A stretch of DNA of 59,046 bases, the filler included. It is 4 parts of 4 records of this genome, joined end to end, with 100 filler letters (N's around TTAATTAATTAA, not from the genome) between each part and the next. Parts side by side here need not be neighbours in the genome. Positions count along the whole stretch, not along the records: positions 30,009 to 43,858 come from SRR20825019_1000; 3 more parts are not named here. The stretch is one strand, 5' to 3'. Positions 1 to 59,046 of the stretch are shown piece by piece (position 1 is the stretch's first letter; every line of letters begins with the position of its first letter). The notes beneath the pieces are model-generated. The model had not been told where the DNA came from. It did no database searches and saw only the letters and a list, made by a program, of their open reading frames with translations. The position numbers and the translations under genes were made by a program.

Positions 1-742
1 TCCTCCTCCTCCTCCTCCTCTTCCTCCTCTGAAGTCTCGGGTTCGGCCTCTTTCCTTGCGGACTCGTTCCTCTTTCCACTGGCACGAGCCAGACCACCTG
101 GCACTTCCCCGCGCTCCCGAGCCTCCCGGTCCCGCCGTTGCTTCTCCCTCAGCTTGGCATACTCCTCCGTGACGTGCTGCTTGTCAAACATCGGCTTCGC
201 ATGCTTTGCGTAAGAATAGTTTCCATTCCTGCCTACTGCCTTCTGCTCGCCATAAGTAACTCCATAGTTCTCCTTCCCAGGGGCAACATCTTCATACTCT
301 TTCTCGCCACTATCACCGTTACCATCACAAACTTCGAATGCGTCGGTCTGATACTGACGGTTACTAGACTCCTTCTTCGTGGGACCACGGGCAGCAATCA
401 TACGATCCTCCTCTTCTAACACTCGCTTCGCCTCTTCTTCAACTGCCTTTGACCACAGAGGGGAGTTTCGAAGTACCTTGTATTTGCACCTATGGGTGCA
501 ATAGTGAGCTGTATAAATTTCCCTTGTTTTCCGCTTGTCCTTAGGTTCCCATCTAAACTCAATGGACTCGCCCTCAATAACAGCAAGACAGTTGTCACAT
601 CTTTCAACAGTGCTTTTCTTCTTCTTAAGCTTGTTGTTCACCTTGTATAGAATCTTGCGAACATCTCTGTCCCCAAAGAGCTGGGTAATCCCGTTCATGG
701 CCCCACGCCACGTAAGCTAACCTTCCTGCCATGGAAAGGCAT
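1..742 (-). CDS. Partial gene (3' end outside the window): CxxC...YCxxxC (TRASH/FCS-like) zinc-finger protein with a poly-Glu tract
   Basis: The minus frame is open from ~698 to base 1: ...RDVRKILYKVNNKLKKKKSTVERCDNCLAVIEG...TAHYCTHRCKYK...ETSEEEEEEEE. The ORF track misses it because no stop lies in the window. The start is either ATG 698, or ATG 742 (MPFHGRK) followed by a 41-nt GT-AG intron. Confidence 0.6.
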
Positions 743-1746
743 ATTTTATTAGTGAATCGAAACTGACGCACACGCGAAGCACTAAAGAGACTCAAACAGG
801 CTGCGAAAATCGGGAAGACCTGCGAGTAGCTATCTCAGTAGGTCACCTACTTGGCTGGAACCAGTAGATCGGCTAGTATCCAGCAACGTCGCGGCACGAG
901 CGGATCCAAGCGTACCCTGGCTGCTGCGTTTGTGGCGGCGAGGGAGAGCTGTGAGCCGAGCGACGGATTGAGCGGAGAAGTCGAGGACGAAGTCGAGTAA
1001 CGCCCTGCTGGGGCACCCTGCACGACCAGGCCTGGCCGTTCCCCGATTCCGCGAATCGCCGATTCTGAGCTTTAGTGGAAGCGCCGGTGGTGGTGGGACG
1101 GCTTGCCGCGTTGGGAGTTATCGCCTGGGCCGGCGATCACAACCAGATCTCATCAGACTCAACCGCGTTGCAAACCAGTCCAGCAACGGCATGACAACAC
1201 CTGGCACGTCAAGGCCCTTGTGAACTGTTTGAACGGATACTATATATAGCGATTAACCTCAATATAACGAATGAGCTAACCGCTAGAACCTTAGGCCTTC
1301 GTCGAAATCATTGCGCTCCGGACGGCTACCATTTCGAATCTCCCAAGACACGAATCATTACTCTAGTCCACCGATTCGATATGAGTTTCCAGCCTTCACC
1401 CAGACCATCTCTGCGCTACGCATGGCAAGGCGGACGGTGCCGCGGAGGCTGCTTGTCCGTTGCTCGATTGTTCTTAACCAATGATTTCGATGACTCCATG
1501 ACGGCATTGTCAGTCCGTCACGTGCCATGGGACAGCCGGCGGCATTGCAAGGTTCTCATCAGCAGGGGGGCGGTGGCCAGCTTATGTAGGCCCCAGGTCA
1601 ACTAGGTCAGCCACTGTCAGCCCGACGTTGGGCAGCACTCCACAACCCACTGGTGGCACACTCCATTACCATGGTCTCCCTTTGACGCACTCAGAGCAAT
1701 ATATATACGGCATAATCATATCATTCAATAAGGATAGTTGATAAAA

Positions 1747-2040
1747 ATGACCAACTCTGAGCTCTCCATGAGGAACTACGAGAATCCTTCCTCTCCCAAG
1801 GCTACACATACGGTATGTCTTTCACTCAACCTATGACTGCCTCCAGGCTGAGACCAACTAATTTATCAGGCCCCTGAGTGCGAGGCGTTTGCCGAACGCT
1901 TTTTCAAGTGCTATTCTAATACCCGGAATGGTGTCATGCAAGGTTCTGGTGCTCAGCCGAGATCCCCAAAGATCTGCGCCAAGGAAATGAGTTTATATGG
2001 AAAGTGCATGAAGGCTCGCTTGAGCCGTGGTCCGAACTGA
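1747..2040 (+). CDS. Small twin-CX9C (CHCH-type) protein, 78 aa, probably mitochondrial intermembrane space
   Basis: Exons 1747-1812 and 1870-2040; the 57-nt intron GTATGT...CTAAT...TCAG. The spliced product contains C-EAFAERFFK-C and C-AKEMSLYGK-C. Confidence 0.75.
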
Positions 2041-2260
2041 TAACCGAGATCTGTTCTTGTCAACCATAAGCATCTTTCTGCCCTTGAAACCGACTCAAGA
2101 TTTCCGAAGCGTCTGGTTTTCTCTCCTCGTTCTGACTAAAGAGAACATGTTCCTGCATTTCTTCACGTTGAAACCTTGCTTGTTCGGATATGATTTGAAC
2201 GAGATAACTACCACCATAACTATACTGGGTCAAGCCGAGCCATACAAGCTGTGAACATGT

Positions 2261-3188
2261 TCAAACGTCCCCCAGTGTAAGGTCTCGAACGCTACTGCCG
2301 AGCATGTGCAAAGTCGCCGAGTCAAGACTAGTTTGACCCAGCCCGTCAAGAGGATCCTCTACACTACCATCTGTGTGGGACCCTGTACTCAAGTTGACAC
2401 CTGAAAGAGTCGAAAGCAGTGAATGGTCAAAACCAATGCTGGACTTCCGCTTGTGTCCCATCTTTCTTGCAATGAGGTACTCCCGCAGATACCATGCACA
2501 AGCGGGCTTGTTGAAGTCATGAGCATAACTCATGGGTGACCGCCCTTGCTGCAAGGAAGGCGGTCAGTGCTCTACCTCGTCCACATAACCGAGGCACACA
2601 CATAGTCAAGGACATCTAGTTTCACATCAAATTCCTCCACCAAAGCCTGAAGAGCTTCCTTTCTCCCCGCCATGGCCGCGTAATGGCACGCATTCCTGCC
2701 CATCTGATTCATAGTATATGGGTGAGATTGACTCTCGAACCATCAAGCAATGTCCACAACATACATAGTCAACAGCGTTTCGATTCGTCAGCGTGTCTGA
2801 CGCAATCAGTCGCAGAGACTCCAGTGCTCCCACAAACGACGCAGTATGAAGTGGAGTAGAGCCGTTCTGCAACGTGTCAGCAACGCATCGTCACCAGCAG
2901 GCAGGACTCACCTTGTCCGGGGTCACATGAGCCGCACGGGCCATGAGGATTTCAACCACCTCTGGGTGATTGTTGAACGCCGCAACGTGTAAGGCTGTTC
3001 GGTGATGCTGTATAGGTTTCGACCGGTAAGGATAGGGCTACAAGTGTCTCCACACTTCTTAGACAAACCTGGTCAGTCTCGTTAACGTTGACGCTGATCA
3101 CATCAACGAGTCTCAATACTTCAGCAACATCGCCAGATTTGGCTGCGTTAAAGAGTTTTGGGTACTTAACGCGCCTGGCGCGCGGCAT
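2261..3188 (-). CDS. Ankyrin-repeat protein (multi-exon; 3' end approximate)
   Basis: Spliced repeats LFNAAKSGDVAEV, RTALHVAAFNNHPEVVEIL, GSTPLHTASFVG, GRNACHYAAMAG and GRSPMSYA, separated by phase-0 GT-AG introns. Confidence 0.8.
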
Positions 3189-4125
3189 GGTGTGGTCTTC
3201 TTCACTGGGCCTGCAGTGACTCCTCGAAACGACAAACCGTTGGATATATACGCCGTGTCAGTGCTGACTTCACACGCTGAGACTATGACCTCGCGGGGCC
3301 GGCGTTGGGATGCACAGGCCGGGGTGGCGGATAAGACGCTGCCGCGCCAGTGCCTAGATGAGGCTCTCAGTAACCGGACTCCGCGTCCGGTGGGCCGGGG
3401 CCCGGCCGGACCCCCCGACCCGGCGGCGGGGGGGCACCCGGCCGCGGCAGTCGGGCCCGGGGGCGGGCCGGGGGGGAGTCCCGCGGCTGACCCGTCCGGT
3501 CGATCTCCATCCGTGAGATTGACTGCTAACTTTAAACGTCTTTGGTATTCGTTTTATCGAGGGTTTTGTTATAGGGATCAATTTCGCTCCATCATGATGG
3601 AGCGTAGGCCGGACTGACTCAGGAGCAGTCAGGCCGGTGAGCGCGGCTTGTGTGGGTGGTTGACATGATCACGTATAGTACTCACGTTCATAGCTGAGTG
3701 CCGGAGGAGACTCCGTGGGGTCGGACGCCGCGAGACTTGGACGAGAGCGCGACAATGACTCGAGGTCCGGCTGGGTGCTCCGGGCTCTGGCTCGTCCAGT
3801 CACCGGGCGCAGCGGCCGCTTTTGGGCCGCGGCTACAGCTAGCTAGTCACTGGGCGCCCGCCCCCGCCCACACAAACAGAAACACCGCGGGCACTTGTCA
3901 ACACACTGTACGGCGACCACGGTGATCTCGCGACTACTCCGGACTCATCAAACAGAGAGGCATTCACAAAGGCATCGCCAGTCCCAGAACAGAGCGCTTC
4001 CGCTATTCGGGAGTCTGCCTCCAACCGTTCCTCCTTGTTGAAATAGTGGCAGGTCCGCAGCATTTGTACTGGTTCGAGTGTACGTACGTGGTCAAAAAAA
4101 TATTGTTCCTATCAGCGCACGCAAT

Positions 4126-7100
4126 ATGGGCTTGTCCAGAACCGCCCTGTTTGCTGCCCTCCTGGTGGTGAGCGTGGCGTGGACCATGGCTAATATCCGG
4201 AAAACGAAGGAAGGAGCAGAAACATTTGGAGGTGACTCGATTGACGCATCGACGCTTCCGCTCCCAGACGACGCCACAATGCTCGACCCGGAGTGGGCGT
4301 TTCATCAGCAGGGACCGGGCAAGATCATTGACAAGAGTGCCGGCGCGAAGAAAGAGGAGGAGCACCCCGAGCACCACATGAAAGTCCTTGATGATCTCTT
4401 TAAGGAAACGGATGACAGTGAGCACCACGATGAAAAAGGCCATCCGGATCATAAAAGGAAGCACCTTCACTTCGGGCATCAGCGGAACGTGGCGTGGAAT
4501 GACGAGGAGTTTGATGACTACGAGGCTCTCTCGCACGTGCCGCACGCGGCCGTGGGCCACCTGGCGTTGATGGATGGTTCACAGAATGCCACCTACTACC
4601 AGTTCATGGATGCAGAGTGGCTCAACCAGAACGCTGTTTTCAAGGGACGCCGGGCGCACTACCTCTCGAACTCACAAGCTCAAGATATAGCCCGGCAGGA
4701 GAAGGTGCATCAGCAAACCGGGCGACTGGACTTCGGTGTTGGCGGAACAACAAACACGAAGCTGTTCGAGGTCCCTATTACTGACGAGAACCAACTGGAG
4801 GAATCTATGGACTATGTTGTGAGAATAGAGGTGATGGCGGAGGATCTGACGGCTGACAACGACCTCTCCATCGGTTTGTCCAACGGTGAGGACGTGCTGG
4901 TCTTCGAAAGGAACGATGCTCACAACAGGATGTGCGGAGGCCTGTATCATGGACGGGATAACGGTGACCGTGTGGACAACTGGCAGCGCGGGCCGAAGAC
5001 TGGCAGGTCTTCGTACACCCACCAGCACTTTGGCTTAAAGATCACTTTGGATCATCAAGGATATGCCACCATGCTAGCAGACTGTGGCGCGACGGTGAAG
5101 CCGGCCATATGGTCCCCACCTAAAAAGTTTATCAAGTCGAGGCCCATCAAAGTGGTTGCGGTGGCGAACGACCGCGGAGAAAAGTACGGGATATACGGCA
5201 TTCAGGTGTCCATCCACCGTGAGGGCACATTCAACAGGCTGATGACTGGCGAGTGGCTATTTCATCACGCGACACAGCCAATCCAACAAAAACGGCAGGG
5301 GTTCAAATGGAAGCTGAAAAAGGAACGCCTGGTGTTGGGGGAGGCCGACAGTGCGAAGCAAAAGGTGCTCGAGGTGCCCCTGGTGCCTAGTGGAGCGATG
5401 CTGGATACCCTCGATTATCATGTGAAAGTGAAGGTTTATTCCGAGGACCTCACCCCGGACAACGATCTAACTGTTGGACTGACCGACGGCATCAGCACTA
5501 TTGCCTTCCAGCGCGTGGACAGAAGCTCTGATTATGGTGGTGTCCTTATGTCGTGCGAGGACGGTGACGCATTGACGACGGGCCTCACCCTGCTGTCCAA
5601 ATGCCTATTAATGGAGAGGGTCACGCAGCGTGTCTTCGAGATGGATGTGCGGCTTAGCCATAACATGACTTATGCAGCGGCTGGAAGTAGCATCTCGTTC
5701 GTCAGCGCGTCGTTCATGACTGACAAACCCTTGGACAAGACTCGCGGTCTCTCCCTAGTGCTTTACAGGGACGATGGCGCCGAGCAGTATGCTATCCATG
5801 CCATTGATTTCGAGGCTAATGTCGGCACCCTGAACCAACTCATTACTGCCGAGTACATCTGGGGCCACGGCCGTGTGTCGAGTCGGCGGGCCACTGAGAT
5901 TGTGAATGCTGGAAAGAGGGACGGGCGCTTGGATTCGCTCCCTCCAGCCGCGGGACTTCTCTTCAAAAAGGGCGGAGACACGGACTACGAGGTCCTCTTC
6001 GAGGAGGTGGTGGTGCCCCCTAACACGATGACTCAGTCCCAGACATACACCGCAGTTCTGCGGGGATACGTCGGGACGGGAGATCATGGGCTTGTGATCG
6101 GCCTTACAGATGGCCACAACATTGCTGGAATCGAGATGGCGTCGGCCGCCCAGGACACTACGGGGCATAACCTTGTCACACACCGGCCCTTCTGGGACAA
6201 ATATAACTACTACGACCTTGAGAATGCCCCAGAGAGCGGCGAGAGCTTCGGTCCCCCCAACTCAGGACGGCGGCACGAGCGGGGTTACTTTGAGATTCAT
6301 ATTGGATTCGGGGGTCAAACCACGAGGGTGTACACGAGCTGTGATTCTAAGGTGCCGTCGTCGGGCTGGGTTGCGAAGGAGAGACTGAGGCCGGAGGAAG
6401 GACTGAGGCTTATTGTGGTGTCTCAACAGCCCAAGTACGATCAGACCTTCTATGAGACCACGGTGATGATCCAGAAGGAAGGCAACAGGGGAGGGGTGGA
6501 TTGCCCCCGGCATTGTAGCGGGAATGGCTACTGCGCCTTTCACAAGCTGTGCATTCAGAAGCACCCTGATCGTGGGCCCATCTATGAACACTGCCCGCTT
6601 ACCCCGGAACAGCCCAAGCCACGCGTATACGAGCCAATATGCTCCTGTGACCCTAATTGGACCGGAAATGACTGCTCTCTGGAGAAGGATACGCCCACAG
6701 AGCTCTACAGCGATCTCCGAGGCTGCAAGATGACGACCGGTGTGATGCACATCGATGAATTCAAGCCCCACGGGGTCGTCTCGGCAGATATGAAGGAAGC
6801 CGTTCAGAAGTTTGGGTTGGTGATGGCCAAGCACAACTCGTCGAGCCACGATGACAGCGGTGCTGCCGCCGTTGCGGATGCAGCCATTACGGATGCAGCC
6901 CAGACCGCCAGCGCGGAACTGGACGAAATTTTCTCGGGCCGCGACCCCGCCGATGCCAGTCCGTCGGATCTAGGGACTCCGGCCGCGGACTACGAAGAAA
7001 CGGACCCGACTTTCAACTTTGCGGGCAGCGGATCAGGGGGCAACAACGACGATGTTGACTTTGGGGAGGTTGAGTCGGACGACCAGTCCGAGGGTGGGCA

Positions 7101-7356
7101 GACCCCAAGCGTGGAGGACAACAGTGACCAGGATGCTGAGGACGAATATGAGGAGGAGTTCCAGAGCGTGTTCAAGAATGACGCGGATGCGGACTCGGAC
7201 GCCGCCCCGCATTCTGCCAACATTGTCCATGGGTCGCACTTGGACGACTTTGATGCGAGCGGGGAGCTCGCGCCGGTCGGTAGCGTCTCCGCGGATGACT
7301 TCGCGGAAGAGATCAACAAGCTCGGCGCAGAGCTCAAGCACGGTCAAAGCTCATGA
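4126..7356 (+). CDS. Secreted protein: signal peptide, His-rich segment, three ~200-aa tandem domains, EGF-like domain, acidic tail
   Basis: Long uninterrupted ORF. The likely start is MGLSRTALFAALLVVSVAWTMA at 4126. The repeats share FMDAEWL/LMTGEWL/LITAEYI and DNDLSIGLSNG/DNDLTVGLTDG/DHGLVIGLTDG. EGF-like segment CPRHCSGNGYC...CSCDPNWTGNDCS. Confidence 0.8.
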   Translation: MGLSRTALFAALLVVSVAWTMANIRKTKEGAETFGGDSIDASTLPLPDDATMLDPEWAFHQQGPGKIIDKSAGAKKEEEHPEHHMKVLDDLFKETDDSEHHDEKGHPDHKRKHLHFGHQRNVAWNDEEFDDYEALSHVPHAAVGHLALMDGSQNATYYQFMDAEWLNQNAVFKGRRAHYLSNSQAQDIARQEKVHQQTGRLDFGVGGTTNTKLFEVPITDENQLEESMDYVVRIEVMAEDLTADNDLSIGLSNGEDVLVFERNDAHNRMCGGLYHGRDNGDRVDNWQRGPKTGRSSYTHQHFGLKITLDHQGYATMLADCGATVKPAIWSPPKKFIKSRPIKVVAVANDRGEKYGIYGIQVSIHREGTFNRLMTGEWLFHHATQPIQQKRQGFKWKLKKERLVLGEADSAKQKVLEVPLVPSGAMLDTLDYHVKVKVYSEDLTPDNDLTVGLTDGISTIAFQRVDRSSDYGGVLMSCEDGDALTTGLTLLSKCLLMERVTQRVFEMDVRLSHNMTYAAAGSSISFVSASFMTDKPLDKTRGLSLVLYRDDGAEQYAIHAIDFEANVGTLNQLITAEYIWGHGRVSSRRATEIVNAGKRDGRLDSLPPAAGLLFKKGGDTDYEVLFEEVVVPPNTMTQSQTYTAVLRGYVGTGDHGLVIGLTDGHNIAGIEMASAAQDTTGHNLVTHRPFWDKYNYYDLENAPESGESFGPPNSGRRHERGYFEIHIGFGGQTTRVYTSCDSKVPSSGWVAKERLRPEEGLRLIVVSQQPKYDQTFYETTVMIQKEGNRGGVDCPRHCSGNGYCAFHKLCIQKHPDRGPIYEHCPLTPEQPKPRVYEPICSCDPNWTGNDCSLEKDTPTELYSDLRGCKMTTGVMHIDEFKPHGVVSADMKEAVQKFGLVMAKHNSSSHDDSGAAAVADAAITDAAQTASAELDEIFSGRDPADASPSDLGTPAADYEETDPTFNFAGSGSGGNNDDVDFGEVESDDQSEGGQTPSVEDNSDQDAEDEYEEEFQSVFKNDADADSDAAPHSANIVHGSHLDDFDASGELAPVGSVSADDFAEEINKLGAELKHGQSS

Positions 7357-7505
7357 GCCACATCGGACGGGTAAAATAAAGATGAAACCACATCGCTGCA
7401 TTTCATCGCTGATGTTTGTTCAAGGCGATTCCAAGGCGCCTGGCCATGGTCCATGCACGCCACCCTCACAACACACCGCCAACAATTACGGGAGAACCTC
7501 GCGAT

Positions 7506-8949
7506 TTATGACTGCTTCACGCTGATGAACTCCTCCAACACCGCCTTCTGCGCATTGTACTTCTGGCGGACCTGTTGTAGCTCCTTCTCCTCATCCGCGT
7601 GCAACTGCGCAAGCATCTGCTTCAACTCCGTAATTGATTTCTGCGCAATCATACCATCAGCACCCCGTCTGCAGAGCACGACCGCAGTGTCCAACGTACA
7701 GTGGATGGATCCCCTCCCTCACCCAGCGCCGAGCCCTGAAAGTACTGCATGAACGATGGTTTCTTAGTCGTTCCCGCCCCTTCCTTGATGATTCGGCTTT
7801 GTAGCACACTCGAGCCGGCATCATCGTCATCATCGTCATCATCATAACTGCACAAAACGCGGCATCAGCACAACTTTCCGGTAAGGTCTGGATTCCATGC
7901 TTACTAAGGCTTGCGATATGTCTCGTGGGCAGGCTCTGGCTTGAGATCGTTCGCTTCCTCTTGCAGGCGCTCTTGCCGAAACCTTTCTACGATCGGCAAC
8001 GCCTCAACTGCCAAACTCGAGAGAATTTTTGCTGTGTCTCCTTCATTAAACTTCGTAATGAAAGGATGCCTGCATTGCACCGTAAGACGGACGGCAGGTC
8101 AAGGAATGATTTGACTATCTTACCCAAGGAGCTCCCTCGCGGACCAGCGATCGGCAGGCTCCTTCACCAAGCACTTTGAAACGAAGTCGCAGAGCTCGGG
8201 GGAGAATTTCGCTGCAAAGTTGGGCGGTGAGCGCATGAAACGAGCAATCATTGTCATCAATACGCACATGATGACAACTCCGGAGGTTGTGCACTTGGAA
8301 TGAGGAAGATAACCCTCACCGGGGGGATGTTACACCAGGGCGGTGAACCCTTAGCCATTTCGATCGTCGTGATTCCCAGCGACCATATATCCGACGCCTG
8401 GTCATATGGGTTCTCAACAATAACCTCGGGAGCCATCCAATACGGAGTCCCAATTAAGGTCTTCCTCTTTCCCATGGTCCCTTGCATTTCCGCCGACACG
8501 CCAAAGTCTGTAAGTTTCGCAGCCCCGTTGTCACAGAGCAATATATTCCCGGCCTTAATGTCACGGTGAATCATTCTATTCTCATGGATATGTACAAGCG
8601 CTTGAAGTGTATGGTTAAGCACAGCCGATATTTGACTCTCGTTCAACGGCTGCCCAGAGCTGTCGATTATGTCGCATATGCTTCCCACACCGGCAAACTC
8701 CATAATAATCCAAAGGTCATGGTCGTGTATAAAACTGTCCTTGTACTGCACAATGTGGTCTTCATGGAAACTCTTCATGATATTAATTTCCCTCATGAAC
8801 TCGCTCGTGTCGGTGTCAGCATTTACAATCTTCACCGCGACGATGTCGTCGTTCTGTCTGTCGTGAGCTTTGTACACATTACCATACGAACCCTCGCCTA
8901 GGATTTGAAGGAGCTTATACCTCGAAGCCTCGGTGCCTCTCCTCGCCAT
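7506..8949 (-). CDS. STK4: Hippo/MST1-2 (STK3/4, KrsA-like) STE20 kinase with C-terminal SARAH domain, 5 exons
   Basis: Kinase motifs GEGSYG, VAVK, HRDIKAGNILL, DFGVSA and TMGKRKTLIGTPYWMAPEVI. Spliced downstream exons give LLGHPFI, KPSFMQYF (MST1 has KPSFLEYF) and SITELKQMLAQLHADEEKELQQVRQKYNAQKAVLEEFISVK (SARAH). Confidence 0.88.
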
Positions 8950-10102
8950 TTGCTTCTGCGTCTCAATCCGTCACTGACTGATGACAGGATACTCATATAC
9001 ACTGGAGGGGCGGCGTACTTATAAAGGCCTACCGCCTATGAAGGCTTCGTCTAACCAGGGGTAGCCTCCGACCGCTTCCGTCGCATTGTCCTTCTCCATT
9101 CTTGGAGGGGCAACAGGTACAGAGAGGCAGGGGCCGGGCTGGGCACGACTGCGGAGCAGATGGACTGGAGGGCAGACGAGCGATCCGGCGGCGAGTTGCG
9201 GCCCTGCTGACGCGTGATGAGTGGCCAGACCCGTCAGTTCGGCTGCGTGCTGTGCACCGGGTGCCACCACTCCGGGGAGGACGGGCCGTGCAGGCTTGTA
9301 CAGTGGGGTGGTCTGGGAGAGTGGCCTGGTGGTGGTCGTCGTCGGGTCATTCTGATGAGGGCCGCGGCAATCGAAGCCTGCTGCAGGCCGTCAGGCAGTG
9401 CCGCCGGACGGCAGCCTGACGCCGTGAGGGCTTTCGCCTTGTCATAACATGAGGATAGCCAATGGATACAAGAAATCCGAGGTGTTTGAGAGGCAGCCGG
9501 TTTCCGTTCTGGAGTACAGCCCCCGCCCCCCCAGACGGACTGGCCGGATCGGCCCCACGTTCATTGGCGCCGCCGCCTCATCCCCGTCGAGGCTTGCTGA
9601 GCAAGGGAACGAAGCGACCGGACCTGACCAGACTGGATGAGACGGCCGGACGGATGGCCCGCCTCGCGAACGCCGGGCAGCAGGCCGGCGCACGCGGCGC
9701 CCGGCCCGGCGGGTGAGTGCACGGCCGTGCCCCGGCGGACTGGTCTGCCAGTGCGGGCCCGGGGCCCGGGGGCCGGGCCCGGCGCCCAGCCTCCGGGAGC
9801 GGCCTGTGCGGCGAGCCAGCCGTCCGCCCGGCCTTTTGGACCCGGCACCCGGACCGCCGGGTCATTGGGTCCTCAGCCGGGCAGGCTTGGGGACCTCTTT
9901 TCCCGCACCGTTGGCTGCAGGCTGGGTCGGGACCGAGCAACCGGGCCCCCACGCCCGGCCAGTTTTTCCACGACGCGTAGCGGATGGGTTAGTTAGGTGG
10001 AAGCTTGTGTGTGATGTTTTCGATGTATCCGCTCGGCGCTGAACCAAGTCAGATATAAGGACGTTGAACACTACCTTCCGCCAGGAATTGTTTCGTGTCG
10101 AA

Positions 10103-11357
10103 ATGGCGACGAGGAACCATACCAAGTTCTTCATGGACACGCGGGAGCGCTGCAAGGCTATGAAAAAGACCAACCGCAGCGCCATTACAGAAATGACGGA
10201 TATGCGTGGGGGCTTTGCAAATAAGGGACTACTGGCTTCCAACTCTGACATTGAGGAGCCAATGCCAGAGATGGACCTCTCGCTGCCGCCGCAGTGGGTT
10301 GATATTGTAGAGGAGGTCAACGTGGACGTGGCACGGATCAAGGACAAGAGTACGTGGACGCAGCACCAGCAGTGTGCTCCTTACTAACACCGGACTGTAG
10401 TGTCGGAACTTTCTAAGCTGCACTCAAAACACATTTTGGTCTCCTCCTTTGACGATGTTGACTCAAACCAACACGAAATCGAGCTAGTAACCCAAGATAT
10501 TTCCAGGGTACGGACGCGTTGCTTTTGGCGAGACAGTTCCTGACGGGCTTGTGTTCAGTTATTCCACAACGCAGAAAAGAAGATCAAGGCTATTGGACGA
10601 AGGGCAGCACAGGGAACGGAGATAACACATCAGGAGGCCACTCTACGCAAGAACATTATGAGCAACCTGGCCGGACAAGTCCAGGAACTTTCGTTGACTT
10701 TTAGGCAAAACCAAAAGAGATACCTGAAGGGTGGGCAGTCTGGTGTTGTGGCGCACTGCAAAACTCACTCTTGTCGGCGTAGTGCTCAAGGATCGGGAGG
10801 AGCAAGGGGACGCATTCGTGATGAAAACCAAGGATATTGAGACGGTTACGCTAGATGACCTTGACGATGAAACACTCTATGACCCAGTACGTACCAGCTA
10901 CGGTGGACCCTTACGTAGGCTTCGCTGACGGCATTCTCTTGCAGGGATTCACCGGGCAGCAGCTGTCCCAGCTAGAAAACAGTGAGGCGCTTGTCTCGGA
11001 GCGCGAACGTGAAATCAAGCAGATCGCAGCGTCGATTCAGGATTTGTCTGTGATTTTCAAGGAGCTGGCCGTTCTGGTCATTGACCAGGGAACCATTCTG
11101 GACCGCATCGACTACAACGTCGAACAGGTTGCTCAGAAGATGGAGGGAGCGGTAAAGGAACTTGACAAGGTCTGGCACGTGCTGTGTGTGGTATTGGGGG
11201 GTTGCTTAAGCGTGTGCCACAGGCTGCTGGATATCAAAAGAATGGACGTTTCTATCTTTGTGTGCTGCTGTTGGTGCTGATGATCTTCGGGCTCGGAACA
11301 AGTTTCATCATCAAAATGATCCTCAAAAATGGCCAGCCTTTCAGCGTCTTAGGGTAA
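10103..11357 (+). CDS. STX16: Syntaxin-16 / Tlg2 / SYP4 Qa-SNARE (multi-exon)
   Basis: N-peptide MATRNHTKFF, LPPQWVD, SNARE motif EREREIKQIAASIQDLSVIFKELAVLVIDQGTILDRIDYNVE, and C-terminal TM FYLCVLLLVLMIFGLGTSFII in the last exon. Stop at 11355-11357. Confidence 0.92.
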
Positions 11358-11882
11358 GCTGAGAGAAATAAAATATATTGGAGTCAACAGCGGATATGGC
11401 GTCAAGCCATTGGTCAGGGGTCTAGCCGGGCGGGTTGCGGGCCGCCATGCGGGAAGGCTGCTCAAGCGATAGTTAAGATGGGGAGGTGGGGAGGCTTTGC
11501 TTGAGGGGCTCGACGGGTCGCAAGAAACGGACTGATCGGGCGTCATATCGCCAGGGAGTCCCGCCCTCACAGTCAGCCATTGTGGGAGACATCTGCCGCC
11601 TGCGCCGAGCAGCGCCGGCGTCGCCGCTCCGGTCCGGCAGTCGCACCGAAGCGCGCCGCATCATTCATTCATACGCGCCGCCGCGGCCCGGGCCGCCCGG
11701 GGCGCCGGCGGCCGGCGGGGCCACTCGAGCGATGCTCTCATCCTGGAGCCACTCCCCTTGCACCCGCGGGCCCCGCCGGGCCGGCAGCCCCCGGCCGGGA
11801 GAACGTGGTGAACCCCTTGAGGCAGGACACCTTTACATGTTTGCAGCTCCACCAGGAAGTACTGAGTACCAACCGCAGCCCC

Positions 11883-14800
11883 ATGACTGCCAGCACTGCC
11901 CCGCAGCTGCACCGCGCACGGGCTCGGCAGAGGCGCCAAATACTACTGGGAGTGCTGGTGGCGTCACTGATCTGGATAACTTGTGATGCCAAGCCAAGCG
12001 GGAAGACAGCTGCCAAAGCACTGGTCAAGGAAGGAAGAGCCTTAGAGGAGCGCGGAATGGTAGGGGCGGCGCTTGGCAAGTATGAGGAGGCGGTTGCGGC
12101 ACACCCGGAGTCGGCGCCGGGTCGCCTGGCCCTGGGAACCCTGCTGGGTCTGGAAGGGAAGGTGGAGCGTGCCGTGGAACACCTCGAACATGCAATTAGA
12201 CTCAAGCCCGTGTCACCTGCGGGCTACATCAACATGGGCAGCGTGCTGTATGATGCTGGGCGGTATCAGCAGGCGGTACAGACTTATCAGCAAGGGATCC
12301 AGGCGGTGCAGGACGGGTCGCGTGATGGCGACAACAGGGCTTCGGAGGGCCTCGCCGCGCTGAGACGCAACGCTGCCGAGGCATACCGCGCGTCAGGCAA
12401 CATGGCCGGGGCGCTAACCGTGATGGAGTCCGAATGGGGAAGTGATATCGCTGAGTGCACGGATATCATAGACTTGCGCGTGAGTAACCCGGGCTCATTC
12501 GGGTCTGAGCAGGACCAGCTAGTCGCCTCATCCTTTGCGGCGTGCAACCGGGCGTGCCGCCAGGCCGGCATATCAATCCGCGTTATTGAGGCCACGGGGA
12601 CAAGCGCAGTGCGCAAACTGGTCGAGCACAACTTAGGAACCGAGGCGCTGCTGACTCTCCGTGAGTTGATGCAAGCCACCAAGCTCGCATTCACGCCATG
12701 GTTGCTCCTGCTCGGTTCGCTGTTTGAGATGGCGGTGGCGGGGAACCCTGGCCTCGAGAATGCAGTAGGCGGCCGGGTGCGGGAACTGCGACGGTGAGTG
12801 TATGCGCGATGGTGTCATGGTGGCACCGAGATGACCGGCATTCCGCAGTGATGGTGGCGACTTCAAACGGTGGTTTGACCTCGGACTTGAGCTTGACCAC
12901 TTGGGCCTTCCATCGCACTCGGTTATTGCATTCGAGGTGAGGCATTCCCTGCGGGCGCGGTCGAAACACTTCGGGCAGTCATATTCACTTCCGGTGGCCA
13001 GGCCGCTCACGCGATTAACCCTCGAGTCCATTCGGCTGCATATCAGGTCGGATATGCGTATTACCGCATGCACGGCTTCTTTGATAAGGTAAGAGGCAGT
13101 GTGCTCTCATGATCTCGCCGGGCCACTGACACGTGTGTATTGCAGGCCCGCAAGTACTTCCAGCTGTCGCTAGAGCTCGACGAAGGCGGGATTGATGCGG
13201 ACAACAAAGCCGCCACGCACAATGCCCTTGCTGCGTGCTGGGTCATGACCCATGTCAATATCACGCAGGTTCGCATCCCATCGCCACACCGTCGCAGCTC
13301 CGCTTGACGAATATTTGCAGGGAATTCATCACTACCGGGAGTCCCTCAAGGCCAAGTGGAACCAGGCCGCATTCACGAACCTAATCCATTCGCTGGTGCG
13401 GGTGTGCGACTGGCGCTCTGGACTTGGCAACCTCCTGGAGGAGCTTCAGTCCGCCCTTGCTACCGGCAAGATCAGGTATGCGGGGTCACAACACCTCATT
13501 GATGCTCGAGCTGAATCGCTGCGTCCAGCGGGGCCGGCGCATGGACAGCGCTGGCCTATCCTCTAGATAACAAAGTTAAGGTCGTGATCAACAAGAAGGA
13601 ATGGGAGTCGGTTCGACGCTCGGCAGAGGGACCGGCAGAGTCGTTCCGGCAAGCACCCCTGGCGCCAGTGGATGAAGGAGGAAGGTTAAAGCTCATGTAT
13701 GTGAGCTACGACTGGGGAGTCCATCCCGTGGGCGTATTGATGCAGAATGTACCCCAGCTGCACGACCGCGAGCGTTTCCACACCAGCGGTTGGTGCACAT
13801 TATTATCGTGTATTTGCACGACGGTGCTGATGCGCTATCCAGTGGTTTTTCTAAATGGACAAGACACGTCGTCCGAGCGCGCGAGGGTGGTGCGAGGTGC
13901 CGACTTGATCGTGGAGGCGAGCCAGCTCGACACGACAACACTGGCCCAGCAAATCAATTCAATGGGAATCCACGTGCTTGTGGACCTTCAAGGTTACACC
14001 CAGGGCGCGCGCACGGAACTGTTTGCCATGCGGGCAGCACGGATTCAGGTACATCGCAGAGTTCCATCCATATCTGACCAGGCCACATCGAATTGTCTGA
14101 CTGTCGTGATCTCTCAGGTCCACTACCTCGGTTTCCCCGCGACTATGGGCGGGGATGTGTACAGCCATATCATCGGGGACCGTGTAACGAACCCTCCAGA
14201 GCTGTCGCATATGTTCACGGAGAGGATTGCGACGGTGCCCGAGACTTACATGGTCAGCGACTACCAGCAGAGCAGCAGGCAGGAGCTACTTGTCGACAAG
14301 GAATCCTTGGCCGAGACACACTCCATCCGATCCCAGCTGGACGGGGCCGGGTCTGAGCTGGGGCCTGATGGGCATTCATTTGTGTTCTGCAACTTCAACC
14401 ACCTCCACAAGCTTGATCAGGGCACATTCAAGTTGTGGGGAAAGATACTGAAGAAGGCCCCGCACGCGCGCCTGTGGCTGCTGCGGTACCCTGAGGAGGC
14501 AGAGATATTCTTGACGAAGGAGGCCGAGCGGGCCGGACTAGGCGGGCGTGTCGTGTTCACTTCCAAGATCTCTTCGATGCACATGGTTGTGAAGCAGGTC
14601 TGCAGCGTATTCCTCGACACCCGCCACTACAGTGCCCACGTTTCCGCGCTCGACAGCGTCTGGGGCGCGCAGGTCCCGATCTTGACGTATGACCGCCACT
14701 AGCGCCCGCATTTGCGTCTACTCACACCGTTTTGCGCAGGGTGCCTGGGGACTCCATGACGAGCCGGGGGAGCTCGTCCCTGATGGCCGCCATCGGCCTG

Positions 14801-15122
14801 CCTTGGCTTGTAGCACGGGACAACGACGAATACATTGAGTTGGGTACGGCCAGCCGCGGGGACTGTGAATTTGACGCGCTTGTGCTGAATCCCACATGCA
14901 GGTCTCAGGTTTGCTCGTGATCCTCCCTTTTATAAGAAGGTCCGTGATCTTGTTAAGGTACGAAGGCTCACATCCGGCGCATTTGATACAAGGAGGTTTG
15001 TTCGCGGCTTCGAGGACACTGTGCTTGCCATATATGACACGACAAATAAGGAGTCTTGGCGCCGCAAGTATGTGGGAGACTCGGCCAAGAACGCGATGAA
15101 CATCATTGGCAATCATGCGTGA
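11883..15122 (+). CDS. TPR + GT41 O-GlcNAc-transferase-like (OGT/SEC-type) protein with an N-terminal signal peptide/anchor (multi-exon)
   Basis: TPRs, then AFTNLIHSLVRVCDW, YVSYDWGVHPVG, LVDLQGYTQGARTELFA, YLGFPATMG, FCNFNHLHKLD, LWLLRYP, DTRHYSAH and VPGDSMTSR, all colinear with OGT catalytic motifs. Last exon ends ...NIIGNHA-TGA at 15120-15122. Confidence 0.85.
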
Positions 15123-15183
15123 CAGGAGTATCTCCATTGTACGATCCGGCATTAATTTATTTGAGGTGGATCCCGCTCCGCTT

Positions 15184-18100
15184 TCACAACGGCGCGGCTC
15201 GTGCTGCCTTGATCTTGCTCAATTCTGTTTCGGACAACGCCCTGTTGTAAACGAACATGTCCAGGATGTCGCCGTTGTAAGGACGCGCAGACTTCGACTG
15301 AATATCTATATAAATCGTAAGGACACAAATTCAACAAGGTATCTTTCAAGAAGGGAACTCACCGCTCTCTGTTTTGGCCTCCGGGACTGGACCCCTGCCC
15401 AGCTTTCCCGTCATCACAGGCGCACGGCCGTCCGTCATGGGCACTTCCAACCGCTTAAATCCGCAGCTATTCCCGTCGATGATCAGGTGTGCCTCCGGAT
15501 GACAAACGCGGAGGACAACGCTGTGCCAGTCACCGTCGGGCAGCCCGGCCTTGTCCCACGTAAGCACGACATTCTTCCCGTTATTTCCGTGGTAGTGGAA
15601 CGTGAAGCCCCCCTTTCGGGATGGAGCGAGGTGCAGCCCGCAGTAAGTCTTCTCCTCATTCGACTTCAATATCACAAACCCTCCCTCCTCCTTCCCCCTC
15701 TGCCTCATGGTCACACCAATAGTGAAACAGTGAACGAGACTCCACTTCGGCGAGGACTCGGCGCCCGTGACCACAAACCCGTCTACGCAGCCACAGTTCG
15801 TGCTGCCAGCGTCTCCGCCCCACACGGCGTCGGCACTGTGTCCGCTCAGGTCAGTCACATGACCTTCCTGCTCGATAGACCTGCCGGGGGGCGAGTATTG
15901 GGCCACCAGTGCAAGGTCCAGATTCTCGATGTTCTTCTTCGTTACGCCCATGGCCTTGACGTCGACGCGCACCATCGGCGCCTCCTGCACGAAGTTCTGA
16001 ATCATGTCCCACGTCATCTCCAGCTCCGTTTCCACAACCTTCGCCTCTGTCGGCCAGTGCTGCCGCCCAAACTCACACAGCATTGAGAAGCACCCCTGAC
16101 GATAAAACCAGTCTATCTCGGTGCCAAGTACCGGGTGTTTGTACTCGTGGCATAAGGGAAACTCGTCGATCAAGAGGAAATATCCCTGCCCGTGGGTGTA
16201 CATATCACCGGTGCAACCGCGCATACTCGCTCCGATTCTCTCATAGTCTGCCGCATTGGGACACGGCGCCGTCTGGTCTCCCCAAGGGTACATCAGCAGC
16301 CGCCCGTGCGAGTGTGTGGACATGAACGCCTGGAAGTGGAATCTCAACTGGAGGTCCATCAGCGCCTTAACAGGGGCAGCAATCGCCTTAGCGCTCTTCT
16401 CGGACCCTTCCTGCGCACGAGGGAAATTGCGGCTGGGGTCCACCCCGTCCACCTTTCTAGTATTGGAGATAAAACTATCAGGCGACACCATCGGAACGAA
16501 GTATATCTCGCGGGTGTCCATCAGCCTCGTCACCCCTTCATCATGACCGTAGAGCGCTAGGAAGCGCTGGAGGTAGCACATGTTCAGTGACGTTGACAGT
16601 TTTTCCTTCCCGTGTATTGCCGCCGTCAAGAGCACCCGCGGCTTGCTCTTGGGTGTTCTAGGCATGGCCCGCGGTCCGGTCACCCTCAAGTAGAACATGT
16701 CGTATCCACGCGTGGACTTGCCATACACCGCCAGCTCCGCCAGCTTCGGGTATACCTCCACCAGCTTGTTGAGAGTTGAGTAGATTTCTTCATAGGACCA
16801 GAATCGGGCCGGGGGGATGAAGGGGCCAATCTTTGCCTCTACGGCGTCGATATCCGCGGGTACCGGCGTCACCACCTGTGCAGGAAGGACGCAATCGTAC
16901 TTGGGGATGGACATGAACAGCCCTGACGACCGCAACGTCTTGCTGTACTGCTTCCTCTGATCGTTCATCAGCTTCACAACGTTGGCTCTCCCCAGCGCGA
17001 TGGAATAGAAATTCGTCACGGCCATGTGTCCGACGAACCTGCTGTCGTTCGGTGGCCGCTTGCCCAGCCACATTTGCGAGTTCGAATTTACAAAGGGGCC
17101 CGACAACTTGCGGATGCCCTGTTCAATACCATCTACATATAAGATCACATACGGATGTGACATTACCAGAGCAACATGGTGCCAATGGCCATTGTCCACG
17201 GGGGTCATCAAATTTTTCCAAGACACCGACTGTGGGCCTTCGGGTGTTCTATAATAAAATACCATGCCGTGCTCGGCAGGGTTGCTGGCGTACAGCGCGG
17301 CGTGCCGGTGGTTCTCAGGCATTGCGACCTTGCAAAAGAGATACCCGGCCGACATCTGCGGCATCCGCACCCACATTGCGACCGAGAACGATTCTTGGAG
17401 ATTCCACTCCGGCGCCACCTCGGATCCAGCAATCACCACATGGTTTCCAAACTTGACACCATCGGCCGCACCACACACTTCCCCAGCAAATCCATTCCCG
17501 GACTCATCGGGCACCATGCCGTCCACGCTCGTGACGTAGCGCGCAAGCAGCGCCGTCTCAATATCCACCAGGCTGCCGCACCCCTCCAAGATCACACCGG
17601 AGTCCACTTCCGGCTTGATGCTTTTGTCCTTCTTGGCTCTGGGCTCGTGGCTCGATCGCTTCTTCCCCGAGCTCGCCTTGCTAGTCCCAGGAGCCTGCGT
17701 CGACTTCACCCGTGAGGGCCGCCGCATGATCATTTGCTGGGATGAGCCCTTGGTAGATGCCTTGGATTTCGAGGTGTTGTACGATGAGGCTCGGACGAGC
17801 GGCTTCGGCTCAGCCGGAGAAGTCGGGAGTGAGCCCTTTCGCTTGGAAGACGGGGAGGCGTCTTGAGAGACTTTGGACCTGGACTTGGGCGTAACCGGGT
17901 CAGTGGACGCCGGCATGTACACCTCAAGCGGTGAGCTCGGCGCCGTTCCTGTTGACTCCGACGCACTGTCAGACTGCGACAATGCCGAGCGTGCGGAATG
18001 CACTGAGCGTGCAGAACGGGGTGTCTTGATCGATCTCGCATCGCCCTGTGAGCTGGAGCTGTTTGAAGTGCCCGGCCGGGATTCCGCGCCGTCAGTACTT

Positions 18101-19668
18101 CCATCGGAATCAGATTCGTTGATGGGCCTGTTACATGCGGACCCATTCACCACAAATTCCTCCGCCATTGACCTTGCTGACATGGGCTCCTGGCATTCCG
18201 AGGCCCCCTCATCACACTCGCTACTACTTCCGTTATCACTGGCACTTCCATCTCCGGCCACAGAGCCCTCTCCAGTCATATCAGACCCGCCACACTCGTC
18301 AGCATCCGGGCAGAAGCGCTGCCCACGCGACTCCGAGCCCCCGTTGTCGCTGGCCGGACCGCTATTCTCACACTCGCCGCACGATTTCTCAACACTTTGC
18401 TCGGAATCCTGCGGCTCCGACGATATATCGATAAAGGTCTCCGACTTATTGCTCAAGGTGCTGGGGCTAGTAGGGCTGCAAATGGCCCTTGGAGTCTGGA
18501 AAGTGGAATGGACCTTGCTTCCGTGGCCGGCCGTGGCTTCGGGAGTACGGGGCTTGCCAATCGAAGCATCCGAGCCGTTTCGTAAGAGGCTCCTCTGAGC
18601 ATCATCCCGCGGGACATGCGACCGGCTGTCGTCACCTAGGGCCACAATCTGAGTGCCCAGCATCTCCTGTGCTGGTCCCATCTTCTGCTGACACGGCTGA
18701 GCGGTCTCTGCAGATGCCTGGATACCCACGATTCGCGGAACCTCGATCACCCTCAAGTCGGCACCCTGCCGCGATGCGACACCGCGACCAGACACGCTCC
18801 CAACGCGGGCCTGCCAACCACCATCCCCCCGGCCTTGAGCACCCACCCCAGGACTCCTTGTCATAACAGGTGGCGGACGAAGCTTTACCATCGAGTTTGA
18901 TGGCCGCCTCGAAAGTGCGCCGGCACTGGTTTCATCTGGAAAGGATACAACATTGACGACCCCGTGAGGGTCGCGCCGCGCCTCATCAGAACTTGGCCGT
19001 CCCGTCGCCTCTGCCGCTGCTTGCCCATGTGCACGAGCAGAGCTCAGCGGGCCTTCTACCTCCTTCGGGGCGGCCTCCGGAACGGAGGTGCTTCGACTCC
19101 CAGAGATACCCGTGGAAAGGGAGGAGGTGCTCTTCGTCTTGAGCACGCCGCGCTTCTTCAGCGACGACCGAAGATTCACCACGGGATCACCTGGAGAACT
19201 AAGTGCCACTTGAAGGTCTGTCAAAACCGTATAAATAAACGATGCCGGCTCCTCCGGCTTCCTCATGACCAGCTGTGCATAGAGAATCTCCAATAGTCTA
19301 TAAATATCATGTTCCAGCAAATAAGCATCAACCTCATATAGAGGTCTCACAGTAACCGGTGGTTTGTCCAGCCCTACCCCAGTTAGTCTCTTTTCGCCCT
19401 TCCAGTACTCCTTCACCGTGGACGTAATAAAGGGAAGCGGGCGGGCTGGAGTCTTGTATACGAGGCGGTGGCACACAGTTTGAAGGAGCTCCAGTGCCAT
19501 TCTGCTTTTCAGGTACTGCTCAGCGGCATCGATGTGACTCTTCCCAGGGGCGCTGAATGGGGCTCCCACCAAATGCCAGGCCCCCGATATCCACCACCTG
19601 TCACCCCGAGGTGCTGTGGTGCTTGACCTGACCAGGGTGGCCCCCTTCACCCCAGACGATCTCTCCAT
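15184..19668 (-). CDS. Multidomain protein: two RIIa/Dpy-30-like docking domains, Ser-rich linker, LamG, M14 zinc carboxypeptidase, LamG
   Basis: Docking-like segments AEQYLKSRMALELLQ...LVYKTPARPLPFI and YLLEHDIYRLLE...LVMRKPEEPASFI. LamG WHHVALV...LYVDG. M14 motifs AIHGKE, RKVDGVDPSRNF, HSHG...YPWG and CEFG. A final intron leads to exon YNGDILDMFVYNRALSETE, which completes the second LamG (stop at 15184). The start is uncertain; ATG 19668 was chosen. Confidence 0.75.
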
Positions 19669-20529
19669 ATGGACAATGTGGATTTCTACTTTTCGGTGCA
19701 AACACATATTTGCACCAACCGCCGGCACGTACCAAACATACGCCCAAATTGTGCCTCGCAGGCAGTGTCCGCCCTTGGTGAGACACGGCTCAGTCGCGCC
19801 CAACCTCATCAGGGGCGCTTGGTCACGTTTGTTCAGAAATGGTCGGGGACCGGCTGGTGATCGAGTCGACTGGCCGGCGGTTCGGCAGGCAGGGGATACC
19901 GAACCGGCCCGTTCATGATTCCTCGCGGGCTGCCCGGCCCGGCAGGCGGCGCGTCGTGGTTCACTGCTTGGCCGACGTGTCGGGTGCTCCGTGCGGCCAG
20001 CCCCGGGGCTTGACCGCAGGGGACTGATGACAGCACGGCTCCCGGTCCGACCGGCCAAGCACAGTTTACCAAGCGTCGGGGACCCGCCGACTCGATCGGG
20101 CCACTGAAGCTGGGCAGTCTTCGGATCTCCCGATTCGAGATTGTAAGGGGCAACTCCATAGAATTCTCACCAGGTTTATAGCGGTTAGCGCAATATGAAC
20201 ACAAGAAGACAGGCGCTGGCCGAACTAAATGACACGCTGCCAGGGCGGCCCGGCCGCCGGCGGGCCGCGACGACGGCCCCAGCGGCGCGGCTGGGCCCCG
20301 GAGCGGGCCGCCGCAACCACACGCTGCGCTGAGGGTTATTGGCCCGGGCGGCGCCGGGGCCGCGACAGAGCCAGTGCCGGCCCCTGGGCCCCGGGCGGTC
20401 GCCCGGGTCAGTTCAGTGGCGAGACCGGCGCCGGCGGCCCGGTCGGAACCCTGTCCCTATGCCTGCGGTCCCTGTTCTAAATATAGATATAGACAGTATT
20501 TCACGGTGCACACAAGAACGAAAACGCTA

Positions 20530-22253
20530 ATGGCTACAGCGAAAGACGCACCGCTCAAGTTTGAACTCCTCGCTGAGTGCGGCAGGGCACGTGCTGCTGA
20601 CTTGACCCTTCCTCACGGGACAGTGGACCTTCCTATGTTTATGCCTGTCGGAACGCAAGGTGGCGCGTTCTTGTACGTTGCTGAACGTCCGTCTGATTTT
20701 ATTGGTTTTTAGGCACAATCAAGGGAATAACATCCGACCAAATGAAGGAGTTGAACTGCAAAATTCTTCTCGGCAACACATACCACCTTGCCAACCGGCC
20801 TACTGGTACCAATTAAGTGTGTAATTTGATCTCTCGTAGTTGACCATATCGCCGCGTAGGGGATACCCTTGAAGAAATGAATGGCCTGCACGATTTCATG
20901 AACTGGCATGGTAACATCCTCACGGACAGCGGAGGTTTTCAGATGGTTTCGTTGCTGAAATTAGCAGAGTTTACTGAGGTGAGGGCACCAAACTCAGGTT
21001 CTGAAAGGATGGTAACAATGTTTTTCAATAGGAAGGAGTCACATTCCAATCCCCGATAGATGGCACCAAAATGTTGCTTACGCCAGAAATGTCGATACAC
21101 TTACAGAACCAGGTGGGTTTTGGTCTAGCATCACGCTGTCTTTGGCAGAGCTAATGGATACTATCTAGATTGGATCCGACATAATGATGGCCCTAGATGA
21201 TGTTGTTCACAGGTGTGCGGTGCCCATGCACGTCTGACCCTGACGTTCTTATAAATAACCGTGTCTGTGTAACAGCACCACGACGGGCCCCAGGCTGGAG
21301 GAGGCTTGCCACAGGACAACAAGGTGGCTGGATAGATGCATTGCAGCCCATGCGAGACCGAAGGACCAGAATCTGTTCGGCATTGTGCAGGGAGGATTGA
21401 ATAAGGAACTCCGGGATGTGTCCTTGCGAGGTGAGAAGGAATATCTACCTATTATGGGGGGGGGGATAGTCTGACTAACGATTTGCAGACTTGATAGCTA
21501 GAGATTTGCCCGGGTATGCAATCGGTGGCCTGTCTGGAGGGGAAGAGAAATCCGCATTTTGGAGGGTGGTTAGTCAATGCACCAAGGCGCTCCCAAAAAA
21601 CAAGCCCATGTATGTGTGCGAATTTTAGTGCGAGCCGTCACTGAGTGCAGTTCCTTTGTAGATATTGTATGGGAGTCGGGTATGCCGTGGATATGATTGT
21701 CTGTGTGGCTCTAGGCGTGGACATGTTTGGTACGAGGATGTAGATTGATCGGGATGAGTTGCTTATGGGGTCTCGATTTGCCAGATTGCGTCTACCCGTG
21801 CCGGACAGCCCGATTCGGGACTGCATTGGTCCCATCGGGGACGATGCGGCTTGGAATGAAAGCGTATAAGAACGATCAAAGACCCATCGACGAGAATTGT
21901 GAGTGCAAGGTTTGCAAAGTGTATTCCCGTGCATACCTCCATAACGTGGTTCAAAAAACCCGAGCCTCGTCTCAGCTAGTAACGTATGGGCTGTTGAGTG
22001 TGCCTCGATGTATTGCAATTGTTGATCCTGCAGCAGCTATCACAACATCCATTACCAGTTATCTCTGATGCGAAAAGCTCGGCAGGCCATCATTGACCAA
22101 ACCTTCCCCGACTTTGTGCGAAAGTTTATGAAGTTGCAGTTCCCGGTCTCCAGCGATGGGCTGCACCATTATCCCACGTGGGTTGTAGATGCCCTGCTAG
22201 ATGCGGGCATCGAGTTGGAAGATGGTGTGGCCGATGAGAATGTCAAGGCTTGA
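20530..22253 (+). CDS. QTRT1: Queuine tRNA-ribosyltransferase catalytic subunit (eukaryotic type, multi-exon)
   Basis: Spliced [72 protein letters not shown], and zinc site CECKVC...YHN. DDVV and GGLSGGE are eukaryote-type. Confidence 0.95.
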
Positions 22254-22378
22254 GCGCCGCATGTGGAATGCACGCAGCACCATCCCTCTGGTAACGATGA
22301 AGCCACCGTTTCTTCGCAACCAACCCTCACCTTGGCGAGTCAACGCTGGGTTCAGTAAAACTGAGTTTAATCACTTTT

Positions 22379-25031
22379 TCACTTCTTCTTTCCTTGCTTC
22401 CCCTTGGCGCCGGCCGCCGCGCCGGCTGCACCCTTCGTAGGAGATGGGGCCGCAGCAGCCTTTTTCGCGGCCTCGGCACTCTTCGCTGCTGCGGCTGCTT
22501 CTATTTTTAGGGCTCGCTCAACCGCCATGTCCAGTTCGGTGAATGTGATTTCAATCCCCTTAGCCTCGGCCTCCTTGCGCAGACCTATCATCTCCTTCTT
22601 ATGCTCCTTCGAGATCTCGTCGAACTCTTTAGTCTTCTGAATGGTCTCCTCCAGCTTCTTGCGAATCTCGCTATACAACACCGTCAATCAGTCAGCAGGA
22701 ACAAAGACAATGAACCCAACATACTCGAGCTTCTTGCTCTTGTTTTCTTTAAGGTCCTTCACTCGCGCGATGACTTCCTCGAGTTCGTTCTCCAGCGGCT
22801 CCGTTTCCTGCTTTCGGTTCAGGAAACCAAGTAATACTGAACGATACAAAACGGTTTACCCACCTCCGTTTCCACTGTCAAATCCTTCTCCGACTCTTCA
22901 ATCATTTCTTGGTAGTTCACTTTAGCAGTGGCAAGATCATGCACCCTCTGCTGGTACTGGTCCCTGGCCTCATGGATAGTCAGATCCACTTGCTCCACTT
23001 GTGTTTGCAATTTCTTCTTTGTGCTTTCGGCTTTCACAAGCATTAGCTCTTTCTCAGACTCGACATCAGCGATCTCTTGTTCAACTTCGGCGCGGATCCT
23101 CTTTTTGTCTTCGAGTATCACCGTGGTTTGAATGAGCTTCTCTTGCTGATAAAGCAGCCGGTAGATGTCTTTTCGAAGCATGTTCGGCTCTACCGACTAC
23201 CACCAATCACCATCAGACCATGGCCTCCAACAAGAATGGACAAGACCGGACCATACCTTCACGATGTCTAGATTCCTCTTGCAGACCTGCTTCAAGGCAC
23301 GCAATGTCTTGTTGGCAATCCGATTGCCCCGCATTTCTATGTGTAACAAGGAGCGACTGTTTTTGATGTGTCCCAGCATATCCTTCGCGCCCTCTTCGGT
23401 AAAGAAATTATTGTACAAATTCAACTTCGTCAGGCTGTTATTTGCAGCTACAGCGCGCGCCACGGCCATCCCTTTACAGGAGTTGTCAGAGCAACGACAC
23501 GCATTGAACCCTGCACGGATACACACCTCCCTCATCTGTAATCTTTGCTCCACTGATCTCCAGATGAGATAGCACACGATTTCTAAACATCTGTGAGACA
23601 AGCTCAAACACGAGTTCCACAAAACATACTTCTTTAGGGCATCCCCAAATGCCCTGGCGCCCACATCCTTGAGCTTGTTCCCGTTGAGTCTCAACTGTAC
23701 CAATACATCGTTCACAGACACCGCAGCGGCAAGAGCCAACGCCCCATCCTCCTAATTACAAGGGCGACGTCATGAGAACATTGCAGTGAGGGCGGCACCG
23801 TTTCCACACAAACCTGGATGTTGTTGTGTGAGGCCCTCAAATACGTCAAAGTTTGGTTAACCGCCAACGCTCGAGACATGGCGATTGCGCCTTCGTTCCC
23901 CATCAAGTTTCGCTCTATGTCAATCACCACCAAAGTTCGATTATATTTCTGTGTAGAAAGTCTAATAAGGGGCATTGCAACGTAAACCCCGGCCGAGGAC
24001 TTTACCTCAAGCACGTCGGCGAGCGCACGGACACCAGACATGCCGAGCTCATTGTTCTTAATCTCCAAAACTTCCAAAGCCGTGTTCACCCTCAACATAT
24101 TTCCCAATGCGGCGCCGGCTTCGGGCCCAAGCTGATTCCCACTCAAGTTAAGATGGCGAAGTGTCGTGTTGCCTTCCAGAGCCTATCAAGTCCACCGTCA
24201 CAATTGGTAATGAACTCACACAGTCAATCTCTTACACTTCCAATCACAACAGCAGAGTCACTTCCCAAATAGTTCCGTCCCAAGTCCAGCGTTCGAAGCG
24301 TCGTATTCACTTTCACCATGCTAGCAAATGCCTCGATGACCTCACCTCTGTTCGGGTTTCCCAGTGCGCACCTCGACAAGCTCAAGCTCGTCAAACTCTC
24401 GTTGATGGAGAGAGCCTGCAAGTTGACGGGGAGTTAGTTCAAGGCACCACAACGCGCATTCGCGCAACGCTACTTACATCAGCTAGTGCTGCACCCGACT
24501 CAGAGTCCAGCGTGTTGCTCGACCGCGCGTCCTCCGCAGAGCCCATGCTCAGTATAGTAAGCTGCACTTCCGTTAGTGTCTTGCAGGGTGACACCGCCAG
24601 TCCAACTTACGGAACGGTTCTTCTTCAACTGCTCAGCCAAGGCGAGCCCTCCCGATGGACCTATGTCATTACTTCCAAAGTTCAGGACCCGCAGGTTTTC
24701 GTTGCTTTGTAGCAATTGAGTCATTGCCATCAGTCCAATATCCCTAACGACTACAAATCGAGTAGTCAGCCTCCGTCCTATCAGTGTTCTGCCCTCACCC
24801 ACAGTTCCCATAAAGGTCCACTTTCGTCACCGTTTCGTCATTGCGTAAAGCCTTGGTGATCACCAAGCTGGAGTTCACGCCCAAGCGGTTCGAACGCAGT
24901 ACAAGACTACTTTCGGAGCAGTTCTTCTGAACTGTTTCAAGGAATTGAGTCGAAGCATCTCGGGTGGGTTGCTCGCCAGTATCTCGACACCTTGCGATGA
25001 AGAGATCATGAATAGCTTCTTTCGTATTCAT
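22379..25031 (-). CDS. RNI-like (NLRC3-type) leucine-rich-repeat protein with a C-terminal coiled coil and Lys-rich tail (multi-exon)
   Basis: Repeated 28-aa units such as NTTLRTLDLGRNYLG, NTALEVLEIKNNELG and NNSLTKLNLYNNFF across ORF fragments joined by GT-AG introns. Ends ...AKGKQGKKK. Confidence 0.82.
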
Positions 25032-25813
25032 TGCGCAATGCGCGAGCTAGCCCTGAGCTCCGTACTTTTCAAACTTCAGATAGTCTTCTAGTTGAACCGG
25101 AGAAGTGAGTCTCCAATGTCGTGAAACTTTTGCTGTAGTCGGTCATGAGGCAAAGTTCAGTGCACACAGTTGAGTCACACGAGTTTGATTGGAGAAATGG
25201 CCTCTTCGGCGCACCAACTGACGGACGAGTCTGGCCGGGCCCACCGCCGGCGGGCGGGGTCGAAGGGTTCTCTCGGATCGTCGACCCGGGCCCGGCCGGG
25301 CCGGCCCGCTGCCGGAGGCTGACGCTCCGGCCTGGCGGCGGTTCGAGAACTCCTCAGACTACGGGACAGAGACGTGGAGCCGTGGCCTCCTGCGGACCGC
25401 GGCCGCTCGCCAAGGCGGTCCGGCCGCCCCCGCGGCCTCGGGGCGCAAAGGACGACCGCGACCGACCGGACTGGTTCCGGTGGCCGGCGCCGTCGATCGG
25501 GCGCCGGGGGCCGGCGCGGGTGAGCGGAGCCCGTCCGGGCTGGGCGTCCAGCGCCGCCCGGGGCCAACGTCCCAAGTTTTTCAAAACAATTCATTCGAGG
25601 GTAGCTAATGATCCAATGACTCCATATATGGACTCCAAAACATTCAATTTTTGAGGATTTCGTATGATTTTTAGCCTGTGGTGAAACACGCGGCACTTGC
25701 AGCGAATTCAGTAATTATACTACCTTGTTTGCTGAAGATATTCTTTTAACTGCTGACAATCACGACGCGGATCTAATAAGAAGGGAGAAGCAAAATCTGT
25801 GTGCAAGCTCTCA

Positions 25814-26477
25814 ATGAATCTAGAAGAATACCATCTCAACGTGCTTCAAGCGCTTGCATGCCGGCACGGTGGCGCCGATCCTCTAAAGGTCAAAGAATGT
25901 GTCACAGAGGCTCAGCGACTGTCATATTTTCAAGAAGTGGACACCAAACCCGGAGCTTTCATGTGATCCTACTTGTCCTTCTTCACTTTGCCAGGACTTT
26001 CTAGGCACAGCAGAGTTGCTGGCCGGCGAATCCTGTGTGCTTACGAGAGAGGATGGGATATGGCGTCCCGGAACAGTTTCAAAATTCTTCAAGAAAAAAT
26101 GAAGCTAATGCTCGACAAGGTAGTACATGCACCGTGCTATTATGCAGACTGATACCTGGAGCTAGAGGAGCTACTGACCATGCGTACGACAGGACGCTGC
26201 AATCGAGCGTAAGAAAAAGATGATCAATGATGAGAAATTGAACCAGGAAACTCATTTGAGAGATGGTGTCAAGCAATGCAGAAACTGCAAGCAGTTGCTC
26301 CTGCGTGTATCCGGGTGTGACACCGTTGGCTGTGGTGGCAGTCCTCACGGCACAGACACGCTTGAAGGTTACTGCGGCACACAATTTAAGTGGAGTCAAC
26401 TCTCACCGTACAAGCCCCCTGAGGTGAAGCAAACATCTCTCCGCCCGCAGTCAAAGGACAAGTCCACATCTAATTGA
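25814..26477 (+). CDS. Putative small multi-exon gene ending in an RBR RING2/Rcat-like Cys motif (boundaries uncertain)
   Basis: Last clear exon VKQCRNCKQLLLRVSGCDTVGCGG...GYCGTQFKW resembles CxxC-x7-GC-x4-C...CG..F.W. Upstream exons were not resolved. Confidence 0.4.
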
Positions 26478-28002
26478 CGCTGTCTGATACATAACCTTAC
26501 TGATTTGCCACGTAGAGCCGTGAGTGTCGCCAGTTGTACGAGCAGGTGGAGCAGGCAGTATTCAAGAAAGCACTGTGCGGTCTACGACCACAGCCCTCAG
26601 CAATGAGAGGTCCGTGAGCATTCCGGATTGCCGCCCGGGAGATCGGACTGACACTTCTGTAATCGTTATTGCAGAATGGAGAGCGGGCTGCTCAAATCAC
26701 TACTGATCGAGGGAGATACTATTGCAAAAGCTGCTGCATTCAACCATCTAATACTCATTATACAAGCTTGGCTGTGGCTCCATAATGGCACTAACTTCAG
26801 GTAAGCCCCAGAGGATCACGGTCTCTTGTGGGCTAATATCAGTATTGCAACAGGCTTTCTCAGTGGCGAATACGAAAATCGCAGTCTCAGAGACCTTTTG
26901 AGTCGTCCAACATGGGTCAGTTGCTCAGGAATCGTTGTTGTTGGAGTAGAATCATACAGGGAGGCTTGCAATGCCATGCAGACAGGGAATTTTGGGTGCG
27001 AATTCGCGAGCAGTTTGTGCGTGTCATTTACTCCTTGCCCTCTCTTTGGTTCTAACATTCACTCCAATGGGTGTAGGGAGAAGTGACGATGGAATCCCCA
27101 GTGCAGCGAGCCTGTCAGGCTCTGTGGACAATGGTAGAAACACTAGTGGGGATGCACAATACCGTTGTAGACCGACGGAACGATGGTGAGTGGTCCAAAC
27201 TGGAGATGTGCCGGCACCGGAGCCTGATCTGATGGTGGTATGCGCATAGGTGCTCCGCCGCTCTAGATCCGGGTAGGATAGCGGCATTGTCACCGTCGCC
27301 GCGGGATCGCCGCGCATCTTCCTGTCAGAGGTGTGCCCGGAGCATTTGCTGTTTGGTGTGCCAATTGTCACGCAGGGCCCTCGCCGACTCCCCGGCATCA
27401 GGCCGGCGAGCGCTCCTAGCGTCCCTGACCTCGATTCCTGTTCGTTGGATGGGGATGGGGTGTGGGCATCCGACTGGACCCGCAGCCGATTGGACCCTAG
27501 CACTGACCAAGCCTACGGATGCACTTTGCCCAGAAATAATCTAATTCGTGAGATAATTATCTCCCATGGTGCAGATTATCTTCGAATAACGATCTATTCA
27601 CAAGGAACGGCCAATTTCACGTCAGCATGTTGCCTGGGCATGTGGTTCGGGGGGCCGGGATCCCACCAGTCCCGGCGGCAGTTCCACCATCAAGTTCCGG
27701 ACGGCGGCCAGCACGCCCTGTGAGCAGGACGGGCGGGCCGCGGCACCGAGGCGCCTGGCCGGGCCGGCCTCGCGCTTCGTTGCCGACGCCGGCCGGCCGG
27801 CCCCAGTGAGCCGCCGCGCCGTGCGGCGCCGGCGGGTCCGCCGGGACCGGCTCTGAGAGCGCACCAGCACGGCCACACTGATACCTTGTCTCTCGATCAC
27901 CTGCCCGCGCAGTTAGTGACCGGCGGCGGCCCCATCACCTGGGCCACGCTAAGTAAGGGCAGGGATTTGAGCATGTAGTCCATGCAGGGCAAGGTGAGAT
28001 AG

Positions 28003-29829
28003 ATGGCTTCAACTGAACCCCTGAAGCTCGTGCAGCCCGGCGTGACGAAAAAGACACGCGGCAGCTACAGCAACAGAGTGTGTGACGGCTGCCACAAGGC
28101 AAAGAGGAAGTGCAATGGAGGGAGTCCGTGTTCAGGCTGCCTCAAAAGGAGTTACGAGTGCACCTACTCCAGGCAGGACGGCCGCACCCAACGTGCCACG
28201 CCAAACTCCCGTCGGGGCACCAACATTGCTGCTGCGTTCAGTCCAGCCGCATTGCGCACTGCAATGGAGACAGCTATGTTCAATGGTCCAGTATCGACTG
28301 CGATGGGTGCTGTCCGGCCAGCGTTCAGCATGGAAGATAACATGGGGAAGTCTTACCTACGGCGATACTGTGTCAGTCTGTTCGCAGAACGGATGGATGC
28401 CTTCGGTTTCCTGGTTGGTCGTCAAACTCTCAGTCGGGTGCTCCAGAGGCTGGACGCAGGGGAGCTTGTGGAAGTGGACTATCAGTTCGTCGCGACGGGG
28501 GTGACTGCCTTGGTGCAGCACAACCTCCATCAGTTCAGTGAAGCAGCCGAGACCGTGAAGTCAGCAAAGGCGATGGTGCCACAGCTAATGGAATATAGCA
28601 GTCACGCCTCCGTGGCCGGCACGGCCTTGCTGGCGCAGTACAGCTGTTACACCGGCAACTCTCTCGCGACAGACATGTACGCCGCCATGGCATTGACACT
28701 GGCACACCACCTCCCACGGGACATGAACGAGCGTTCCCGTGCCCATTCGGCTGGTGTGGGCGCATACCCTTCTTTCCTCTGCAGCGAGAAGGAAATCGAG
28801 CGGAGTATCACCGCATTTGAGCAGGAGTACCCGAGATCATCCCCAGTCTATCCGTTCCGGCTTCGATTCATGTCTATCCTTCGGGACGTGGTGCGGGACC
28901 GCGGGTCATCGCTTCTCTTTTATGTGGAGAATTGGATGCGTCGGAGCGCGGATGGGCTGAGTGACCCCGATTCACTCTTTCACTTTTCAGGCCGGCGGCG
29001 TCGCGAAGGCTTGTTGGTTCATCAACGCCGCCACGGAATTGTGATGGTGGATGTGTTTGGAATGGAGCATAAGGCCTTGTCTCCAGATGCCGCACAGTTC
29101 CTGCTGCACGAGGTGAACGAAACCGCGGTTGATATGGGCGAGATGGCTGTGATGGAACACGGGATTCAGTCCATTCTTTGTGCAGAGAGTGGCGTGGTGG
29201 CATCGCTGCACATGCTGATATCCGACCTCCTGCGTGCCTTGGTGACATGGGCGTCAGGAAATGTTGAAGAGACTGCGTCCATTGTGAAGTCATGGTTTGG
29301 TTTCCTGAAGGAGATGGATATCCAATTTGCACCGCCGTGCTTCGTGGATCTCCTGGCGATACCTGTGGAGTTCTCATTCTGGCAAGGGGATAAGGATGCA
29401 CTCGAGATGCTGCATCGTGTCTTGTCAAGGATGGCTCCCGCTAATGCTCGCGTCAAGCCAGTCGTGCCGCTGGTAGAATCCATGATTGCTGCACTGGCGA
29501 ACACCGAGATTGCCCCTCAAGGGAATTTTGGTGCCAGGGCCCGGCCTGGTAGCAGCTGTGGCACTGATCATATGCAGTCCAATGTTTGGTCCCCGGAGCC
29601 GTGGGCACACGACACCGGATCCTCCTTAGGTGATAGTAGCACTGTAGAGGTACCCTGGGAGGTTGAAGCTGACTGCCTGGCTGTGAACGCGGCAGTAGGA
29701 TTGCCTGTGGAGGGGGGTGGGCCGTGCCTATCCGAACTCGATGATGGCGCTTCTGGTGAAGCTGTGGGAGGAGCGGACCTTGTTGAGTGCGAAGGACTTG
29801 GCTGGGGAAACCCGGTATTCTCGGAGTGA
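28003..29829 (+). CDS. Zn(II)2Cys6 binuclear-cluster transcription factor
   Basis: CDGCHKAKRKCNGGSPCSGCLKRSYECTY fits C-x2-C-x6-C-x5-C-x2-C-x6-C. Helical middle region and acidic C-terminus. May contain in-frame introns. Confidence 0.85.
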   Translation: MASTEPLKLVQPGVTKKTRGSYSNRVCDGCHKAKRKCNGGSPCSGCLKRSYECTYSRQDGRTQRATPNSRRGTNIAAAFSPAALRTAMETAMFNGPVSTAMGAVRPAFSMEDNMGKSYLRRYCVSLFAERMDAFGFLVGRQTLSRVLQRLDAGELVEVDYQFVATGVTALVQHNLHQFSEAAETVKSAKAMVPQLMEYSSHASVAGTALLAQYSCYTGNSLATDMYAAMALTLAHHLPRDMNERSRAHSAGVGAYPSFLCSEKEIERSITAFEQEYPRSSPVYPFRLRFMSILRDVVRDRGSSLLFYVENWMRRSADGLSDPDSLFHFSGRRRREGLLVHQRRHGIVMVDVFGMEHKALSPDAAQFLLHEVNETAVDMGEMAVMEHGIQSILCAESGVVASLHMLISDLLRALVTWASGNVEETASIVKSWFGFLKEMDIQFAPPCFVDLLAIPVEFSFWQGDKDALEMLHRVLSRMAPANARVKPVVPLVESMIAALANTEIAPQGNFGARARPGSSCGTDHMQSNVWSPEPWAHDTGSSLGDSSTVEVPWEVEADCLAVNAAVGLPVEGGGPCLSELDDGASGEAVGGADLVECEGLGWGNPVFSE

Positions 29830-29908
29830 AATCTGGCCATCCATTTTTTCGCACATTTGGGTGAAACAGATGTTTCAGGAATATGCCCCCCCCCCCCCCC
29901 CCCCCCCC

Positions 29909-30008
29909 NNNNNNNNNNNNNNNNNNNNNNNNNNNNNNNNNNNNNNNNNNNNTTAATTAATTAANNNNNNNNNNNNNNNNNNNNNNNNNNNNNNNNNNNN
30001 NNNNNNNN
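29909..30008. other. Artificial contig linker N44-TTAATTAATTAA-N44
   Basis: Exact 100-nt spacer with stops in all six frames; base composition changes abruptly across it. Confidence 0.98.
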
Positions 30009-30417
30009 TGAAGAAATGGTAAAAGAATTAAACCTTGAACCAATAGCACGACTGGTAAGTTTTACTGCCGTAGGTGTAGAACCAAGGATCATGGGTATTG
30101 GACCAATAAAGGCAATTCCGAAAGCTTTAAAACAAGCTGGACTTAAACAAGATCAATTAGAACTAATAGAATTAAACGAAGCTTTTGCTTCGCAATCATT
30201 AGCTGTAATTAGAGAACTTGGCTTAGACAAAGAAAGAGTAAATGTAAATGGAGGGGCCATTGCTTTAGGGCATCCACTTGGTTGTACTGGCGCAAAACTT
30301 TCTGTCCAATTATTTGATGAAATGCGCAAAAGAAACCTTCAAGGAAAATATGGAATGGTAACAATGTGCGTAGGAACCGGGCAAGGAGCTGCGGGGGTTT
30401 ATGAATTTTTGAAATAG
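30009..30417 (+). CDS. fadA: Acetyl-CoA C-acyltransferase (thiolase), 5'-truncated by the contig end
   Basis: [13 protein letters not shown] and MCVGTGQG thiolase motifs. Confidence 0.93.
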
Positions 30418-30421
30418 TAGT

Positions 30422-30463
30422 AAGAACCAAGATTCTAGAGCCTAGAGCCAAGAGAAAAGACAA
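30422..30463 (+). repeat. Six 7-nt units (WAGANNN) upstream of the four-helix-bundle gene
   Basis: AAGAACC AAGATTC TAGAGCC TAGAGCC AAGAGAA AAGACAA. Confidence 0.8.
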
Positions 30464-30465
30464 TT

Positions 30466-30816
30466 ATGCATAATTTTAAAAAGCTAAAAATATGGATAGA
30501 GAGTATGAATCTTGTTTCTGAAACATATAAAATCACTCGAAATTTTCCAGATTTTGAAAAATTCGGTTTGATTTCACAAATGAATAGATGTGCTGTATCC
30601 ATACCCTCAAATATTGCTGAAGGCTCAAGTAAAAGCACTAATAAACATTTTAAACAATATTTGGAAGTTAGTTTGGGTTCGTCTTTTGAATTAGAAACGC
30701 AATTAATCATTGCTTTTAATGAATCATATATTTCAGAAGAAAATTTTAAACTTATAGAAGAAAGAATAAAACAAATTCAAAAAATGATTTTAGGATTCAA
30801 ATCTGGACTTGTATAA
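30466..30816 (+). CDS. Four-helix-bundle protein (23S rRNA IVP / Avd-like family)
   Basis: MHNFKKLKIW...FPDFEKFGLISQMNRCAVSIPSNIAEG...F..YL..SLGSSFELETQL, the family signature. Confidence 0.93.
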   Translation: MHNFKKLKIWIESMNLVSETYKITRNFPDFEKFGLISQMNRCAVSIPSNIAEGSSKSTNKHFKQYLEVSLGSSFELETQLIIAFNESYISEENFKLIEERIKQIQKMILGFKSGLV

Positions 30817-30844
30817 AAGTCTTGACTCTTGGTTCTTAAATCTA
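30817..30844 (-). repeat. Four 7-nt units (NNNTCTW), inverted relative to the upstream array
   Basis: AAGTCTT GACTCTT GGTTCTT AAATCTA. 30827-30838 is the exact reverse complement of 30421-30432 (TAAGAACCAAGA). Confidence 0.8.
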
Positions 30845-30857
30845 AATATCTCAAAAA

Positions 30858-32666
30858 ATGAATACAGAAAAAACAAAAACCGAATTGCTCCGAGGCGGAC
30901 AATTTTTAGTAAAAGAAACCAAGGCCGAAGATGTTTTTACTCCGGAAGATTTTTCGGAAGAACAAAAAATGATGCGCGATTCCGTTAAGGAATTTGTTGA
31001 CCGTGAAATTTGGCCGAATAAAGAACGATTTGAGCATAAAGATTATGCCCTAACTGAAGAAATAATGCGTAAAGCTGGTGATCTTGGCCTTTTGGGTGTT
31101 GCTGTGCCTGAGGAATATGGTGGATTGGGAATGGGCTTTGTAACAACAATGCTTGTTTGTGACTATATTTCGGGGGCTACAGGTTCAATTGCAACTGCAT
31201 TTGGCGCACATACCGGAATTGGCACCATGCCAATTACACTTTATGGAACCGACGAACAGATTAAAAAATATGTGCCAAAACTTGCCAGTGGCGAATGGTT
31301 TGGTGCGTATGCTTTAACGGAACCTGGAGCGGGAAGCGATGCCAACAGCGGAAAAACTAAGGCTGTTCTTTCTGAAGATGGCACCTATTATTCCATCTCT
31401 GGTCAGAAAATGTGGATTTCAAATGCTGGATTTTGTAGCACTTTTATAGTTTTCGCTAGAATCGAAGACGATAAAAACATTACTGGTTTTATTGTTGAAA
31501 ATGATCCTAGTAATGGAATTTCACTGGGCGAAGAAGAGAAAAAGTTAGGAATTCACTCCTCCTCTACGCGTCAGGTGTTCTTCAATGAAACAAAAGTTCC
31601 TGTAGAAAATATGCTTGCTGGTCGTGGAGAAGGGTTTAAAATAGCCATGAATGCGCTAAACGTAGGTAGAATAAAACTTGCCGCCGCAAGTCTTGATGCA
31701 CAGCGCCGTGTAATTTCAAGCGCCGTAAAATATGCTAACGAACGTATTCAGTTTAAAGTGCCAATTTCATCATTTGGAGCCATAAAACTAAAATTAGCTG
31801 AAATGGCTACCAACGCTTATGTGAGTGAAAGCGCAAGTTACCGTGCAGGAAAAGATATAGAAGATAGAATTACATTACGTCAACAAGCTGGAGCTACTCA
31901 TCAAGAAGCCGAATTAAAAGGTGTTGAAGAATATGCAATTGAATGTTCTATCTTAAAAGTTGCCGTTTCTGAAGACATTCAAAATTGTGCCGATGAAGGA
32001 ATTCAAATATTTGGCGGAATGGGCTTTAGCGCAGACACCCCCATGGAATCTGCTTGGCGAGATGCACGTATTGCACGCATTTATGAAGGTACAAATGAGA
32101 TAAATAGAATGCTAGCTGTAGGTATGCTTGTAAAAAAAGCAATGAAAGGTCACGTGGATCTTTTAAACCCTGCTCAGGCTGTAGCTTCCGAATTAATGGG
32201 AATCCCTTCTTTTGAAACACCCGACTATTCTGAATTACTTTCTGAAGAAAAGGCTATGGTTGCAAAATTGAAAAAAGTATTTTTAATGGTTGCAGGAAGT
32301 GCGGTTCAAAAGTATGGCACTGAACTAGAAGAACATCAGCAAACATTAATGGCAGCAGCAGATATTTTGATTGAAATCTATATGGCTGAAAGTGGAATAT
32401 TGAGAACCGAGAAAAACGCTAAACGTTTTGGAGCAGATGCGCAAAAAGAACAAATTGCAATGGCTCAATTATATCTATACCACGCTGTAGATATTATAAC
32501 TGTAAAAGCAAAAGAAGCAATTTTATCGTTCTCTGAAGGTGATGAACAACGTGCCATGCTTATGGGATTAAAACGTTTCACAAAATATCAAAACACCCCA
32601 AATATTGGTGAGTTAAGAAGAACAATTGCCGAAAAAGTGATTGCTGAAAACCAGTATCCTTTTTAA
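30858..32666 (+). CDS. Acyl-CoA dehydrogenase (long, FadE/ACAD9-like)
   Basis: YALTEPGAGSDA, GQKMWISN, KLGIHSSST, ERIQF, QIFGGMGF and IYEGTNEINR. Confidence 0.95.
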   Translation: MNTEKTKTELLRGGQFLVKETKAEDVFTPEDFSEEQKMMRDSVKEFVDREIWPNKERFEHKDYALTEEIMRKAGDLGLLGVAVPEEYGGLGMGFVTTMLVCDYISGATGSIATAFGAHTGIGTMPITLYGTDEQIKKYVPKLASGEWFGAYALTEPGAGSDANSGKTKAVLSEDGTYYSISGQKMWISNAGFCSTFIVFARIEDDKNITGFIVENDPSNGISLGEEEKKLGIHSSSTRQVFFNETKVPVENMLAGRGEGFKIAMNALNVGRIKLAAASLDAQRRVISSAVKYANERIQFKVPISSFGAIKLKLAEMATNAYVSESASYRAGKDIEDRITLRQQAGATHQEAELKGVEEYAIECSILKVAVSEDIQNCADEGIQIFGGMGFSADTPMESAWRDARIARIYEGTNEINRMLAVGMLVKKAMKGHVDLLNPAQAVASELMGIPSFETPDYSELLSEEKAMVAKLKKVFLMVAGSAVQKYGTELEEHQQTLMAAADILIEIYMAESGILRTEKNAKRFGADAQKEQIAMAQLYLYHAVDIITVKAKEAILSFSEGDEQRAMLMGLKRFTKYQNTPNIGELRRTIAEKVIAENQYPF

Positions 32667-32694
32667 TAAATTTTACTGAAATAGAATTTTTATA

Positions 32695-32726
32695 GGCCTA
32701 ATAGATTATTCTATTAGGCTTCTTTA
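32695..32726 (+). terminator. Intrinsic terminator after acyl-CoA dehydrogenase
   Basis: GCCTAATAGA-ttat-TCTATTAGGC followed by TTCTTT. Confidence 0.65.
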
Positions 32727-32822
32727 TTCTATAAATCATAAAATAATTCTAAAGTTTTAGGGATTTTTATATTTTCAATTTTTTGGCGTAAAGTTTGTTA
32801 TTTTTAAGCCAAAATCATTACA

Positions 32823-33689
32823 ATGAAAAAGCTCCAATTCCTACTTATTATTTTCACTCTAAATTTCACTTTTGCACAACAGAATTCTGAAGTATATATT
32901 TTAGATGTTTTTCCTGCCTATGAAGGCTTACAATTATTAAACCTTCATAATATAGCTAACGACGATGGGTACGATAACCAACCTTCATTTGCTTCAAATG
33001 AAATAGTTTATTTTGCAGGAAATAATAACGGTCAAACAGATATTGCTGAATATAATTTGAATACAAAGTCTAAAAAATGGCTTAATCAAAAAACGGAAGG
33101 CGGGGAATATTCTCCCCAAAAATTTCCCACAACTAACAACGTAGCTGCGGTTCGTTTAGACAAAGATGGCTTGCAAAGGCTTTATACCTATAATTCAAAA
33201 ACAGGGGTTGCAACTGAAGCAATTGAAAAGATACAAGTTGCATATTTTGCTTTTTATAATGATGAAGAGATTCTAGCAACTGTTCTTGATGGTGAAAGAA
33301 TGGATTTAGTGATGCTTAATCTAAATTCAAAAACTGCCGATACACTATTTTATAATGCGGGCAGATCGATTCAAAAAGTTCCAAAAACAAATGCAATGAG
33401 TTATACTTTAGTAAATGAAGAAGGAAATCTTGACCTATATTTATTGGAGATGAATACATCAGAAAGTTTTTTTATAACTGAGCTTCCCATTGGAATCCAA
33501 GATTATGTATGGATAAACGACACACAAATTCTTGTTGGTAGCGGTTCAAAACTTTATTTATACGACACTCTAGGAATTTCTGAATGGAACCGTGTTGCTT
33601 CACTTGAAGAGTATGGAATTAAAAACATTACCCGTATGGCTATAAGCCCCAATGGGAAGAAAATAGCAGTTGTAGCAGAAAAAAAATAA
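32823..33689 (+). CDS. Secreted TolB-like beta-propeller protein, function unknown
   Basis: Signal peptide ending TFA-QQ; GYDNQPSF and AISPNGKKIAVV PD40-like motifs. Confidence 0.7.
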   Translation: MKKLQFLLIIFTLNFTFAQQNSEVYILDVFPAYEGLQLLNLHNIANDDGYDNQPSFASNEIVYFAGNNNGQTDIAEYNLNTKSKKWLNQKTEGGEYSPQKFPTTNNVAAVRLDKDGLQRLYTYNSKTGVATEAIEKIQVAYFAFYNDEEILATVLDGERMDLVMLNLNSKTADTLFYNAGRSIQKVPKTNAMSYTLVNEEGNLDLYLLEMNTSESFFITELPIGIQDYVWINDTQILVGSGSKLYLYDTLGISEWNRVASLEEYGIKNITRMAISPNGKKIAVVAEKK

Positions 33690-33782
33690 GTACTTATTAA
33701 AGTTTTAAAAGCAAAAAAGGTTTTTTTGGAGCTTGTTGTTCTTTGAGTTTCTTTTTGGTATTTTTAAACAAAAATTGTTTGA

Positions 33783-35117
33783 ATGAAAAGCCTTTTATTA
33801 CTCTTTGCTACTTTTATAATTTCATCATTCTCCTTTTCCCAAACTGATCAAAAAATCTACGCTATCATCGATTCTGTTTCTTCAAAAAGAATAGAATTAG
33901 ATATTACAACGCTTGCTAATTTCGGCACAAGAAATACATTTAGTGATACAATTAGTAATACCCGTGGTATTGGTGCTGCGCGCCGATGGATTAAAACTGA
34001 ATTTGAAAAAATTTCTAAAGACTGCAGTAATTGTTTGAATGTATTCTATCAAAAAGATTTTGTAAAGGCAGAACCGAACAATCGCATTCCTCAAGATACT
34101 TGGATTGTAAATGTTGCAGCAATTCAAAAAGGAACAAAATACCCAAATCGCTACATTATAATGAGTGGTGATATTGACTCTAGAAACAGTGATGGAAGTG
34201 ATTTCACAAAAGATGCTCCAGGAGCTAATGACAATGCAAGTGGTATGGCTGGTACCATTGAAGCTGCACGCGTGCTCTCAAAATACAAATTTGAGAATAG
34301 TATCATCTATTTGGGATTAAGTGGAGAAGAACAAGGCCTTTTTGGTGGAAAAGGATTCGCAGATTTTGCAAAAAAGAACGATTGGGAGATTGTTGGCGTT
34401 TTTAATAATGATATGATAGGCAATATAAAAGGGGTGGATGGTGTAATTAGCAATCGTGATTTTAGAATTTTTAGCGAACCAGTTCCTCCTACAGAAACTG
34501 AAAAAGAGCGCCAAATGCGACGTTTTTATGGTGGTGAAGTAGATGGAATTTCACGTCAGCTTGCTCGTTACGTATATAAAACCACGAAAATATATATGCC
34601 CGAAATGAACCCTGTTATGGTATATAGGCTAGATCGCTTTGGTCGCGGTGGCCATCATCGTCCTTTTAATGATCTTGGTTGGGCAGGTATTAGAATCATG
34701 GAAGCACACGAAAATTACAACCAACAACATCAAGACATTCGTATAGAAAATGGAATTGAATACGGCGATATGTTAAAATTCGTGAACTTTGATTATGCAG
34801 CAAAACTTACTGCTGTAAACGCAATCAATTTAGCGCGTATTGCTTGGGCACCACCCGCACCTAAAAACGTAGCTATAGGTGGTATTGTAGAAGCATCAGC
34901 TAAATTAAAATGGGAGAAAGCAGATGGTGCTGTAGGTTATAAAATTTATTGGCGGGACACCACCTCTCCTACTTGGGATCACAGTCGTTATGTTGGCGAT
35001 GTTTCTGAATTTACATTAAAAGGAATTGTAATTGATAATTCATTTTTTGGTGTAGCTTCCGTAGGAAAAAATGACAGTGAAAGTGTTGTTGTATTTCCAA
35101 ATTCTGTATTTCGATAA
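33783..35117 (+). CDS. M28 family metallopeptidase with C-terminal FN3-like domain
   Basis: SGDIDSR, PGANDNASG, GEEQGLFG, NNDMIG and GHHRPF; signal peptide. Confidence 0.88.
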   Translation: MKSLLLLFATFIISSFSFSQTDQKIYAIIDSVSSKRIELDITTLANFGTRNTFSDTISNTRGIGAARRWIKTEFEKISKDCSNCLNVFYQKDFVKAEPNNRIPQDTWIVNVAAIQKGTKYPNRYIIMSGDIDSRNSDGSDFTKDAPGANDNASGMAGTIEAARVLSKYKFENSIIYLGLSGEEQGLFGGKGFADFAKKNDWEIVGVFNNDMIGNIKGVDGVISNRDFRIFSEPVPPTETEKERQMRRFYGGEVDGISRQLARYVYKTTKIYMPEMNPVMVYRLDRFGRGGHHRPFNDLGWAGIRIMEAHENYNQQHQDIRIENGIEYGDMLKFVNFDYAAKLTAVNAINLARIAWAPPAPKNVAIGGIVEASAKLKWEKADGAVGYKIYWRDTTSPTWDHSRYVGDVSEFTLKGIVIDNSFFGVASVGKNDSESVVVFPNSVFR

Positions 35118-35127
35118 AATAAAAATT

Positions 35128-36753
35128 ATGAAAGAAAAAGTTATAATTACCGCTCTCTTGCTTATAAACTTTGCTGCTTTTGCACAAGAATTCTCCCGTG
35201 CAGATACACTTCGCGGTAGCTTAACACCTGAAAGAATTTGGTGGAATGTTACGTATTATGATTTGAAAGTTTCAGTTAATCCTTCCGAAAAATCCATTGA
35301 AGGAAGTAATACTATTTCATACAAAACATTGGAAACAAATCAAATAATGCAAATAGATTTACAGGCTCCAATGAAAATTGATAAAGTGGTTCAAGATGGA
35401 CAAGAAATAACTTTCACTTCGGATGGGGATGCGCATTTTTTAAAACTTCAAAAAAAACAGAAAAAAGGAAAAGAGGATAAAATAACGGTTTATTTCTCAG
35501 GAAAACCGATTGTAGCAAGGCGTCCACCGTGGGATGGCGGATTTACTTGGACGAAAGATAGCAATGGAAAGGATTTTATAGCAACCGCAAACGAAGGCAT
35601 TGGCTCTAGTGTTTGGTGGCCACTAAAAGACCACCCATCAGATGAGCCTGATAAGGGCATTACTATTTCAATTACTGCTCCAAAGCACCTTATGGATGTT
35701 AGCAATGGAAGATTGAAAAAAGTTATTGAAAATGAAACAACAAAAACGTGGGTTTGGGAAGTTGTAAACCCAATAAATGCATACGGCGTAAACATTAATA
35801 TTGGTGATTATGTACACTGGAGTGAAAAATACAAAGGTGAAAAAGGGATGCTGGATATGGATTATTATGTGCTTCGTGAAAATGAAGCAAAAGCTAAAAT
35901 TCAGTTTAAACAAGCGGCAATGACCATGGAAGCTTTTGAGCATTGGTTTGGCCCCTACCCTTTTTATGAAGACGGTTATAAGCTAGTTGAAGCCCCATAT
36001 TTAGGAATGGAGCACCAAAGTAGTGTAACTTATGGCAACAAGTTTGAAAATGGATATTTAGGCCGAGATCTTTCAAGAACTGGCTGGGGTTTAAAGTTCG
36101 ATTTTATAATTATTCATGAAAGTGGTCATGAGTGGTTTGCAAATAATATTACCAATAATGATATTGCAGATATGTGGATACATGAAGGGTTTACCTGCTA
36201 TTCAGAAAATCTATATTTGGATTATTTCTTTGGAAAAAAAGCATCATCTGAATATGTAATTGGTATTCGAAAAAACATTTTGAACGACCGCCCAATTATT
36301 GGCGAATACAATGTTGATAATCAAGGGAGCAGCGATATGTATTATAAAGGAGCCAATATTCTTCATACAATTCGGCAACTGATTCAAGATGATGAAAAAT
36401 GGCGCCAAATTCTTCGTGGTCTCAATGAAGACTTTTACCACCAAACAATTAGCAGCAAACAAGTTGAGGACTACATAAGCAAGAAAAGTGGTTTAAATTT
36501 AACTGAATTCTGGGATCAATATTTACGAACCACAGAAATCCCAAAAATTGAATATTCCTTTAATGAAGATACGTTGAAGTTTCGCTATGTAAATACCATA
36601 GAAAATTTTGAAATGCCTATTATTGCTGAAATAAACGGAACTGAAGAATGGATTTACCCAAGTTCAGAATGGAAGACCAAAGTGTTTTCATCAGCAATTG
36701 AAACTGTGGAAATAAAAAAAGATTTTTATGTAAATTCTGAAAAATTAAAGTAA
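35128..36753 (+). CDS. M1 family aminopeptidase
   Basis: GMEHQS, HESGHEWF-x-W..EG and YYKG. The likely start is MKEKVII (35128), which carries a signal peptide. Confidence 0.9.
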   Translation: MKEKVIITALLLINFAAFAQEFSRADTLRGSLTPERIWWNVTYYDLKVSVNPSEKSIEGSNTISYKTLETNQIMQIDLQAPMKIDKVVQDGQEITFTSDGDAHFLKLQKKQKKGKEDKITVYFSGKPIVARRPPWDGGFTWTKDSNGKDFIATANEGIGSSVWWPLKDHPSDEPDKGITISITAPKHLMDVSNGRLKKVIENETTKTWVWEVVNPINAYGVNINIGDYVHWSEKYKGEKGMLDMDYYVLRENEAKAKIQFKQAAMTMEAFEHWFGPYPFYEDGYKLVEAPYLGMEHQSSVTYGNKFENGYLGRDLSRTGWGLKFDFIIIHESGHEWFANNITNNDIADMWIHEGFTCYSENLYLDYFFGKKASSEYVIGIRKNILNDRPIIGEYNVDNQGSSDMYYKGANILHTIRQLIQDDEKWRQILRGLNEDFYHQTISSKQVEDYISKKSGLNLTEFWDQYLRTTEIPKIEYSFNEDTLKFRYVNTIENFEMPIIAEINGTEEWIYPSSEWKTKVFSSAIETVEIKKDFYVNSEKLK

Positions 36754-37325
36754 TGGATGAAAAACCAGAACTTTATTTTGAAGACGATTCGCAATGGCGA
36801 AATTGGTTACACGAAAATCACGATACGTTTCCAAAAGGGGTTTATTTAATTTTTTACAAATTAGAAACTGGAATTCCTACAATGCGTTGGGAAGAGGCTG
36901 TAAAAGTAGCTTTATGCTATGGTTGGATAGACAGCACAGTAAAGAGTTTAGGAGCTGGAAAAAGACGCCAATATTTCTGTAAACGCAACCCAAAAAGTGT
37001 TTGGAGTGCATTAAATAAATCATATTTAAAGGAATTAGAAAAAAATGGGCTTCTTCAAGAAAGTGGAAAGAAAATTATAGTAGAAGCTAAAAAAAATGGT
37101 AGCTGGACTGCTTTAGACGCAGTTGAAAAATTAATTATTCCTGAAGATCTTCAAAAAAGTTTTCAAGGAAATCCACTAGCTTATTCAAATTATAAAAAAT
37201 TCCCGCCAAGTAGTCGAAAAAGTTATCTTTATTGGCTCAATCAAGCAAAAAGGGAAGAAACAAGAGCAAAACGTATTTCAGAAATAACTGCGCTTTGTGA
37301 AAAAAATATAAAATCAAGAAATTAA
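36753..37325 (+). CDS. YdeI/OmpD-associated family protein
   Basis: WRNWLHENH, ALCYGWIDS, SVWSALNK and AKREETRAKRI. Confidence 0.88.
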   Translation: MDEKPELYFEDDSQWRNWLHENHDTFPKGVYLIFYKLETGIPTMRWEEAVKVALCYGWIDSTVKSLGAGKRRQYFCKRNPKSVWSALNKSYLKELEKNGLLQESGKKIIVEAKKNGSWTALDAVEKLIIPEDLQKSFQGNPLAYSNYKKFPPSSRKSYLYWLNQAKREETRAKRISEITALCEKNIKSRN

Positions 37326-37343
37326 ATACTTAACATACCTACT

Positions 37344-40300
37344 ATGAGAATTTTTCCATTTCTAATCTTATTTACTATTTCAACTACATTTTTCGCACAA
37401 AAAAAAGATTCTAAAGCCAAAGAAAAAGAAGAATCAAAGTGGGAAGTAGCCAATCCAGGTAACGATTTTAACTACAAAACACATTCCTTTTCTACAAATG
37501 AAGGCACTTGGATGAATCTTGATGTAAGTCCAGATGGTAAAACCATAGTTTTTGATTTGTTGGGTGATATTTATAGCATGCCAATTACAGGCGGTGAAGC
37601 CAAAATACTTAGCGCAGGCATTCCTTTTGAAATTCAACCTAGATTTAGTCCAGATGGTACAAAAATTTCATTCACAAGTGATGCTGGTGGTGGAGATAAT
37701 ATTTGGGTAATGAATAGCGATGGAACCGATGCGAAGCAGATTACTAAAGAAGATTTCAGGCTTTTAAACAATGCGGTTTGGAGTGCAGATGGTAACTATT
37801 TAATAGCACGAAAGCATTTTTCATCCGGAAGAAGTTTAGGTGCTGGAGAAATGTGGCAATATCATAAATCTGGCGGAAGTGGTTTGCAACTCACAAAACG
37901 TAAAAACGACCAACAAGATGTAAATGAACCTTTTGTTTCACAAGACGGAAAATACCTTTACTACTGTGAAGATGTATATCCAGGTGGTTATTTTCAATAT
38001 AACAAAGACCCAAACGATCAAATTTATGTGATAAAACGATATGAATTTGAAACTGGAAAAACAGAAACAATTACAGGTGGACCAGGAAGTGCTTCGAGGC
38101 CAACAATTTCACCTGACGGAAAAAAATTGGCATTCATAAAAAGAGTTCGAACCAAAAGTGTTTTGTTTTTACACGATTTAGAAACTGGTGAAGAATGGCC
38201 TATTTACGATGCTTTAAACAAAGACCAACAGGAAGCTTGGGCACTTTTTGGCACATACCCAAACTTCAGTTGGATGCCTAATAACCAAGAAATCGTTTTT
38301 TGGAGTGGTGGAAAAATAAATAAGATCGAGGTGAATTCACTTACTGTTACAGATATTCCTTTTAGTGTAAAGGTGAATATTGATTTGGCAGAAACCGTGC
38401 ATTTCAACAATAAAATTGAGTCTGAAACATTTACACCAAAAATGATTCGTCATGCAGTTACTTCACCAAATGGGAAGTTTATTGTTTTTAGTGCGCTAGG
38501 GCATTTATATAAAAAAACCCTACCAAATGGTACTCCAGAACGCTTAACGAATAGTACAGATTTTGAATTTGAACCGTGTTTTTCACCTAATGGCACTGAA
38601 ATTAGCTTCGTAACTTGGAATGATCTTGAAAAAGGTGCAATTCGAAAAATTTCAATTAATGGTGGAAATTCAACAAAAATAACCTCTGAAAAAGGAATTT
38701 ATAGAACCCCTTCCTATTCCCCAGATGGTACAAAAATTGTCTTCAGAAAAGAAAAAGGAAATACCGATCAAGGATTTACCTACACTAAAAATGATGGTAT
38801 TTACATTATAGACGCAAATGGGAACAATGAAAAATTTGTTGTTGATAAAGGAGAATACCCGCTATTTAGTAATGATGCAAAAAGAATTTTTCTTCAAACA
38901 GGTGGCACTTATTTTGGTAATATTGAAAAACAATTGCTTAGTGTAAATCTTGATGGAGCGGATGAAAAAACACATATTAAATCAAAATACGCAAATAGAT
39001 TAATACCAAGTCCAGATAATAAATGGATTGCTTTTACAAACCTTCACAAGCTATATGTTGCGCCTTTCCCGCTTAACGGGCAAACTATTGATTTAGATAA
39101 CAACAGTAAATCTGTACCTGTTTCTCAACTCGCAAAAGATGCTGGCATCAATATTCATTGGTCATCAAACAGTGAAAAATTAATGTGGACATTGGGTGAT
39201 GAATATTTTAGCAATAAACTTAAGGATCGTTTTACTTTCTTACCTGATTCTCCAGAAAAAGTCCCTGAAATAACAGAATCGGGAATAAAAATTGACTTAC
39301 AGGCTCCTATAGATATACCTACCGGTAAAATTGCTTTTACCAATGCACGAATAATAACAATGGAAAACGACAAAGTGATTGAAAATGGAACCATTGTTAT
39401 AAACGGAAATAAAATTGAAGCAATAGGTGAAACTGATAAAGTCTCTATCCCTGCTGGAACAAAGGTATATGCTTCGGAAGGAAAAACAATTATGCCAGGA
39501 ATGGTAGATGCGCATGCACATGTGGGGGCTTTTCGTTATGGATTACCTTCACAACAATATTGGCCTTTTATGGCAAATTTGGCGTTTGGTGTAACAACAT
39601 CTCACGATCCATCTGCAAATACTGAAACGGTTTTTACGCTTTCTGAACTTCAAAAAAGTGGAAATTTGGTTGGACCTAGATTATATTCAACAGGGTTTAT
39701 TCTTTATGGTGCCGATGGCGATTTTAAAGCAGTGATTAATAATTTAGAAGATGCAAGAAGTAGTATTCGGCGTACAAAAGCATTTGGTGCTAAAAGTGTA
39801 AAAAGTTACAATCAGCCACGTAGAGACCAGCGCCAACAAGTTTTACAGGCTGCAAGAGAAATGCAAATTAACGTTGTGCCAGAAGGTGGCTCAACGTTTT
39901 ATCACAATTTAACGATGGTAATTGACGGCCATACAGGTGTAGAGCACAATATACCGGTAGCCCCAGTTTATAAAGATGTTTTGGAGATTTGGGGTAAAAG
40001 TGGTTCTGGCTATACTCCTACGCTAATTGTAAATTATGGCGGAATGAATGGAGAATTTTACTTCTATGAACGCGACAATGTGTGGGAAAATGAAAAATTA
40101 TTAAATTTTACACCGCGTAGTATTGTAGATAGCCGTTCACGCCACAGAATAAAATCTCCACAAGAAGAATATAAAAACGGTCATATTTTAGTTTCTGAAA
40201 CTGTTAAAGAACTTAGTGAAGCAGGTGTAAAAGTTAATATGGGCGCTCATGGGCAGTTACAAGGCCTTGGAGCTCATTGGGAAACTTGGATGTTACAACA

Positions 40301-40634
40301 AGGTGGAATGAGTAATTTGGAAGCATTAAAAGCCGCAACTATAAATTCTGCGGAATACATTGGCGCTGGGCAAGATATTGGCTCTCTTAAAGTAGGAAAA
40401 CTAGCCGATTTAATCGTAATGGATGAAAACCCACTTGAGAATATAGAAAATACTCAAACCATAAAAATGGTTATGATTAATGGAAGGTTATACGATTCTG
40501 AAACGATGAATGAAATTGGAAACAACCCAAAAGATAGACTTCCTTTTTTCTGGGAAATGGATAAATACAATCAAGCTTTTCCATGGCATCAAGATACTCA
40601 AGGTTTTATGGATGGCGGCTGTAGCTGCCATTAA
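37344..40634 (+). CDS. Secreted amidohydrolase with N-terminal TolB/PD40 beta-propellers
   Basis: Repeated P.FSPDG motifs; PGMVDAHAH, GAHGQLQG and GSLKVGKLADL. Confidence 0.9.
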   Translation: MRIFPFLILFTISTTFFAQKKDSKAKEKEESKWEVANPGNDFNYKTHSFSTNEGTWMNLDVSPDGKTIVFDLLGDIYSMPITGGEAKILSAGIPFEIQPRFSPDGTKISFTSDAGGGDNIWVMNSDGTDAKQITKEDFRLLNNAVWSADGNYLIARKHFSSGRSLGAGEMWQYHKSGGSGLQLTKRKNDQQDVNEPFVSQDGKYLYYCEDVYPGGYFQYNKDPNDQIYVIKRYEFETGKTETITGGPGSASRPTISPDGKKLAFIKRVRTKSVLFLHDLETGEEWPIYDALNKDQQEAWALFGTYPNFSWMPNNQEIVFWSGGKINKIEVNSLTVTDIPFSVKVNIDLAETVHFNNKIESETFTPKMIRHAVTSPNGKFIVFSALGHLYKKTLPNGTPERLTNSTDFEFEPCFSPNGTEISFVTWNDLEKGAIRKISINGGNSTKITSEKGIYRTPSYSPDGTKIVFRKEKGNTDQGFTYTKNDGIYIIDANGNNEKFVVDKGEYPLFSNDAKRIFLQTGGTYFGNIEKQLLSVNLDGADEKTHIKSKYANRLIPSPDNKWIAFTNLHKLYVAPFPLNGQTIDLDNNSKSVPVSQLAKDAGINIHWSSNSEKLMWTLGDEYFSNKLKDRFTFLPDSPEKVPEITESGIKIDLQAPIDIPTGKIAFTNARIITMENDKVIENGTIVINGNKIEAIGETDKVSIPAGTKVYASEGKTIMPGMVDAHAHVGAFRYGLPSQQYWPFMANLAFGVTTSHDPSANTETVFTLSELQKSGNLVGPRLYSTGFILYGADGDFKAVINNLEDARSSIRRTKAFGAKSVKSYNQPRRDQRQQVLQAAREMQINVVPEGGSTFYHNLTMVIDGHTGVEHNIPVAPVYKDVLEIWGKSGSGYTPTLIVNYGGMNGEFYFYERDNVWENEKLLNFTPRSIVDSRSRHRIKSPQEEYKNGHILVSETVKELSEAGVKVNMGAHGQLQGLGAHWETWMLQQGGMSNLEALKAATINSAEYIGAGQDIGSLKVGKLADLIVMDENPLENIENTQTIKMVMINGRLYDSETMNEIGNNPKDRLPFFWEMDKYNQAFPWHQDTQGFMDGGCSCH

Positions 40635-40652
40635 TAGCTTATAAAAAACAAA

Positions 40653-40961
40653 ATGTACCGAGCTTATTGGCAGTTTTATAAAACTATAGTGCCTTTTATA
40701 ATTGTATTTTCTATTATATGCAGTTTGTTTGGAGGATTGCTTTGGGCATCTTTGCTTTTTTTAATTATTAGCCCTTTTATTGGAATGATTGGTTTTAAAG
40801 TGTTTTATAAAGAACAGTTCTATTTTTATTTCAATTTAGGCTTATCAAAGTTTAAATTACTAAAAGCTTCATTTATTATAAACTTTCTAATAGGAATACC
40901 TGTTTTTGGCTTGCTATTTTTAATATTAAACCTTTTCATTGGCATTAATACAACTACATAG
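40653..40961 (+). CDS. Small membrane protein, probably the partner of the downstream ABC ATPase
   Basis: Three hydrophobic segments and a YFYFNLGLSK motif; overlaps the ATPase gene. Confidence 0.65.
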   Translation: MYRAYWQFYKTIVPFIIVFSIICSLFGGLLWASLLFLIISPFIGMIGFKVFYKEQFYFYFNLGLSKFKLLKASFIINFLIGIPVFGLLFLILNLFIGINTTT

Positions 40962-41610
40962 TGCATCAAAAACTTTTGGTAAGAAAGAAATCATCAAAAA
41001 TGTTTCTTTTTCACTTGAAACAGGCACTATTTTAGGCATTTTCGGAAGAAACGGCTGCGGAAAATCGACGCTGCTCAAAATGATTTTTGGAACTGTAATA
41101 GCTGACTCTATTAAAATTTCTTTCGATAATAATTCTTTTAATCCAAGGAATACTATTAATAATAGACAGATTGCTTATTTACCACAATTTTCTTTTTTGC
41201 CAAAAAACATAAAAGTTCGCGACTTGATTCCCATATATTTTTCTGAAGAGAAGGTCCAAGATGCAATTTTTTACGATCCTTTAATTGCAACATTTACTGC
41301 AAAGAAAGTAAGTGACTTATCCTTAGGGCAAGTTCGTTATTTGGAGGTGCTTTTAGCTGGTAATTCCCCACATCCCTTTATTATGTTCGATGAACCATTT
41401 TCGATGGTAGACCCATTATATAAAATTGAAATATCGAATTTTCTGAACAAAATTAAAGTTGAAAAAGGAATACTTATAACCGATCATCATTATAAAGATG
41501 TTTTAAACATTACAACTCAAAATTTATTGATTAAAAATGGTTTGTCCCACTCCATTGAAAGCAAAGAAAGTTTAAAGGAATTCAACTACCTCAGTGAAAA
41601 TTCGATATAA
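40939..41610 (+). CDS. ABC transporter ATP-binding protein
   Basis: Walker A GRNGCGKST, signature LSLGQ, Walker B FDEPF and ITDH. Confidence 0.9.
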   Translation: MALIQLHSASKTFGKKEIIKNVSFSLETGTILGIFGRNGCGKSTLLKMIFGTVIADSIKISFDNNSFNPRNTINNRQIAYLPQFSFLPKNIKVRDLIPIYFSEEKVQDAIFYDPLIATFTAKKVSDLSLGQVRYLEVLLAGNSPHPFIMFDEPFSMVDPLYKIEISNFLNKIKVEKGILITDHHYKDVLNITTQNLLIKNGLSHSIESKESLKEFNYLSENSI

Positions 41611-41635
41611 AAAAAGCCTCATTGCTGAGGCTTAT
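41608..41635. terminator. Terminator hairpin between the convergent ABC and fasciclin genes
   Basis: An A-run, then AAGCCTCA-ttgc-TGAGGCTT. Confidence 0.7.
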
Positions 41636-41657
41636 AAAATTAATTTTTAAGTTTGAA

Positions 41658-42290
41658 TTATTTTTTTGGCATCAACACTTTATCAATTGTGTGAACAATC
41701 CCGTTTGATGCATCCATATCTGCACTTGTTACGGTTGCAGTATTTCCGTTGGCATCTTTTATCATTACTTTTCCATCTTTTTCAGACAAGGTTAAAATTT
41801 CGCCATTCATAGTGGTAACATCAAGCTTATTATTTGCTTCTTTTATTTTTACTAAAACGTCTGTAGCATTCATTTTCCCTTGAAGTACATGATATTTCAA
41901 TACTTTTTGAAGATTTTCTTTGTTTTCTGGCTTCATAAGTTCTTCGCGAGTTGCTTTCTTAACTTTTTCAAAAGCATCGTTTGTAGGCGCAAATACTGTA
42001 TATTCTCCTTCTGCTTTTAAAGTTTGAGCTAAATCTGCAGCTTGCAAAGCGCTAACTAAAGTAGAAAGTTCTGAATTTCCCATTGCTTTTGCAGCAATTG
42101 AATTCGCTTCCATTTCAGCCATTTTCATTTTCGTTTCTTCTTCTAATTTCATTAAAGAATCACTTTCACGCTGCATACGCATTTCTTCTGCCTGTGCTTG
42201 GGCTTCCGCTTCTTTCTTTTTTGAATCATTACAGCTCGCAAATAGCATTGTTACTACTGCAGCCGACATAAAAATTGTTTTTAGTTTCAT
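41658..42290 (-). CDS. Fasciclin (FAS1) domain lipoprotein
   Basis: Lipobox FAS-C; YTVFAPTNDAF, LKYHV and NGIVHTIDKVL. Confidence 0.92.
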   Translation of the reverse strand: MKLKTIFMSAAVVTMLFASCNDSKKKEAEAQAQAEEMRMQRESDSLMKLEEETKMKMAEMEANSIAAKAMGNSELSTLVSALQAADLAQTLKAEGEYTVFAPTNDAFEKVKKATREELMKPENKENLQKVLKYHVLQGKMNATDVLVKIKEANNKLDVTTMNGEILTLSEKDGKVMIKDANGNTATVTSADMDASNGIVHTIDKVLMPKK

Positions 42291-42315
42291 AGTTTTATAG
42301 ATGATTTGTTTACAC

Positions 42316-42323
42316 CAAAGATA
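42316..42323 (-). promoter_or_regulatory. Bacteroidetes -7 promoter element (TAnnTTTG) for the fasciclin gene
   Basis: TATCTTTG on the minus strand ~25 nt upstream of the start codon. Confidence 0.45.
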
Positions 42324-42483
42324 TTCTAAGTATTGCTAATTTTTTATTAATTCTGATTAATATTTAGTTAAAACAATATCAAATATTTAAATATTAATTC
42401 CATGTATTAAAGTTTTGCAAATACATAAATCTAAAACACTATATTTTTGTATATTTAAAAAATAACTTTTAAACTTTAAAAAA

Positions 42484-42861
42484 ATGATTAAATCAAAATA
42501 CCAAAGTGTTTTGGATTTAGGTGAAAAACTTAATATTCAAAATGGCGATGTAAAAGAAGAAAATGGACAATTAAAAGTTTGGGGAACTGCAAATACTCCT
42601 TATGAAAAAAATCTTCTTTGGGATGAAATAAAACGTGTTGGTGGTGAAAGCCCAACAGATATTATGGCAGATATACAAGTTGCAGACTCATCGGTTTATG
42701 CACACCATACTGTAAAAAGCGGAGAATCTCTTAGCAAAATAGCTAAGCATTATTATAAAGATCCAAATAAATACAATGCAATTTTTGAAGCAAATAGAGG
42801 AAAATTAAAATCTGCTGATCTTATTCACCCTGGTGATGAATTAGTAATCCCCCATATTTAA
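42484..42861 (+). CDS. BON-like + LysM protein (Kbp/YgaU-like)
   Basis: HTVKSGESLSKIAKHYY...IFEANR...LIHPGDELVIP. Confidence 0.88.
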   Translation: MIKSKYQSVLDLGEKLNIQNGDVKEENGQLKVWGTANTPYEKNLLWDEIKRVGGESPTDIMADIQVADSSVYAHHTVKSGESLSKIAKHYYKDPNKYNAIFEANRGKLKSADLIHPGDELVIPHI

Positions 42862-42876
42862 TTTTAAAGAACAATT

Positions 42877-42914
42877 AAAAAACCCCGCAAGCACAAATAC
42901 TTGCGGGGTTTTTA
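42877..42914. terminator. Bidirectional intrinsic terminator
   Basis: AAAAACCCCGCAAG-cacaaata-CTTGCGGGGTTTTT between convergent genes. Confidence 0.88.
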
Positions 42915-42924
42915 GTTTGTTAAT

Positions 42925-43858
42925 TTAAAGTCCACTAATGTAGCTTCCATATAAATCTTTAAAATGCAATCCATTTCCCAAACTAAATTTACTTAGCTTA
43001 TTATTCTCAGCCAAAGCCCAGAGTATAACTTCCTTTAAAAAATACGCATCGTTTTTTGAAGTTTCAGGTTGATATTTTTCAATTAACTGTTGAAGCGGGA
43101 TAATTCTATCTAGTTCACTTTTATATGCTACATCTGAAAAAGAATCGAGAAGTTCAAAATCATTTTCTTCAAAAAACCAAGCTACTATTTCAGCATACGG
43201 ATCTATAGCGTCTTGTTTAGAAAGTTTTTCAATCTTCGGAAATTTTTCTAAAAATGTAGTGTTTACAGCATCTACAATTAACTGTTGTGCAACTTGCGAA
43301 ACGCCTTCTTGCTCGCCTTCATAAACCAATTCTACTTTTCCAGTAATTGAAGGAATAATACCAATAAAATCGCCCAAGCGAAGACTTGTTTTTTCTTCGC
43401 CATTTTGTAAAGCTCTTCGTTCTGCAGTGCTCAAGAGGTTTTCAAAAGCAGTTATACTTAATCGTGCACTTACGCCACTTTTTGCATCTATAAAATCATT
43501 TTTTCTAGCTTCAAAACTAATTTGTTCTAAGATATCTTTTGCTAATTCTGGTACATAAATATTTGATTTCGCATTGATAGCTTCCGTAGTTTCTTGAGCG
43601 GTAATTGCACGTGCAGTTTCTATTTTTTTAGGGTAATGCGTTAAAATTTGCGAACCAATCCTATCTTTTAAAGGAGTTACAATACTTCCTCTATTGGTGT
43701 AATCTTCTGGGTTTGCAGTAAAAACAAACTGAATATCTAAGGGCAATCGCACCGCAAAACCACGAATCTGAATATCGCCTTCTTGCAAAATATTAAAAAG
43801 TGCCACTTGAATTCTAGGTTGTAAATCTGGCAATTCATTAATAACAAAAATGCAACGA
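42925..43858 (-). CDS. Magnesium-chelatase-like AAA+ ATPase, 5'-truncated by the contig end
   Basis: FVINELPDLQPRIQVALFNILQEGDIQIRG, FTANPEDYTNRGSIVTPLKDRIGSQI and SGVSAR. Confidence 0.85.
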
Positions 43859-43958
43859 NNNNNNNNNNNNNNNNNNNNNNNNNNNNNNNNNNNNNNNNNN
43901 NNTTAATTAATTAANNNNNNNNNNNNNNNNNNNNNNNNNNNNNNNNNNNNNNNNNNNN
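43859..43958. other. Artificial contig linker N44-TTAATTAATTAA-N44
   Basis: Identical to the other two linkers. Confidence 0.98.
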
Positions 43959-44641
43959 GGTGCAGTCTGTGTGCGCGCCACTCAAGCTCAGTCCTGAGGC
44001 TATTCAGTCCACTGAAACCGTTGCGACCGCCGCAAGCTGGGGGTGGTCACTCGCACCCCCGGCCGGCGGAGGGCAGGTCAGCGCGGCCCTAATCCGGCAC
44101 TAGCCCAGGTTGGGCAAGGGTGCCCTGAGTGGCCGCGGCGGGCCGGGACGGCGCCCCCCGGCCCAGCCGGCGGCCGCGCGGTACCGTACGGTGCCTGTGC
44201 CGGGGTGCCACCGGGGTGTGTGGCTGTGGCCCCGCGTCCGCAAGTTGGCGGGGGTCGGTCGGTCGACCGCGCGGGAACGGCAGGGCTGGCCCCGTGACGG
44301 GGCGTGAGCCACGCCCGGCCAGCTGAGCCGGCCACCGGCCGCGCCGGGCCGGACGGGCCGCAGGCGGCTTCAGTTGCGACCGTCCTGACGGATAGGTGGT
44401 CGGCGGCCTTCCGAAAATAGGAACAGCAACCGTCCTTCTCGTTCGTTTCGAGGACGCACGCGAAGTGAAGAACTGGAGTCATCCGTATCGATTTAGCGTC
44501 ATGTGATTTTCACGAGGACTTCCGCTTCCCGAGTCAGTCCGGCGGGCCTGAGTGAGGGCGCTCAGGCCGGCCCGCGTCCGCCAGTCAACGGTGGCGGTCA
44601 CTGTCTGAGGCGTACCCAGGGGCGCATCGAATCCAGTCGGT

Positions 44642-44714
44642 GATCCGGTGGTGATACTGAACAGGCTGGTGTTGATACTGAACAGGCTGGCCTGTTCAGT
44701 ATCACCACCGGATC
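44642..44714. repeat. 25-bp perfect inverted repeat overlapping a 21-nt tandem duplication
   Basis: GATCCGGTGGTGATACTGAACAGGC (44642-44666) is the reverse complement of 44690-44714. 44647-44667 and 44668-44688 are direct copies with one mismatch. Confidence 0.9.
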
Positions 44715-44742
44715 CTCGGCGGCCGTCGCCACTGCCGGCCCC

Positions 44743-46164
44743 TTACGCGGTGTTCAGTTCAGTCTCAGACCGCCTCCAGGGGTTGGTTGGCATGCGCCCC
44801 AGCGACGCTAACTCCATGATAACGTTCGACACCAGTCCTCCTTGTACCTGTTCTCTGATGGACTCAACGGTCTTTCTCCGGAGTCCCTGGTTGCAACCGT
44901 AGTCACCTCTAGCCAGCACTACAGTCCGGCTTCTGGTTCAAGTCGCTTTCCAGTTTCTCTACATATCTGCTCCCCACTATGATGAAGCAAGTGCGAACCA
45001 TGGACTCTTCTACAGCCGCGCACGTAGTCACTTTCCTGACAACAGGTAAGCCTAAGTCTTATCTCCTCAATCTTGGCACTAAAGTGTATGTGCCTTGCTC
45101 AGCGTCCTATTTTGCTCTATACTCTGCTTACAGCAAGCAAACTAAGAAGCTTACGCCCTCTCTATTAACTGATATCTTCTTGATGCGAAAGGGTGTTGAC
45201 CATACCCTTGTCGAAATTAACAAAGTGAGTCACAATAAGCTGACAGTCGCACATGCTGACCTGGAGAAGGCCATATCATTGAGCGGCCTAACCGCTGCCT
45301 GTCTCGCCTTCTGTCCCGGCTTCAGTGCCATCGGTGCTGACCTCCTGTGGGACTCCATGCTCTTGTTATGGCCCCATTCTGTATACAGCTCTGGTATGCC
45401 CGCAACCTTGTATTATCGTCTAATTAATCAGCACACCAGTCAAGTATTACGGCAGCAAGAATATCCCTTATTTGTCAACCTTTGGAAAGATGTTCGACGA
45501 GTTCAAGGGGAATGACATGGAAAGGGCTGTGGCAGTGAAGAAACTGTCGCTCATCGTTGGGGTCATGGGACAGGTATATCTCACGTGAATGCATCTTTGC
45601 TCGCATGTAATCGACTGTCGTAGCTTGCCCTCACTGCTGCAGTACTTGAATACGGAGCGTTCGTGGCGATGGGGATATTTGGAGTGATCTTTGGAACATT
45701 GCACTTTTACTCTATGGAAATCGACTACAAGAGAGTCTTGCAGGTGGCATGAGATGGATAATGAAAAGGATTTTGTCGCTGATAGATGCTCACAGGTCCG
45801 CCCATACGCATACCTGCCATTCGCTAGCGCCGGCGTTGCTGTTGCCTACGCGTCCTTTATGGAGTAGTGAAATGTGCTGACTGGAACGCCCTGTCACATC
45901 CAGCTATTGCTACTAAAAGGAGTTTCTTTAAAGTGACCCTTGTCTAACCGCAGGGGTGCCGGATGAATATTTCTTGGCAAGGCTTCATGAAGTGTGGCCT
46001 TTGTCACAGTCACTGGGCAGTTGAGGAGGATCCAAAGCAGCAACAGCACTGAGCAGGTACCGCACTCCCCCATCTCTGGGTTGGGTCGGGACCCTCGTAA
46101 CAGCATCAACACAGCTGCAGAGGCTGATCGCCAGAGTTTCCCTTTTACGGTTTCGTAATTCCAT
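44743..46164 (-). CDS. Possible multi-exon gene of unknown function
   Basis: Lower-GC stretch between two GC islands, with minus-strand GT/AG signals and exon-like pieces (MELRNRKRE..., SPFHVIPLELVEHL, ...NPWRRSETELNTA). No full model could be assembled. Confidence 0.3.
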
Positions 46165-46884
46165 TCCGAACCCGGCGGCCCGAAGAACCCGCCACTGCAA
46201 CCGCCCGCCGGGCCGGGCGCCGCCGGCCGGCCGGCGGTATCTTGTTTAGTTTGCCTGTGTAGTATTCAATCAAATTGCGGATGGTATCGAGCGACCCAGA
46301 CGACTGGACGGATCACTGATCAATCGGACATGCCTGGCCCGGTACTAGCCGTGAGCCGGAGCCGTCAGGCAATCCGATCAGCGTCCGGTCGGTTCCGAGT
46401 GCGTTCCAGAGTGAGGAATGGCGAAACCGAAAACCGGAATCGGAAGGGGCTCGAAACTGCCGCGGCGGGGCTCGGCGGGACTCCGGACCGTGACGGACCC
46501 CAAAGGCGACCGCCACCACCACTCACTGTCCGGTCCAGTGCCCTGAGGTAGCGAGGCCGAGGCGCCCCCGCGCCCCGGGCGGCCCGGCGCCGGCTTCCGG
46601 TCATCGCTGGCTTCTGCCGTGACCCGGTCGGCCCCGGGGCCTCGGCGCGCCGCGGTCTATGACTGAAGCCGCGGGTCGGAACACCGGGGTACGGCCCCAG
46701 TGCCATCGACTCCCCTCCATGGAGTGTCCGCAGTTACAATGTGCGGTACTGTGACGTTCCCGAAGATTGAACTTTCACCTCCGGCTCGGTCCGACTATTG
46801 CAGGTTACTGCTCCACAGAAATCACCATAACTATATGAGTGTCCTTTCCCGTCACACAGTTGTAGAAATTACTTTTTCTTAGAG

Positions 46885-49684
46885 ATGACCCATACTGCTG
46901 AAGCCCGGCGTAAGGCACTGTTAGAAGCAAAGAGAAGGGGGCGCGCCAAGCTTGAGAATGTGGATGGCAGTGATAGCGTGGTTGTGACTGGTGTGCGCCC
47001 AACACCATGCCGCCTGAACAAAGACCTTCGCGTGCTCTGTGGAGACACGCATGCTCCGGTGATGGTGTCGTCAGTGGCGCTGACAGGGCTAAGCACTGTA
47101 GTGAGACGAATGCTTTATTCGGGAGAGGACTGTGAGAAGACTCTTTCATTCAAAGAAGGGAAAGAAAAGGAATTATTTCTTGATCTTGACGATGCTATTG
47201 TAAGCCAAGTGGCCCAGTTTGTAGAGGAATACTACCTGGGTAATACCGCATGGGTAGAGGAATACAGACGCTCCAGTGGTGACGGAGCGGGAAGTAAGTC
47301 TGACGATGTGTGGCCACGAGTGTGCTTCCAGGTGAGTCCGCAAATAGTACCTGTGAGGAAGGGCTGATTCCGCTTAGTATTCGTTGGATCCATCGATGGT
47401 GTTGGGGATGGCCTATGCCTCTTCATTCCTTCACATCCCTCCATTGATGGACTTGGCTTGTAGGATGCTCGCGCATCATCATGACTGTATTGAAGACATG
47501 TCGGATATCGGGGTATGCAGCATTGTGAGCGGACATGTCGGTGTGAGTGCTGACTAGGTTCAGGATGAGTTGATGATGCAGATCCTTGCACGTCTGGGCA
47601 TGGTTGATCTTTGCACACTGGAGCATCGCGCCGATATCTTGGAGCGAAAGTTGGGTGAGTGGAATTTGCTTTGGTACTAGGAATATACTGACGAAACTGA
47701 GTCATTAGATACGGACTCACTTTGGGAAACGTTTCTTGCGAAAATCACCTTAGATGACGTGGATACAATCGCAGACGACCTCTCGGTACAGGGCTACGCT
47801 TCCAGCGATCTGCATGAAGTAGTCAGGGGCAGTTCCGCGAAAGAACGTTGTCTTAGCCATGAGTTGAAGGTAAAAGTGAAAGTTTGTACTGTCTTTTACA
47901 GCGCATATCTCATTATTGTTTGGGTAGCGTCTTTTAGCTGCAGCTGCGGGGCAGTCGGGTGGCAGCACAGCACACAATGCACTGCGAGAGTTCTTGGGCT
48001 CACCGTGCGTTGGTTTTGTCAGCTCTGTTTCTATCACATCGTCGCTGGGCAACGAGGAGGGTGATCTTTCGGCTTATGATGTCCTCGCCCTATTGAGCAA
48101 GTCCACGTGCCGCGCCATTGTCCTCGAGAATATAACGCCGGTCCCAATCCCCGGATATGATGCACGGTGCCCTGGGGGAGCCCGGATGGATCCCGCTTTG
48201 TTGCAGATGGCTCTAGAGCGAGAAGGGCTCGAAGTTCTGGTTCTAAGGAACGTGTGTCTAGGTATTTGCCCTATTCATGCGTATGCCGCCAGCCCATTTA
48301 TCTCTAACTGGGTGTTCCTATAGCTGATATAGATTGCGAGCAAATCGGTTCATCTTTGCGGTCGGGGCGGTGTCCGGCATTGCGCACCCTTGACTTGAGC
48401 AATAACAGGATATCTGCTGTGGGTGCGATGCGGATATTCAACGGGGTGTACGTTGCTACTCATGGGGATCCTCCACGGGTGCCTGGCTTGGAATCACCCT
48501 CTCCTGTTGGATCCAAACTGAACACGGTGGTGCTCAACAACAACTTCGTTGGAATGTGTCCCCTGAGTTCAGTAGAAGAAGGTATGAATCATGTTTCCAC
48601 GCAGTGGTACACGGGCTGAAGCACCTGCATGTGGTACAGATGACAAGCCCATTGCAGGCCCAGTTGTTCCCACTTCTGATGTTTACAAAACTTCGGAGTA
48701 CGGGCTTCACAGGCTCCTACTTTCTCTTAATAGGACTGCGGTCCGCAATGTTGGATTATCCGACAACTGTATTGTTTCGTATCCCGTACCCAACATATTC
48801 ACCGATGATGCGGAAGACTCATGCTATCCGGATCTGAATCTCGAGCGGCTAGATCTCAGTGAGAATCCCCTGGGAGGACAGCCACCTGCAACTGCTGGGA
48901 TATGGACGAATTATGGGAGCAGGTGGAGGAAGGTGATTCGTCCATCCAGCAGCTCCCCACTAGATATGGGATTTGTACACCTTCAAGTTTCCACATCGCC
49001 CTCTCAAGGGACCCTTTTATCACGTATGCGAAAAATGATTCTTCCCGCAGCACCTTTGTCTGAGCCCTTGCCCACTAGGTCTACCACAATCTCTCACATG
49101 TCTGCGGCTACGGAAATGTTGCTTGAATTCTTCTCATCTTCAAGAAGTGTCCATCAGTGTAGCGCGATGTAGCCGATTGCACTCTCTAGACTTGGGATTG
49201 TACGTAGTCAAATTGTTTTGTGAAGATCAACTATGATGTTTGGCTTACCCGGTCGATGCATGTAGGAACCCTTTGGATAACGAGAGGGGATTCGCTATGA
49301 AGAATCTCGAAGTTCTCGCGTCGCAGTCGCTACGGCACCTGACGATGCGTGACTGCCAGGCGGATAACAATACCGTTGGAGAGATATCCAGGCTCCTTCG
49401 CAACATGCCTGCATTGAGAGTGCTAGATATGTCATCCAAAGATACAGGATATCTCAAGATTCATCAGAATGGACTTATCCGCTTGGCCCAACTGTGTCAT
49501 GTATGAAGCACAATGCTATGCTAGAGGCCTCACAAATTGTATATCTGACCAAGTCGTATATATGTAGAGCGCATCGTTGGAAATGCTCGATGTCTCCGGT
49601 GGGCAGAGGGACCGCAATCCAGAGGTTGAAAGGGATTTGATGTCATCTATTTCGAGGCTCGATGGATTGGCAGTTTACGTGTAG
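46885..49684 (+). CDS. ElonginC/Skp1-like POZ domain + BC-box/ElonginA-LRRC41-like segment + RNI-type LRRs (multi-exon)
   Basis: Spliced sequence LSTVVRRML...FKEGKEKELFLDLDDAIVSQVAQF...FQYSLDPSMVLGMAYASSFLHIPPLMDLACRMLAHHHDCIEDMSDIGDELMMQILARLGMVDLCTLE...LDTDSLWETFL. LRRs LRTLDLSNNRI, LERLDLSENPL, LRVLDMS and LEMLDVSG. Stop at 49682-49684. Confidence 0.7.
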
Positions 49685-50742
49685 AAGTGCTGTGCGACTA
49701 GCGCCTGCCATGCACCTGACGACCATATTCCTGAAGTCATTCCTGCGACTACATGCAGACGTCGCAGCGAGATATCTGAAAATAGTGAAACATATTGATA
49801 GTAACTATCACATTAAATCGGCACAGTCACAACAATTGAAGAGGGAATCCACCGGCCTCTGCATCACGAACGTTTGCTGTACTTTTGAAAGGACGTAATT
49901 TTTCGACACTAAATCAGTTTATGAACCCAAGCCGTGACCATGCAGGAAGACTGGTTTTGGTCTGGTCTCGTGTGGGAGAATGAAAACATATCTATGTGAA
50001 CATCTATTTGGTTTGGTTGTGCAATTAAACGTAACGTTTGAAAGTAGTCGAAGTATTCCTTGGAATTGGGCTTGCTATGTTTTCACACGTAGTGAAGTGG
50101 TCATGTGATAAGGTCATGCATCTACATGATGCAAGCAGATATCAGGCATCATTGCTGCGTTGGGGAGAGGCACGGAAGTTTTTCAATCTTATCCAGCTTT
50201 GAGATGCACTTATGCATTCCGTGTCTGCACAGGCGTCAGCTCCACGTGCCTTCCACGGCATTCCCAAAGCACGCTTTCCAACCAGCGGCATGAAGTGGCC
50301 TCCTGTTCGCTGACGTGCAGGCGTAGATACATTCCAGTAGTCACCGACGGATCCGACCAGGCCTTGTCGGTCTGTGAACATGCTTACTAAGATTCTGTTC
50401 AGATTTCACACAGACTGGAAGAACAATTATCGGTCCATCTCGTTTCTATAAATAAATATATTCCGGACTTAGAAACTCTGATATCTTAACAAATTGGTTT
50501 TCCAATGAAGGGAACTTTCCGGCGGGAGAGGCGCCGTCCATCAGTCAGTGTCACTGAGTGGACGTGTGAGCAGTCTGGGCCCGGCCACGGGTGTGATAGC
50601 CGCGCCGTCCAGCGTCTCGGCCAGCCACCCAGATCAGTCCACTGGCACTGATAAGCGCTGAGCCCGACCTTTTATAATTTAGCTAAGTCCGACGGCTCAC
50701 CAGGCAGCAACTGCTCCAAGTGCTTCCGTTGCGGCAGTTCTA

Positions 50743-51748
50743 ATGCCAATTCCAGAGCACTACAAACATATACTGGTTGCATATTGGAGAAAAATACTCT
50801 ACCGCTGGGACGAGACTAAGCGAGCTTGGAGTGGAAGGAGCGCCCTCAGGCCAGACCTGACTAAAGTAAAGAGCGAAGCAAGAATGAGCAATATGGAAGG
50901 CGACAGGGAGGGGAAGGAAAGCGTTATTCGCTTGGTGTGCATCAGCGACACACACACGCAGCACGAAAAACTCGGGCAGCTTCCAAAGGGCGACATCCTT
51001 GTGCACACCGGAGACTTTGCTAATCGGTAAGTCTATCACGTGCCACAGAATTCGCTGTGGGGGCAGGCGTATTCTGAGTGTTTGGTAGTTGCAGTGGGGT
51101 TGATCAGATACAAGACTTCAACAACTGGCTGGCCACTGTGCCCTTCAAGCATAAGGTGGTCATCGCAGGTAGTCTTTTCTGAGGTTGAAAGCTACAACTA
51201 GCTGATTGACCGTTCCTCTTGCAGGGAACCAGGAATACATATTCAACGAACTGGAGAGAGATGTCATCCAGCGAGACTTGCTGCCCAACTGCACTTATTT
51301 GGAGGACTCAGGCGCAACTATTGAAGGGATTCGGTTTTGGGGTTCACCATGGCAAGGCTCAAGGAATATGGCGTTCAGTGCCGACCGCTCAACTCGCGCG
51401 GAGAAGTGGGCACTTATGCCGTCAGACGGGTCCGTGGATGTACTGCTTACACATATGCCACCGTACCAAATCCTTGATCGTGTTCGAGGAAGCGGGAAAT
51501 CGAACTGGGGTTGCCCAGGTCTGGAGGACCGAGTCCTCAACGCCGTCCGCCCTCCTCTCCATGTTTTCGGGCATGTCCATGATACACAAGAAGGTGGTAT
51601 GAGGGCAGTTCGATCACAGGAGTCCGGCGTGACTTTTGTCAACGCTGCCAGCAAACCCGACGGTGGAGTTGCATGTACACATATGCGACCGCCAGTTGTT
51701 ATTGACTTCAACAGAGCAACGCGGACTGTTCAAGTCGTAACTGCTTAG
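50743..51748 (+). CDS. MPPED/239FB-like calcineurin-like metallophosphoesterase (3 exons)
   Basis: CISDTH, GDILVHTGDF, FNNWL...HKVVIAGNQE, GSPW, LLTHMPP, GC..L and HVFGHVH. Confidence 0.88.
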
Positions 51749-52055
51749 AATTGACACCGAGCACCATATTCTATCTCAATGCAACGCTCCTGTTAATCTA
51801 AGCATACAAGGCCCTTTGTAGGCAAGCACACTTCCTCGGTATTTCCTGCTACAAACAAAAACCTCACATTCACATTCAATAAACTGCCAAGTTTATCTCT
51901 AATATATACAAGCTCATCTGCGCGCTGCAAGACATAAAAGAAAGCAAAATAGCAAAATAGCAAAAAAAAATATTTCCTGGCAAAACTTCCTGTCCAACAG
52001 GGAGTCCACGAACTAGGAAAACACAAGGTGTAGTTAAAATACAGTACGTTCTGAA

Positions 52056-52505
52056 TTATGAAACATAACTGAAGTCCTTCTGTTTCAGTTGCCTGGAAAT
52101 ACAGTCTTCGTTAAACTTAGAAAAGTTTGCGAATTGTTCTGAGAGCAGCTGTTTCAACTTGGCGTCATATTCCTGACGCAAAGCCTCCTCCTGTTCCTTC
52201 AACGCCTTTTGCACAACTTCTTTCACCTCATCTAAAGAAAAGGTCTTCTCATTGACATTCATACTCTTAAGCTTCCTCTGCAACAGATTATTTTCGTCTA
52301 CAGTGCAAGGAGCGGATATCTCCGCAAACTGGCTATCAGACTTGGAAGCCATGGGCATATCTCTGTCCATGGCATCATATGCGTGACGAACACGCTTAAC
52401 AGAAGGAGACCAAAACTGGAACCTACTGGGAGAGCACTGCGGAGACATCCTCATAGAAGATGCTGTTCCCTCATCAAGCGGTCTCTTGGAAGAAAGCTTC
52501 AACAT
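52056..52505 (-). CDS. AKIRIN: Akirin
   Basis: N-terminal KRPLD...SPSVKRVR; C-terminal FSLDEV...ALKEQEEALRQEYDAKLKQLLSEQFANFSKFNEDCISRQ...SYVS. Confidence 0.88.
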   Translation of the reverse strand: MLKLSSKRPLDEGTASSMRMSPQCSPSRFQFWSPSVKRVRHAYDAMDRDMPMASKSDSQFAEISAPCTVDENNLLQRKLKSMNVNEKTFSLDEVKEVVQKALKEQEEALRQEYDAKLKQLLSEQFANFSKFNEDCISRQLKQKDFSYVS

Positions 52506-52600
52506 GGTCACCAAGATGGATTGCAGTTGTCTTCACAGATTATGTTCAGCAAAGCTTCCATATAAAGAGATAGCCATGTTCCCACGCCCACTTTGTTCCT

Positions 52601-52630
52601 TCATCCATCCATCCGTCCATCCATCCATCC
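52601..52630 (+). repeat. (CATC)n microsatellite at the contig end
   Basis: catccatccatccgtccatccatccatcc. Confidence 0.8.
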
Positions 52631-52631
52631 G

Positions 52632-52731
52632 NNNNNNNNNNNNNNNNNNNNNNNNNNNNNNNNNNNNNNNNNNNNTTAATTAATTAANNNNNNNNNNNNN
52701 NNNNNNNNNNNNNNNNNNNNNNNNNNNNNNN
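52632..52731. other. Artificial contig linker N44-TTAATTAATTAA-N44
   Basis: Identical to the other two linkers. Confidence 0.98.
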
Positions 52732-53924
52732 TTTTGTTTGGATGGGACGTCAATCGTCACAAACTTGTGTGCATCGTCGTTATTTCCCGATTCGCATATT
52801 TTACGCCCCTTGATCTCAATATCGAGGTACATAAAGTTATCGTCCTTTGCAAAGTCGGTGAAGGGACCTGTGACGTTGTGGAACCGCCCAGCAAGCACCC
52901 TAACAACCGCATCCGACTCCCCTGATGGCAGTTTAGGGGATGGTGACCAAGGGCAACTCTGGCCCGCTGGTGGCGACCACTCAGACCACACAGTAGGAGA
53001 GGTACCACCTACCAGTGAGGGGTGTGCACCCCTTCCATACTCCACCCTCTGTACACGGTCGATGAAGGTTGTGTGCAAGACAGAAGTAAGGTGAACAGTT
53101 GGGAGGGCCGCAACCGATCTGAACTGGGGACGAGCGGAGTGATGCTGGGAGGGCAGTTGCACCCACATCTGGAACCCATGGAACCCCTCCCACTTAAAGG
53201 GGTGTGGGTCGTGGGGTGTGCAGGTTCCTTCAGTATCGGGTACCTTGGGGGAGGGTGTAGCCTCCAATCCCGTTGCGGCCCGGGTAGTCTCGAGCAGCTC
53301 CCATGCCTCCCGCATCGACCCCACGGGTAGCTCCTCGTGGGCAATACCCCTACCGGCAAACAGCATCTGTGCACCACCCGGGGGTGTCACGGCTATGTTA
53401 CCGCACCCATCCTCGTGGTGTAGCCCACCCTGATGGAAGTGGCGAATCTCCATCATACCCTTGTGGGGGTGGGCAGGGAAGCCCCTCGAGTAGGCTGTCC
53501 TCTCATTGGTGTGATACGCATCGACCACCAAGAATGGGTCCATCTGAGCCCGTAGATTAGGCTGTCGAAGATACTCCCTTGAGTCGTCGGTATCCGGCAA
53601 CAACCCACTCCTCGGCCTGAGAGTGATCACCCTCGACGAGCTGGTAGACTCCAGGTAAAAGGCCTCTGTGGATGGGTTGGGGAGGGGCTGCTCATTACCC
53701 CCAAGGCAACGATACACAGGGACGTCCTGCCCATCTACTGTTGATACACACGACCCAAGCACCTCGTACGGAAGTCGCTCCTGGGACCTGCTGCGGCCAT
53801 TAACATCATAGAAGGGCTGTGTTAGCTTGGGTAGCTGGATTTGGGCAATCTCGAAGTCAGACGGACGTGCCAACCCCACCCACATGAACAACGCCACAAC
53901 AACAAGCCCCAATATACGCGGCAT
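52732..53924 (-). CDS. Pirin-family cupin with a signal peptide, 3'-truncated by the contig end
   Basis: DPFL, GFPAHPHKG, HEDGCGN, AGRGIAHEE, GFQMWVQLP and VRVLAG; N-terminus MPRILGLVVVALFMWVGLA. Confidence 0.85.
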
Positions 53925-54031
53925 CCTATGAAGTGAGAGGGGGGTATGGGGGAAGGTTAATGTTATACAGGTGGAACATCTGGCACAATTTAAAGACAGT
54001 GTGTTGGCGTTAACAATAATACAGGTCTAAA

Positions 54032-56677
54032 CTACAGCAGTAGGTCGGGGTGGTAGTCCCCAGCGGGACGGTCCTTTACCTCTGTGCGGGGGTTACTCCT
54101 ATCCCGCTCCATGGGTGAATGTTGGGCACTCTTATTGGGGATGGAATCGAAGCTATCGGGGCTGCGATCGATGGTGAGCTGGGTATGGCGGGGTGGGGAT
54201 GTGTAGTAGGGGCCCTGGGCTGCATAGGCACGTTGAGTGGGGAGGGCCCTAGGAGATCCTCTCGGCACACTGTGGGACGATCGCCCCTCGGACTCCTCCC
54301 TCAATAGTAATGGTGCATCCCCGTGTTGGAGCATAATGGCAGCAGGGGCCTTTTGTTGGGTCCGTTGGCGGGCACTGTCCTCATCAATCTCGTTGGCACA
54401 GCAGCGGCATACGACGAATACCAACATGATTATGAAGAACACCACAGCAAAGATAAAGAAGATGATGGCAGCTGGCTCGTCAACATCTCCCCCAAAGCTC
54501 AGCCTACTATCGTACTCAGGAGTGCTTGACCCGAAGGAGGGGGCAGAGGTGGTGGTACCTGTCCCGGTAGTTGTGGTTGTAGTGGTGGGGCTGTATGCCT
54601 GAGCAGTAACAGTGAAGGAGAGTGCTGCGGTGGTGCTGGGGTTGATAGCCATTGCCCGGTATTGCCTGTTGCCCTCGGGTCGGAAGGTAGAGGTAAAGAC
54701 TCCATCGTAACAGTACTCGCTTAGCACACACCGGAACGTGTAGACGCCGTTGGAAGCAGCAACCTCAGATGAATTGAGGTAGTATACAGTGGTGGGGGAG
54801 GGGCTGACCAACAGCAGCTGGGAGCCTTCGGCCTGTGCATAGAAGGCCTTACGGACCTGTTCGCCATCACCCATTCCCATTCCTGCAAACTGCCTGGAGG
54901 AGGTAGCAACAGGCATGTTGAATTGGAAGAAAAAGGCGCCCTTGGCAACAATGGAGTAAGATAGGGTCGACTCCTGTGCAAGGGATACAAAGGAGAAGAG
55001 GGTAGAGTTGGAGGTGGCGGTGGTCGAGTTGCTAACAACATCAAAGTAGGTGACAGCGTCAGCCTGAAGACCTGCCGTGGTACAACCGCTCCCAAAATTG
55101 GTTGCGTCAAACGTCATGGTAAGGGTTTGCTTTGCTGCTACGTCGGCGGAGGTAGACAAGGGGAAAGTGGTACGGTTGAGCTCAATCACCACCTCCGCAC
55201 CTACATTACGGAACGGGACACAGAACATAAAACGGTAGTGGTTTTGGGACAGGAGCTCGAGACGTTGAGCAATCTCGTCGAAGGCCTCCGCAATGGTGGA
55301 TGTATCGTTACCCACCGAGGTGGCATATCCTGTGGTGGCAATCGACTCAAGGAGGGCGGTGTCCGACGTATTGGCAATACCAACGGTGAGGACAGCGACC
55401 TCAGACCCCACATCGATGGCCTCGTTGAGGGCACTTTGACGGCTAAGTCGAGATGAGGTATCAAAGCCGTCAGTGAAGAGAATCATCGAGGAGAAGATAT
55501 TGGTGGAGTTGTCGAACAGAGTGCTGGTGGAGGCCGTGTTCTGTCGTAGTTGGAGCTTCATCTTATAGGCCTGCTGCAGACCACTAACTATACCGCCATA
55601 GAGGTTGGTACTTTGTGGGTCGGGGGTAGCTACGGGTAGTCTGTTCAGGGCAGCAAGGACCGTCGACATGTCCGTGGTATGGGTCTGTAGGACATAGGGG
55701 TTAATAGAGCCGTCGATGAGAATGACAGCCACGTAGTTATTATCCCTCGCAACCCTAAGGCCACTGGTCGTGTTGAGGGAGCTCATAAGGCGGGTAACCA
55801 GGGTAATGGCGGCCGCCTTGAGGGTATCCTCGTAGTTAGCCCGCACAGACTGGGACTGATCAAGGACTAGGGTGGTAATCTGGGGACGGGTGGCAGGGGC
55901 GGCGAAATCTTCGGGACTGCCCAGGAAGAGGAAGTCGCTCTCATCCACCAAGGATGGGTCATCGAGTGCTTTCCCCTGGACGGTGATGTTGAAGTAGGTC
56001 CTGTTGAGGGAGGGCACAGGGGTGCCGTGACAATCCGACATGGCAAACTGGGATAGGAAGTTTGCAGGGGATTTGGATACAAATGAAAGACTGGCATTGT
56101 TACTCTCGAGGGACATAGTAACACAGGAGGCATCCACGCATACACCCTCGATGCACGTCTTGGTCGCATCGGAACAGAACTGGGAGCTGGAGCAGAAGTA
56201 GTTACTAACAGGACACGCCGACTTGGAGTAGGTGACAAATGACAGGGTCGTGATTGTCCCCGAGGTGGAGGATGAGACGGGGGTGTCTAGCCGACTGGTG
56301 GTGAGGTCGGTGAGAGTTGAGTCACAGATCACAGTTACCTTGGCCCGCTTGGTACCGTCGGCGGATCCCACAGTGTAGGTAACGTTGTTGGTACCCTCGG
56401 TGATGTCAGCAACGACATTTGGGTAGCTCTGCACACATGCACCCCCAGCCGCTGCTGTGTTGTGAACCGTAATGTACCCGGCCGTACCACAGGCAGTGAG
56501 GGAGGTGGATGATGGCTGGGTAGCCCCGTTACAATAGCCCAGCGTATATGCAGTAGTACCATCGACAAATGTAGTCGATGCCATCTGTTGAAGACTAATT
56601 TTATTTACGCGGCATACATTTGCTGCATCGCCCAACACAGCGATGAGGAGGGAGATAGTGATGGCAGACAGGAGCAT
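54032..56677 (-). CDS. Type I membrane protein: signal peptide, MRH-like domain, vWA (MIDAS) domain, Thr-rich stalk, TM, Pro-rich tail
   Basis: Likely start MLLSAITISLLIAVLGDA at 56677. MIDAS residues in DQSQS, STNLY and FTDG. TM AAIIFFIFAVVFFIIMLVFVV followed by CRCC. Confidence 0.8.
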   Translation of the reverse strand: MLLSAITISLLIAVLGDAANVCRVNKISLQQMASTTFVDGTTAYTLGYCNGATQPSSTSLTACGTAGYITVHNTAAAGGACVQSYPNVVADITEGTNNVTYTVGSADGTKRAKVTVICDSTLTDLTTSRLDTPVSSSTSGTITTLSFVTYSKSACPVSNYFCSSSQFCSDATKTCIEGVCVDASCVTMSLESNNASLSFVSKSPANFLSQFAMSDCHGTPVPSLNRTYFNITVQGKALDDPSLVDESDFLFLGSPEDFAAPATRPQITTLVLDQSQSVRANYEDTLKAAAITLVTRLMSSLNTTSGLRVARDNNYVAVILIDGSINPYVLQTHTTDMSTVLAALNRLPVATPDPQSTNLYGGIVSGLQQAYKMKLQLRQNTASTSTLFDNSTNIFSSMILFTDGFDTSSRLSRQSALNEAIDVGSEVAVLTVGIANTSDTALLESIATTGYATSVGNDTSTIAEAFDEIAQRLELLSQNHYRFMFCVPFRNVGAEVVIELNRTTFPLSTSADVAAKQTLTMTFDATNFGSGCTTAGLQADAVTYFDVVSNSTTATSNSTLFSFVSLAQESTLSYSIVAKGAFFFQFNMPVATSSRQFAGMGMGDGEQVRKAFYAQAEGSQLLLVSPSPTTVYYLNSSEVAASNGVYTFRCVLSEYCYDGVFTSTFRPEGNRQYRAMAINPSTTAALSFTVTAQAYSPTTTTTTTGTGTTTSAPSFGSSTPEYDSRLSFGGDVDEPAAIIFFIFAVVFFIIMLVFVVCRCCANEIDEDSARQRTQQKAPAAIMLQHGDAPLLLREESEGRSSHSVPRGSPRALPTQRAYAAQGPYYTSPPRHTQLTIDRSPDSFDSIPNKSAQHSPMERDRSNPRTEVKDRPAGDYHPDLLL

Positions 56678-56809
56678 TATACTGCGGTCTACTGGTAAGA
56701 GGGAGGGAACACAATAGAACACCACAATGGCATGTAGTACAACATGGACACATACATAATAGAGTGAAATCAAACTAATATTACAGTAGCAACGGCATAC
56801 AGCACAGTA

Positions 56810-58678
56810 CTAGGCTGCCCCGGGCGGGGTGATGGTTGGTGGTTCGGTTTGTATGGATGGTATCTCCTCGTCCACCTTGGAATCGACGGGTGGAACGGAG
56901 GGCACTGATGGTGGTGGCTCGACCACTGGATGTGGTGAGTCGGGGGGTGTTGGTAGCGCTTCGATAGATTCCCTAGGTGAGTCGGGTGGGGTCACCTGGA
57001 ACCGTCTGCAGCAGGCCATGGGGTTGGTCATCACAGTGAAGAGGCCCTTTACAATACCTAGCCCGTAGGGGGGGAACTGTGATGCTGCGGGGGCTGCTTG
57101 GGCGGGAGCTGGATGTGCCCTTCGTGGGCTCTGACTACGGAGGTGTAGCTTGGCAGCCGGGTGTACGGGGGGTGCTTCAGGATCCCTGTGGATAGGTGGT
57201 TGTGCAAGGCTCTTATTGGCAGCCCCCCATATGATGCTGGTCAGTACGTGTGTAACGTATTGTACAATGTGGTTACGTTGTTGTAACTCCTCGCTGTCCA
57301 GGAAGGCCCGCTGCTGCTCCTCCATCCCCAGCAACATCTTCATACTGAAGCTATCAACCAGGGGTGAAGGTGGTGGGGTGGGGGTTGGCACGGGTGTAGC
57401 AGGGGGAGGTACAACGACCTCCGCACTGGAGGACCGTCGAGAATTATGGAACTCCAACATTGCCCTGGCGATCACCACCCTTGCAGTACGCTCGGCGGTG
57501 GCGATAGCAATACGGTATGGGGTCTCCTCGAAATCGACGGCTGCTAGAAGTCTGGGGTCGAACTTGGGGGAGGGTGGATGGAGAGAGGAGGAGCTGGGGG
57601 TAAGAGAGCGGAGATCAATCTCCACTAATTTGACCTCGAATGCTTCGTACAACTTCCGTCTCACCACCCCCTCGGAATGGCTTACTCCCGTCCTCTCCTC
57701 GGGCTCGTCGGATAGCAGAGCTGCTAACCTCTCAGAGGCATACCTAATAGCCTCCTCGTCGATAGTGGTCTTATCAAGTATGAAAGAGCTCTCTGACTCA
57801 TTTGACCCCGATGTGGATGAAACCGACGATGCGGAGTTGGGTGGGGTGTGTTCGAATCGAGCTGCATGTGGGATGGAGGCGGCCTCCCTCTCAGAGCCCA
57901 ATAGCCAGTTCACTGCCTTTGCCGACGGCCCCTCCATTGCTTGCTTGGCGTCAGCCTCCGCCAATGAAGACGATAGTAGCTCCTTCTTCTTCTTAACCAA
58001 CTTCTTTTTCTTTGGCTTTGGTGGACTAGGGAATGTGGGAAGCTGCGGTTTGGCGGCTGGGAGCACGGGGGCTGTTGTCGACCTCACAAACACGGATGAC
58101 GAGCGGGGGGGCACTCTTGTGGCGGATGATGGGGATGCTCTTGTGGTCGGGGATGCATGGTTGGCGGAGGTGCTTCGGGCCGGTTTCTTTGAGGGGGTAC
58201 GTGCTTTGGGGGAGGGGCTAAGCATGTGGGGGTGGGGGCGGTCTGGGGTACTTGGCTTGAGACTTGCCGATGATCCATGTGCGAAGAGGAGGTCGGCATC
58301 ACCCTCATCGGCTGCACTCGATGCCTCCTTCTGAAGGGCCGCCAGCTCACGTTCGCGCTTCTTCTTGGCCCGCTCCCGTAGCATCTTCATCTTCGCATCT
58401 AGTACATCTAGACACGTACATACGAGGTTCTTACACCGATAACACGTCTTAGTGTGACCGGTAAGGTGGCTAGCATGCCTCTCCATTGCGCTCCTTCTCT
58501 CCTCTGGGGTTTGTCGGGGCATCGATCTGGAACTCCTCATGCTGATCACGGATAGCTCATCCTCGGCGTTGGGACGTAGCTGGGAGGTGGTGGATGTGTT
58601 GACGTGGGTAGAATTCTTAAGTATACTACCTCGAGGGGCAGGCTTCCCCTTTACACTTTGAGCCCGAACGGGGGGCAT
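56810..58678 (-). CDS. Pro/Ser-rich protein with a CxxC-x3-CxC motif and E/R-rich helices, function unknown
   Basis: 622-aa intronless ORF co-oriented with its neighbours; CYRCKNLVCTC; EEQQRAFLDSEELQQR-type helices. Confidence 0.7.
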   Translation of the reverse strand: MPPVRAQSVKGKPAPRGSILKNSTHVNTSTTSQLRPNAEDELSVISMRSSRSMPRQTPEERRSAMERHASHLTGHTKTCYRCKNLVCTCLDVLDAKMKMLRERAKKKRERELAALQKEASSAADEGDADLLFAHGSSASLKPSTPDRPHPHMLSPSPKARTPSKKPARSTSANHASPTTRASPSSATRVPPRSSSVFVRSTTAPVLPAAKPQLPTFPSPPKPKKKKLVKKKKELLSSSLAEADAKQAMEGPSAKAVNWLLGSEREAASIPHAARFEHTPPNSASSVSSTSGSNESESSFILDKTTIDEEAIRYASERLAALLSDEPEERTGVSHSEGVVRRKLYEAFEVKLVEIDLRSLTPSSSSLHPPSPKFDPRLLAAVDFEETPYRIAIATAERTARVVIARAMLEFHNSRRSSSAEVVVPPPATPVPTPTPPPSPLVDSFSMKMLLGMEEQQRAFLDSEELQQRNHIVQYVTHVLTSIIWGAANKSLAQPPIHRDPEAPPVHPAAKLHLRSQSPRRAHPAPAQAAPAASQFPPYGLGIVKGLFTVMTNPMACCRRFQVTPPDSPRESIEALPTPPDSPHPVVEPPPSVPSVPPVDSKVDEEIPSIQTEPPTITPPGAA

Positions 58679-58803
58679 CTTTTATTGAGAATGATTATGA
58701 TGGTAGATTCAAATATTGAAATTGACAAATCAATCGACAATAATCAAATACTATTGATACGTGGCATTTAATAATAATAACAACATGCTGATAATTGTAC
58801 AGT

Positions 58804-59046
58804 TTATTCGAAGAAGTTCATGTTGGAGTAGCATACAATAACGTCCTTCCTGGGGTACACATCCAACACGGCTATACCTCCCACTCCCACGTCCCTGAAG
58901 GGTGCCTTCCCCACCGCGAGGGTACCATTGATATAGAGGTCAAAGGTACTGTCCTCCCAGTTAATACGTGTCTGGACCCTACACCACTGGTTGGTGGCTA
59001 GCAGTGGTTGGTATTGTGCTCCTATCACCGACAGCCTCCCATTGGG
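58804..59046 (-). CDS. C-terminal part of a gene, possibly a concanavalin/LamG-like beta-sandwich
   Basis: Reading frame coming in from the window edge: NQWCRVQTRINWEDSTFDLYING... Confidence 0.5.
   Translation of the reverse strand, partial: PNGRLSVIGAQYQPLLATNQWCRVQTRINWEDSTFDLYINGTLAVGKAPFRDVGVGGIAVLDVYPRKDVIVCYSNMNFFE

Follow-up and report, generated by a model that had tools for sequence, protein, structure and literature searches.

A four-helix-bundle (4HB) gene and two inverted arrays of a 7-nt unit fill the space between the thiolase and the acyl-CoA dehydrogenase (ACAD) gene of a Flavobacteriaceae operon, and we favour, with a probability of about 0.5, the explanation that they form an intervening cassette in the operon mRNA, of the type known from rRNA intervening sequences (IVSs), whose arms would loop out the open reading frame (ORF) or direct processing by RNase III. 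The analysed window, i.e., the whole stretch of 59,046 nt, consists of unrelated contigs joined together, and only positions 30009-43859 represent the Aequorivita-like Flavobacteriaceae contig. An artificial linker at 29910-30008, with N runs around TTAATTAATTAA, joins it to an unrelated GC-rich contig, and the GC content falls from 0.5-0.6 to 0.33 across this linker.

The thiolase (acetyl-CoA acyltransferase) gene is cut by the contig start, and its 3' part (30010-30417, + strand; Pfam Thiolase_C, 7.2e-47) ends with the stop codon TAG at 30415-30417 and is 91-95% identical to the corresponding sequences of Aequorivita-type loci. The next cistron after the 4HB gene encodes an ACAD of 602 aa (30858-32666, + strand; Pfam Acyl-CoA_dh_N, _M, _1 and Acyl-CoA-dh_C), with identities of 73-93% across 76 related loci. 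A location inside a beta-oxidation operon, as proposed in a preliminary description of this DNA, agrees with the gene order fadB-thiolase-4HB-ACAD in the relatives, although the window itself has only 135 aa of thiolase to show for it. Among the 12 ORFs of the contig there is no transposase, integrase or reverse transcriptase, the PADLOC defence-system models gave 0 families at E-values up to 0.01, and no Rfam family matched at the cassette. No rRNA match was found in 30009-43859, the flanks of the cassette being the thiolase and ACAD genes.

The 4HB gene (30466-30816, + strand) encodes a protein of 116 aa, which was assigned by profile searches to PF05635 (23S_rRNA_IVP; 1.4e-37, 128.6 bits with a cut-off of 33.8) and TIGR02436 (1.3e-32, 112.2 bits with a cut-off of 24). 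Residues 5-109 align with positions 1-105 of the 106 positions of the PF05635 profile. The conserved motif of this family is given as GxxRxxxSxxxNxxE (Zhang et al., PMC3936711); the RxxxSxxxNxxE part is present as R41, S45, N49 and E52, and the position of the leading G, three residues before R41, is occupied by Q. A solved four-helix-bundle relative is XCC0516 (PDB 2GSC; 1.3e-19 over residues 5-102), whose entry contains 5 chains. The scores for Avd, the accessory protein of diversity-generating retroelements, are far lower (bAvd: 9.7e-06, 26.5 bits vs. a cut-off of 40; NCBIfam Avd: 3.4e-05, 24.1 bits vs. a cut-off of 80). Together, these searches support the proposed family membership with a weak likeness to Avd. 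A role as retroelement accessory Avd was rejected, based on these scores below the curated cut-offs and on the lack of a reverse transcriptase among the 12 ORFs. The “four helix bundle protein” family is a very large orphan family, with at least 7,999 relatives scored here. The phage collection searched contained no homologs, and the plasmid search returned 19 distant homologs, none of them from Bacteroidota. The 4HB gene is under strong purifying selection (dN/dS 0.08-0.11), which is not predicted for a purely self-neutralising passenger. That the protein is kept for a function of its own, perhaps the binding of the repeat arms, is a more speculative proposal.

The upstream arm is the 48-nt spacer at 30418-30465 (+ strand), a purine-rich sequence with six in-phase WAGANNN units at 30422-30463, the last of which stops 2 nt short of the 4HB ATG. 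The downstream arm is the 41-nt spacer at 30817-30857 (+ strand), in which the upstream unit recurs four times as its inverted complement, NNNTCTW, at 30817-30844; the A-rich unpaired leader of the ACAD gene follows. Between the arms, 30421-30439 and 30820-30838 (+ strand) form an inverted repeat of 19 nt that is 89% complementary (17/19) and perfect over positions 1-12. All these features, the six and four units, the 17/19 repeat and its perfect 12-mer, were found where the preliminary description had placed them. In an alternative register, 30444-30470 (+ strand), which includes the 4HB start codon, pairs with 30810-30836 over 27 nt with 78% complementarity. The self-identity at lag 7 is 0.66 in the upstream and 0.50 in the downstream spacer, compared with 0.15-0.31 and 0.21-0.39, respectively, at lags 1-6 and 8-13. 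The window contains 4 instances of four WAGA motifs spaced by 7 nt, three overlapping on the + strand and one on the - strand, all within the two spacers of the cassette; 100 shuffles produced none. Tandem Repeats Finder barely picks up these degenerate arrays (2.9 copies at 30435-30454). Target-site duplications are not evident at the arm ends, and a scan for sigma-70-like promoters and terminators around the cassette with a model not made for Bacteroidota gave no excess over shuffled sequences.

The RNA of 30410-30865 is predicted to fold with a minimum free energy (MFE) of -88.4 kcal/mol into a structure whose stem is closed between the two spacers in the 27-nt register, with a z-score of -2.96 that was equalled by 0 of 100 shuffles. 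In this predicted stem, the terminal inverted repeats enclose the 4HB ORF, as is typical of the IVS class. The arm-arm duplex reaches -36.4 kcal/mol, as opposed to -11.6 ± 4.8 kcal/mol for 688 control genes, whose flanks were taken from the related loci. Plain inverted repeats of at least 16 nt are found in 19 pairs in the 13.85-kb contig, and that of the cassette is one of these. The significance of the arms lies in their periodicity, their exact placement at the ORF ends and their conservation, not in the inverted repeat as such.

The same layout recurs with other heptamers. Paralogs occupy the fadB/thiolase junction as well as sites in two further operons, one of them nqr, and their heptamers differ from those of the cassette in both arms together. 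The heptamer types in Flavobacteriaceae comprise CAAGANN, CTAGANN, AAAGANN, TAGTATT-type, TAAGACG-type and TGAATNN. In plasmids, 7- or 8-nt arrays flank 12 of the 13 distant homologs examined, which adjoin cas, nrd and conjugation genes, with the array pairs GTAGGGA/TCCCTAC, CAGGGAA/CTGTTCC, AAAGGGA/TCCCTTT, GGTGACA/TGTCACC and others. The unit of gene and arrays recurs in several bacterial phyla. The proposed check of the paralog flanks gave periodic inverted sequences, and the notion of a self-contained unit of a gene with inverted heptamer arrays holds across junctions and phyla. Around 92 4HB genes, the lag-7 identity of the flanks is 0.48 and 0.53; the control values, obtained from 695 and 705 flanks, are 0.32 and 0.33. 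The arm duplex averages -25.7 kcal/mol around 4HB genes and -11.6 kcal/mol around control genes, with 76% of the former and 6% of the latter at or below -20 kcal/mol. A search for stringent arrays in 1.46 Mb yielded 80; for 44 of them a recognised 4HB gene is no more than 90 nt away, and just 8 lie outside 4HB genes or fad junctions. The purine-rich array is the 5' array in 99 of 106 cases, the number of units differs between relatives, and all Flavobacteriaceae copies with examined neighbours (both fad junctions, nqr and one more) are co-oriented with the host operon.

At the thiolase/ACAD junction, a PF05635 gene is present in 73 of 76 assessable cases from 80 related loci, which were picked via the 4HB protein and are therefore biased towards occupied sites. 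The 4HB protein tree, computed as a quick tree, follows the host genera, and the junction labels require 6 changes on it compared with 20.6 when shuffled. Based on this occupancy, the tree and the dN/dS of about 0.1, the 4HB gene at this junction is ancient and vertically inherited and not recently mobile. Recent mobility is therefore not supported for this locus; a fixed position in the relatives had been named in the preliminary description as evidence against its looped-out or mobile cassette, and the comparison for empty sites found the position nearly fixed across many genera. Junctions without a cassette do occur among the relatives. The fadB/thiolase junction is found truncated, with an ORF-less hairpin, with a single arm, with only 3-5 nt, or with a full cassette. 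Its ORF-less spacers of 50-134 nt have a lag-7 identity of at least 0.45 in 30 of 46 cases, and 10 of 12 ORF-less hairpins chosen as clear examples fold with z ≤ -2.3, some with loops of 4 nt. One and the same junction holds different PF05635 subfamilies in different hosts, such as a distant paralog at the thiolase/ACAD junction of locus L072. Across species, the copies from other junctions fall into old clades of their own, and no near-identical copies were found in different contexts, the source genome being represented by one contig of 13.85 kb. The boxed 4HB layout is a portable unit despite its vertical inheritance at the thiolase/ACAD junction.

The stem was evaluated across the orthologs, with homologous arrays present in 70 aligned junctions. 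Single-sequence MFE folds predict at least 10 bp between the spacers in 67 of these (median 22 bp), and it is in such predictions that the looped-out ORF described earlier reappears. The predicted stem begins next to the thiolase stop codon (median offset -1 nt) and stops short of the ACAD ATG by a median distance of 13 nt, and the thiolase stop codon falls within the first TAAGA or TAGA unit in 60/70 junctions. Broken 4HB ORFs were found in 7 of the 70 orthologs, all with both arms retained. RNAalifold produced no consensus long-range stem from the 70-junction alignment (-1.9 kcal/mol), probably because the array registers differ. In a hand-defined stem, 80.6% of the cells pair, compared with 80.8% when partners are shuffled among the sequences, so the conserved core motif accounts for all of the pairing; the covariation scores are 0.084 for the real and 0.088 for the shuffled partners. 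In the main clade, own arms reach -26.95 kcal/mol and swapped arms -25.25 kcal/mol, the own arms being better in 43/78 cases (p = 0.06). Sense-strand mismatches comprise 60 G·U and 112 A·C, counts that are not phylogenetically independent and show no wobble enrichment. An automatic comparison of consensus heptamers was too noisy in the A-rich flanks, with only 18/101 loci reaching 6 of 7 matches, and 6-mer sharing and reading of the flanks were therefore relied upon; direct sharing exceeds inverted sharing in 19/101, including the plasmid loci L082 and L089. Heptamers as placers of stop codons in three frames were rejected, since only 5 of 70 upstream spacers act in this way. Because the variable repeat positions do not covary within the orthologs, the data stop short of proof for an RNA stem as opposed to a DNA- or protein-binding role of the arrays.

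According to the favoured explanation, the cassette is made up of the PF05635 gene and two arrays of one 7-nt unit, the 5' array being purine-rich and the 3' array its complement. It occupies the exact interval from the thiolase stop codon to the ACAD leader and has no promoter or terminator signal of its own. It would be co-transcribed with the operon, and base pairing between the arms would then give an interrupted stem, roughly 20-30 bp in length, which would reach from the thiolase stop codon to about 13 nt short of the ACAD ATG. Such a stem would loop out the 4HB cistron, which would keep the host cistrons effectively adjacent, would occlude the 4HB start and, by analogy, would be a likely substrate of RNase III, an enzyme assumed from general knowledge to be present in these hosts. 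The insert would be tolerated in this tight junction because of its arms, through looping-out and as a predicted RNase III substrate. The literature searched contained nothing relevant on Flavobacteriaceae cassette transcripts, including the F. psychrophilum transcriptome paper.

The missing covariation would also fit arrays that are binding sites of a protein, most simply of the oligomeric 4HB protein, instead of a stem, an alternative that we regard as unlikely. The core, NAG or AAGA per 7 nt, would be recognised one unit at a time in single-stranded RNA or in DNA. This could serve autoregulation, or it could control the flanking cistrons or protect the transcript, and the arrays would be inverted relative to each other since both sides require one and the same motif. 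A precedent is TRAP, in which a protein ring binds triplet repeats. In line with this, only a 4-5-nt core is conserved next to 2-3 variable positions without covariation, every protein clade is marked by a heptamer type of its own, the 4HB protein is under purifying selection, the PDB entry of its solved relative, 2GSC, comprises 5 chains, and the direct-orientation arrays in 19/101 loci are inexplicable by a stem. However, common descent of gene and arms explains the match of clade and heptamer equally well, the 7/70 broken ORFs still have both arms, the ORF-less hairpins with 4-nt loops resemble true hairpins, and the rRNA version is cut in the stem by RNase III (PMC4990558).

Rather improbable is a mobile element acting at the DNA level, with the arrays as terminal inverted repeats that contain iterated sites for a mobility factor, provided in trans or by the 4HB protein itself, and with the ORF-less hairpins as miniature non-autonomous derivatives. 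Such an element would account for the presence of the unit at both fad junctions, in nqr, a third operon and next to plasmid cas, nrd and conjugation genes, for the different PF05635 subfamilies at one junction, as in L072, and for junction states from 3-5 nt up to the full cassette; in the older literature, as quoted in PMC4990558, IVSs were proposed to be remnants of transposition or themselves mobile. This is opposed by the lack of a transposase, integrase or reverse transcriptase in the 12 ORFs, of a visible target-site duplication and of near-identical copies in different contexts (6 junction changes vs. 20.6 shuffled), by the vertical inheritance of the thiolase/ACAD copy across many genera, and by the strict co-orientation in Flavobacteriaceae, which is not expected of random DNA insertion. 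Even less credit is given to a functionless by-product, i.e., heptamer microsatellites formed by slippage in AT-rich spacers beside a long-domesticated gene, with an accidental complementarity due to a shared simple motif. Among long simple-sequence repeats, heptamers are reported to be the commonest kind in many bacteria, with slippage of the polymerase as the assigned cause (cited in PMC4679880 and PMC4692102), the unit number varies between relatives as well as between Coxiella strains (PMC4990558), and covariation is absent. Slippage, however, accounts neither for reverse-complement 3' arrays in lineage after lineage with unrelated units nor for the purine-rich array on the 5' side in 99/106, and the clustering of stringent arrays at 4HB genes (44/80 within 90 nt; 8/80 elsewhere in 1.46 Mb) and the arms kept around broken ORFs also contradict it.

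The intervening cassette may be part of a broader picture, which we propose tentatively: PF05635 genes with inverted 7-8-nt arrays could be ancient self-neutralising intervening elements found across phyla, the abundant intergenic heptamer hairpins of Xanthomonas, cyanobacteria and Flavobacteriaceae could be their ORF-less descendants, and the oligomeric 4HB protein could read the units. In the same joint reading, any heavily transcribed RNA, whether rRNA or operon mRNA, could host such elements, and the 4HB protein could drive the processing, maintenance or spread of the repeats. Three literatures that have so far been separate, on rRNA IVSs with an S23p ORF, on the orphan 4HB family and on over-abundant intra-operon heptamer repeats, would then concern, as our results suggest, facets of one thing. 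It would then be feasible to study the origin and function of IVSs in ordinary operons of harmless marine bacteria that can be cultured, the heptamer repeats would acquire a candidate partner protein, and intercistronic elements of a new class could be marked in genome annotation, which elements may shape RNA processing and translational coupling in operons. No paper on a general link between heptamers, 4HB proteins and IVSs was found in a search that misses most subscription journals and older print, which may hold one.

Compared with known systems, the cassette resembles integron cassettes in its promoterless ORF, imperfect inverted repeats and expression from a host promoter; unlike it, these have an attC site at one end only, come in arrays and need an integrase and an attI platform, which are not present here. 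REP/BIME palindromes and MITEs are likewise short, palindromic, tolerated in operons and present or absent between relatives; unlike them, the cassette is built of tandem 7-nt units, may hold a conserved ORF in its loop, and has neither a known cognate transposase nor a demonstrated multi-copy near-identical family. Avd belongs to a related four-helix-bundle fold family with weak sequence likeness to the 4HB protein. Also comparable are the heptamer families, namely the GGGAATC pairs of Xanthomonas and the GGGGAYT and TAACTGA repeats of cyanobacteria and others, known as STRRs. Xanthomonas arrays (PMC4692102) consist of 7-nt units, usually about 4, located a few nt past the stop of the upstream gene within conserved operons and often as convergent (inverted) pairs 21-135 nt apart. 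The ORF-less hairpins of the fadB/thiolase junction share the form of these pairs; the unit sequences of Xanthomonas and cyanobacteria differ from those of the cassette, which has an ORF between its arrays. In X. campestris, a 4-unit GGGAATC array 6 nt past bccP overlaps the start of XCC0516 (PMC4692102), the gene for the protein of PDB 2GSC. In the heptamer papers, the repeats are explained as sequences that form G-quadruplexes or as sites for regulators, and “S23” or “four helix” had 0 matches in their main texts (PMC4679880, PMC4692102).

The closest relatives are the 23S IVSs with an S23p/IVP ORF of Leptospira and Coxiella, which share with the cassette a PF05635 protein in the loop and terminal inverted repeats around the ORF, the stem of the cassette being a prediction. 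For Coxiella, PMC4990558 describes a 28-bp terminal stem that is cleaved by RNase III in vitro, with the 5' cut at the first heptamer, and 2-3 tandem heptamers plus a degenerate one just 5' of the S23p ATG, whose copy number varies between strains. Tandem heptamers directly 5' of the ATG are thus common to both. The cassette differs in its host transcript, which is a protein-coding operon instead of rRNA, and in its ORF, which is under purifying selection, whereas the Coxiella ORF is described as decaying. Unlike in the Coxiella account, arrays are documented on both sides of the cassette ORF.

The cassette at the thiolase|ACAD (acyl-CoA dehydrogenase) junction, consisting of a four-helix-bundle (4HB) gene between two heptamer arms, has a conserved anatomy that recurs at other junctions, and modelling of its transcript suggests that it is most likely an element of the rRNA intervening sequence (IVS) type carried in operon mRNA. 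The analysis covered the 13.85-kb piece at 30009-43859 in which the cassette sits. The 59-kb window is a composite in which unrelated contigs, strongly different in composition, meet at N runs around TTAATTAATTAA (29910-30008, 43860-43958, about 52676), with a GC content of about 0.33 inside the analysed piece as opposed to 0.5-0.7 outside; both neighbours are GC-rich, and the left one ends in a poly-C run. The nearest relatives mark the contig as Aequorivita-like Flavobacteriaceae: its thiolase, truncated by the contig start to the C-terminal 135 aa, and its ACAD are 91-95% and 89-92% identical to those of loci L001-L004, L009 and L010, among which the 4HB protein nests in a quick tree. At 42862-42929, between convergent genes, A and T runs flank the GC-rich core of a hairpin whose arms measure 30 nt; it resembles a bidirectional terminator and accounts for several sub-threshold Rfam matches clustered there.

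The upstream spacer (30418-30465, 48 nt) holds six in-phase WAGANNN units at 30422-30463 and the downstream spacer (30817-30857, 41 nt) four NNNTCTW units at 30817-30844, while 30421-30439 pairs with 30820-30838 at 17/19 positions, the first 12 perfect; in all of this the preliminary description was base-exact. A second register joins 30444-30470 with 30810-30836 (78% over 27 nt). Lag-7 self-identity is 0.66 upstream and 0.50 downstream, with 0.15-0.39 at neighbouring lags, and runs of four WAGA motifs spaced 7 nt are found in these spacers but nowhere else in the window, and in 0/100 shuffles. In the RNA fold of 30410-30865 a stem closes between the spacers (z = -2.96), and the arm-arm duplex reaches -36.4 kcal/mol compared with -11.6 ± 4.8 for 688 control genes. 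The bare inverted repeat is unremarkable, being one among 19 in the contig, and TRF barely detects the degenerate array. An 11-nt exact direct repeat (30777-30787, in the 3'-terminal part of the 4HB ORF, and 30851-30861, across the ACAD start codon) is probably due to chance in A-rich sequence.

The 4HB gene (30466-30816, 116 aa) is a full-length match to PF05635 (128.6 bits, cut-off 33.8) and to TIGR02436 (112.2 bits, cut-off 24); in the profile search its likeness to Avd is sub-threshold only, and the PADLOC defence models gave no match. By sequence, only one relative has a solved structure, XCC0516 (PDB 2GSC, five chains in the entry), reportedly described by Lin et al. as a pentamer; Avd forms pentamers, and TRAP is a precedent for a ring that binds triplet repeats. 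Scoring covered at least 7,999 relatives, the best 120 of which show 70-87% identity and come from many Flavobacteriaceae genera. Comparing the window's gene with 57 orthologs gives a dN/dS ratio of 0.11, and 200 closer pairs give 0.08, a strong purifying selection from which it follows that the protein matters. Under a strict test 58 of 70 aligned orthologs at this junction have intact ORFs, and seven (L007, L009, L010, L043, L046, L075, L078) carry in-frame stops or a frameshift with both arms kept, some of these being MAGs in which sequencing error is possible.

A species-genome scan with the 4HB protein gave 189 relatives, of which the best 80 (L001-L080) were kept, a set biased to occupied sites by this selection. 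The thiolase|ACAD junction, referred to as J2, contains a PF05635 gene in 73 of 76 assessable loci (70 by script plus L047, L064 and L072, the last with a distant paralog, 1.3e-23). The remaining three have spacers of 108-143 nt with a GC-rich double-hairpin element instead, L076 retaining remnant CAAGA-type units, and a minimal spacer was found at none of the 76. This non-heptamer element, two GC-rich hairpins around an AT-rich middle (108-143 nt), occurs at nine fad junctions: J2 of L062, L076 and L080, and the fadB|thiolase junction (J1) of L045, L048, L049, L053, L073 and L075. In the quick tree, 62 J2 proteins cluster together in genus-coherent subgroups (SH-aLRT 87, below the 95 mark), with 6 changes of junction label versus 20.6 when shuffled (0/200 shuffles as low). 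Occupancy, tree, dN/dS and ORF integrity together show the J2 cassette to be old, vertically inherited and functional, not a recent insertion. The proposal of a self-contained gene-plus-arms unit is supported and extends to other operons and phyla, but recent mobility of the unit, for which empty sites in relatives were the suggested comparison, is not supported.

At J1, 17 of 73 assessable loci carry a second PF05635 gene (42-71% identity, at least five separate clades), L060 an 84-aa remnant and L026 an unrelated ORF. The spacer measures only 3-5 nt in eight loci and 50-134 nt in 46, and 30 of these 46 have a lag-7 identity of at least 0.45 and are read as ORF-less hairpins of two inverted heptamer arrays, while 6 of the 46 hold the GC-rich element. 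Twelve clear, hand-picked examples fold at z -1.7 to -5.75 (10/12 at or below -2.3) with 4-6-bp helices interrupted every 7 nt. L042 has kept TAGTATT-type arms around a lost ORF and L069 a single arm, so that the J1 states can be ordered as stages of decay between the full cassette and the bare junction. The same subfamily (70-71% identity) is found in the nqr operon of L070 and L074 (nqrE|4HB|nqrF), L070 having one more paralog at nqrD|nqrE, and L027 has another inside a third co-oriented operon; every Flavobacteriaceae copy with neighbours examined is in sense orientation. The flanks of 4HB genes show 7-nt periodicity and inverted complementarity: lag-7 identity is 0.48 and 0.53 for 92 4HB genes versus 0.32 and 0.33 for about 700 control flanks, and mean arm duplex energy -25.7 versus -11.6 kcal/mol. 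The heptamer unit is lineage-specific and carried by both arms. Of the 80 arrays that a stringent scan detected in 1.46 Mb, 44 are no more than 90 nt from recognised 4HB genes, 5 belong to 4HB genes that are cut or went unrecognised, 21 are in J1 spacers, 2 upstream of fadB and 8 elsewhere. Arrays of 7-10 ATAACTC/TGAACTC-type units abut the fadB start codon in the operon leader (L001 820-899, L003 6208-6282); the eight strong arrays elsewhere, remote from every recognised 4HB gene and fad junction, lie at L001 9608-9660, L010 15010-15068, L002 8565-8673, L019 14837, L040 18884, L041 17328, L050 18804 and L061 18801.

Beyond Bacteroidota, 13 plasmid homologs were examined among 19 distant ones. 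Inverted arrays flank nine on both sides, with TRF pairs such as AGTAGGG x7.9 with TCCCTAC x4.9 (Nostoc) and AGGGAAC x3.9 with CTGTTCC x7.4; the other hosts are Geminocystis, Anabaena, Stanieria, Aulosira, N. punctiforme, Azospirillum and Picosynechococcus. Two have direct arrays (Pseudanabaena, Gemmatirosa), one a one-sided array, and arrays are absent at one of the 13. The period is not strictly 7, since 8-nt units occur in Picosynechococcus (L092, cmr2|4HB|cmr3, inverted) and Gemmatirosa (L089, direct). The homologs lie in gene clusters for cas, nrd, secretion and conjugation functions, and two cyanobacterial plasmids have the gene in antisense orientation to the co-oriented host genes on either side (L081, nrdB/nrdA; L083, secretion genes). 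The purine-rich array precedes the gene in 99 of all 106 cassettes and in 10 of 12 from plasmids.

The minimum free energy structure pairs both spacers in 67 of 70 orthologous J2 junctions (median 22 bp), the predicted stem starting at a median of -1 nt from the thiolase stop codon, which lies within the first repeat unit in 60/70, and ending a median of 13 nt before the ACAD ATG. Pairing of the arms would loop out the cassette and bring the host cistrons about as near as at a compact junction, with the 4HB start in or beside the folded stem. The rRNA version suggests, by analogy, a plausible RNase III site here, and the arms may be what allows a tight junction to accommodate the insert, much as folding out of the rRNA is required of an IVS.

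However, several results count against a stem and fit instead a conserved heptamer core that acts as a putative protein-binding unit. RNAalifold found no consensus stem in the 70-junction alignment, arm pairs showed no covariation beyond shuffles, own duplexes were not significantly better than those of swapped arms, arm mismatches were not enriched in G.U, and a minority of cassettes have direct arrays. Neither reading explains why the 4HB protein is under strong purifying selection.

The cassette may carry a broader implication for bacterial heptamer repeats. No paper found in the literature search connects PF05635 genes generally with heptamer arrays at their flanks; the related literature also includes Ralph and McClelland (1993) and Mazel's STRR. 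Published work describes individual parallels. In the Coxiella 23S IVS, whose 28-bp terminal stem is cut by RNase III in vitro, two to three tandem heptamers and one degenerate copy lie directly upstream of the ATG of S23p, the PF05635 protein encoded there, and the first repeat is the site of the 5' cut (Warrier et al., PMC4990558). Genes for such proteins (IVPs) are also described between cas genes (PMC3936711) and inside 16S/23S insertions of CPR bacteria (bioRxiv 10.1101/2024.02.27.582315). TAACTGA heptamers, for which MacGregor proposes a regulator that acts post-transcriptionally, are described from Beggiatoaceae, cyanobacteria and five Bacteroidetes (PMC4679880). Among 186 GGGAATC arrays in X. 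campestris, interpreted by Rehm et al. as G-quadruplexes, 70 form convergent pairs 21-135 nt apart, a few nt past stop codons within operons, and one array (supplement row 15) lies 6 nt past bccP and overlaps the start of the gene for XCC0516, the family member with a crystal structure (PMC4692102).
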